Part shown: piece by piece, positions 1 through 64,000 of the stretch
Layout of the letters: each line of letters begins with the position of its first letter
Numbering within the stretch: the first letter of the stretch is position 1
Source: Eledone cirrhosa
Lineage: Eukaryota
Assembly (NCBI GenBank): GCA_964016885.1
Contig: OZ024748.1
Location: 620,001 to 684,000, forward strand
Reading direction: 5' to 3'
DNA length: 64,000 bases
Notes under the pieces: generated by a model
Databases searched by the model: none
Told to the model about the DNA's origin: nothing
Seen by the model: only the letters and a program-made list of their open reading frames with translations
Program-made: the position numbers and the translations under genes

Positions 1-1180
1 CAATGCGACTTCTACTGTCTAATTTCCCTGTACATCTACTGCATACATATTTCTCCCTACCTGTTAGTTTGCCTGCTATCCCGCTACATCTCTTGTGTAC
101 CAATGATCTGCATTGTGTGCATTTTATAGAATTTATGCCAGTTCCTTTTCTGCATATCGAACATGGCCATTTCCGTGACGGAATCAGGGTTTTGTCCTCT
201 TTTCTACTCATCAACACTTTTATCTTAGCTAGATTCACTCTCAGTCCTCTTGCTTCCAACTGCTGTTTCCATAGCCATAATTTATTCTCTAGCTCCTCTA
301 CTGATTCTGCTATAAGAACCAGATCGTCAGCATAGAGAAGTTCCCATGGACAGCCAGTCTTAAACTCCTCTGTTATGGCTTGGAGGACTATAATGAACAA
401 GAGCGGGCTGAGGACCGAACCCTGATGTACTCCTACTTGTATCTGGAATTCCTCACTAAACTCCATTCCTACCCTGACTTTACTGAGAGTACCTCTCTAC
501 AAAGTTTGCACTGTCCTCACAAGCCATTCCTCAACACCTAGCTTCCTTAGGGACCACCAGATGACAGATCGGGGTACCCTATCAAAGGCCTTCTCTAGGT
601 CAACAAAGGCTAAGTATAGTGGCTTATTCTTCTCTAAGAACCTCTCTTGCAATTGTCTCACCAAGAAGAGGGAATCTGTTGTACTCTTCCCAGGCACAAA
701 ACCAAACTGCATCTCATCTAGTTTGACCCTTTCTCTAATTAGTTGCGCTAAAATCCTTTCTGCCACTTTCATAACCTGATCTATCAGTTTTATACCCCTA
801 TAATTGCTCCTCTCCAGAGCATCCCCTTTACCTTTGTAGCAATTTATGAGAATACTGCTGCACCAGTCTTTGGGTATGACACCACCATATATAGCCTGAT
901 TGATGATGCGTGCAACCAGTTTAGTGCCTACGTCCCCTGATGCCTTCAGCATCTCAGCAACTATTCCCGATGGTCCTGCTCCTTACCATTTTTCATTTCC
1001 TTAATCGCCTCTTGGACCCTATATTCATCAATCTCAATAGCTGGTCCCTCTGTCGGATCTACCAAGGGTAATTTCTCTCTCTCCCATTTGTTCTCCACAT
1101 TCATCAGTCTCTCATCATGATATTTCCAGGCCTCCTTTTTCTGATCATTCGTGACACTAAGTACACCGGCATCATCCTGG

Positions 1181-1184
<4 letters not shown>
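1..1184 (-). mobile_element. RTE-clade LINE fragment (RT domain, disrupted, runs off window start)
   Basis: Minus-strand ORFs give YKGKGDALERSNYRGIKL, QFGFVPGKSTTD and AFVDLEKAFDRVPR; further along, GVHQGSVLSPLLF and ELLYADDLV; contains stops and frameshifts. Confidence 0.92.
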
Positions 1185-1246
<62 letters not shown>

Positions 1247-1407
1247 TGTATTGAAGCAAATAACTGTGTATACTTTAGGAATGTATCCTACATTGCCTAT
1301 TGAATACGCTGAGATACACCCGGTCCTGGCATTGATAAATATGCTGGGTCCGTCAACTCCTTATTATATATACATATATATACATATATATACATATATA
1401 TATATAT

Positions 1408-1564
1408 AATTGTTTCTACTTTAGGCACAAGGCCAGCAATTACCCAGTGCATTACTGGTACTTTATTTAGTCAACCTCGGCGGGATTTGAACTCAGATCG
1501 TAAAGGGACGTAACTATGCTGGAAAGCATGGTGTCTGACCCTCTACCGATACTGCCAATCCACC
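1408..1564 (-). mobile_element. tRNA-derived SINE, family A (internally deleted copy)
   Basis: Minus strand has A-box-like TGGCAGTATCGG and B-box GAGTTCAAATCC; near-identical to 4745-4931 and 52695-52882. Confidence 0.8.
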
Positions 1565-1675
1565 TCTTATATATATATAATGATGAACAAGTAAAACAGA
1601 TACGTTAGTCCATCCCTATTTATTTTATTATATGTATTTCGAAGATGTATGGCTTTTGTATAAGATCAGTCAACA

Positions 1676-2115
1676 TGTGATGCAGGTGAAGGGATGATGT
1701 GAGGGTGGTGGTGGTGGTGTGTGGTGGAGGTGGGTGGTGGAGGTGGGTGGTGGAGGTGGGTGGTGCAGGTGAAGGGATGATGTGAGGGTGGTGGTGGTGG
1801 TGGTGGTGGTGTGTGGTGGAGGTGGGTGGTGCAGGTGGGTGGTTCAGGTGAAGGGATGATGTGAGGGTGGTGGTGGTGGTGTGTGGTGGAGGTGGGTGGT
1901 GCAGGTGGGTGGTGCAGGTGAAGGGATGATGTGAGGGTGGTGGTGGTGGTGCGTGGTGGAGGTGGGTGGTGCAGGTGAAGGGATGATGTGAGGGTGGTGG
2001 TGGTGGCGTGTGGTGGTGGTGGTGGTGCAGGTGAAGGGATAATGTGAGGGTGGTGGTGGTGGTGCGTGGTGGAGGTGGGTGGTGCAGGTGAAGGGATGAT
2101 GTGAGGGTAGTGAGG
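1676..2115. repeat. GGT-rich minisatellite with unit core GCAGGTGAAGGGATGATGTGAGGGTGG
   Basis: About 7 recurrences separated by variable (GGT)n spacers. Confidence 0.85.
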
Positions 2116-2475
2116 GGGGACATGTGAGGGATGATATGAGGGTGGTGGGGTGGTACTGGTGGTGAATGGTCCTGCAGGTGGTGAGGGTAGTGGTGGTGAT
2201 GTTGGTGGTGGTGGTGGGGTGATACTATGTTTGGTGGGGTGGGGTGGAGGTGAGATATGTCAGGATAGCTACAAGTGAGAGGCATCAAATGTAGTTCCGA
2301 GGTTGAGATATAATTATAGAAATAATAATTATTGTTATGTTGTTGTTTTAATAATGGCGTGTGTGTGGCTGTGTGTGCGTAGGTGTGTCTGTATCCATGT
2401 GTTTATGTGTGTGTGCAAATGTGTTTGTGGGTGTGTGTGTATGAAGGTGATAGAGAGAGAAAAAGAATAACAGTG

Positions 2476-2523
<48 letters not shown>

Positions 2524-3010
2524 GTATATATACATATATATATATGTATGTGTATATATATATAAAGAGAGAGAGAATAACAGTGATACATATATATGTA
2601 TGTGTATATATATATATACATACAGAGAGAGAGAGTGTGTGTGTGTGTTTCTGTGTGTATGTATATATGTAAGTGTTTCATCATCATCATCATCATATGT
2701 CTATTTTCCCCCTGCTATATATATGTGTATGTGTGTGTGCATGTGTATGTCTGTATGTGTGGACAAAATTTTAATGACCGTTGACCTATGACCCTAACCC
2801 CAACCCCTGAACTTTGTCTTTCTTGCCCCCCTCAATCTAATTACAGAACCACTAGTTGGCTAGAATGAGGGAGATGGTGGGGGTGGGGGCAATTTTTGAC
2901 ACAGATTTACATTAATAATAATGTTACACCTTATAGACAGACATACAGCAGACATAGATACATACATACATAAACACATATACACATATATACATACATA
3001 CATTTGAAGT

Positions 3011-3325
3011 CCCCCTTCAGTTCAAATGACCATGGTTTTGTGCCTAGAAAGTTCCTCTCTGAGGCACAATCCTGGGCAAGGTTGTTTGTGGAAGACCAGC
3101 AGTCACCCATGTATACCAATCTCCTCTCTCCAAGCCACAGTTGTTGTCTAAGGGAAAGGCAATGAATGATACAGCTTGGCACCAGTGATGTCGCAAGTCA
3201 TTTCGACAGCTGAGTCAACCAGAGCAACGTGAAATAAAGTGTCTTGCTCAAAGACTCAACACATCATCTGGTCCAAGAATTGAACTCACAACCTCTCAAT
3301 TGCAAGCCCAAAGCTCTAACCACTA
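3011..3325 (-). mobile_element. tRNA-derived SINE, family B (CORE-like central domain)
   Basis: Minus strand GTGGTTAGAGC...GAGTTCAATTC head, then TTGAGCAAGACACTTTATTTCAC; same body as 6375-6683. Confidence 0.75.
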
Positions 3326-3380
3326 TACATACATATATGATGGCTGCAACTTGATTTTGAGTAATGCTATTGCTTGATAC

Positions 3381-3609
3381 TTAACCCTTTAGCATTTAAA
3401 CCCGCCATATCTGGCCAGAACTCTCTCATTTCCTTTTGTTCAAACCGGCTGAAACTGGCCGCTCATACCTACATTAAGGTATTGTTCTCAAAATAAATAA
3501 CATCAAAATTTCATAGATTTGATATTATGCGAGATAATTATGTAAGATAAAGCCTTTACTGTGAAAATACAATAGCATATATAAAGTAATTTAAATGCGA
3601 AAGGGTTAA
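3381..3609. mobile_element. piggyBac-type MITE
   Basis: TTAA-CCCTTTAGCATTTA ... TAAATGCGAAAGGG-TTAA; full copy at 29742-29975, fragments at ~6230-6345, 42615-42660, 43170-43220 and 57015-57230. Confidence 0.85.
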
Positions 3610-4744
3610 GCATGAACAGCACAGACTAGGTTTTTAGTCCTGTGAGAGACTTGCACACTCTTGCACAGACATTGCAACGATGGAAGCCTCTCACATTAGA
3701 TGCTATGGTCATGTATTGGTGCACTTTCAAATGACATTTCAGTCCACCAACTGAGGTTCACTCTTAGCCACATTCTCCACAAACAAAAATGCCATACAAT
3801 GCACAGTTGACAGTGTTCCCGAGTACATGGCTTCCCCGACGACTATTGTTGCTGTTGCTTGTTGTTGTTGTGGTGGTGGTGGTGGTTCTGATGATGGCGA
3901 TGGTAATGTTGATGTTGATAGTGGTGATGGTGCTGATGATGGTGATGGTATTGTTGATGTTGATGGTGGTGGTGATGGTGGTGATGGTGGTGATGGTGGT
4001 GCTGGTGGTACTGATGGTAATGGGGGTGATGGTGGTGCTGTTGGTGCTGATGGTGCTGGTGGTAATGGCGGTACTGATGGTGATGGGGGTGATGGTGGTG
4101 CTGTTGATGATAGTGGTGATGGGGCTGCTGGTGGTGATGGTGGTGATGGAGGTGATGGTGGTGATGGTGGTGCTGTTGGTGATGATGGTGATGGTGGTGA
4201 TGGTGGTGATGTGTAGTCTATTCTTTCTTCCTCCAAGCAGATGTTAAACATATCTAATTGGCATATTTGCTTCCTAGTTCCAACATACACACCAAAAAAC
4301 CTAACACCACCAACACCACAACCTCCACCGCCACCACAATTACACAATAACACACAACACCACTCTAAATCTTCCGAAACACCACCACCACCACCACCAC
4401 TCTAAATCTTCGGAAACATCACCACAATCTTTAAATTACTTCCAACTGTTGCCTGCTGGCTCCTTTATTCTAACATTGCATTTAAAACTAAATTGGTGTT
4501 GACAACAGCAGCAACAAATTATGGCTGACAATAACAACAACACTGACACAACAACAACCACAACATAACCACAATCAAAACACTGACAACAACACAGCAA
4601 CACAACAACAACAACAGCAACAACAACAGCAACAACACAACCACAATCAAAACACTGAAACATCAACACAACAACAGTCACAATCAAAACAATGACATCA
4701 ACACAGCAACAACAACAACAACCACAACAATAACATTCAATATA

Positions 4745-4931
4745 ATTGTTTCTACTTTAGGCACAAGGCCAGCAATTACCCAGTGCATTACTGGTACTTT
4801 ATTTTATTGACCCCCGTAAGGATGAAAGGCAAAGTTAACCTCGGCGGGATTTGAACTCAGATTGTAAAGGGACGTAACTATGCTGGAAAGCATGGCGTCC
4901 GACCCTCTACCGATACTGCCAATCCACCGCC
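4745..4931 (-). mobile_element. tRNA-derived SINE, family A
   Basis: A/B boxes plus central GAGGTTAACTTTGCCTTTCATCCTTACGGGG..AATAAAATAAAGTACCAG, resembling the MetaSINE-type conserved domain. Confidence 0.85.
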
Positions 4932-5095
4932 ATTCAATATAATGACATCAACACTAACAATATTTCACTAAATCTCAACTAGGTCTAGATGTCCATTTCC
5001 ATTATCATTTATTATTATTATTATCATTATTATTATTAATATTATTATCAATATATATATATATATATATATAATTTTAATTAATTCAAATTAAA

Positions 5096-5190
<95 letters not shown>

Positions 5191-6374
5191 AAGAGAGAGA
5201 AAAAGCCATATATGGTTTAAGAAACACAGTATAATAGTCAGGAAAAAATATGGATTTGAAGGTGGAAAAGTTCTTCTTTCCTTATGGTACCATTTCATGA
5301 TTCGCAAACCACAACAAAAATCGATCTAAACAATCGATTATTGAACACCAACTATCGAATTTGGTAAAGCTATGGGAGATACAAATCAATCATTAGAGGA
5401 TTCATCTTTGGATAAGTTCCAATGGAGTATAGAGTACAAAATATTTTTATATGTCGGGATCTGAGAGTTAGACCAACACCATAGACAGCATGGTGTGAGA
5501 ACATTTTAACTGTGGTGGCAGATATAAATAGGACTGGACGTTATATCCGCTAGAATGAGATGCAAAGTACTTGTCACAGTGTGAACAGCTCAACAAATTA
5601 ATAATTTGGAGCAGTTATATATTTATTTAAGGTATCACAACATATATAATATATATAATGCTTATGTTTTTCAGTAAAAAAGCTCAGTGGACATTTTCCC
5701 AGAGCATCAATAATTGAAATTAAAAGATATATGTATAGAGAGAAAGAAAGAGCCATATATCGTTTAAAAAACACACAGTATTTTGTACATAGATAAAGCA
5801 CATAATATCACACGACCCCGTCTGTTGTCTTCTATTCTCTCTTCTTACCCTTTCTACACCTCAGTGTCCTTCTTCTTTCTCTACACAGTGAACAACAGTT
5901 CTTATCCTCTTCTTTTACTATTTCTCTCCTTTCTATTTTTTCTCCTTTAGCTAAGCCCTTACACTATATTTGTGTTATTTACCTTAAGATATAACTTGTT
6001 TCTGCCTGTTTTGTTATGTCCTAATGTATACTGGAATGAATGGTATCAACCTTAATGAACTGAAACCATAGTGATTTCCAGAAGTTGACTGAGGAGATGG
6101 AACTGTCTGTCTTTCTGTTTTTTTTCCATTGTATTTGTCCTGTGTGCTCCCCCCCCCCCCTATTTTGAATTTATATTCTAAAGACCTTGTTATGCAAGCT
6201 TTTACATTACTTTATATTTACTATTTAATTTTCATGGTAAACACTTTATTTCACATAATTATCTCACATAATATCGGATCTATGAGATGTTGATATGATT
6301 TATTTTAAGGACAATACCTTAACATAAGTCTGAGCAGCCAGTGCTGAGACCTGAGATTCTATGATATATCAAAC

Positions 6375-6683
6375 CGGGTGATGTGTTGTGTCCTTGAACA
6401 AGACACTTTATTTCACGATATTCCAGTTAACTCAGCTGTAGAAATGAGTTGTGACATCACTCATGCCAAGCTGTATTGACCTTAGCCTTTCCCTTGGACA
6501 ACATCGGTGGCATGGTGAGGGGGAGTCTGGTATACGTGGGCGACAGCAGGTCTTCCACAAACAACTTAGCCCGGACTTGTGCCTCAGAGTGGAACTTTCT
6601 AGGTAAAAATCCCATGCTCTTGTTTGGTGTAAAAAATGAATGACTATAGACCAAAGTCATTCCAGCTGTGACCATCCATCCTG
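6375..6683 (+). mobile_element. SINE family B body
   Basis: GTGTCCTTGAACAAGACACTTTATTTCAC; reverse complement of 3011-3270. Confidence 0.7.
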
Positions 6684-6813
6684 ACCACTCATATTAGTGT
6701 TGCTACCTTCTTTAATGTTTGTTGTAGTTGTTGTTGTAGTTGCTACTGTTGTTATTGTCAATGTTGTTGCTGTTATTGTAGCTACATTGTCTAATGAATG
6801 TTGTAGTTGTCGA

Positions 6814-6916
<103 letters not shown>

Positions 6917-7137
6917 ATTATTGTTGATGTTGCTATTATTTTTATTTTAGGTGTTGTTACTGTTGTTGTTACTGTTATTGTTATTGTTGCTGTTGTTGTT
7001 ATTGTTGCTATTGTTCTTAATTTTGTTGTTGTTACTGTTCTTATGTGCTTATTGTTGCTGATGTTGTTGTTATAATTTCCTTCTGGAAGCTTCTAAATAT
7101 AACAGTTGTTGAATTATTCATAGGAAAATGGAACTGA

Positions 7138-7645
7138 TAGTGGCCAGTGATCATTTGTGGTGGTAGTGGTGGTGTGGTGGTAGTGATGGTGTGGTGGTGG
7201 TGGTGTGGTGGTGGTGGTGGTGGTAGTGATGGTGTGGTGGTGGTGGTGTGGTGGTGGTGGTGGTAGTGTGGTGGTGTGGTGGTGGTGGTGGTGTGGTGGT
7301 GGTAGTGGTGGTGGTAGTGTGGTGGTGTTGGTGGTAGTGTGGTGGTGTTGGTGGTGGTGGTGTGGTGGTGTGGTGGTGGTGGTGGTAGTGTGGTGGTGTT
7401 GGTGGTAGTGGCCAGTGATCATTTGTGGTGGTAGTGGTGGTGTGGTGGTGGTAGTGGTGGTGTGGTGGTTTTGGTGGTGGTGGTGGTGGTGGTAGTGTGG
7501 TGGTTTTGGTGGTGGTGGTAGTGTGGTGGTGGTGTTGGTGGTAGTGGCCAGGGATCATTTGTGGTGGTAGTGGTGGTGGTGGTGGTAGTGTGGTGGTGGT
7601 GTTGGTGGTAGTGGCCAGGGATCATTTGTGGTGGTGGTGGTGGTA
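7138..7645. repeat. (GGT)n array punctuated by AGTGGCCAG(T/G)GATCATTTGTGG
   Basis: Four copies of the punctuating motif (~7139, 7406, 7543, 7609). Confidence 0.8.
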
Positions 7646-8034
7646 GTGCTGTTGTTGGTAGTGGTTGTAGTAGTGTGATGGTGAGGGTGGTGGTGGTGTA
7701 GGTAGTGTTGTTGTTGTGGTGGTGTGATGGTATTGTGATGGTGATGGTTGTTGTGGTGGTGGCGTTAGTGGTGGTGTTCCGGATGTCATGGTGTCAGAGT
7801 GGTGTTGGTAGTAGTGTGGTGGTGGTGGTTGTGGTGGTTGGTGATGTCATGGTGGTGTTTGCCCTTCATATTTTATGATAACTGTAATCTCAGTACACAG
7901 TACAGTAAAAAGCAAGAGAGAAAGAGAGGGGGAAGAATAGGTGAAAGAGAGAGAGAGAGAATTACTATTGTCTCATATATAATTGCTTGACATTAACTGT
8001 TTGTTCCCAACATACACTATATATGTGTGTGTAA

Positions 8035-8067
<33 letters not shown>

Positions 8068-9432
8068 CATACATACATATACTCGTACACACACACATAC
8101 ATACACACATACATACACACATACATGCATACATACATAAACACACATACATGCATACATATCATATACACACACTCTCTCTCGCTTCTCCATCCTTACT
8201 CTCTTTCTCTCTCTTACACCCCCACTCTCTCTCCCTCTTTCTCTATATCACTAACTCTCATTTTCCCTCCCACTCACCCGCCACTCACCTCCTCCTAAGG
8301 AAATAACTTTCACTAATTCACTGATATTAGCATACATACTCTAACACATATACTTGTACATATTCACAAACATATATATATACCATATATATGTACATAT
8401 ATATGTACATATACGCAAACATATATGCATATATATATATACCATACACATATACACAAACATATATACATATGTACAATACAATATATACATACACACT
8501 CTTTGTTTTTAGTAAAATACCTTTCATTCATACACACACGTAAACACAAACACACTGACAAAACACATAGCTATGATGGTCTCATGGATGTATCAGTCAA
8601 CCTAGGGGTATATTCTTCTTATCGTGTCCACAAGAGTGTCGTTCTACCACAGCTGAACATATTGTTGTTCTTTCTCATTAAACTCTGCCAAGTCCAATGC
8701 TGTGCAGGGGTATATAAATCCATATATCTTGGCTTGTTTTTCTTAGGGTGGTCTCAGTCTATTGACATCAACTGTAGCAGTACTGATTATTACAGTATTG
8801 CTCCAGCTAAGACATGTCACATGTTAGTGAAGCTACATTTCTGCATCCACACATTTCTGCATCCACACATTTACTTCATCGCTGCATGTATTACATCTTA
8901 CTGACAAATTCCACTAAATCTAAATACATGTACACAACAAAAATACTCTACATTTTACAAATGTGTTAATAAAGACACACTTAGTCTTATTTCAAACTTC
9001 TGCATATTCCTGTTCTTGTTTTTGTTTGCTACACGGTTTAGTCAAATTCCATGGTAAAAAATAAACATCTAAATTAACAGTTTTGAATTTTTATTGGTCT
9101 GTATCAATGCTTTGGGGAAATCACTTTTACCACATCAATCACACATCAATGACATCAATCACTTCAACCCACACATCAACAACAAATAGATGGATCAACC
9201 ATCAATTATAACAAATCATTCATAAAATAAAAAAAATCTTCTAATTGGAGAGATAAAAGAACATTAGTTGTATTTTATATGGCTGCTTACAGACACCTTT
9301 AGATCAACTAGCCATACCTGTCTATTAAAGTGATAAAATTATAAGTAATACCGTAATATTTAGATTATGTCATTTTTGTATCAGATTGAATTATACACAC
9401 ACATAAGTATATATATATATATATATATATAT

Positions 9433-10008
9433 ACTATGAATAAAGAGTTCTAAACTCAAACAGTCCTTTACAATGAAATAGCTCAAAGAAAGAAGTATTT
9501 CTGAGCCGTGTAATACAAGTTAATATAAATTAATATATATGATAAACACAAATACCAACATATAAGTGTTTGTATTGTAAATGACTAAGTTAGCTAGATT
9601 GAAAAATACTAATTATAATAATACAGTTTGCCTGTCTCGATTTAAAATAATAAATCAATAAAAACAAACCATATTGGCAAATGGCCGTGGTACTTGGACA
9701 AATTTAAATTTCAAAATCCAAACCTGTTCCGTAGATAAGTTTAAACTTCAAAATCCAAAAAAGTTATTTGGATTTTGAAGTTTAAACTTATCTACGGAAC
9801 AGGTTTGGATTTTGAAATTTAAATTTGTCCAAGTACCACGGCCATTTGCCAATATGGTTTGTTTTTATTGATTTATTATTTTAAATCGAGACAGGCAAAC
9901 TGTATTATTATAATTAGTATTTTTCAATCTAGCTAACTTAGTCATTTACAATACAAACACTTATATGTTGGTATTTGTGTTTATCATATATATTAATTTA
10001 TATTAACT

Positions 10009-10013
<5 letters not shown>
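9433..10013. mobile_element. Fold-back insertion in (TA)n: ~80-bp tail plus ~247-bp inverted arms; probable PLE terminal remnant
   Basis: Arms 9513-9759 and 9767-10013 are reverse complements around a 7-nt loop; flanked by (TA)n; bulged hairpin at 9480-9507; no canonical hammerhead core seen. Confidence 0.75.
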
Positions 10014-10046
<33 letters not shown>

Positions 10047-10178
10047 TGATGGACATATGTATAAAATAACATATCAAACTTTAACAGGAGATAATCTGTA
10101 AAGAACATATAGTTCCGTAAGGTAATGTATCAAAATTTAACAAAGAATTCAAATATACATACATGGCAAAAATTGTTT

Positions 10179-10311
<133 letters not shown>

Positions 10312-10392
10312 GGTAAACAGAAATAACAACACAATCGGTACAGTATATGGAAGGGATATATAAGGTTAATGCTTGAAATATCAGGAAAAGAG

Positions 10393-10428
10393 TTTTAACG
10401 TTTCGGAGACTAGTCTTTCATCAGAAGA
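10393..10428 (-). ncRNA. Minimal hammerhead ribozyme motif in a PLE pLTR fragment (~10306-10490)
   Basis: Minus strand TT-CTGATGA-aagactagtctcc-GAAA-CG-TT-aaa; helix I is weak. Confidence 0.6.
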
Positions 10429-10502
10429 AAGAATGAGAAATTAGATAGATTGAAGAGACAGGCGGGGTGGAATTGGAAAAAATGTTTTCATATATATATA
10501 CA

Positions 10503-10553
<51 letters not shown>

Positions 10554-10788
10554 ATATGCATATATATATCATCATTATCGTTTAACGTCTATCTTTCACA
10601 CTAGCATGGGTTTATATATATGCAATCTATATATGTATAGACAGTCCTATACGAGCAGGACAACCAATCTTGCCTCAAGTGGGAAAACTCCCATCCAAAC
10701 CCATGCAAGCGTGGAAGATGGACGTTAAACGATGATGATGATGATGATATATATATGCATCTATCTAGCTATCTATATATATATATAT

Positions 10789-11646
10789 ATCATCATCATC
10801 ATCATCGTTTAACTTCCATATTCCACGCTTGCATGGGTTTGGAAGGGAGTTTTCCCACTTGAGGCAAGAGTGGTTGTCTTGCTCGCATAGGACTGTCTGG
10901 CGGGTTTTCTACGGCTGGATGCCCTTCCTAACACCAACCACATTTACAGTGTGGAACTGGGAGGTTTTTACCGTGTTACCTACATGGTCACATTACAGCG
11001 TGGACTGTGTTTTTTTGTCGTGACACCTACACGACCTCATTTGTTTCGGGCTGGATGTTGTGGTACCAACATAACTTTACATTGAAAGGGGTGGTGTGGA
11101 TGGGGTGGGGGTAGTGGGACGGGGGTATATTTTGTTAGAGGTGCCTACTGACTGTAGTAGGTTTCACTTTGTACTTAGGTAAGGCGGGTCTTCTCTATTA
11201 CTGTGTAGCGCCAAAGATCTCGGTCCAGTGACATTGTCTTGGAGAGGTGTAAGTGTGTGAGGTCAGAATTTATCAAGTCGTCCCAGGTTTTTCTGGGTCT
11301 GCCTACTCCGTGGCTACTGTCTATTTTTATTGCCCTGCACTTTTTTATACAGCTGTCGTCTTTCATGCGCATCACGTGATCATACCAACGTAGCCTTCTC
11401 TCGAGTAAACAACATCTGATCCCTCTTATTTCTAATTTTTCCCTTAGTTCGTTTATGCTTTGCCGTTCACGTATATTACTATTACACATCCAGCGGAGCA
11501 TGCAAGCTTCGTTCCTCTCCAGTCTGCATATATCCTCTGCACACAATGCCCAGGTCTCACTGCCATGCAACATTGCTGTTCGTATGCAGGCATCATACAG
11601 CCTGCCTTTCATTTTTAGGGAGAACCCTTTAGCGGCTAATAGTGGT
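10789..11646 (-). mobile_element. RTE LINE 3' fragment (ORF end, 3'UTR, (ATG)n tail)
   Basis: MLHGSETWAL..ERRLRWYDHVMRM..GRPRKTWDD; 3'UTR ends AAACGATGATGAT; flanked by (TA)n. Confidence 0.92.
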
Positions 11647-11658
11647 ATATATATATAT

Positions 11659-11689
<31 letters not shown>

Positions 11690-11691
11690 CA

Positions 11692-11734
<43 letters not shown>

Positions 11735-11737
<3 letters not shown>

Positions 11738-12151
11738 GGAGGTGAGTTTTATTGTAGTACAATAAAGCAATGCAGATATCGGATAAGAAGCACTCTACAG
11801 TTTGTAGGACTGGAGTATGCATAATATAAGATCAAAAGATGGTTAAAGGAGTTCCATGTATTTTATTATGCGCATTTCAAAAACAAACATCATCATGCAA
11901 TAATATTTGTGTTTTCATCAGATAAAACAGGAGAACATGATATGAAGGCTAAAAAACACTTGTGGATAGTGCAGTTTTAAATCAACATAATATGTTGATT
12001 TAAAACTGCACTATCCACAAGTGTTTTTTAGGCTTCATATCATGTTCTCCTGTTTTATCTGATGAAAACACAAATATTATTGCATGATGATGTTTGTTTT
12101 TGAAATGCGCATAATAAAATACATGGAACTCCTTTAACCATCTTTTGATCT

Positions 12152-12159
<8 letters not shown>
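11735..12159. mobile_element. Fold-back hammerhead-bearing PLE remnant (tail plus ~168-bp arms)
   Basis: Arms 11821-11989 and 11991-12159; tail 11735-11820; sister copy at 43418-43847 in opposite orientation. Confidence 0.85.
12051..12123 (+). ncRNA. Type I hammerhead ribozyme (mirror copy on the minus strand in the left arm)
   Basis: gttttat-CTGATGA-[aaacacaaatattattgcatgatgatgtttgttttt]-GAAA-tgcgca-TA-ataaaat; palindromic helix III. Confidence 0.8.
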
Positions 12160-12198
<39 letters not shown>

Positions 12199-12872
12199 AT
12201 ATATATGCATGTATATAAATTAATCTGATACAAATATATATAATACAAGAATAGACATGAAAAACACAGTGATGCAGAAACATTTTATATTTATGTACAT
12301 ATATATAGCTCCATATATACCTATGTGCATGTGTGTGTGTGTGTGTGTGTGTGTACACTGGCGGCACTGTACCTATTTTTCTTTGAAGTTACTAAATTTA
12401 AATTCAAAACTTTCTACTTACTCTAAAAATGATGGTGATGATGACAGTGGTGGTGGTGGTGGTGATGATGATGCTGATGATGATAGTGGTGGTGGTGATG
12501 ATGGTGGTGGTGGTGGTAGTAATGATGATGGTGATGATGGTGGTGGTGGTGATGGTGATGATGATGAAGGCGGTGATGATGATGATGATGATGATGGTGG
12601 TGATAATGATGGTGATGATGACGATGATATTAATGCTTAGGGTGATATTGATGATGAAGATGATGATTTTGATGATGATGGTGATGATGATGATGATTTT
12701 TCATTAAATGTTTAATTTTTATTTTAAATATATTTTTTTACAATATTTTATTATTTCAGTGAGGGTCACGAGGTGTTGGTGGCAGTGGGAGGTAAGTGAT
12801 GTTTGAAAAAATATAATTAAGTCAAGATTGAAATTGTTGATTTTTCTTTTAATTAAAAGAAGAAAAAACGTC

Positions 12873-12912
<40 letters not shown>

Positions 12913-12959
12913 CCGTATATTTAAGAAAAAAAAACTGAAACCTTTTACCAAACAATTTG

Positions 12960-13472
12960 TGAACCCTAACAACATAATTAAAGTGACAATTACTTAGATT
13001 TATGGTGGATTGGTCGTAGCATCGGTAGAGCATCGGACAACATGCTTTGTGACTTTGAGATACGGTGCTTTATGTTCTGAGTTCAAATCCCGCCGAGGTT
13101 AACTTTGCCTTTCATCCTTACGGGGTTGATAAAATAAAGTACCAGTAATACACTGGGGTCAATTTAATTAACTTTCATTACTATCTTATTACCAGTAAGA
13201 TAAATAGCTCAATGTAATAACATCGGTTGTTTTACAGAGCAGTTATATAGAAAGTACATGAATCAAAGTTCAGTTTAAATCATTTATTTGCTTACAATTG
13301 TTTCCTCCAAACCGAGGTTTGGATTCTTCGGAGCAACTATTTAGTGATTTATAACATACTTGACCTCCTTTTCAACACAAGAGACATATAAAAACATATG
13401 CATATATTGACCCACAGTGGTTTGGAGGAAACAATTGTAAGCAAATAAATGATTTAAACTGAACTTTGATTA
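12960..13472 (-). mobile_element. PLE pLTR plus tail with short inverted arm, interrupted by a SINE
   Basis: Homologous to 46310-46580; hammerhead fold at 13288-13336 (minus); inverted partial arm at 13419-13472. Confidence 0.75.
13003..13172 (+). mobile_element. tRNA-derived SINE, family A
   Basis: GGTGGATTGGTCGTAGCATCGGTAGAGC...GAGTTCAAATCC...GCCTTTCATCCTTACGGGGTTGATAAAATAAAGTACCAG. Confidence 0.85.
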
Positions 13473-13505
13473 TTGTAATCTATATATATATATATATATA
13501 TATAT

Positions 13506-14388
13506 ATGCTGGGTAAATATTCTATAGCTGTTGATCGTGAATAGATGGCTGTCGTTTATTTATCTATTATTTCTTCATAGGTGCCTTTTAATCTTATAGC
13601 CTGGTTTAATTGTTTTTTTTGTGGTTGATTATGCTGTTTGGGAGAGGAAATAGTGTATATATCTTATCAAATGATTCTATGGACATAATTTATAGTATAT
13701 CGCTCTGATTATTTAATTTATTAATTCATCATTGAGCCACATCATGAATGGTTGCCAAAAACATATATATCTATGACTTTGTCTAGTTTGTGTATATGTA
13801 AATCTTTATATTTGATAATCTCTCATAAGGTTGAGATGCAATTTAGGCAATATTAGGCTGCGCTTTCTAGCAACCAGCCCACTCGCCGTAAGGCACCAAT
13901 CACATTCTTTCTGACTTGACCACTGCCACGTCACAGTTTTAGCCATTTTGAATTCGTTTCTTGCGGGGATCATTTAAGAAAAATCTTCGTCCAAGTAAGT
14001 TTGTTTCCTGATGATTTCGAAGCTCAGAAATTTATCCTTGATCGGATATTTCCAAAAAGCGAATGAAACCCTAAAGGGTAGAAACGTAATCCTGGTATGT
14101 TTATATGCATTTTTTCTTCTAACTTTAATTTTATACCTAATTGTGTATGGTTGACGATAGATTTAATCGATTTCCATGTGGTATTGAAATGCTGGGTAAA
14201 TATTCTATAGCTCTTGATCGCAAATAGATGGCTGTCATTTATTTATCTATTATTTCTTCATAGGTGCCTTTTAATCTTATAGCCTGGTTTAATTGTTTTT
14301 TTTTTTGTGTGGTTGATTATGCTGTTTGGGAGAGGAAATAGTGTATATATCTTATCAAATGATTCTATGGACATAATTTATAGTATAT
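13506..14388 (+). mobile_element. Non-coding ~683-bp unit with ~195-bp terminal direct repeat and internal hammerhead (retrozyme-like or PLE pLTR partial tandem)
   Basis: 13506-13700 repeated at 14189-14388; flanked by (TA)n; no ORF. Confidence 0.8.
14003..14085 (+). ncRNA. Type I hammerhead ribozyme with extended helix II
   Basis: gtttc-CTGATGA-tttcg...cgaat-GAAA-ccctaaaggg-TA-gaaac. Confidence 0.8.
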
Positions 14389-14491
14389 ATATATGTATAG
14401 TAATAATAAATGTGAAGACTAAAATCTGAAGAGGGCTTGATAAGGATTATATATATTTATACACACGCACATATATATTACTTGGACAGTT

Positions 14492-14545
14492 GGCTTCCTG
14501 ATGATTATTTCTCTCGAATGAAACAGTTCTAGTCCTGTAGAAGCC
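14492..14545 (+). ncRNA. Type I hammerhead ribozyme in a short pLTR remnant (~14480-14628)
   Basis: ggcttc-CTGATGA-..-GAAA-cagttctagtcctg-TA-gaagcc; helix II eroded. Confidence 0.7.
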
Positions 14546-14700
14546 TTTTCTATATTAAATATTTATACTCTGCTTTGTATTGAGTACCTTACTTACTGTG
14601 GTTACCCCCGATTGAACGCGGGCTAAATTTATATATATATATACACAGACACACAATATATACATATATATATAGTGAAATATATATAGTGATATATATA

Positions 14701-15048
14701 TATAAAGAAAAAAGGATGAAATCGAAAATGCAACTGGACTCTCATTTAAAAAAAAATATATATATTTATTTGGTTCCTTTACCGGTTTCGCAGTTCTTCT
14801 GATTTTCAAAAGTAGAGTTGAGATGGAGGGTCTGTGGTTTTTCTCACATCTGCCAGACCCTCCATCTCAACTCTACTTTTGAAAAGCAGAAGAACTGTGA
14901 AACCGGTAAAGGAACCAAATAAATATATATATATTTTTTTAAAAATAAGACTCCAGTTGCATTTTCGATTTTATCTTTTTTTCTTTATACTTTCACTCGT
15001 GTAGGAAGGACACCTCGGTTATTTTTCATTTTGTAAAAAAACCCTCAC

Positions 15049-15055
<7 letters not shown>
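14701..15055. mobile_element. Fold-back PLE remnant (Neptune-like pLTR) with tail
   Basis: Arms ~14701-14834 and ~14854-14989, tail to 15055, in (TA)n; variant hammerhead fold at 14876-14911 resembles 21278-21313. Confidence 0.75.
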
Positions 15056-15085
<30 letters not shown>

Positions 15086-15086
15086 A

Positions 15087-15164
<78 letters not shown>

Positions 15165-15499
15165 GTATAATATGTATATATATGTATAATATACATGTCT
15201 ATGTATGTTTACCATATTAGCTAACAGTGTATCTTCAATAGTAGGTCTCTGTCTCTTATTTGACTTTCTGGGGAGGTGGGAAGGTGGCTGGGTGTTCTAT
15301 TGATAGATAAATATATAAATAGACTGACATAGTTTGATGGGGGAGAGGTGCAATGCTGTTGTTGTTGTTGTTGTTGTTGTATTGTATTGTATTGTTTTGT
15401 TGTTGGTGTTGATGATTGTGTTTTTATGGTTGTTGTGTCTTAATATTGTTCTCGTATTCTTGTAATGTTGCAACTGTTATGTCTCTTTGCATCTGTTGT

Positions 15500-15534
<35 letters not shown>

Positions 15535-15752
15535 TTAAATGGTAGACTGAAACAGACTTAGTATGATACAGTCTTTTGGCACAGTTCTCTCTCTCTCTCT
15601 CCTCTGCCTCCTCTCTTTCCCCTCTTCCCTATTCTACCTCCAGCCATCTTTTGGTTCATTATCTTACTGATACCAGACAGTAAATAGAACAAGATAAACA
15701 TATATATATATATATATATATATACATACATATATATATGTATGTATATATG

Positions 15753-15848
<96 letters not shown>

Positions 15849-15912
15849 CATATATATATATATACATATAGATATATATATAAATATATGTATGTATATA
15901 TGCATACATATA

Positions 15913-15946
<34 letters not shown>

Positions 15947-15961
15947 CATACATATACATAC

Positions 15962-16245
<284 letters not shown>

Positions 16246-16426
16246 TATATATATAGAGAGAGAGAGACAGAGAGAGAAAGAGAGAGACTTATACATACAT
16301 ACACACATATATATATATCGAGAGAGAAAAGAAAGAAGAAAGCAGGTAATAAAAAACCTTGATCACATTGAAGTAAAGAATATACTGTTTACTTATTTTC
16401 TCTCTCACTCTCCCCCCAGGCAACAG

Positions 16427-16508
<82 letters not shown>

Positions 16509-16567
16509 ATACACATATATATATATATTCATAGATGCATGTATACATGTATATGTGTATATATGTA

Positions 16568-16635
<68 letters not shown>

Positions 16636-17387
16636 TACATATAGACACATATATATGTATACACACACATATATACATAGACACACACATATATATATAC
16701 ACATGTACAAACATACATATATACATTTATACGCACATATGTAGATATATACACATTTATATACACACATATACAAATACATGCTTATATATATATACAC
16801 ACATATTTACATATATACACATATATATGCCCACATATATACCTATATACATACACATATATATAACAGTTGGTGATAAAAAAGTAGAAACAGAGTAAGT
16901 GTTTTACATGCAATGAGATGTTATTCCAGATGTCAAATCTTTTTAGTGGCCTCTTACGACAGTGAAATATGGTGTACCTATTAAAAAACCCCATAATAAT
17001 ATTACTTTGATCAATATTATATTTATGTCTCTATGTATAGCACTTTAATTTCTCATGGCTCCAGTCTGCTTGGCTGATAACAGGTTCAAACCTTCCTAAT
17101 TAGTAACATTACATTTGTGTTATTGGATGAGATACTTTGAAGGCTTTTGTCTGATTCTATCTTCTATGTTCTATTTATATTTATATATAATAATTGTTTT
17201 AATGGTTTCTGATTTAGGCAAAGGGCCAGCAGTTTTAGGGAAGGGGAAAGTCGATTAAATCGATCCCTAGTGCATTACTGGTGCTTTATTGTGGGTGTCA
17301 ATTGTTTTTCATAAACATCCTGTATACAACATGTACATATATGTGAATAACACTATGCTGGAGCACCTATACTAAATATATATATAA

Positions 17388-17422
<35 letters not shown>

Positions 17423-17426
<4 letters not shown>

Positions 17427-17893
17427 GTTCAAGAGTAACCAATCTTAAAGAGAGAGATGGAGATAGGAGAGGAGAGATTGGTGAATTAGTTAGAAGCCAT
17501 AGGCAGATCTCACACAATGCAGCCTCGACAAAAGAATACTGCTTGATTATGGCAGACAATTGATACACCCAGGACACCATAGTGAAATACCAATATATGG
17601 AACATTACATTATGTAACATTCTTTCCTTATTTTAATTTATATTCCTTTGAAATTCCGATGAGCCGCTCTGTCTTTAACTATGTTAATTATTTTCAACTG
17701 AACCAGATCAATAATGATATAGAGTCATTTGATCCAGAAATATTATATGGAGTAGCGAAACAATTGTAAACGGACATTATTATTATTAATATTATTATTA
17801 TTCTCTACATTCCTTACATCAAACTAAAATATGTTGACAATCTTTTAATAATGTCTTCCTTGTGAAATTTGTGGTCTTGTTTTGCTTAACTAA

Positions 17894-17897
<4 letters not shown>
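17423..17897. mobile_element. PLE remnant: inverted tail end plus pLTR with long-helix-II hammerhead fold (17653-17771)
   Basis: 17423-17498 matches 37905-37993; 17778-17899 is the reverse complement of 38085-38205. Confidence 0.7.
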
Positions 17898-17959
<62 letters not shown>

Positions 17960-17961
<2 letters not shown>

Positions 17962-19069
17962 ACAACTCTAGAAAATGTAACTGTACAATCAAATCAAACT
18001 GCCCTTTAAAAAATAATTGTTTAGACAAAAACGTAGTTTATAAATGCACAGTTAAAACTATATTGGTGCCACTTCAACAAAATTCAAAGAACGTTGGAAT
18101 AACCATAAACACACATTTAAGAGATCCGATAAAAAATATTCTACTTCACTTTCACATCTAATTTGGAACTTAAAAGACAACAATATAGACTATTCAATAT
18201 CTTGGAGAACGATTTCGAAAGCACTTGCATACCGAAATATGGCTTTCTCAAGATTCTGTAACTTGTGTATCGAAGACATTTTTTATATAATTAACTGTCA
18301 AAACTCTGTTAATCTTAGAACAGAATTATTTTCTTCTTGCACACATCGCCAAAATTCCAGGTTCAGAACTATTTTTAATTTATAATACTCCTATACACCT
18401 TCAAAATGATCCTATCTTCTTTAAAAATTTAAATGTAGATTTAAACATTTTTTTATATTTTAAATATTTCTAATATTTCTAATTTTTTTAATATTTCTAA
18501 TATTTTTACCTTTTAACATTAATGTTTTTAATATATATATATATATTTTTAAAAATTTTTAATTCTGACATTATTTTCCTAATGACACCGCTCTAAATAT
18601 ATTTTTTTAGTTGTAGATTGATAATCTTTAATTGACATTCTGAAAATTTATCCTCTTTACGATAGTTCTTCGAAATAAACTTTCACACATCTTTCGACTA
18701 AAATAATTAATCTCACACAAAATAATAAATAATTTTCTCTATATATTTTCTGAGTTAATCACTCATCAAATTTAACGGTTCACAAACAAAATTGGAGTTA
18801 TCTTTCCTTTCTCAATCGTGCAAACATAAACATATTATGTACGATAATATATATAACTTCGCTAAATTAACAATATTCTGAAAACATTTTCAATGTTGAA
18901 CAAAATATTCGAATCTAAAACTTGTTCTCCTCTCACAACTTGAACCACCTGTTTTTTTTAATGTAAAATACAAAATCAACATTCTTCGTAACTCATATTA
19001 GAAATATAAACAATTAATAATTGTAAATTATTTCTATTTCTATAATACTAATACATGCACAATTATTAA

Positions 19070-19070
<1 letters not shown>
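17960..19070 (+). mobile_element. Penelope-like (Naiad-type) element 3' fragment: GIY-YIG endonuclease plus AT-rich 3' region
   Basis: CNC..CPL..C...VVYKC, frameshift, IGATSTKFKERWNNH..TSLSHLIWNLKD..FCNLC..NLRTELFSSCTH; right boundary approximate. Confidence 0.85.
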
Positions 19071-19118
<48 letters not shown>

Positions 19119-19187
19119 CACAGTCCACGCTGTAATGTGGCCGTGTAGGTAACACGGTAAAAAGTTTCCAGTAAGAGTGCCGTAACA

Positions 19188-21427
19188 GGTGTTTTTATTG
19201 GAGACTATAGTACAGATTCTCTTGGCTAAGTTGTAGGGAATATTAATTTTAACGTGTCTAGGGTGGCAAGAGTTGAAAGGAAGATATTGCTTGGAGTCTG
19301 TGGGCTTGTAGTATATGTCTGTTTCTATTTTTTTGTTATGAATCTTAATGAGGATGTCGAGGAAGGGGAGTTGTTGATGGCTGTATTCCATCGTAAAGTT
19401 AATATTCGTGTTGAGCCCATTTATAAGGGTGTGAAATTCTTTAAGTTTCTCGGCTACAAGAACTAAAGGACACACTCATAGGCAGGGATTACCCTGCATC
19501 ACTAATTGACAATGGAATCCAACGTGCCCTAAAACTCAGTACCCAGGACCTTAGACACCCTAAAGTAAATCAACCGAAACTAAAAGCTCTTCCATACATC
19601 TCCACACACAACCCCCTCAACAATGAGGCCTTTGATACCATCATCCAGAACATCCCTGTGTTAAAAAAGGACCATAGAATGAACCAAATCCTTCGAACAC
19701 GCGATATCATAAAGAGCAAAAGACAATCTAAGTCAATGAAAAACATCCTAACACATGCCAAAGTACTGCCAACCACAACAACGAAACCCACAGTAAAAAA
19801 AATGCGATAGACCCAACTGTGGCATATGCATCAACCTAATAGACGGTTCGGAATTCTATTTCAAAGAAGGACAACGTTTTATAGTAAAACACAATTTCAC
19901 ATGCGCATCAGAAAATCTAATATATGTATTAACTTGCTCAGGTTGTCGAGAACAATACATAGGCCAGACAAAAAACAGCCTCCGCCACCGCATGACTGCC
20001 CATAGATCCCAAATTAAAATACGGGAATACAGAAAAATACCACTGAGTGAACACATTGATACCTGTGCCACCCAAAATCATCCCAACTTTAGAATCTTTC
20101 CCCTCTACAAATTTAACGATAATGCCACCCACACCCAGCGCATCAGCAAGGAATCTCACTTTATTAACAAATACGGACCCCGTCTAAACACTTCTCCCTA
20201 AGACGAACCCACAACATACACACGTCAACATACATACCTACATCAGCATACATCCTACATACATTTCTATCCACATATAAACACAATGACATACGTAAAC
20301 ACACATGTTCTATGGTGCAACACAAATATACACAAATTTGCATACCTTTTGATGTCTATAGATATAAACGTGTCGACACACACATACATATACGCACACT
20401 GATGGGCACATACATATTTGTACACAAGTATTCCCATACGGCAGGGCCTAATGGATTCCCCTTGCAGTACATACAATCTGGACACTCACACACACCTTGG
20501 TGTTATGACAATACTATACATCATTTCACCCCTTTTATTATTAATGTTTTTTTGAGAGAATCGTTTTTGCAAATTACTGAAAATATCAAATAATATACAC
20601 CATTTTTACCAGTATCACAAAAATACTGGTCCATCCACACACACACACACATATATACACACACACATATATACACACACACATACACTAACATACAAAC
20701 AGACATATACACACACACACTTCTCCGTATAAGACAAGAGCTGAAAAATATATTTCAACATGTTAAAATATCCCCCACACACATACAGACACATTCCTAC
20801 TGACCGAATCCCTCTACCACGAACCACTCTGTTACACACACACACACACATATTATTCTTAATAGACACCTGAACTGTTGACCTTTCAACATGACTGCAA
20901 TTCACACACACATCCCTACTGACCATTATCACAACAATGAACCTCTTTACTACACACATACACATATTTGTCTTAAAAGACTTATTTTTCAGTGACTTCT
21001 CAATCAGGCGAAAAAGGACACTCTTCAACAAACCTACATTTGGCGCAAAATCAATTTTTAACATTCATGTGACCTCTACCAACCAATCAAAATTGTTTTG
21101 ACTACAAGAATTTTTGCAACACCAATTGGCGCAAAACTTATAGTACTCGTTCACGTGACATTCAACAACCAACCAATTCTTAATACCTCTGGAGCCACTT
21201 TTTTCACATAAAACAGGTAGAATTTCCAAAACTGATCAGATTAGAGCAAACATCACGGGCGCTCTATCTCAAAATTATTTTTGAAAAGCATTAGAAATGC
21301 GCAACCGGTAAAAACTTAAAACTAAAACTGAATACTAACCAATACTTATTACTAATTTTTACTTATTCCTAATTAAACTATTTTTCACTGGGAAAAATTT
21401 GTCAGCATTTTCTTTTCCTTTTACTAA
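19188..21427 (+). mobile_element. Penelope-like (Neptune-type) element with inverted 5' segment
   Basis: 19188-19452 minus strand: LPFLDILI..YYKPTDSKQYL..CHPRH..IPYNLAKRI; 19452-20201 plus strand: C..C..C zinc linker, NLIYVLTC..C..QYIGQT..R...HRS..E..FI..LN (GIY-YIG); pLTR with hammerhead-like fold at 21278-21313. Confidence 0.9.
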
Positions 21428-21554
21428 TATATATATATATATATACTTATATATATATATATATTCATATATATATATATAGGTTCACTTCAGTCTCGAG
21501 GTGTATATATATATATACACTTATATATATTTAATTATATTTATATATATTTAT

Positions 21555-22257
21555 TGGATGTGTAATAGTAATATACGTGAACGGCAAAGCATAAATGAAC
21601 TAAGGGAAAAATTAGAAATAAGAGGGATCAGATGTTGTTTACTCGAGAGAAGACTACGTTGGTATGGTCACGTGATGCGCATGAAAGACGACAGCTGTAT
21701 AAAAAAGTGCAGGGCAATAAAAATAGACGGTAGCCATGGAGTAGGCAGACCCAGAAAAACCTGGGACGACTTGATAAATTCTGACCTCACACACTTACAC
21801 CTCTCCAAGACAATGTCACTGGACCGAGATCTTTGGCGCTACACAGTAATAGAGAAGACCCGCCTTGCCTAAGTACAAAGTGAAACCTACTACAGTCAGT
21901 AGGCACCTCTAACAAAATACACCCCCGTCCCACTACCCCCACCCCATCCACACCACCCCTTTTAATGTAAAGTTATGTTGGTACCACAACATCCAGCCCG
22001 AAACAAATGAGGTCGTGTAGGTGTCACGACAAAAAAACACACAGTCCACGCTGTAATGTGGCCGTGTAGGTAACACGGTAAAAACCTCCCAGTTCCACAC
22101 TGTAAATGTGGTTGGTGTTAGGAAGGGCATCCAGCCGTAGAAAACCCGCCAGACAGTCCTATGCGAGCAAGACAACCACTCTTGCCTCAAGTGGGAAAAC
22201 TCCCATCCAAACCCATGCAAGCATGGAATATAGACGTTAAACGATGATGATGATGAT
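21555..22257 (+). mobile_element. RTE LINE 3' fragment
   Basis: WMCNSNIRERQS..RLRWYGHVMRM..GRPRKTW; 3'UTR with (ATG)n tail; same family as 10789-11646. Confidence 0.92.
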
Positions 22258-22523
22258 CATGATGATGATCATGACTATGTCTGCTTTATCACAGTTTTTT
22301 TAAAATAAACTAAATATCAACAGACAGTTTGTTTTCAAACCCATTTTTTACACTTAATTTAACATAGTTGGAATGGTTTCTATAAACTGGGCTGATTTGC
22401 ATAATGATTTTACTGATTTGCATATTGATTCTAGCTAATTTACATATTGCAAGACGATTAATTGGTATTTCATAGATGGACATTCCTTCTCTCCAACAGT
22501 TGTTTCTTATCACTGGACTGTGT

Positions 22524-22576
<53 letters not shown>

Positions 22577-22620
22577 TCAGACACACATATATACACACAC
22601 CACACACACACACATATATA

Positions 22621-23058
22621 TCATCATCATCATCATCATTTTACGTCCACTTTTCCTTGTGTGCAAGAGTGGGACAGGTCTTCTTCAGCATAGCATCTCT
22701 CCATTCGTCACGGCCCTTCGTTATCTCCTCTGTGAGCTTCAGCGATCTGAGGTCAGCTTTCACCACCTCTGCCCATGTTTTTCGTGGTCTTCCTCTACTG
22801 CACCTTCACTGCACCGGGATTTCTTGGCACTTCTTCACCCAGTGGTCATCTTCCACGCGCATTACATGGCCATACCAACGCAGTCTTCTCTCATGCACAC
22901 TACAGTTTATCCCTCTTATACACAGTTTCACTTTCAACTCGTCCATGCTTGGTTGTTCACGTGCATTGACATCCATCGGAGCATGCTTGCTTCCTTTCTC
23001 TCCACTCTTCGCATATCCTCTGCAGTTGCTGCCCATGTCTCACTATCATGCCGTATCA
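22621..23058 (-). mobile_element. RTE LINE 3' fragment, different subfamily
   Basis: ERRLRWYGHVMRVEDDHWVKKC..RGRPRKTWAE; short 3'UTR ending GGACGTAAAATGATGAT. Confidence 0.85.
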
Positions 23059-24046
23059 TAAACCTCACAACAGTCTATAACTTTCCAGAAACCCCACAAC
23101 AGAGCAGAACTTCCCACAAATCAACACAATGGGACATATGCTCCCACAACACAACACCCCACAACAGAGCATGACCTCTCACATCCCCCCACAACAGAGC
23201 ATAACCTCCCACATCACCATGCAACACTCTACAACACGCCACAACAGACAACAGCAGGCAATACACAAACAATAATCTGGCATTGATCACCTCTCAACAA
23301 CAGAACACAACTCAAAACATTAACTACCACACTGATATACACACACAGTCAAACACACAATCACACACACTGAAACACACACATTCATACTCATACACAC
23401 AGAGTCAAACACACAGATACACACTCACACACAGACAGAATGATAGACCCAAACACACACATTCACACACATATACACACACACACATACACATACACAC
23501 ACACATTCACACACACACATACACATTCACACACACACTAATACATACACACACACTGATAGAAAAACACACATACACACACACACACTGACACACACAC
23601 ACTAACACACACACACACACACACTGATAGAAAAGCACACTTATACACACACATTCAGTAATCTTCTAAAATGTAGTGGAAGTGACTAAACTATAGTAAA
23701 CAGTTTTAAACTGTTTCCTAAAATAAAACTCATCGATAATTGTCAATAAAGAAAATAATATTGATTAGGAAAAGTTTTTTTTTTGTTTAAACCTTCTTTT
23801 AGTGTTTTTGTTTTATTTTTATTTTATTTTTTCCCACTAGAAATTCTTCAACAAAAATAAAGAATTTTGATAAATTATTATAAAAATTAGTAAAAATAAA
23901 TTAAAATATAAATAAATTAGGAAAAATAGAAAAATCAAATAAAATAACATTTAAAAACTTGATTAAATAACATAAAATAGAGAAATAAAATAAAATTAAA
24001 TTAAATAGAGAAAATAAAAAAAATAAAATAAAATAATCTTCTTTGC

Positions 24047-24285
24047 CCAGAATCCTCAAACCCTCCTTCCAGCAGGTCCTGTCAGAAACAACAATCTCCA
24101 ACTGATCCGACTGGATCCCTAAGCGAGATCAGCTAAGCTCATGGATGTTATCCAACCATCTTGTTCTGGGTCTACCCCTGGGTCTCCTACCTGTTGGTTT
24201 TGCCAGTAAAATCTGTCCAACAATTCTTTACTGAGACATTCTAACCACATGACCATAGTATCGGAGCTGTGATCTCTCAATTCAG
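24047..24285 (-). mobile_element. Old RTE-like LINE C-terminal fragment
   Basis: Minus strand translates IERSQLRYYGHVVRM..GRRPRGRPRTRWLD..DRTCW, with stops. Confidence 0.75.
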
Positions 24286-24796
24286 AGAATAGTAAAGAAA
24301 GAAAAAGAAAAATAATAAAATGAAATCTTTATTTAGTTATTGAAAACAAAAATGACTGATAAATATTTACATTTTGTTTTTTGTGTAGTTCTTCTTTTTT
24401 TTGTGGAAACAGGGTTGAAAAGGTTGGAAAAAATAAGGATTTATAATTTAGGCACAAGGCCAGCAATTGTAATGTATAAATACATACATTTCTGCCTGGA
24501 TTTATGACCGATAGATAGTATTAGCAATTGCAAAGACCAATGGAAACATTGTTTCCTTGGTCCAATTTGATGAGCTCCACCCAACTCGTTAAGCAAATGA
24601 GGTCTGGGATCTTGTCAATCGACTGTTATATATATATATATATCCAGGGAGTGTAACGCGTTACTACAACAGAGGTCCAACGAGCTTTTGATTCCAGAGT
24701 CGGGCCAGATCGATACAGATCAAATCTTGAGTTGATCAATAGTGAAATGCACGTCACCATCCAATAAACGTAATGAAGACTTAACCAATCGTCCTT

Positions 24797-24877
<81 letters not shown>

Positions 24878-24880
<3 letters not shown>

Positions 24881-26153
24881 ATAATAATAAATTTGAAGAC
24901 TAAAATCCAAAGAGGGCTCGATAAGGATAAATATATATCAAATATATAAAGAACCGTAGAGCAAATATTTATTAAAATAACAGATTAAAGTTTAAGCAAA
25001 GAATCGCTGCTTTCACCCTTAACGGGATCTTCTGAAACTAACAAAGTCAATCTGTAAACGCAGAACCGGATATTTCAAAAAGCGTTGCAACCGGAGGAAG
25101 ACAGGAAGACGATACTTTGGTTCGTGGAAACGTTCGCTATGCAAATAAGCTCTTGCTCGAAGTGGATTTGTCGATAAGGTAGCATATACAGAGTACGAAA
25201 ATAGACCTAGAAGAAATAGATCCCATCGCATTTGTTGGTATAACCCACCATATAATATGGAGGTGGCCACACCATAAGCTAAGATCTTTCTTTCCCTTAT
25301 TACGAAGCATTTTCCCCCTACACATAAATATAGTAAAATTTTTAATAGAAATACTATTAAAATTTCTTACTCTACGACTCCTAACCTTGCACATAACATC
25401 ACAGCTTCAAATTTAGCTAAACTACCTAGCCGTAGGAACACGTGCAACCCTGTAGTTAGTACTAACTGTAATTGTAGGAATCGGGTTGATTGCCCCCTAT
25501 CCGGGAAATGCCTCTCTAGTAACATTGTCTACAAATGTAAGGTTGTAACACCCATAGGGCCTACATAGGGTTAACCGCCAATAGATTCAAGCAGCGTCTT
25601 TACATGCATACCCATTCTTTTCGTTACCCTCTAAGAAGGAATATGACGTCACTTTCAGCTTATATCTGGAGTCTAAAAGACAACCACACCCAATATAAGT
25701 TACACTGGGAGATCCTAGCTAGGGCTAGATCGTATAATGGAAATAAAAGACCATGTGACCTCTGCGCCGCTGAGGCCCTGGAAATACTCTACGCCACAGA
25801 CCACATCTTAAACAAAAAATCTGAGGCAATTTCGGCTTGTAAACATAAATTGCACAAAACTTTCCTGTATTACAGCCCCACGTTATACCCTAACGGATAG
25901 TACGATCTATACGTGGATATTTTACATCTTGATGTGGGAGCTAAGTATATGTTTTGTTTATTCCTTTACTTATTTGCATAGCAAATGTTTCCACGAACCA
26001 AAGTATCGTCTTCCTGTCTTCCTCCGGTTGCAACGTTTTTTGAAATATCCAGTTCTGCGTTTACAGATTGACTTTGTTAGTTTCAGAAGATCCCGTTAAG
26101 GGTGAAAGCAGCGATTCTTTGCTTAAACTTTAATCTGTTATTTTAATAAATAT
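24878..26153 (+). mobile_element. Naiad-type PLE 3' fragment flanked by inverted pLTRs, with tail at left
   Basis: Arms 24965-25149 and 25970-26153; internal WYNPPY..KIFNRNTIKISYS..CNC..CPL.G.C..IVYKC..YIGLT..FKQR..TSLSAYIWSLKD..CDLC..LNKKSE..CKH. Confidence 0.9.
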
Positions 26154-26174
26154 ATATATATATATATATATATA

Positions 26175-26475
26175 GTAAGAATATTTATATATGTTTGATA
26201 CAACTATAAATGTGGAGGGTAGTACTAAGTACTAGTCGGTTACCGGTATGACAAAAGACTCAATGCAAATTTTCAAGTGTTTTACAGAGCCAAGATACAA
26301 AGTGTTACAACGATCAAATTTTAGTTTAGAACATTTATTTGCTGACAATTGTTTCTTCCAGAGGGAGGTCTGGAATCATCGGAGCATATTCTCCGATGAT
26401 TCCAGACCACCCTCTGGAAGAAACAATTGTCAGCAAATAAAAGTTCTAAACTAAAATTTGATCGTTGTAACACTT

Positions 26476-26480
<5 letters not shown>
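26175..26480. mobile_element. Fold-back hammerhead-bearing PLE remnant (tail plus ~92-bp arms)
   Basis: Arms 26295-26384 and 26391-26480; CCGATGA-ttccaga..tctggaa-GAAA-caattg-TC fold on both strands. Confidence 0.8.
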
Positions 26481-26518
<38 letters not shown>

Positions 26519-27039
26519 TAACTCTCAACAAGATCAACAGATTATAATCAACAGTTTAACCACCTCCAAATTTTCTGGCCTTTCCTTGTACCAATGTCAG
26601 TATCTTATTAATATTCCCCATTCCAGAACAGAGATGAGGTCATATGGAAAGGGGTTGATAAAATAAGCAATAATAGGGGACTAGATTTTGAAGTAATCTC
26701 TATGTGTCCTTCTCTGCCTTCCATAATTTGTGGCTTTGTGTTTATGTCAAAAATAATTACAGTTGTTGTTGGAAAGAGGACTTGGCAGCTTGCCCTAGAT
26801 ATACACTTTATAAAACTGCTGTCCAGGATAGTATTGGTGGAGGGGGAGGAGACAAAGGTCCCCACCCCACCGGTACACACCATGATGCAAAAGGATAGGG
26901 AGGTGTGATGGGTACTAATCTCTTTATGTCTTCATAAGAAAATTTATAACTACCACCAATAGTGAATTGGCAGAGTTGTTCAGAATGTGACTGCTTCTGT
27001 GTTCTGTGTTCAAATCCTGCTTAGATCAAATTTGCTTTT

Positions 27040-27175
27040 CAACTGGTACTTTTTTATTGACTTCGAAAGGAAAGGCAAAGTTTACCTCGGTGGGATTTGA
27101 ACTCAGAGAGCAGAGAGACAATGAATACCTTAAACCATTCTTATCTGACTTAACGACTCTTCCAATTTGCCACCT
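27040..27175 (-). mobile_element. Degenerate SINE family A
   Basis: GAAAGGCAAAGTTTACCTCGGTGGGATTTGAACTCAG. Confidence 0.6.
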
Positions 27176-28736
27176 TGGTTAGTCTTATAGGCCTCAATGA
27201 CAGGTTTTATACTCATCACAGAATCGTTTTTGAGGCAATGTTTTACAGCTGGGTGCCCTTCCTGGTACCAACCATTTCAGTAATGCAGGGATATGGCTTA
27301 CCTATACCTATCCTAAACTGGACACACATGGTATCTTCTTTATCTAAAGCAAAAAGATAGAATTATAAATGAAATACTGACCAATCAATATAATAAGGTG
27401 ACCCCTGTCAGTTCCTTTCAGCTCAGGACTTGAGAGAAACCAAAGAGACACACAAGATAGCAGAAATATAGAACCATATATAAAACAAAAGACATCTGAT
27501 GGAAGTAAATATTTTGACATTTTTTAATAATTTCTTCTTCCTTCATTTGAGAACTGACATAACAAGATTCTTTCAGTCAGTTTAGAAAAAAAAAGCTGAA
27601 ATCATTTATGCAGATTGCACCCCATGCCTCTCTTGACGAACCACAGACTCCACCACCATCATCACAACCAGCACCACCACACCACCAGCACCACACCACC
27701 ACCCTCATGACCACCACCACCACCACCACCACAACCACAACTACAACAACCATCACCAACACTACCAACACCACCACCATCACCACCCCCATCGCTACCA
27801 CCACCACCACCACCATCACCAACACTACCACCGCCACCACACCACCACCACTACCAAAACCACCCCCATCACCACCACCACCACCTCCATCCATATTCAT
27901 GAATAAGTCATTTTGGTCCCTTATGAATGAATTCCTTTCAGAAATACAGAAAAGACACTCACACATATATACACACACATACACTCACATACACATACTT
28001 ACAAACACACACATACGTACACTCATACACAACACACACTCCCATACACATACACACAAAAAAAATGAAATTCTTTGAAACTTTTTTTTTTAATGTTTTG
28101 TCAGTTCAGTGCCTTTGGTGAGGGTTAGAGAGGGGTGTGTGGCAACAACAGCGATATCAACAACAACAACAATACACCTGTAAGAATGGCAAGACTCTGG
28201 TTTGTGCTTTCGTGATTTCATATTTGATGATAGTCTTCAGATGTAGCGAATGTTTTATTCAAAAACTTGGACATAGACAGCTTGCCGTGTGTGTATGTAT
28301 GTGTGTGTGTGTGTGTGTGATATATATTTACATAATAATGATATTATATAATATTATAGTCGCTTCTATCTGGTTTCATATATATAACCCATGCTAACAT
28401 GGAAGATGGACGTTAAACGATGATGTTGATAATATAAATATATATATATATATATAATATAGAAATTATATATATATATATAGAATTAGCCATCGAAACG
28501 GCTTGAGCTCTGCCGTCGGGGTCATACTTGTTCCTATTACCCACTCTACTACCCTAAGTATTGAGTATTTTGGTGCGTTATGGTCCATCTGGTTCCTTAC
28601 CACATTTCTTTTGTTATATATATATATATATATATATCATCATCATCATCATCATCATCATCGTTTAACGTCCGTGTTCCACGCTTGCATGGGTTTGGAC
28701 GGGGGTTTTGACACATATATATATTATATACACACG

Positions 28737-28790
<54 letters not shown>

Positions 28791-29310
28791 AATATACTTA
28801 TATATATATATGTATATATATAAGTATATGTATATATATAAGTATATGTATATGTATGTATGTTATAAATACATATATATGTTATATATGTATATGTTTG
28901 TTATACAAATATATATTTATATATATATAAACATATATATATAAACATATCAGCAGATTATTATAGAAATTATGTAATAAAATGGCTGCCAAAGCCAAAC
29001 CCTACGTTCTTCTGTGGTTGGTCTGGGTCTGGTGAGTGAGACAGAATGTAGCTTAATGGATTACTTTGACAGGAATTCATAGATTACCATGGCTTGTAGT
29101 AGATTTATTTACCTTCAGGTTAACGCCATTGATGATCAAAGTTATGTATATCTGTGCCATACCTTGGTACCATGTTGACTGAGTTCCATGTTGACAGACC
29201 TCTCATATAAAGGGTCTCTTTGTGTGATCAGCTTTTATTGCATTTAATTGTGTTCAATATTATTATTGGATTTATGTTCATGTTAAGGCAATTGACTGTC
29301 ATTCTTATGC

Positions 29311-29366
<56 letters not shown>

Positions 29367-29388
29367 AATATATATATATGTGTGCGTA

Positions 29389-29440
<52 letters not shown>

Positions 29441-29741
29441 TATATATATATATGTGTGTGTATATATATATGTGTGTATATATATGTGTGTGTATATATA
29501 TATAAATAAGATTGTTGTTTATCTTAGTTGTTACGTAGTAACTTCCTGATGATAAGCAGGTCCTAGCAATCCAAAACACTACACATCAGTAGTTTATCCT
29601 AGGAAGGTGATAGTGACGGAGTGTTCATTTATCAAATGCCAGGGAATATTGCCACCACATGTATGTTCTGTTCAATATATGATATATGATATCTCCTGAT
29701 AGTACCTAACCTGTTTCACCCTTTCATTACCAGATTTACAA

Positions 29742-29975
29742 TTAATCCTTTAGCATTTACATTACTCTCTCTATATATATACTATTATATTCTCATGGCA
29801 AAGGTTTTACCTCATATAATTATCTCACATAATATTGAATCTACGAGATTTTGATATTATTTATTTTGAGAACAATACCTTAACACCCGTATGAGTGGCC
29901 GGTTACAGTCGATTTCAATGAAAAATGTGAGAGAATTCTGGCCGGATATGGCCAATTTAAATGCTAAAGGGTTAA
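29742..29975. mobile_element. piggyBac-type MITE
   Basis: TTAA-TCCTTTAGCATTTA ... TAAATGCTAAAGGG-TTAA; reverse-orientation homolog of 3381-3609. Confidence 0.8.
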
Positions 29976-30077
29976 AGACATTTCCTATAATTTTCAAATA
30001 TTTTAATAATTAAGAATTTGTAAAATATAGTTAACTTTCTCATTATTAAGCTGTTGTTTGGAACATAACTTAACATT

Positions 30078-30081
<4 letters not shown>

Positions 30082-30110
<29 letters not shown>

Positions 30111-30400
30111 CCACCATTTTATGTCCATTCTTCCACGCTAGCATGGGTTAGACGGGTTGTCCTGTTGTGGGCAATGCCAGGTTGGGTGACCTTGTCTTGC
30201 CCATACAGGAGTTGATTTGGGCTTGGTTTCTACAGCTGGATGCCCTTCCTAACACCAACCTCATTTATAGTGAGTGCTGGGTGCTTTTTTACCGTGGCAC
30301 CTCCACGTCCACATTACAGTGTGTACTGGGTGCTTTTTTACCGTGGCACCTCAACTGTCTCTATGCTTCAGCTTCGGCTTGTACCCGTAGAAAGTCGAGT
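30082..30400 (-). mobile_element. RTE-related 3' UTR or SINE tail fragment
   Basis: GTTAGGAAGGGCATCCAGCTGTAGAAA and CCCATGCTAGCGTGGAAG..(ATG)n; sister copy at 38205-38578 (+). Confidence 0.65.
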
Positions 30401-30840
30401 CTTCTGTACATAAAATTCTGATGAAAGATTTTCAAATAAATAAAAGACACTTTAAAACAAATACTTTTGTATCATAGAAAATATTGTGGCCTAATAGTTA
30501 GGATGTTGAAATCATCATCATAAGGTCATAAATTCAGTTCTTCGACCTGACAAGGGTGTTGTGTTATTAAGCAAGATGCAACCCTGTAGGAGGTCATCTA
30601 AACCTGTATAGGTGTGAACTGTAATATCACCTAGGATTGGCAAGATATTCTCAGCAGGCAAACTTCCTCATTCCCTTCTCACTTTCTTAATCTTGTATTT
30701 CATAAATGTACGTTTATTTTACAGATGTAAATTATATTAAAGAGTGTTTTTTTTTTCCATTGTGTATCCAGTTCTATTATACCTATTGTATGTATACTCA
30801 AATATATCACTTGTATTTGGTACTCAGAAATGAGCATCTT

Positions 30841-30918
<78 letters not shown>

Positions 30919-30949
30919 AATATGTGTATATATATATATATATATATAT

Positions 30950-31903
30950 CTCATCATCATTATCATCTTTGTTTAACATCCATCTTCCACGCTAGCATGG
31001 GTTAGACATGAGTTGTCCCACTTGAGGCAAGGTTGGTCGGGTGGCCGTGTCTCGCTCATATAGGACTATCTGGCAGGTTTTCTATGGCTGGATGCCCTTC
31101 CTAACACCAACCACATTTACAGTGTGGAACTGGGAACTTTTTACCGTGTTACCTACACATTACAGCATGGACTGTGTTTTTTTTTGCCGTGACACCTACA
31201 CGATCTCGATCTCATTATCTCATTTATTTGGACTGGATGTTGTGGTATCAATTTTACAGAGACAGGGTGGTGTTGGTGGGAGTAGGAGGATAGGGTAGGG
31301 ATAGTGGATTGGAGTGTATATTTGGTTAAGAGATACCTACTGACTGTAGGTTTCGCTTTCTACATAGGCAAGGCGGGTCTTCTGTATTACTGTGTAGCGC
31401 CAAAGATCTCGGTCCAGTGACATTGTCTTAGAGAGGTGCAAGTGTGTAAGGTCGGAATTTATCAGATCGTCCCAGGTTTTTCTGAGTCTACCTACTCTGT
31501 AACTACCATCAATTTTGATCGCCCTGCACTTTTTTATACGGCTGTCGTCTTTCATGCGCATCACGTCGCCATACCAATGTAGTCTTCTCTCAAGTAAAGA
31601 GCATCTGATCCCTCTTATTCCTAATTTCTCACTTAGTTCATTTATGCTTTGCTGTTCATGTATATTACTATTACACATCCAACGGAGCATGCATGCTTCG
31701 TTTTTTTCCAGTCTGCGCAGGTCCTCTGCACGTAATGCCCATGTCTCACTGCCATGTAGCATTGCTGTTCGTATACAGACATCATACAATCTGCCTTTCA
31801 TTTTTAGAGAGAAACCTTTTATGGCCAACAGCGGTATAAGCTCTCGGAACTTTTTCCATCCCGTTCTGACTCTGGCTACTGTACTTTCAGAACACCCTGC
31901 ACC
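30950..31903 (-). mobile_element. RTE LINE 3' fragment
   Basis: ORF 31337-31828 MLHGSETWAL..RLHWYGDVMRM; family 3'UTR. Confidence 0.9.
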
Positions 31904-32907
31904 ACATATATATATGTGTGTATATATATATGTATATATATATTTATTTGTCCGTTTTCTTCTCTTTGCAAAATTTGAATTTTAGCCATGTTATATTGAG
32001 ATGTAAGTAAATAAAAAATGTAAAATATAAATAAGGATTGCTCTGGTAAAATATACTAAAATATTTGTGTAACTTCCACAAACTTCTGTCGTGATATTCC
32101 CGAGTCCAGTGACCAAAAAATTGTTGTATTTTGATGTTTCAGAATACAAAAATTAATTAAAAACTTACCCCACGAAAAGACAGCATGTGTTGTCCTATCT
32201 ATAAGCTCCCTCATACAGACTCTGTGCAAGACATTTTAGATCATTGGCTGGGCTAAAAAGCCACATTCGATCACAGCGCTGTTAGTTGCTATCGTGTGTG
32301 TGTGTATAGGTATGTTTATGTGTGTGCGTGTGTGTGTATATATATATATGTATATGTATATTATTATTGTTGTTGTTGTCATTATTATTATTGTTGTTAT
32401 TATTATTATTATTATTGTTATTAATGTATATGTGTGTGTGTATATATATATGTGTGTATATATGTATATGTATGTATGTATATATATATATATATATTTC
32501 TTTTTTTTTGTTTTATTTTATTTTATTTTTTATTTATTTATTAATATATATATATATATATATATTTTTTTTTTCTCCTCGTGCAATGGCCATACTCGAT
32601 AACGAGGGGGCAGCCATCATATATATATTTACACATATAAAGTGTGAAACAAATAAGACTTTTTGTATCTCTGTTTTGCCGTTTCCTTGAAATATATATA
32701 TATATAAATATACATAATATATGTATATATATATAATGGTAGAACACTGGAAGGTAATATCCACAGTGGTAGAGCACTCAACATGTCCATTACGGGCTGA
32801 GGATCCGCTAAGGTGAATCAATTGTTCTCAGTATGGTGAACTAACTGTTGTGTAACCACTTCTATATAAATATATATATATATATATATTTATATAGAAG
32901 TTGTTAC

Positions 32908-33320
32908 ACTAAGGGAAAAATTAGAAATAAGAGGGATCAGATGTGCATAAACGAACTAAGGGAAAAATTAGAAATAAGAGGGATCAGATGTGCATGATCG
33001 AACTAAGGGAAACATTAGAAATAAGAGGGATCATATGTTGTTTACTTGAGAGAAGACTACGTTGGTACGGTCACGTGATGCGCATGAAAGACGACAACTG
33101 TATAAAAAAGTGCAGGGCAATAAAAATAGATGGTAGCCACAGAGTAGGCAGACCCAGAAAAACCTGGGACGACTTGATAAATTCCGACCTCACACACTTA
33201 CACCTCCAGACAGTCCTATGCGAGCAAGACAACCACTCTTGCCTCAAGTGGGAAAACTCCCGTCCAAACCCATGCAAGCGTGGAAGATGCACGTTAAACG
33301 ATGATGATGATGATGATGAT
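32908..33320 (+). mobile_element. RTE LINE 3' fragment with triplicated 5' end and internal deletion
   Basis: ACTAAGGGAAAAATTAGAAATAAGAGGGATCA three times; ORF end fused at ~33207 to the distal 3'UTR. Confidence 0.85.
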
Positions 33321-33327
33321 ATATCAT

Positions 33328-33363
<36 letters not shown>

Positions 33364-33609
33364 AAAGGCTCCGATGAGGAAATCTCTGAAAAATAACCGA
33401 AAGCAGCCCTTCGCGGCAGTTGTGACGGAGTATTTATCGATTATTTCTACAGCGTGTATAAATCGACCAGATATGCAGTCAACTAAACAGAATTAGGCAT
33501 AAAATAAACTAGGAGAAAAGTGAACATATTTAGTTACCTCTACATGGTTTCGTCCGATATCTTAAAATGCGGACGAAACCAAAATTATTTATAAAACTGT
33601 TTATATATT

Positions 33610-33677
33610 ATATTTTGTCTGATGAAGGCATACCATATTTTAATTTGGTATCCCTGAAATATGTATAATGAAATAAA
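33610..33677 (+). ncRNA. Type I hammerhead ribozyme in a pLTR remnant (~33585-33802)
   Basis: tattttgt-CTGATGA-aggcatacca..tggtatccct-GAAA-tatgta-TA-atgaaata; relatives at 38631-38698 (-) and 57970-58030 (-, core mutated). Confidence 0.75.
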
Positions 33678-33863
33678 TATGGTTTTATAAATATAGTTTC
33701 CATTTATTAATATCGTATATCTACTCCAAAAACTTGTCGAGTGCTTTATATCAGTTATAAAATATTTACTTGTATCCTAACAATTTTAAATAGAACTTTT
33801 GCATATATATATATATATATTTATATAGAAGTGGTTACACAACAGTTAGTTCACCATACCGAG

Positions 33864-33923
<60 letters not shown>

Positions 33924-34027
33924 GTGTGTGTGTGTGTGAATATATATGTATGTATCACCTTTCTGTGTGCATAACTAAATGTACATACTGGTTCCAACTA
34001 TTTGAGAGAGAGTGAGAGAGAGAGAGG

Positions 34028-34064
<37 letters not shown>

Positions 34065-34606
34065 GGAGTTACCAGTTTACATTAGTAAGACCATTGTTCA
34101 GCTTAGTACTTGATACTTAAGAAAGAAGAGTTTAGGTATCGTATTTGGGTAGCAAGTCATTATAAGATATGGACGTTAAATGATGATGGTGATGGTTGTG
34201 GTGGTAGTGGTGGTGGTGGTGTTAGTGGCGGTGGTGGGGATAGTGTTATTGTTGGGGTTGGTAGTAGTGTTGGTGGTGTTAGTGGTGGTGGTGGTGGTGG
34301 TGGTGGTGATGATGATGGTTGGGGGGGGTAGTAGGGGGGGTGATGGTGGTGATGATGGTGGTGGTGGTGGTAGTGGTGTGTGTGGGTGTGGGGGGGGGGG
34401 GGGGGTCGTGTTGGTGGTGATGATGGTGATGATCCCAGTACTACCTGCTGTAAAGTGGTTGGTATTAGAGAGAGCATCCTGCTGTAGAAACTTAGCCAAA
34501 ATGAAATGTATGAGAGAAATGTGGTCATGTGACCCGCCTAATCTAGTGTTACGTTGTCTGACCCCAGCCAGAATAGAAAAAAAAGATGTAAAATGGTACT
34601 GATAAT

Positions 34607-34718
<112 letters not shown>

Positions 34719-35284
34719 CATATATATGTATAGTTATCTATCTATTTATAACTATATGTATATATATATATTTATACATATATACATGCATCTATCTATC
34801 TATCTATCTATATCTCTCTCTCTATATATATATAGATATATATACATGTGTCTGTGTATGAATGCATGTAAGTGTGTGTGCATGTAAGTGAGAGAGGGTG
34901 AAAATGAGAGAGAGTAAGTGAATATCTTGACAGCCGTTATTTGACACTAGTGGAGCATTTAATCAGTTATCTGACGTTTCAATTTCGGATTTCCTTTTTC
35001 CTGTCGATTCTTCATTCCCAGACACAAGTAATAGATCGGTGCCATTCCCACCAACTATTAAATTAAATGGAAAAATGTAAAAGAAAAATTCCCCCCACTC
35101 CGCCATATATATATATATGCATATATATGTATATATGTATATATATTTATGTATGTATGTGTATATATATATATATATATATAATATATATCATACATAT
35201 ATATAATATATATATTATATAGATATATACATATTTATATATATATATATATACATGCACATGCACATATATATATATATATAT

Positions 35285-35354
<70 letters not shown>

Positions 35355-35414
35355 CAAGGCTCTGATACCTTCAACACCATAAACACAGAGCTGGCATATC
35401 TAAGAACTGACTAA

Positions 35415-35468
35415 CTGCCTGATGAGGTCATAGCCATTCAATGGCTATCATCGAAATATATATAGCAG
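35415..35468 (+). ncRNA. Type I hammerhead ribozyme
   Basis: ctgc-CTGATGA-ggtcatagccattcaatggctatcatc-GAAA-tatata-TA-gcag. Confidence 0.85.
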
Positions 35469-35518
35469 CAAATAAAGGATTATGAGTTCATGCAATTGAC
35501 TTATGTTTCGTCACTATA

Positions 35519-37250
35519 TCATCATCATCATCATCGTTTAACGTCCATCTTCCACGCTAGCATGGGTGTGGATGGTAATTTTCCCACTTGAGGCAAGATT
35601 GGTTGTCTTGCTCGTATAGGACTGTCTGGCAAGTTTTCTATGGCTGGATGTCCTTCCTAACACCAACCACGTTTACAGTGTGGACTGGGAGGTTTTTACC
35701 GTGTTACCTACACGGCCACATTACAGCGTGGACTGTGTGTTTTTTTTTGTCGTGACACCTATACGACCTCATTTATTTAGGACTGGATGTTGTGGTACCA
35801 ACATAACTTTACATCAAAAGGGGGTGGTGTGGATGTGGTGGAGCTAGTGGGATGGGGTGTATTTTGGTAAGAGGTGCCTACTGACTATAGGTTTCGCTTT
35901 GCACTTAGGCAAGGCGGGTCTTCTGTATTACTACGTAGCACCAAAGATCTTGGTCCAGTGACATTGTCTTGGAGAGGTGTAAGTGTGTGAAGTCGGAATT
36001 TGTCAAGTTGTCCCAGGTTTTTTGGGGTCTGCCTACTCCGTGGCTACCGTCTATTTTGATCGCCCTGCACTTTTTTATACAGCTGTCGTCTTTCATGCGC
36101 ATCACATGACCATACCAACGTAGTCTTCTCTCGAGTAAACAGCATCTGATCCCTCCTATTCCTGATTTCTCACATAGTTCATGTATGCTTTGCCGTTCAG
36201 GTATATTACTATTACACATCCAATGGAGCATGCAAGCTTCGTTCCTCTCCAGTCTGCGTATATCCTCTGCACACAATGCCCAGGACTCACTGCCATGTAA
36301 CATTGATGTTCATATGCAGGCATCATACAGCCTGCCTTTCATTTTTAGAGAGAAATCTTTAGCGGCCAATAGTGGTATAAGCTTTCTGAACTTTTTCCAT
36401 CCCGTTCTGACTCTAGCTACTGCACTTTCAGAGCACCCTCCACCACTGCTGATTTTGTCACCCAGGTAACGGAAGGTGTCCACTATTTCTATAGAACCAT
36501 CTGTGCAATGGAATGGGCTAGTATTCCGTGGGCACTTGCTGCTACTTATTGCACCTGAGCACCGGCCACATATAAAATATATATTCTTAGTTAGCTTACC
36601 TGTGATCCCACTACATCTTTTATACACTCATACTTTGCATTTGGGACATAAAACAGAGTTTCTGCCTACTCCTTTCCTACACACTGAGCATGGCCATTTC
36701 CCAGATGGGACCAGTGCCCTATTTTCCTTCCTACATACTAGCACTTTAGTCTTAGACAGAGTAATTTTAAGGCCTTTTGATTCTAGGCCATGCTTCCATG
36801 TTTGGAATTTCTTCTCTAGTTCAGCCATTGATTCAGCTATAAGTGTTAGATCATCAGCGTATAGGAGTTCCCATGGGCAGCCGGTCTTGAACTCCTCTGT
36901 TATAGCCTGAAGAGCAATAATAAATAGGAGGGGGCTAAGGATGGAGCCTTGATGAACACCAACTTTTACGCTAAACTCTTCACTATATTCGTTGTTAATT
37001 CTAACCTTGCTGACTGTTTCTTTATACATGGCTTGTATAGCTCTCACAAGCCATTCATCTACACCTAGTTTTCTAACAGCCCACCAGATAATGGGACGTG
37101 GGACTCTGTCAAAGGCTTTCTCCAAGTCAACAAAAGCTAAGTATAGGGGTTTACTTTTAGCTAGTACTTCTGTAGTTGTCGTACAATGAAAAGAACGTCT
37201 GTGGTACTTTTACCTGGCACAAACCCAAAATGCATTTCATCCAGATCAAT

Positions 37251-37255
<5 letters not shown>
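35519..37255 (-). mobile_element. RTE LINE, 5'-truncated ~1.7 kb (RT, Cys-rich insert, C-terminus, 3'UTR)
   Basis: DLEKAFDRVPR, GVHQGSILSPLLF, ELLYADDL, CSVC..C..C..KRC..CGRC, FRYLGD, RLRWYGHV; contains stops. Confidence 0.93.
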
Positions 37256-37328
<73 letters not shown>

Positions 37329-37333
<5 letters not shown>

Positions 37334-37660
37334 CATGTCTTAGTGATTAGAGCATTGGCCTTGCAATTGAAAGGTTGTGAGTTCAATTCTCAGACCGGGT
37401 GATGTATTGGTTCCTTGAGCAAGACACTTTATTTCACATTGCTCCAGTTTACTCAGCCGTAGAAATGAGATGATAGGGACTGGGGTCCTTATCATTCCAC
37501 TGCAAAGTGGTCGTGGAGGTGCTACGGCAAAAAAAGCACCCAGCACTCACTGTAAATGAGGTTGGCGTTAGGAAGGGCATCCAGCTGTGGAAATCAAGCC
37601 AGAATCAGTTCCCGTCCCACCCTTGCAAGCAGGGAAAAGCGGACGTAAAATGATGATGAT
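37329..37660 (+). mobile_element. Full-length tRNA/CORE-like SINE with RTE-derived 3' tail
   Basis: tRNA head (TTAGTGATTAGAGC, GAGTTCAATTC), CCTTGAGCAAGACACTTTA, tail GTTAGGAAGGGCATCCAGC..GGACGTAAAATGATGAT shared with RTE; copy at 59268-59600 (-). Confidence 0.85.
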
Positions 37661-37839
37661 ATGTATATATATATATGTGTGCATGTGTATGTTTGTGTGT
37701 ATATATATATATATCATCATTTGTATATATATATCATCATAAAGTGTCTTGCTCAAGGAAACAAACATCACCCAGTCTGAGAATTGTACTCACAACCTTT
37801 CGATTGCAAGGCCAATGCTCAAACCACTAAGCCATGAGC

Positions 37840-37904
<65 letters not shown>

Positions 37905-37909
<5 letters not shown>

Positions 37910-38205
37910 TTCAAGAGTAACCAATCTTAAAGCGAGAGATGGAGATAGTAGAGGAGATATGAGAGGAGAGATTGGTGAGTTAGTTAGAAGCCAAAGCGTA
38001 AAGGCATGTGCTCAATGTGCAATATGCAGTAGAAAGCAGCTAGGTGGCTGGGTTCATGCAGAAGTTAGGTGCACAGAGCTGGAAATATTCATTAGTTAAG
38101 CAAAACAAGACCACAAATTTCACAAGGAAGACATTATTAAAAGATTGTCAACATATTTTAGTTTGATGTAAGGAATGTAGAGAATAATAATAATATTAAT
38201 AATAA
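37905..38205 (-). mobile_element. PLE pLTR end plus tail
   Basis: Homologous to 17423-17897; bulged hairpin at 38010-38079. Confidence 0.65.
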
Positions 38206-38630
38206 CACACGACCGTGACCTCTGGCGTCACGCAGTAATACAGAGTACCCGACCTCCCATGGGTACAAGCTGAAGCATATAGACAATATGCCCCCACATC
38301 CCCCACCGAAAGGTGGTCGTGGAGGTGCCACGGCAAAAAGGCACCCAGCCCACACTGTAAAGTGGACGTGTAGGCGCCACGAAAAAGCACCCAGCACGCA
38401 CTGTAAATGAGGTTGGTGTTAGGAAGGGCATCCAGTTGTAGAAATCAAGCCAAATCAGTTCCTGTATGAGCAAGGCATGGTCAGCCGACCAGACACTGCC
38501 TACAACAGGACAACCCGTCTAACCCATGCTAGTGTGGAAGAACGGACGTAAAACGGTGATGATGATGATGATGATGATACACACACACACGATATATTAA
38601 CAAATGGAAACTATATTTATAAAACCATAT

Positions 38631-38698
38631 TTATTTCATTATACATATTTCAAGGACACCAAGTCAAATTATGGTGCGCTTTCATCAGATAAAATATA
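38631..38698 (-). ncRNA. Type I hammerhead ribozyme
   Basis: tattttat-CTGATGA-aagcgcacca..tggtgtcctt-GAAA-tatgta-TA-atgaaata. Confidence 0.75.
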
Positions 38699-38796
38699 AT
38701 ATAGATCAGTTTTATAAATAAATATTGACATACCCTTAAAGAATGCTACCATTTCTGTTGGAAGCTCCCGGATAGTCATATATATATATATATATA

Positions 38797-40102
38797 TCAT
38801 CATCATCATCATCATCGTTTAACGTCCGTGTTCCATGCTTGCATGGGTTTGGACGGAGGGTTTTCCCACTTGAGGCAAGAGTGGTTATCTTGCTCGCATA
38901 GGACTATCTGGCGGGTTTTCTACAGCTGGATGCCCTTCCTAACACCAACCACATTTACAGTGTGGGGCTGGGAGGTTTTTACCGTGTTGCCTACACAGCC
39001 ACATTACAGCGTGAACTGTGTGTTTTTTTGACGTGACACCTACACGATCTCATTTGTTTCGGCCTGGATGTTGTGGCACCAACATAACTTTACATTGAAA
39101 GGGGCGGTGTGATGGGGTGGGGGTGGTGGGACGGGGGGTGTATTTTGTTAGAGATGCCTACTGACTGTAGTAGGTTTTACTTTGTATTTAGGTAAGGCGA
39201 GTCTTCTCTATTACTGAGTACCGCCAAAGGTCTCGGTCCAGTGACATTGTCTTGGTGAGGTGTAAGTGTGTGAGGTCGGAATTTATCAGCTCGTCCCAGG
39301 TTTTTCTGGGTCTGCCTATTCCGTGGCTACCGTCTATCTTTATTGCCCTGCACTTTGTTATACAGCTATCGTCCTTCATGCGCATCACGTGACCATACCA
39401 ACGTAGCCTTCTCTCGAGTAAACAACATCTGATCCCTCTTATTTCTAATTTTTTCCTTAGTTCGTTTATGCTTTGCCGTTCACGTATATTACTATTACAC
39501 ATCCAGCGGAGCATGCAAGCTTCGTTCCTCTCCAGTCTGCGTATATCCTCTGCACACAATGCCCAGGTCTCACTGCCATGCAACATTGCTGTTCGTATGC
39601 AGGCATTGTACAACCTGCCTTTCATTTTTAGGGAGAACCCTTTAGCGGCTAATAGTGGTATGAGCTCTCTGAACTTTTTCCACCCAGTTCTGACTCTAGC
39701 TACTGTACTTTCAGAGCACCCTCCCCCACTGCTGATTTTGTCACCCAGGTAACGGAAGGTGTCCACTATTTCTATAGAACCCTCTGCGCAGTTGAAAGAG
39801 CTAGTATTTTTTGGGCACTTGCTGCTACTTATTGCCCCAGAACACCGGCCACATGTAAAATCTATGTTCTTAGTTAGCTTACCTGTGATCCCACTACATC
39901 TTTTATGCACCCAAACTTTGCATTTGGGACACAAAATGGAGTTTCTACCTACGCCTTTCCTACACTCTGAGCATGGCCACTTCCCGGAGGGGACCGCCGC
40001 CTTATTTTCTTTCTTACAAACTAGAACTTTAGTCTTAGCCAGGTTAATTTTAAGGCCTTTTGATTCTAGGCCGTGCTTCCATGTTTGGAATTTCTTCTCT
40101 AG

Positions 40103-40104
<2 letters not shown>
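38797..40104 (-). mobile_element. RTE LINE 3' ~1.3 kb, open ORF (relatively young)
   Basis: Uninterrupted 248-aa ORF 39188-39934 with CPKC..HKRC..CGRC, FRYLGD, HGSETW, RLRWYGHV; family 3'UTR; in (TA)n. Confidence 0.93.
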
Positions 40105-40158
<54 letters not shown>

Positions 40159-40193
40159 ATAATGAAATATTGTGTACAGTGCTCAGGTGCACT

Positions 40194-40242
<49 letters not shown>

Positions 40243-40274
40243 TCATACATATATATTATATATATAATATATAT

Positions 40275-40314
<40 letters not shown>

Positions 40315-40369
40315 TGTGCATGTGTATGTATATATACTTATATATATATACATATATATACATATATAC

Positions 40370-40401
<32 letters not shown>

Positions 40402-41017
40402 GTATGTATATATATATGTGTGCATGTGTGTATATATATATATACACTTATATAAATATAAAAAAACAAAAAAACATGAAAGATTTCGAAATGAGAAAAC
40501 CAACGCAGTAAACCCTCGCTTCATTTACTGTTAAAAGATTGAAGAAGATGTGTTGCAACCATTTCATTTTTTATATTTTTCTTTGTTTATTTTATCTTGC
40601 TAGTTATTCAGTTCCACATTTGATTCTCCACATGAAAATTATAAAAGACTTCGTGTTAATATGATATCCAGAATTTATTACAAGAGATAATTAAATGAAT
40701 ATTAATGCAGCTGCTTCATGTATGGCTAAAAGGCTGTTGCATAGGATATCGGTTATCGCTTATCATATATCATATATCGTATATCATATATTGTATATCT
40801 CACGTTTTAAAGTGAGTGTATCATGTGTCGGTCGTATCATGGAGATGTGGATATATATATATATATATATATAAATATATATATACACACACACACACAT
40901 GTGTATATATATGCATACATATATACGTAAAATGATGATATATATACACATATATATAACTACATATATGCACATATATACATACATACAATTATATATA
41001 TATATATATACACACAC

Positions 41018-41394
41018 CAGTGGCGAAGGGTAACCTGGAAAGCAGGGCATACAGTCCAATCACCATGGCGGAAAGTAGGGCTGTGCAGCCTTACGCCCCC
41101 CCCCCCTTCCAATTCCCTCTAAATGACCCTCCCGGTCAAAGCCGCATGTAGTGTTATCTAGTGTGGGTGTGTGTTATCTTTTTATGTGTCTATGATTTAG
41201 TAAGCAGCCAAAATTCTGCTTGCTTCAACTTACGCTGTCGTGTGTTTGTGTGTATGTGTGTATGTTATCTTTTTATGTGTCTACGATTTAGCAAGCAGCC
41301 AACATTCTGCTTGCTTCAACAGACGCAATTGATCAACTCAAGATTTTATAATGCATGTAGTGCATACGTTGCATGCACGCACCCTTCGCCCTTG
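41018..41394. mobile_element. hAT-type MITE
   Basis: Imperfect TIRs CAGTGGCGAAGGGT / ACCCTTCGCCCTTG; 8-bp TSD-like ACACACAC / ATACACAC; internal ~60-bp duplication. Confidence 0.65.
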
Positions 41395-41629
41395 ATACAC
41401 ACATACACTGTGAGGCTAATGACCTATTTATCTGTAATATGAATTTCAGAAAAATGAGACAACCACTTAATTACCTATAGATCAGGTGAGAATGCCAGCC
41501 AGATAGATTTATAGATGTTATCCTTACTAGGAGACAAGACAGAGTTATGGTTGTAAACTCATAGTCCCTCCTTGGTGAAAAATGCTCCTCCCAACATAAC
41601 CTAGTAATGAGCAACTTTATAGTTAGGAG

Positions 41630-42525
41630 TGGGAGTTCCTGAAAGATAACCTACTGAAGGTGACAAACAAAATCTGTGTTTGAAGCAGGTCTCTTAGATG
41701 GCAAGTGACTTGGTGTTGGAACAGTGGAGAGAGAGTGGATGAGACAATTAAGGCCAAAAGACAGGCATGGAAAGAATGGTGGGATGGGGAAGTAGAGAAC
41801 TCTACCAGAATGCTAGGAGAAAAGCTAGGTGACAACTATACTTTGCAAGAAGGGAAGCAGAAAATAAAAAAAATTAAGCATGTTTTGCAGTATGAGGACC
41901 AAATGCATGAGATGTTCAGGATTGTGAGACAATGTGTTAGGGAAAATTGTGATATTGATAAGAAGTGTGTTTGAGGTGATAATGGCATAGTTGCCCTCAC
42001 TGATGCAGAAAAGAAGATAGCATTGAAGTGCCACCATGAAAGATTACTGAATGAGGAGAATGCATGGGAAGAAGATAGTTGACCCAACAGAGGGACTGGC
42101 TGTACAAGTCAGCAGTAGTATAGTAAGTTAAGCAATCAAGGATATGAAGGCAGGAAAAGTAGCTTGACCTTCAGGGATAGTTGCTGAGATACTGAAAGCA
42201 TCTGCAATGGTGTGTCACACCATAGTCATCTGTATTGTAAACCATGTAGTACAAAATGGTGTCATACCCAATGACTTGCATGGCAGCATCATTGTCAACT
42301 GCCACAAGGGCAGAAGAGATGCTCTAGACAGAGAAAACTATAGAGGTATTAAGTTGGTTGACCAGGTTATAAAGTTCACAGAATGAGTTATAACACAGCT
42401 GATTTGGAATTGAGTTAATCTAGATGAGATGCAGTTTGAATTTGTACCAGGTAAAAGTATCACAGATACCCTCTTTCTTGTAAGGCAACAGCAGGAGAAG
42501 TACCTAGCTATAAGTAAACCACCTC
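41630..42525 (+). mobile_element. Old RTE LINE internal fragment
   Basis: TWCWN..AKRQAWKEW..ENYRGIKLVDQVIK..LDEMQFEFVPGKSITDTLFLVRQ; many stops. Confidence 0.85.
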
Positions 42526-43417
42526 CATAAAAGAAAAACACTTTGCCCAGGCTTGTTCCTCAGAGGGGAACTTTCTAGGTACAAAACCATTGGTCATTTG
42601 GGACCAGAGGGGAACAGAAAGAGGTGAGAGAATTCTGGCCAGATATGGCCGGTTTTAACAGAAAACCAGCCATGTATGTCAGGTCACTCTTGAGTGCTAC
42701 TGGTAACATGTAACCTAGTACAACCTGTTGCATGGTTGGGTTGTTGGCAACTAAACCGGCAACCCCAGTAAGTTTACTTGGTGAGGAGGGTGATTTTGGA
42801 CACCCTGCAGGACAAAAAACAAAACCTGACAAAGGGCAGAAGAATTCATAAGAGTCAATGGCCATCTAAAAAAATAAAAAAGGAACAAATCCTGCCAAAT
42901 CAAATGGTGGCAGTAGTTCCAGCTGCACGCATCAAAAGACTGGTGTAGTGGTTCTGAGAACAATGCGGCTTTGCAGATGATCAATGCAAATTGACAATGG
43001 AAAGGTGCTCCCGCTAGAGTTAGAAGAGAACTATTGACCTTCAGCAAAAGCAGGGATCCCTGATTATATTCAGCAACCGAAACAAATATGAAGTACACCA
43101 AATCCAATGCTCCTAGGGGTGGCCCTGTTTCTTCTTATTTGCGAGTGTAAACTTGGTCAGATTAGATTAGATTGAACAGAAAGAGGTGAGAGAATTCTGG
43201 CCAGATACGGCCGGTTTAAAGCCTGAACATAAAGAACCACAACTTAATAATACCACTCAGTGTTTTATTTGATTTATGCCACGCCTCTGTTGCTATGGTT
43301 TTAGTATGTGATATCCTATATCATTCAATATCATGATGGTTTGATAAATTACACCATCTGCCCATAACACCAATAATTGCTTATAATAGCAGCCCAGATG
43401 TGTATATATATATATAT

Positions 43418-43847
43418 ATAATATATAAGATCAAAAGATGGTTAAATGAGTTCCATGTATATTATTATGCGCATTTCAAAAACAAATATCATCATGCAAT
43501 AACATTTGTGTTTTCATCAGATAAAATAGGAAGACATGATATGAAGGTTAAAAACACTTGTGGATAGTGCAGTTTTAAATCAACATATCATATGTTGATT
43601 TAAAACTGCACTATCCACAAGTGTTTTTAACCTTCATATCATGTCTTCCTATTTTATCTGATGAAAACACAAATGTTATTGCATGATGATATTTGTTTTT
43701 GAAATGCGCATAATAATATACATGGAACTCATTTAACCATCTTTTGATCTTATATATTATATATACTCCAGTCCTACAAACTGTAGAGTGCTTCTTATCC
43801 GATATCTGCATTGCTTTATTGTACTACAATAAAACTCACCTCCTACA
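43418..43847. mobile_element. Fold-back hammerhead-bearing PLE remnant, sister of 11735-12159
   Basis: Arms centred at 43589; CTGATGA..GAAA-tgcgca-TA at ~43650-43720; tail 43763-43847. Confidence 0.85.
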
Positions 43848-45030
43848 TATATATATATATATATATATTAAAGAGTTAAACAAGATTCAATGAGTACATC
43901 AAAGAATAAGTTTTACAGTAAATTGGAAGCACTCTACAGAAAATATTTTCCAGAGTTATTAATATTAAAATATAAATATTAATAAAATAGATGTTCTTTT
44001 GATCAATTAAATCTTATTATACATATTTCAGAGGTACAACAGTACGTCCTCATCAGACAAAATATAATAATACATGACATACCCTGAGATGTTAAATGGT
44101 TAAGATTTAATCAAGGTAGTGACTAACCTACGAGAAAACTCAACATTTATACCCTAATAATGAGAAAATGCGAAAACGTAATAAATTCAATAGAGAAGGT
44201 ATGAGTAAGAAAAACGTTGCTTTAATGTAACAGTTATAGAGATTTTAAAATGTGGGATACTACAAATTATGATTTTTTATAATTTTTCCTAAGTTCCTTT
44301 AAAATCAAGTTGTTATATTCTTCTTTGTTTATCCCATATAAATTATTTGTTTTGTCCGATTTAACCAATATTTTATCTTTTTTTATTTCCGTGATTTTTT
44401 CTTTTAGAGTTCTAAGGTATTGGTGACCTGCATATGGGTTTTTCCTAAATTTAATTTTTTTAAGTATACCGAGCATTTCTGTTTGAAAATCCTCCAGGAG
44501 TTTGTTGTATGGAAGATTCTTTCTTGATTTAAATAAAGATTCGAAATGATTGCTGTTAGTTTTTCTTTCAGCATCTTTATTTTCGAAATGAAATGCTCGC
44601 CATCTCATTCTTCTAATAAAAGAGTTTGTTTGTTCGATAATTTTCGTCAAGTATTCCTCATTTGAAGGTATGGGTATATCCTTGAGAGATGTTGGAAAGT
44701 TTAAGAAATGGAGAAAATGGAGACTCTGTTGATTATTAATAATTATGAGACCTTAACAAAAAAAGTGAATTATTCTCTAATTGCCTTCATAAAGCCTTGT
44801 CTATATTTCAAGCCTCCCATAAGACCAGGAAAAAACACTAATGCATCTAAACTTGGTTTTTAGACATACATAATCAACAGTTGAAAACCTTAATGGCCTT
44901 TAATATTGCTTTATCTTATAACTATCTATAAAAGAAATAACGTTTGAATGAATGACACTTGTTTAATAACATGCTGACACGTTGATATACATAACATAAT
45001 ATTATTGACTTTGATCCATACCATTATTTC

Positions 45031-45325
45031 TCTATCTTTATTTTTCTATCTATGTTTTAAATATAGTTCAAATATCCAACCAGTAAATATCTACGGACCT
45101 TATTTTGAACTGTGAATCATTCATGCGTTTGCACTCCTTTATTTATATATATGTATGTATTTAACTTTTGCATGTTTTTAAGTATACCTATCTTTATTTT
45201 TCTTTATATGTTTTAAATATAGTTCAAATATCCAACCTGTAAATTTTTACGGACCTTATTTTGAACTGTGAATCATTCATGCGTTTAGACTCTTTTATAT
45301 AAATGTATGTATTTAACCTTTGCAT
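45031..45325. repeat. Tandem duplication, ~157-bp period
   Basis: TATCTTTATTTTTCT..ACGGACCTTATTTTGAACTGTGAATCATTCATGCG present twice. Confidence 0.85.
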
Positions 45326-45701
45326 TGTTTGAATCTATTAGATTATAAACGTTATCATTTATCAAAAGTATACTGTCTCATTAATACTTAGTATATCTCT
45401 CTATACCTAATTTTTTTTTCCAAATATGTGTATATTGTATATTATCAAAATCATATTATTACTTTCGTATATCTCTGCATTTGGTTTTTTACATCTATAT
45501 GTATAATGTATAATAACTTAATCATAATTACCGTTTCGGTTTAACGATATATATAGTTTTTGCAAATATAGATATATTGTACAATAACATATCCATTATT
45601 TAGGTTTCATTCCTCCCATGAAGGTAGAACTAATATAGTGATTTAATTTAATATAATATAATAAATATTAATTTATTGCAATAAATGCACACATATATAT
45701 A

Positions 45702-46580
45702 TATATAGAAATCACATGAATCAAAGTTCTGTTCAAACCATTTATTAGCTTACAATTGTTTCGTCCAAACCGAGGTTTGGAGTCTTCGGAGCAATTTTTC
45801 AATGATTGTTTACATACATGACCTCCTTTCCAACGCAAGAGACATACAGAAACATATGTATATATTGATGCACAGTGGGGTGACATCCATTATAATATTT
45901 AAGCATGGCAATTTACATTCAAAAATTAAAATCATATTAAAAGAAAATTAAAACAAAATTAAAGTTAAAATACATCATTTTTAATATTTCTCTGCACACA
46001 AGCTTCTTTATCATACATAAAAAATACTTTACCAATACAACCCCCATAATACTCTTGATTACCCGCTTAAAGTGCTTGCATTGCATATAACACCTTGCCG
46101 CACAATAATCTTATATAAATAAGACACACGTGCATGCCCCACGTGTAACTATTGCATACACTAACTACTTCAAACTATCCTCTTGCCTTATCTTTGTAAA
46201 CTGCCGATGTTGTATTTTAACTTTAATTTTGTTTTAATTTTCTTTTAATATGATTTTAATTTTTGAATGTAAATTGCCATGCTTAAATATTATAATGGAT
46301 GTCACCCCACTGTGCATCGATATATACATATGTTTCTGTATGTCTCTTGTGTTGGAAAGGAGGTCATGTATGTAAACAATCATTGAAAAATTGCTCCGAA
46401 GACTCCAAACCTCGGTTTGGACGAAACAATTATAAGCTAATAAATGGTTTGAACAGAACTTTGATTCATGTGATTTCTATATAACTGCTCTGTAGAACAA
46501 CTGATGTTATTACATTGAGCTATTTATCTTACTGATAATAAGGTAGTAATAAATTACTGTCTTTCACTGTTTAGGGTTTA
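45702..46580. mobile_element. Nested PLE remnant with ~270-bp inverted pLTRs and tail
   Basis: 45702-45975 inverted at 46212-46483; CCGAAGA hammerhead folds at 45747-45794 (-) and 46391-46438 (+). Confidence 0.8.
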
Positions 46581-47464
46581 AAATATATATAACTATAAAA
46601 AGTTTTAGTATATACATAACCATAAATAGTATCCTTAACACACATATATATATATATATATGGCTGAAAACTCTGCGTTAATCATTATACTTTAGACAAT
46701 GTATCTACTTGACAATAAATTTTTCGATATTTCTAACAATAAGTACAATAAATTTTACATACCAAAAATGTTGACACTCTTATAGGGAATTTTTGTTAAA
46801 GATTACTTTTAAGATAATATTCAACAGTGCATATCTCTCTTTCGCGGGCCTAATAAATCCTTTAATTTTGTTTTCATAAAATTTCAGAATTTTAGAAATG
46901 TAACACATTTAAAAAAATTTATAAAATCTATAAAATTAATAAATATAAATAACCATCAACTTTTAAAAACTTAAAATTTTGATTCTTCACCCTAAAATAA
47001 CATAAATTAAATATTTTGAAACTTAACTGCTTAGTCCTTAAGGGGAAAAAAAATTTTTCTGCATAAATTACTCCCCTTTATCTCTCCCTCTCTTTAATCA
47101 TCTATCAGTTGCCTTCATAAACTGTAATAAAATTATAATGCTAGAGACGTTTTCCTCGACAATCATAATTTGTAGTATCCCACATTTTAAAATCTCTATA
47201 ACTGTTACATTAAAGCAACGTTTTTCTTACTCATACCTTCTCTATTGAATTTATTACGTTTTCGCATTTTCTCATTATTAGGGTATAAATGTTGAGTTTT
47301 CTCATAGGTTAATCACTACCTTGATTAAATCTTAACCATTTAACATCTCAGAGTATGTCATGTATCATTATATTTTGTCTGATGAGGACGTACTGTTGTA
47401 CCTTTGAAATATGTATAATAAAATTTAATTGATCAAAAGAACATCTATTTTATTAATATTTATA

Positions 47465-47503
<39 letters not shown>

Positions 47504-47671
47504 TGCAGTATATTACACATAAAGTTGATGTATTTTTATATAGTAGTGGGGGCGGGAAACAGATGTTAAATGATGATGATAATGGTGGGTGGTAGTGGTG
47601 ATGGTGATAATATTGATGATGATAATGGACCATGACGATGATAATGATGATGATGATGATGACAATGATAT

Positions 47672-47712
<41 letters not shown>

Positions 47713-47833
47713 CCTTTATTCTTTTACTGGTTTCATTCAATGGACTGTGGCCATGCTGAGGCACTGCCTTCAAGACATTTAGAAGTCAGAATATAAAATC
47801 TCTCATAAAAGGTTTCACTGTAAGGGTCTTTTG

Positions 47834-47894
<61 letters not shown>

Positions 47895-48457
47895 ATTCTA
47901 CCATTATTGCACCTGCCAGCACCAATAACTCCACCATCACCATCACTACCATCACCATCACCACCAACAACAACACTACCTCAAAAAACAACGTCAGCAA
48001 ACAGTACCGACAACAACAATAATTACAGTACCACCACCTCCACCACCCCACAATCATTCCAACCAGCTCCACCGCCACTGCTGTCACTGGCACCACCACC
48101 ACCATTACCACCACACCATCACCATCACCACACCATCACCACCACACCATTACCACCACACCATCACCACCACACCATCATCACCACACCATTACCACCA
48201 CACCATCACCACCACACCATCATCACCATCAATATATCAATATAGAACTGCCCTATACATACAAATTCCCTATATATATTCTATATTTAAAATAGAAATT
48301 TTGATTTAGGCTTTTTTAATATTATTAATACTATTGTTGTTATTGTTGTTGTTGTTGTTCTTCTTCTTCTTCTTCTTCTTCTTCTTCTTCTTCTTCTTCT
48401 TCATCTTCTTCTTCTTCTTCTTCTTCTTCTTCTTCATCTTCTTCTTCTTCTTCTTCT

Positions 48458-49206
48458 TATTATTACAGTTGCATTTATCTTGCTTTATGTTCATACGAGT
48501 TATCACCAAGTCACAACCAGTGACCTCAAGAGACAACAAGGTCCGCCATGTTCAAGAAAGAACATACATACTCACACATGCATCTTTAGTGTTTAGACTT
48601 GTGATGTACTTATATTGACAGAATCTTCCTTAGTATATGGGCAGTTCCCATTAGTACTATCTTTTGTATTTCTCCTATACGCGGGTTTCCTGGGATTTGC
48701 GATAAGTAATCAATAGACCCCTTAGGTATCATTCCCAGAGCGCCTACTGGTATTGTTTTAGTTCTCAATTTCCACATTTTTCCAATTTCTATCTCCAGGT
48801 CCTTATACTTGCTCAATTTTTCAAATGTTTTTATAGATACATTCTTGTCTATTGGAACAGACATATCAATTAGCAGGCATACCCTCTTTTTAAAGTCCTT
48901 CAATATTATATCAGGTCTATTTGCATCTATTTTTCGGTCTGTTTGGATGCTAAAGTTCCACGAGATTGAGATGTGATCTTTTTCAAGTATGGGAGGTGGT
49001 TGATGCTCCCACCAATTCTTTTGATGGGGCAGGTCAAAATGCTTACACATTATCCAATGTATGTATTGTGCAGCTCTGTCATGCCTGTTTAGGTATTCGG
49101 TTGGAGCTATAGGACTGCACATTGAAATTATATGGTCAATGGTCCCTGGTTGTTTTTTGCATACACGGCATAATGGGCTGCATCCATTTTTTATTATGTT
49201 GGCTTG

Positions 49207-49208
<2 letters not shown>
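48458..49208 (-). mobile_element. R4/Dong-like non-LTR retrotransposon 3' fragment (CCHC finger plus restriction-like endonuclease)
   Basis: CRVC..TIDHIISMC..YLNRHD..RPDIIL..LIDMSVP..K.SKYKDL..GALG; bounded by (TAA)n. Confidence 0.9.
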
Positions 49209-49270
<62 letters not shown>

Positions 49271-49271
<1 letters not shown>

Positions 49272-50219
49272 TGGAGACTGGAATGTCTTCAGGCGCTCAC
49301 AGCCCTCGACCAATCGGGCAATGTGATCAGTGGAAACTCCACCTCGGCGTTCTATAGAGGATTAGTGGAGGGGAAGAGCGACGACGTACTTGGTGAAACT
49401 CTAGGCGTCGACGAAAATCAACTAGCCAATCTCTTCGGAAGAACTTTTGGGCCAGGACCTATGGACAACTTCCAGAAATCTCTGGCCTGGCAGTGCTAAC
49501 GAGGAGCCTTGCCAGTTCGGGATAAACTCTACAGGCATGGAGGTGTCGTCAGCCGGGCATGTCCGAGATACGCGCAGGGCGATGAAACCGTCCTGCACGC
49601 ACTCGTCCAGTGTCTGAAAATTGCTGACTTGTGGGTTTATGTCGAACACCTGCTGTCGCGTGTAGGAAGGATCCGGCTATCATCTGAGTCCATCGTGAGG
49701 ATTGCCCCGCCCTCTTCCTTTAGCCGGGAAGGGCAGGCAGTTTTTATCTGTTTGGTGGCCATGGCGAAAGAGATAGTATGGTGGACACGTTTAAAAGGGC
49801 TGAAGACGAGCACTTACCTCTTCGGTGATGCCCTGATTGACTTTTTCAAATTTCATTTGAAAAGGAAAATCAGAGTAGAGAGGGAAGTGCTCTCTTCCCA
49901 GCATTTTGTTGAAAGATGGGTGAGAGAAGCAAGAATGGCCCGAGTGAATGGGCCTACTCTGAGTACGTATCTGTAAATTAAAGGTGGAAAACTGGGAGAG
50001 GGCACTTGCCTTAGTGGTCAGGGTCACTGTGGCCTTTTACTGGGCTTTCTCCACAAATGTCCCTCGGAAGTCTCCCTCCTATTGGGGAATTTTTCTTTGT
50101 TATTTTATTATATCCTCTGTTTTTTTTACACGCAGAAATGCCCATTTGTACCGTCCTGTATTGTCCTGTACTGTCCTTAATGTCTACTTTATGTAAACCC
50201 TTGTGGTTAATAAAGAAAA

Positions 50220-50220
<1 letters not shown>
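49271..50220 (+). mobile_element. L1/Tx1-clade LINE 3' fragment (zf-RVT C-terminus plus 3'UTR)
   Basis: SLAWQC*RGALPVRDKL..CPR...ETVLHALVQC..LW..AKEIVWWTR; AATAAA then (TTA)n. Confidence 0.8.
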
Positions 50221-50265
<45 letters not shown>

Positions 50266-51471
50266 GTTCTTTGAGTCTCAGTCATTGATGTTAGTTAACT
50301 GGAAAGTTTGTTGAAATGAATATCAAGCCACTACCTGCAGCCTCAGATATTCAGGACGTATCAGACGGTTCTTGCTGTTCCCAGCAAGCATGCCTTTTGA
50401 AGCGTTCCAAAAAGCGTGGCGGGGCCAATTTTCTTTAACCATCCCTGGAAACCTTTTGAGATAGTACCTAGTGCGCCTATGACAATCGGGATCACTTTGA
50501 CTTCATGGCAGTTCCAAATCCTTTTTACCTCCCACTTTAAATCCTGGTATCGGTTAATTTTCTCCCTCTCCTTATCTTGCACTCTCGTGTCGAATGGGCA
50601 GGCCACATCCTCAATCAGGCACGATCTTTTTTCTTTGTCCAAAACCACCAGGTCAGGCCTATTGTGTTCCAGTTTCTTGTCCGTCTGTATCCTAAAATCC
50701 CACAGCACCTTCACCTGATCGTTTTCTATCACCGACTCTGGCTTATGCTCATACCACTTCTCAGAATGTGGTAAATTGTTTACTTTGCATAGGTGCCAGT
50801 GGATCACCCTGCCCATCACATCATGTCTCCAGCCCTTATAGTGAGTCTGGGCTAGGTGTTTACACTTGGATACAATGTGAGCCACAGTCTCCTCTCTCTC
50901 TCCACAGATCCTGCACAGTGGGCTAGCCTCCTCCTTGTAAATATGGTGTTTCAACCACTTCGTTTTGAGGGCCTGCTCTTGCGCAGCCAGTAACATTCCT
51001 TCTGTAGCCTTTTTAAGGTCTCCTCTTTTCAACCAGTTCCATGTCTGTGGATCTCTGAATTCAGTTTTCTCAAAGAAGGTACTATGAAGGGATTTTTCAC
51101 GAAGGCTGCTCTTTCTCCTTGTTGTTATTTCCTCATTGGACATCCCCTGGTCTATTGTCCTCTCCTTCAGTACAGTTCTGAGCATTGGCTCCTTTCTATC
51201 AGTCACGTATTTGTGTAGGTTGTTTTTCTCCATCTGAACACAGTCCTCTATGCTGATAAGACCTCTTCCACCCTCAGATCTCCTTAGGTAGAGTCTATCG
51301 ACATCACTCCTCTTGTGGAACATGTTGTAGATAGTCAATAGCTTCCTAGTCTTCCTATCCATTTCCTTTTGTTCAGCAACATTCCATCTCAGAATTCCTG
51401 CACTGTACCTAATAATAGACACAGCTCGGGAATTTACTGCACTTATAGCATTCCTACTCTTCAGATGTGAC

Positions 51472-51472
<1 letters not shown>
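50266..51472 (-). mobile_element. Second R4/Dong-like element 3' fragment
   Basis: RLYLRRSEGGRGL, LLAAQEQAL, CRIC..ETVAHIVSKC, RHD, RPDLVV..DVACP..K..RYQDL, IVIGALG; bounded by (TAA)n. Confidence 0.92.
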
Positions 51473-51511
<39 letters not shown>

Positions 51512-51519
51512 TTTCATTG

Positions 51520-51678
51520 TTATTTTTTTGTTACATCCTCTGCTTTTGTTTTTTACATGCAGAAGTGTCCATTTGTACCGTCCTGTATTGTCCTGTACTG
51601 TCCTTAATGTCTACTTTATGTAAACCCTTGTGGTAATAAAGAAAGCATTATGTCGGCCCTTGTGGCTAATAAATGAAA

Positions 51679-51680
<2 letters not shown>
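51520..51680 (+). mobile_element. 3'UTR-only copy of the Tx1-like LINE
   Basis: Nearly identical to 50110-50220 (CCATTTGTACCGTCCTGTATTGTCC..AAACCCTTGTGG); in (TTA)n. Confidence 0.75.
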
Positions 51681-51710
<30 letters not shown>

Positions 51711-51959
51711 TTATTTTGCTTCAAGATTTATTTTTATTTTTCTGAAAATGAAGAAACTAGAAGTTAAAATGTAATAAAAATAAAGGAAAACGTATTTACT
51801 ATATAAACATTTTGTGTAAGATGGTGGGAGGAGGGGGTCGTGGTGGTGGTGGTGTCATGGTGGTGGCTGTGGTGGTTGTGGTTGTGGTAGTGGTGGTGTT
51901 GGTGGTGGTGGTGGTGGTGGTATTGTGAGGGTGGTGGTGCTGGTTGTAATGGCTGTGGT

Positions 51960-52295
51960 GGTGGTGGGATGCAGGTTGTAATGGTGATGTTGGTAGTGGT
52001 TGTGGTGGTAGTGGTGGTAGTGGTGGTGTTGTGAGGGTGGTGGTGGTGGTGGGATTCAGGTTGTAATGGTGATGTTGGTAGTGGTTGTGGTGGTAGTGGT
52101 TGTAGTGGTGCTGGTGGTGTTGTGAGGGTGGTGGTGGGATGCAGGTTGTAATGGTGATGTTGGTAGTGGTTGTGGTGGTAGTGGTTGTAGTGGTGCTGGT
52201 GGTGTTGTGAGGGTGGTGGTGGGATGCAGGTTGTAATGGTGATGTTGGTAGTGGTTGTGGTGGTAGTGGTTGTAGTGGTGCTGGTTGTAATGGTT
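51960..52295. repeat. GGT-rich tandem repeat, ~87-bp unit
   Basis: GGGATGCAGGTTGTAATGGTGATGTTGG about four times. Confidence 0.75.
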
Positions 52296-52694
52296 GTGGT
52301 GGCGGTCAGTTTTGCCTTTCACACTTCCATGTCGATAAAATAAAGTACCAGCCATGTACTGGGGGCGATTTAATCAACTTTCTCTTCTACTAAAATTGCT
52401 GGTATTGTGCCTAAAATAGAAACCACTGTTTAACTCTTAACATCCTGTAAGGATTTAACAAAAAACAAAAGTGTTAATAATATATATTTTTTCCATATAT
52501 GATATGTTTATGTAAAATAAATATACAAGAGTCTTGCTATGAATATTTTAAGCTGTGATCATGTCCCAGCTATCTCAGTAGCAGTAAGAGAATGTCAAAC
52601 AAATTGATATTGAATATCATCTCAAGCTACAGCTTATATACCTCCAATCATTGACATATAAACCATGGATTATCTCAAATTATTACTGTATATA

Positions 52695-52882
52695 ATTGTT
52701 TCTCCTTTTTGGCACAAGGCCAGCAATTACCCCGTGCATTACTGGTACTTTATTTTATCTACCCCGTAAGGATGAAAGGCAAAGTTAACCTCGGCGGGAT
52801 TAGAACTCAGAATGGCAAGAGCCGTAACTCTATGCTAGAAAGCATGGCGTCCGACCCTCTACCAATACTGCCAATCCCCCAC
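52695..52882 (-). mobile_element. tRNA-derived SINE, family A
   Basis: Matches 4745-4931. Confidence 0.85.
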
Positions 52883-52928
52883 CCTCTATATATAATGTTA
52901 TCTATATTGAAACTTATAATGTTTTCTA

Positions 52929-54090
52929 CTTATAATGCCTACACAGAAAGTTATAATGCCTACACAGAAAGTTATAATGTCTACACAGAAAGTTATAATG
53001 TCTACACAGAAAGTTATAATGTCTATACAGAAAGTTATAATGTCTACACAGAAAGTTATAATGTCTCCAGAGAAAGTTATGTCTACACAGAAAGTTATAA
53101 TGTCTCCAGAGAAAGTTATAATGTCTACACAGAAAGTTATAATGCCTACACAGAAACTTATAATGTCTACACAGAAAGTTATAATGTCTACACAGAAAGT
53201 TATAATGCCTACACAGAAAGTTATAATGCCTACACAGAAAGTTATAATGCCTACACAGAAAGTTATAATGTCTACACAGAAAGTTATAATGTCTACACAG
53301 AAAGTTATAATGTCTACACAGAAAGTTATAATGTCTACACAGAAAGTTATAATGTCTCCACAGAAAGTTATAATGTCTACACAGAAAGTTATAATGTCTA
53401 CACAGAAAGTTATAATGTCTTCACAGAAAGTTATAATGTCTCCACAGAAAGTTATAATGTCTACACAGAAAGTTATAATGTCTCCACAGAAAGTTATAAT
53501 GCCTACACAGAAAGTTATAATGCCTACACAGAAAGTTATAATGCCTACACAGAAAGTTATAATGTTTCCACAGAAAGTTATAATGTCTACACAGAAAGTT
53601 ATAATGTCTTCGCAGAAAGTTATAATGTCTACACAGAAAGTTATAATGTCTACACAGAAAGTTATAATGCCTACACAGAAAGTTATAATGTCTACACAGA
53701 AAGTTATAATGCCTACACAGAAAGTTATAATGCCTACACAGAAAGTTATAATGTCTACACAGAAAGTTATAATGTCTCCAGAGAAAGTTATAATGTCTAC
53801 ACAGAAAGTTATAATGCCTACACAGAAACCTATAATGTCTACACAGAAAGTTATAATGTCTACACAGAAAGTTATAATGCCTACACAGAAAGTTATAATG
53901 TCTACACAGAAAGTTATAATGTCTACACAGAAAGTTATAATGCCTACACAGAAAGTTATAATGCCTACACAGAAAGTTATAATGTCTCCACAGAAAGTTA
54001 TAATGTCTCCACAGAAAGTTATAATGCCTACACAAAAACTTATAATGTCTACACAGAAAGTTATAATGTCTACACAGAAAGTTATAATGT
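52929..54090. repeat. 21-bp minisatellite (GTTATAATGTCTACACAGAAA), about 55 copies
   Basis: Head-to-tail units with no spacers; variants GCCTAC/GTCTCC/GTCTTC; degenerate units on both flanks. Confidence 0.97.
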
Positions 54091-54608
54091 TGCCAGTCGT
54101 TGACATTGAAAGTTATACTGTCTCAAGATGCTGCTTATATAATATCTATTATCAACTTATATTGCATTAGTCTTATCACATTAGTCATAACATTTCTTCT
54201 TCTCATGAAATATGAATACAATGAAAAAACAACAACAAAAAAAGGTCTAATAGTTTCTTATTATTGTCTGTCAGGAGAAAAACAACAGCAACAACAGGAA
54301 ATAACAACAACAATATTAACAAAAAAAAGTCACTAGCAGTAACAGCAACGGAAACAACAACAACAACAACAACACTACCACCACAAGCAATAACAACAAC
54401 TATAACAATGCAGCAACAACAAGAACAAGACAAGAAGAAGACAAAGATGAATTCCTAAAGACATTTCTGATTTTCTCGTCTTCACCAGACAAGAGACGAC
54501 AGATAAAACAAAAGCCAAAAACGAAACAAAAATAAATAGTAAAAAAATAAACAAGTAAAAAAGAATAACAACAACAACAACAACAATAACAACAACAACA
54601 ACAACAAC

Positions 54609-54671
<63 letters not shown>

Positions 54672-55301
54672 AATGAAAATACAAATAAAAATGAATAAAT
54701 GAATATGAAATTCTTCAAGATAAACAGAAAACCGATTCTTAATTGATGCAGGAAGAAAGGAAACAGACTCAAGAAAAAAAAAAATGTTCTTTTTTTAAAA
54801 TGGTTTCACAAAAGACAAAGAATCATAGAATGGAAGTATGTGCTGTTGTTGTTGTTGTTATTGTTATTGTTGTTGGTGGTGGTGGTGGTGTTGTTGTTTT
54901 TTGGTGGCGGTGTTGTTGTTGTTGTTGTTGTTGTTGTTCTTCTTCTTCTTCTTCTTCTTCTTCTTCTTCTTCTTCTTCTTCTTCTTCTTCTTCTTCTTTT
55001 GTTACATAGTTGTCTTATATTATGGCGTGCTTAGACTTTATTTTGTCGGTTTGTGTGTGTGTGTTTTTTTGTCTTTTTGAGTCTGCGGTGGTGATATGTT
55101 TACATAGTATTTTGATGTAGAATTTAGTGGATTGGTAGCATGGGTAGGAGTGTGAGAGAAACATGAGGAGGAGGGATGCTTGACCAGGCAGAGAAGAGGA
55201 GGATTCATTTAAACCAGGCAAATGCAAGCAATGAAGAAAAAAAAAGCAGACATAAAAATGGTAATAATGACAATCCTGATTATAATCGTATACGTACATA
55301 C

Positions 55302-55363
<62 letters not shown>

Positions 55364-55728
55364 TAGCTGCCAACTCATTTTCGAGTACGGCCACTACTTT
55401 ATATCCATGTAGGAGAACCCCTACCGATGCGCTGAACGAGTGTGACTTTCTAGTCCAGCCAGCGACTTGAAAACTCTGGTACAAACACTACACTTGTGAC
55501 AATTATTGACACATAGTGCTGGGCCCATGGTACCATGTAACGACAAGTGCAGAGAGATCTCCAGATATAAAGCAATGCCTGTGCCGTGAAGCTTTTATAG
55601 TGAGCAAAGGCACTGCACAAAGTCAGTCCCACTCTCTTAACCAAGATGATATTTACCAAAAAGAAGAACAAGTCAACACCATTGGATACCATCAGAGTTG
55701 CAGGTGTTATATCAGAGTTTTCCTTCTC

Positions 55729-55762
<34 letters not shown>

Positions 55763-55830
55763 GTATATATAATAGAAAAAAAATGAGGAAATTTTGTTTA
55801 CATATAAAAAAATATTTATTGTGTATCGAT

Positions 55831-55919
55831 CTGTTACGCGCCTTTCACAGAGAATTGGCTCAAGGTGACCCACAGGAGTTATGGACCTGACTCCATTATC
55901 GATCTGCTCCTCAGACTGG
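55831..55919 (-). ncRNA. Hammerhead-like fold with long helix II
   Basis: CTGAGGA-gcaga...tctgt-GAAA-ggcgcg-TA; helices I and III imperfect. Confidence 0.45.
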
Positions 55920-55928
55920 TGATGTGAC

Positions 55929-55989
<61 letters not shown>

Positions 55990-57445
55990 GTTGTTAAGAC
56001 AGGCTTACTTTACTTTAACATAATTGTTTTATTGTATAATATATATTTCATTGAAATGATTATGTAATGGTTATATCATTCACAGTCTCCATGTGACATC
56101 ATCAGAGACTCATACAATTATGAGGTGTTGTTATGCATTGAGTGCAAGTATGCAGATATGCTGACAGAAACGTATAACCATCTTGCTGTAATGCTAACAT
56201 AGATTACTGCTGGCATATCTGCATACAAGAGAGAGAGAGAGTCTTTGTGTTTCATCTGTCCCCAACACAACCAATACAAATGCTGTTACCATGACAACTA
56301 ACACCACTTTCATCACCATTACTATAAGCACCAACAGTATCAGCACCATCACCTCCATCATCACCACCACAACCTCCTCCACCATCACCTCCATCAACAT
56401 AACTTCGATTACCACCACCTCCACCATCACAGCCTCCATCACCAACACCTCTACCATCACCACCACCACAACACCATCACCCCCCACTATCACCCTCAAT
56501 AACAACAACAATACCAACACCAGCACCAGCAGCACCACCACCACCAATACCACCAACAACGCCTCCATCACCACCACCTCTATCACCCCCACTTCCACCA
56601 CAACACCATTACCACCACTACCACATCCACCACCACCACCACCTCCACTACCACCACCACCAACCACTCCCCCACCACCACCACTATCATCACCACCACC
56701 ACCATCACCATCACCAACACCAATACCAACACCACCACAACCACCACCACCATCATCACCACCACCACTACCCCTACAAAACATTATGTTGTAAGTACAA
56801 TACAGTAAATTCAGAAAGCTGGAAGTACTCAGTATATAAGAGAGGGTGTGGTAGTATTTAGCGTAACAAACTCCTATGTAATAGGAGAATAGAATGGACA
56901 GTTTTCACAGAATCACTTCCAGACTTCAGACTTCCAGATAATTATTTCTACAACAGCACTAAGATTCTCAATTTATCTGTCTGTCTTGTAATGGAAGATA
57001 AGATACAGTGTTGTTCAACCCTTTAGCATTCACATTACTCTATATTTACTAATGCATTTTCACAGTAAGCACTTTATCTCACATAATTATTTCACATAAT
57101 ATCGAATCTACGATATTTTGATATTATTTATTTTGAGAACAATACTTTAACATAAGTAAGAGCAGACATTTATGATCGGTTTGAACAGAAGAAGGTGAGA
57201 GAATTCTGGCAAGATTTGGCCAGTTTAATATGTCTTCCAGACTTATCAAGTTTGTTTTCTTTTAAAAGACAGTGTTAGAAGTTTCACTGAATATCTTCCA
57301 CAATAAAAAAAAAATTAAAAAAAATAAAATTAAATTAAAAATAAAATTTTAGGCTGAATATTTTCTATAATTAGTGGTTAGAGAGCTGGATGCACAATCG
57401 TGAGGTTGTGAGTTCAATGCCTAGATCATGTGATATATATATATA

Positions 57446-57658
57446 TTCCACGCTGTAATGTGGCCGTGTAGGTAACACGGTAAAAAGTTCCCAGTTCCAC
57501 ACTGTAAATGTGGTTGGTGTTAGGAAGGGCATCCAGCCGTAGAAAACCTGCCAGACACAGTCACCCGACCAACCTTGCCTCAAGTGGGACAACTCCCGTC
57601 TAACCCATGCTAGCGTGGAAGATGGACGTTAAACGATGATGATGATGATGATGATGAT
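57446..57658 (+). mobile_element. RTE 3'UTR-only insertion
   Basis: Matches 22046-22257; (ATG)n tail; in (TA)n, next to a SINE head at 57371-57430 (-). Confidence 0.8.
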
Positions 57659-57675
57659 ATATATATATATTATGT

Positions 57676-57707
<32 letters not shown>

Positions 57708-58379
57708 TGATTGTCATTTATTTTAGCTTGACTTGTTTTTTGGCTTAGGCGGTCTATAGCTTCTTGACCGCCTTCTCAGTTTGTATGGCCTTTATAACCT
57801 ATGTTTATTGCTCTAGTCTATTAGACTATGGAGCGCTTGCCAGCATGACTTTAAATTTGCGTTACGTTTCGCTTTTTCTACCCGTCGAAATGCGATTCTC
57901 GCTGAATTTATATATATATATGTATCAATGATATTAATAAATGGAAACTATATTTATAAAACCATATTTATTTTATTATATACATTTCAAGGGTACCAAA
58001 ATGTTGGTACGCGCTCATTAGATAAAATACAAAATTTGTTTTATAAATGGTGACATACCCAAGAAACCAGACCTTATCGGTTGAGGTTCAGTTTGGATAT
58101 ATATATATGTATATACATACTTACATATATATATATATATATACATGTGTATGTGTGTGTATATGTATATATATATATATATTTATTTATTTAGCTTAGT
58201 TGGTTCACCACTGGATAGAACTGGTCATTCCGTATGGTCAATCTTGATGTAATATTATGGAGAGCACTCAACGTAATGCAACTCACCCGTCTTCGTTTGT
58301 GTAGTTGGTGGTGCGAGCTCTTGTCTCTGGTTTTCAGCCCCATGGATTTTATCTGTTATATTCCTTTGTTATATTTCGA

Positions 58380-58437
58380 ATACCTGATGATATCACCGGA
58401 TTCATATGGAACCCGGTCATTGAAATGATCATAGTAT
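58380..58437 (+). ncRNA. Type I hammerhead ribozyme
   Basis: atac-CTGATGA-tatcaccgg..ccggtcatt-GAAA-tgatca-TA-gtat. Confidence 0.75.
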
Positions 58438-58916
58438 AATAAACCTTTCAAGGATTTACACCAGTCCAGCCTCCTGTTATTTTATAATATATATATATAT
58501 ATATTTGCCTACTATATTCTGTCCGCTGGGGGTCACGGTACTGCCAGTGCGTGGGCCCCATTTGCTTATAATAGTGAGAGATGGGGAGAGTGAGAGAGAT
58601 GGAGGCAGGGACTGTACTAGCATTGCTGAAGTATCTTGTAGTGTTAAAGGTTAAGTGATTTTACAGTAAATAATTATATATATATACTTATATATATATA
58701 TATATGTGTGTATGTGTATGAGTGTGTGTGTGTGCATATATGTGTGTATATGTATATATATGTGTATATATATATACACACATACATAAATCGTGTTATA
58801 TATCAATAATGGAGTTGAGTGTGGTTTTTCAACATTTATATTATTCTCTCTCATTCTTGCAGAAAAACATGTAAGATGAATAAAATATTTTAACATTTTC
58901 ATCTTCAATATCCAGC

Positions 58917-58956
<40 letters not shown>

Positions 58957-58960
<4 letters not shown>

Positions 58961-59264
58961 GAAGTAATTCCGTCGGAAAGGTACAGGAAAAAAGAGTGCT
59001 CTATGTAGGCTACAGAGCTTATTAGTTATGTAATAAGCAACATAAGATAATTATTTCATTTACCAGTGGTTTCTTGAAAGCAGATATAGTATCTGTTTTC
59101 AGTCGTCAGAATGAATAAAAACATGATGTTTTTCAAATCCATATTTAATAAAAACATCATGTTTTTTATTCATTCTGACGACTGAAAACAGATACAATAT
59201 CTGCTTTCAAGAAACCACTGGTAAATGAAATAATTATCTTATGTTGCTTATTACATAACTAATA
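58957..59264. mobile_element. Fold-back hammerhead-bearing PLE remnant (tail plus ~113-bp arms)
   Basis: Arms 59020-59133 and 59150-59264; ttcatt-CTGACGA-..-GAAA-ccactgg-TA-aatgaa at 59169-59229. Confidence 0.85.
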
Positions 59265-59267
59265 TAT

Positions 59268-59600
59268 CATCATTTCATCATTTCATTTTACGTCCGCTTT
59301 TCCCTGCTTGCAAGGGTGGGACGGGAACTGATTCTGGCTTGATTTCTACAGCTGGATGCCCTTCCTAACACCAACCTCATTTACTGTGAGTGGTGGGTGC
59401 TTTTTTTGCCGTGGCACCTCCACGACCACTTTGCAGTGGAATGATAGGGACCCCAGTCCCTATCATCTCATTTCTACAGCTGAGTAAACTGGAGCAATGT
59501 GAAATAAAGTGTCTTGCTCAAGGAAACAACACATTACCCAGTCTGAGAATTGAACTCACAACCTTTCAATTGCAAGGCCAATGCACTAAGCCATGTGCCT
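59268..59600 (-). mobile_element. tRNA/CORE-like SINE with RTE tail
   Basis: Reverse complement of 37329-37660. Confidence 0.85.
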
Positions 59601-59638
59601 CCTATATATATATATAATCCTAAATAATGACCTATATG

Positions 59639-59810
59639 TACCACATTTCCCGGCGTTGAGGATGCTACTTTTTTCCTATAATAAGTCTCAAAAATCTACC
59701 ATGCGTCATGGAGGCCAAAGGTTGTTTATTATTTTTTTTTTAATTTTTGGTGGTCAAAATTAGGGTGCGTCCTCGAGGACGAAGTGTCTTCGGCGCTGAG
59801 AAATATGGTA
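59639..59810. mobile_element. pogo/Tigger-type MITE
   Basis: TA-CCACATTTCCCGGCG ... CGCTGAGAAATATGG-TA: imperfect TIRs with TA duplication. Confidence 0.65.
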
Positions 59811-59898
59811 GATATATTGTTTTACAATCGTTTCAGAGAGTTGATTGATCATGGTAGATCGAATATCAACTAGCGGGTTGTGGTTAAATCACTACCCC

Positions 59899-59929
<31 letters not shown>

Positions 59930-60151
59930 GTATCTCTGTTCTGTAATACATCTGATAATTTACAATGAGCTATTTCTCTTACTGGTTATCGGGTAGTGCA
60001 GCTTACTACCCTTTCATATTTATAATTATATATAACTTATATATAAGTATAAATAATATTATTAGCATTTATCTATATATATCTATATATCTATATATAT
60101 ACATCATCATCATCATCTTCGTTTAACGTCCATTTTCCATGCTAGCATGGG

Positions 60152-60246
<95 letters not shown>

Positions 60247-60371
60247 TATATACAGAGAGAGAGAATAGATAATTAACCAATACAAAAATATCTAAGAGTA
60301 ATGCTAAATCTACACTAACGAATCACCAACCAACCCACAACCCACAACTCACCAACCCACCAACCAACCAA

Positions 60372-60545
60372 CCAACCCACTCACTAACCCACCAACCCAT
60401 CTACTAACTTACCCACCCATCCTCCAACTTGCCAACCCACTCACTAACCCACCAACCCATCTACTAACTTACCCACCCATCCTCCAACCTGCCAAGCCAC
60501 TCAGTAACCCACCAACCCATCTACTAACTTACCCAACCACTCATC
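60372..60545. repeat. 60-bp tandem repeat (about 3 copies) built from CCAA/CCCA tetramers
   Basis: CCAACCCACTCACTAACCCACCAACCCATCTACTAACTTACCC in 60-bp register. Confidence 0.85.
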
Positions 60546-61916
60546 AACCCACGAAGTAACCCACTCTAGACTGGCAACAGCATGTTAGTGTCTTCCTACT
60601 TGACTTTATGTCAAATTTAATGGGGCTCTAGGTAGCAATAGTCTTAGTTAGTCATTGATCTAAGAATATCAATAACTGATATACTGAACTGATTACATCA
60701 AAATAACAATGGGATGTAATCTATTTTCACTTCTTGGAATCTTGTTTTGTTATTTTGTTATTCTTGTGTTGTGATTTTTTCTTCTTTCCTTTGTAATGCT
60801 GTTTGTGGTTTTTTGATGTTATATATGGCTTTCTGCCAGGAGATATTTACTTGTGGTTATATTGACTATTCTAGCACAAACATATACCATACTGGGCAGA
60901 AATCCAAATTATATAATTTATTACTGTTGCTATTGTTGTTGTTGTTACTGTTGTTACTGTTGTTGTTATTGTTACTGTTGCTGTTACTGTTGTTGTTGAT
61001 GTTGATGTTGATGTTGTAGTTGTTGTTATTATTGTTGTTGTTGTGATTGTCATTCTGAGTTGTTGTTGTTGTTGTTTTCGATGTTATTGTTGTTGTTGTT
61101 GTTGTTGTTGTTACTGTTGTTACTGTTGTTATTACTGTTGTTGTTACTGCTGTTGTTTTTGTTGTTATTACTATTGTGGTTGTTACTGTTGCTGCTGCTT
61201 TTATTGCTGCTGTTGTTGTTATTTAATCCTAAGACATCCCTCAGTAATCATCTGACCTTGACTATGGTCAACATTACACCATTTGAGATATAGTTCATAT
61301 GTATTGCATGTAGAAAATTAGGCTGTTGTGTCTAGCATATTGAGTGGCCATGTAGAAACTCCTGCTAGTTGTTGTTGTTGTTGTTATTGCCAATGCTGCT
61401 ATGATTGCTCTTATTATTGTTGTTATTACTGTTGCTGTTGTTGTCATTGTTGTAAAGTTCCACAAGATGAAATGTCTTTAAATGTTGCAAAAAATTTACT
61501 GATTTATTTCTGAACATTTTAAAATTAGAGTGCACCTAAGCACTGTACACAATGCCGAGGTTAACTTTGCCTTTCATCCTTACGGGGTCGATAAAATAAA
61601 GTACCAGTAATGTACTGGGTAATTGCTAGCCTTGTGCCAAGTGTAGAAACAATTATTATAATTATATATCATGGAACTAGAGACAGCTTCAGGCTGGTTG
61701 GTATCAGAATTGTTGAGTGAAATTTAGTTACTTTTTCTAGAAGCTTCTGTGACTGCCTAGAGGTTCATTCTTGTTGGCTCCTGGCTGGTTTTTAGATTGT
61801 CAGAGTAAGGCAACATATGATAAGATTTATTCATGACCTACATGTTAAATAAGCCATCACCAAGTAGGGTATCATATTTCTTCTATGATGTTTGCTGAAA
61901 CCAAACAAATAAATAC

Positions 61917-61954
<38 letters not shown>

Positions 61955-62056
61955 TAATAATAAAAATATAAATCAAAATCGTTCTTGGTGATGTTTATTG
62001 ATTAACTGTCATGTGGAATAATACAGAAACTTACTACCATTGGCTATATTGACTCA

Positions 62057-62238
62057 CATCCACTGCCATCCACTGGCATCCATTATCATCCATTACCATC
62101 CATTACCATCCACTATCATCCACTATCATCTACTATCATCCACTACCATCCACTGTCATCCACTACCATCCACTGTCATCCACTATCATCCACTACCATC
62201 CATGCCCATCCACTACCACCCACTGCCATTCACTGCCA
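62057..62238. repeat. 10-bp tandem repeat (CATCCACTAC/CATCCACTAT)
   Basis: About 18 degenerate copies. Confidence 0.85.
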
Positions 62239-62675
62239 TGGCGGTTGTGGTGGTGGTGATGGTGGTGGTGGTAGTTGTTGTGGTGGTTGTGATGGTGGTG
62301 GTAGTGGTGGTGGTGGTGGTAGTGGTGGTGGTGGTAGTTGTTGTGGTGGTTGTGATGGTGGTGGTAGTGGTGGTAGTAGTGGTGGTGGTGGTGGTGGTGG
62401 TGGTAGTTGTTGTGGTGGTTGTGATGGTGTGGTGGTGGTGGTGGTAGTAGTGGTGGTGGTTGTGGTGATGGTTGTGGTGGTGGTAGTGGTGGTGGTAGTT
62501 GTGGTGGTAGTGGTGCTGTTACTTTGGACCAAACAGTAGTCTTTGACATATAGATTTATTTCTATTGTAATTCCATTCACAGTCTTGGAAGTTGTATCAT
62601 CACCACCACCACCACCATTATCATCAGCACCACCATCATCAGCACCACCATCATCATCAGCACCACTATCATTGC

Positions 62676-62728
<53 letters not shown>

Positions 62729-63196
62729 CCACCACCATCATCACCACCATCACCAGCATCACCAACACCAACACCACCACCACAACTAACACCACCACCA
62801 CCACCACCAACACCACCACCATCATGATGATGATGATGATCAACATCATCATCATCATCACCACCAACACCACAACCACCACCATCACCACCATCATCAC
62901 CACCACTACCACCACTACCATCATCATCATCACCACCAACACCACAACCACCACCATCACCACCATCATCACCACCACTACCACCACTACCATCATCATC
63001 ATCATCATTACCATTATCAATATAGCATCAATATATGATTTGTGAATCCACAAGTTCAATACAGTATTGATTCCAGAGCCTGGTCCGATCACTTCTGATC
63101 ATACCTTGAGTTGATCGATTGCAAAACACGTATTTCGTGTCAATAAATATATTTATGCTATATTGAGATGTCACTACTGCTCCCTATTATTATTAT

Positions 63197-63682
63197 TGGC
63201 AGAATCGGTTGAGTGTCGGAAACCCTGCTTTGCGGCATAGAGTTATGGCCCTTCATGTTCTGAGTTCAAATTCCGGCGAGGTTTGCTTTGTCTTTCACCC
63301 TTACAGGGTTGATAAAATAATGTACCAGTAATGCACTGGGATCCTTTTAATCGATTTTCCACCACTCTCAAAATTGATGGCGTTGTGCCTAAATCAGAAA
63401 CCATTATTATTATTATTATTACTATTGTTATTATTATTATTATTATTGGCAGAATTGATAGAGCGTCGGACATATGCTTTGAGGCATAGAGTTACGACCC
63501 TTTCCGTTCTGAGTTCAAATCCGGCCGAGGTTAACTTTGCCTTTCATCCTTAAAGGGTCAATAAAATAAAGTACCAGTAATGTACTGGGGTAAATTATAT
63601 CGACTTTCCCCTCTCGCCAAATTGTTGGCCTTGTGCCTATACTAGAAATAATTATTATTGGCAGAATCAGTAGAGTGTCGGG
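63197..63682 (+). mobile_element. Tandem family A SINEs (two full copies plus one head) separated by (TTA)n
   Basis: TGGCAGAAT..TAGAG heads at ~63197, 63447 and 63659; B-box GAGTTCAAAT; central GCCTTTCATCC domain. Confidence 0.8.
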
Positions 63683-63840
63683 CATCCTTCTATTATCATA
63701 AGCTCAATGCACCTTTTTAGCCCTTCATACTTCAGGAGCAAGCAGAAACTGTATGAATAAAGGGCAGTTCCAGTCACAGAGCATCTACAATTCAAAATTC
63801 AATAAAACTAAGGATTAGTATGACCATTATTTATTTATAC

Positions 63841-63966
63841 ATCGCTACGGGCGTTTCAATGCGGCTAGAGTATCCTGTCCATTTGTGGAGGAGAAAACTG
63901 GATATTATCAGTAAGTTATTTAGTCCCCTATGGGTACTCTACTCAAACAGTATCTCTTCAGGGAAT
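63841..63966 (-). ncRNA. Hammerhead-like fold with ~95-nt helix II insertion
   Basis: CTGAAGA..tagagta...tactcta..GAAA-cgcccg-TA; weak helix I. Confidence 0.4.
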
Positions 63967-64000
63967 ATATATATAATAAAAAATAACAATAAATTGATTA

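Follow-up and report, generated by a model that had tools for sequence, protein, structure and literature searches.

Metazoan non-LTR retrozymes, their circular RNAs and the hypothesis that PLEs mobilize them have been published (Cervera and de la Pena 2020, PMC7229834; Li et al. 2026, 10.64898/2026.07.22.740005). In the available portions of these reports, such retrozymes have no ORF, carry one type I hammerhead per unit, and occur as head-to-tail units of low GC content that are predicted to form self-paired circles, in genomes that also harbor PLEs. The published signature of PLE copies combines inverted 5′ copies and partial tandems with a tail that is confined to one end (Craig et al. 2021, PMC8557442). 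The PLE tail is the stretch between two start sites of reverse transcription (Frangieh et al. 2024, PMC11167929). The role of the hammerhead in PLEs, the origin of PLE tandems and the enzyme that moves animal retrozymes are described as open questions in the accessible parts of the published work.

Here we describe a unit from a 64,000-nt stretch of Eledone cirrhosa DNA (the window) that resembles retrozymes in each of these respects, with a GC content of 33.5%. It also has the same U·U at the base of helix II as axolotl HHR_Amex2 (PMC7229834). Its monomer of ∼685 nt exceeds the 170–400 nt given in PMC7229834 but lies within the 51–972 nt given in 10.64898/2026.07.22.740005. In contrast to the described retrozymes, the element is mostly dispersed, as insertions ranging from less than one unit to three units, and its circle is a predicted one. 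A cis signal, a PLE clade-specific motif and a 5′-end footprint are not given for retrozymes in the available text of either report. The window unit is real, and it is probably a variant of the non-LTR retrozyme kind.

The element also resembles Hydra-clade PLEs as they appear in the available text of PMC8557442. Both use (TA)n targets, carry the hammerhead close to the 3′ end, and form partial tandems and inverted 5′ copies. Both also have an optional tail and, as found in this analysis, the same bulged hairpin after the 3′ end; the word “hairpin” does not occur in the text or supplement of that paper. The element differs in having no ORF, in its longer tail (110 nt versus 30–40 nt) and in the position of its hammerhead, which is located ∼305 nt upstream of the main 3′ end (end 1) rather than 50–100 nt. 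Poseidon PAc of Anolis likewise initiates internally, at two sites on either side of the tail, needs RNA downstream from the start and has AT-rich targets, as here (PMC11167929). However, hammerhead mutants of Poseidon PAc left in vitro insertion unaffected, whereas ∼3 in 10 passes over the present element end at the cut. Within the same portion of that report, RNA-seq of Poseidon PAc gave no reads ending at the hammerhead cut. Non-autonomous Chlamys elements such as MRC1 (PMC8557442) also depend on PLEs and have no ORF, and they too show pLTR-like redundancy and head-to-tail copies, but Chlamys is another clade, most of whose members are without hammerheads. The available part of PMC13282606 does not mention ribozymes. 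In the literature, we found no description of the Hydra hairpin, of a 5′-end pile-up at a PLE hammerhead or of this family; subscription papers and supplements may hold one.

The locus and its dispersed family

The window copy comprises 1.3 units of the ORF-less repeat, on the forward strand, between (TA)n tracts at 13481–13507 and 14385–14398. The left tract is also the 3′ end of an adjoining related insertion. The original prediction described a terminal redundancy between these tracts, and the two repeats, A (13506–13700) and A′ (14189–14388), indeed align with 95.5% identity over 200 columns (E = 2e-89). Their spacing is 683 nt, and 688 nt past a 5-nt indel in a T-run, in agreement with the predicted ∼683-nt monomer and ∼1.3 turns. 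With the monomer numbered from q1 at position 13702, the hammerhead cut falls at q379|q380 and end 1 at q687. Repeat A is the final 200 nt (q488–687) of a 5′-truncated upstream unit, and the terminus of A′ is the fixed 3′ end of the family. As also predicted, the unit has no coding capacity: its longest stop-to-stop frame is 72 aa, and none matches the PLE protein P0002. Repeat A lacks a hammerhead and the locus has only one, so that the window copy cannot itself yield a cut-to-cut monomer.

The (TA)n neighborhood at 13207–14625 contains four related insertions, nested together. On the left, at 13207–13488 on the reverse strand, another family with the same hairpin (13207–13240) and an inverted 5′ copy adjoins the ∼685-nt element. 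On the right, a third family contributes an inverted tail, and at about 14482–14625 on the forward strand lies the end of an autonomous Hydra-type PLE with a hammerhead (14492–14545), a hairpin (14567–14585) and a tail. Further upstream, a repeat at 13000–13170, which we take to be SINE-like, recurs in many flanks. A 32-nt segment at 12760–12791, flanked by AG and GTAAGT, is a possible small exon; the element may sit in an intron on the sense strand. Elsewhere in the window, a 5′-truncated Hydra-type PLE with an inverted pLTR, a tail and a GCTC-type hairpin occupies 24878–26155, and there are many further hammerhead cores with the palindromic stem III typical of PLE ends.

A search of the 3.0-Gb genome with the unit returned 4,255 first-look candidates, of which the best 40 were scored and have 93–96% identity. 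Three short parts of the unit gave 1,308, 1,680 and 1,579 candidates, and the 33-nt 3′ end has 158 exact matches, compared with 0 for a control. These figures are lower bounds or candidate counts rather than copy numbers. Across 117 segments, divergence from the majority sequence averages 3.2%. Three sequencing runs, which are contigs of one sample, carry thousands of pieces on the element and yield no copy number.

The 5′ ends were examined in the first 100 of the 158 exact 3′-end matches, a set in which the 5′ side is unselected. The 5′ ends are ragged and the 3′ end is fixed, which is the pattern anticipated for a dispersed family whose copies stop just upstream of the hairpin. More than one unit is present in 18 of the 100 copies, as had also been foreseen, and the junction between end 1 and the hairpin is always identical and seamless. 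An inverted 5′ copy occurs in 14 of the 100. TA repeats are found at the 5′ flank of 59 of 85 non-inverted copies; at the 3′ flank of this set TA was required by the search pattern, and it was seen unselected in other sets. A second fixed 3′ end (end 2), not anticipated by the original prediction, lies at q110 and defines a 110-nt tail between the two ends (13702–13811 in the window copy, forward strand). Nine of 18 distinct insertions end at q99–118, six of them at q110/111; these 18 were obtained from 30 loci, of which 12 represent one duplicated segment and 2 a single locus. Most end-2 insertions have an inverted copy, and on the opposite side this copy closes at end 1. Together, the fixed 3′ end, partial tandems, inverted 5′ copies and optional tail read, from copy structure, as the structure of a PLE.

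Among 220 family loci (redundant), 13 matches to PLE ORFs were found. Twelve of these are separated from the element by TA tracts and one (L028) is fused to it mid-ORF, and for this reason the unit is considered non-autonomous. No copy in the 220 loci forms the pLTR of an ORF, in agreement with the original prediction. In all tandem copies seen, the tail leads into the same 685-nt non-coding unit and never into an ORF. Head-to-tail tandems with two complete hammerheads exist at the family level (L263/L015 and L014/L021), with up to ∼3 units. Two hammerheads are present in only 1 of the 100 copies, however, which means that few loci could be sources and that the window copy is not one of them.

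Sister families without ORFs were also observed (L138:731-1330, L159:1700-1890, L193:7181-8001 and L062). They include a 486-nt hammerhead unit with a homologous tail and 74–83% diverged relatives of the monomer. At G000:C25:4.87-7.30 Mb (L062–L073), twelve near-identical segments carry a tail and an inverted diverged copy, and were spread by segmental duplication.

The bulged hairpin and the Hydra clade

Directly after end 1, at 13702–13737 on the forward strand, the unit carries a bulged hairpin of the form GCTC-TGAT...ATCA-TT-GAGC. The predicted hairpin is recovered as the minimum free energy fold (−6.1 kcal/mol), but it is weak on its own (z = −1.7; 11 of 200 shuffles are as good), and its significance derives from its presence in other families. 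When 1.06 Mb of redundant loci were scanned for RYTC-stem-loop-stem-TY-GARY, a motif set post hoc from these same loci, 232 matches in 23 clusters were obtained, compared with 9–18 matches in five shuffles. Control scans with a 0-, 1- or 3-nt bulge gave 50–58 unclustered matches, so that the bulge size is not proven by the scan alone. Position provides a test that is not circular: in eight families, the ends joined to (TA)n fall no more than ∼10 nt upstream of the hairpin. Both the lower and the upper stem covary between families (G-C/A-U and C-G/U-A).

The families with this hairpin include two autonomous PLEs, P0002 and L186, and a third case is found on an ORF fragment in the window. Proteins of the autonomous PLEs carry RW(R), DKT and CxCX5C, and their insertions are located in (TA)n. 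These features define the Hydra clade and place the autonomous PLEs there by motif; an initial assignment to Neptune was abandoned. Searches of Pfam and the PDB returned no name for P0001 or P0002, and a metagenome scan with P0002 found no relative. Inspection by eye of six published Hydra consensi revealed the hairpin in three, from coral and sea cucumber: Hydra-2_Amil, with a TT bulge, and Hydra-1_Ajap and Hydra-2_Ajap, with a TA bulge. It is present in part in Hydra-1_Crog and not clearly in Hydra-1_Amil or Hydra-1_Obim.

The hammerhead of the L186 family, found beside the element, has the same core context as that of the unit. Comparison of the unit with pLTRs of the autonomous families revealed only this core context and the hairpin as common parts, and with pLTRs of the P0002 family nothing beyond the hairpin. 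At L028 (L028:1031-1376; G000:C4:281312004-281312349), a 345-nt piece of a Hydra ORF with a 140-nt internal gap is joined without a spacer to q561 on the same strand, and the ORF does not continue past the element. This single case may represent a template switch between the two RNAs, and it is possible that the chimera names the mobilizing family. That Hydra family has 696 candidates with 90–96% identity, suggesting an age similar to that of the element, and two of its copies are without their 3′ ends. A Hydra protein piece, used as a query, gave 92,561 first-look candidates in the genome.

We propose that the 36-nt hairpin is a candidate protein-binding signal at the start of reverse transcription. 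The link between hairpin and PLE machinery that was originally predicted is supported by these sequence comparisons, and it can be narrowed to the Hydra clade.

The hammerhead and a candidate footprint of cleavage

Every part of a type I hammerhead is present at 14003–14085 on the forward strand, with cleavage expected between 14080 and 14081, exactly as first proposed. Stem I is formed by 14003–07 and 14081–85, followed by CUGAUGA, a long stem II with U·U at its base, GAAA, a 4-bp stem III, and GUA before the cut. The forced hammerhead fold (−13.9 kcal/mol) is 0.4 kcal/mol from the free fold (−14.3 kcal/mol), and the fold z-score of the region is about 0 and thus uninformative. Rfam gave no matches at gathering score in the window, the hammerhead included. 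Of 57 distinct copies, 42 have an intact core, and at the base of stem II 49 have U·U, 7 have G-C and 1 has U-C, with the G-C and U-C forms probably reflecting one event.

The cut is a site of 5′-end pile-up among the copies, a feature that the original prediction did not include. This was measured in 99 copies, the 100 picked by their 3′ end only minus one of a duplicated pair. Twenty begin at q378–397, placing them 0–17 nt past the cut, and five begin exactly at q380, whereas none begins in the 32 nt before the cut (q346–377). Of the copies that reach the ribozyme, 18/64 stop in the cut region, and the per-base stop rate there is 7.7 times that elsewhere (hazard ratio 7.7, p = 7e-12). TA-like sequence does not explain this excess. 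With a dimer query, 7 of the 20 rows reaching the second ribozyme start at query positions 682–702, where the cut is at 687; this set is length-selected and leaves out the self match, one duplicate, rows that are too short and four rows ending near one unit plus tail. Twelve of the 20 first-pass ends sit 5–17 nt past the cut and could be stem I stalls or the result of trimming. Copies ending at q380 hold the entire 3′ strand of stem I, which is what run-off at a cut 5′ end, rather than a stall, would produce. The copy ends suggest that the ribozyme cuts RNA during spread of the element, leaving a genomic footprint of in vivo cleavage.

Copies that start exactly at the cut (L081, L208, L227, L235 and L245) mostly have ATT just before them, the motif preferred by the anole PLE endonuclease in the available text of PMC11167929. 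A second pile-up after exactly one turn (6 ends, q1–7) is confounded by TA microhomology and is not claimed.

The RNA template and the proposed life cycle

We favor, with a probability of roughly 0.6, a reading in which the unit is a non-autonomous, protein-free retroelement, a non-LTR retrozyme with a ∼685-nt monomer, that is moved by the RT-endonuclease of a Hydra-clade PLE and uses a predicted circle as template. A multi-unit copy would be transcribed and, to judge from the strong genomic footprint, its hammerhead would cut the RNA after 14080. By analogy, cut-to-cut monomers would then be ligated into circles. The Hydra protein would bind the bulged hairpin and nick a (TA)n tract, and the copies place the start of target-primed reverse transcription at end 1, immediately upstream of the hairpin, or at end 2, ∼110 nt downstream. 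From copy structure, the RT probably runs off at the cut on ∼3 in 10 passes and otherwise crosses the seamless junction, for up to ∼3 units; the window copy would be 1.3 turns begun at end 1.

All 57 read-through copies cross the cut junction without an indel, and this counts for a circle. So does the start upstream of the hairpin, which would shorten linear progeny, whereas circling would restore the hairpin-bearing junction and second hammerhead that are otherwise lost. Adjacent units have rare variants in common at a frequency of 4.5/kb (25 in 5,553 nt, 32 pairs), compared with 0.21/kb between insertions. Thirteen of the 25 come from one locus, L103, without which the frequency is 2.4/kb (12 in 4,924 nt). 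Local duplication, conversion or a source array that is homogeneous would likewise leave adjacent units with common rare variants. The cut-to-cut monomer is predicted to fold as a circle at z = −4.5 (30 shuffles), and stems II and III stay free in this fold. If circles were the only template, no copy should stop at the cut on the second pass; 7/20 do, so that cut linear templates must be used too. A mixture of circles and cut linear RNA fits all of the observations, and at near even odds the circle is the likeliest template for multi-unit copies.

The same element, hairpin and Hydra machinery could operate without a circle if the templates were linear multimers, transcribed from one or a few master arrays and partly cut by the hammerhead. 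We consider this unlikely. It would accommodate the seamless junctions and the about equal stops on the two passes, which fit independent partial cleavage, and the main in vitro substrate of the anole PLE is unprocessed RNA (available text of PMC11167929). However, linear multimers need a source of at least three units plus the hairpin, and among the best 40 of 4,616 candidates no long source array was found, the longest having ∼3 units; assembly collapse or loss could be responsible. They also face several subfamilies, in each of which adjacent units are concordant. A scheme restricted to cut linear monomers is improbable; here, copies longer than one unit would arise when the RT, on reaching the cut 5′ end, jumped to the 3′ end of that monomer or of a different one. 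Such jumping accounts for stops at every pass and for the common rare variants, and L028 and the inverted copies point to an RT that switches templates. Non-LTR RT jumps often add or drop bases, though, and the exact read-through junctions speak against them, as does the 2′,3′-cyclic phosphate that hammerhead cleavage leaves.

Two further readings fare worse. The units might be ordinary pLTR debris left by an autonomous PLE, if copies bearing its ORF were missed; the hammerhead would then be only a roadblock at which the RT stalls. Only the best 40 candidates were scored per search, the hammerhead and hairpin resemble those of Hydra pLTRs, and the 12 of 20 stops located downstream from stem I are compatible with a roadblock. 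Nevertheless, we regard this reading as very improbable given the 13 PLE-ORF matches in the 220 loci and the TA tracts that separate 12 of them, the tails that enter the non-coding unit, and the five copies that stop exactly at the scissile bond. The terminal direct repeats at the locus, the fixed end and the tandems could also bring to mind a TRIM (miniature LTR element), in which A and A′ would be the LTRs, or a rolling-circle DNA element of the Helitron type, but the chance of either is negligible. Repeat length differs from copy to copy, and neither class features inverted 5′ copies, a tail or ends that fall at an RNA cleavage site. A TRIM or LTR retrozyme was ruled out because the LTR length is not constant and the hammerhead is of type I rather than type III.

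If the favored reading, a Hydra-mobilized retrozyme copied from circles, is extended to the clade as a whole, Hydra PLEs would set the start of reverse transcription by one bulged hairpin conserved across molluscs, cnidarians and echinoderms, and hammerhead-cut, circularizing RNAs bearing this hairpin would parasitize them. The copies would then record the cut, the circle and more-than-unit copying, giving the first genome-level sign of germ-line cleavage, and circles would explain PLE tandems and pLTRs. We advance this wider view tentatively and with some doubt. The family offers a cleavage footprint that can be counted, points to one clade and supplies a candidate signal of 36 nt, along with two exact start sites. 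A 685-nt RNA and one protein would suffice to test both the circle model and recognition by the RT, and the value of the family lies in making an open mechanism testable. The findings also suggest that a compact cis element could serve a telomerase-related RT with (TA)n targets.
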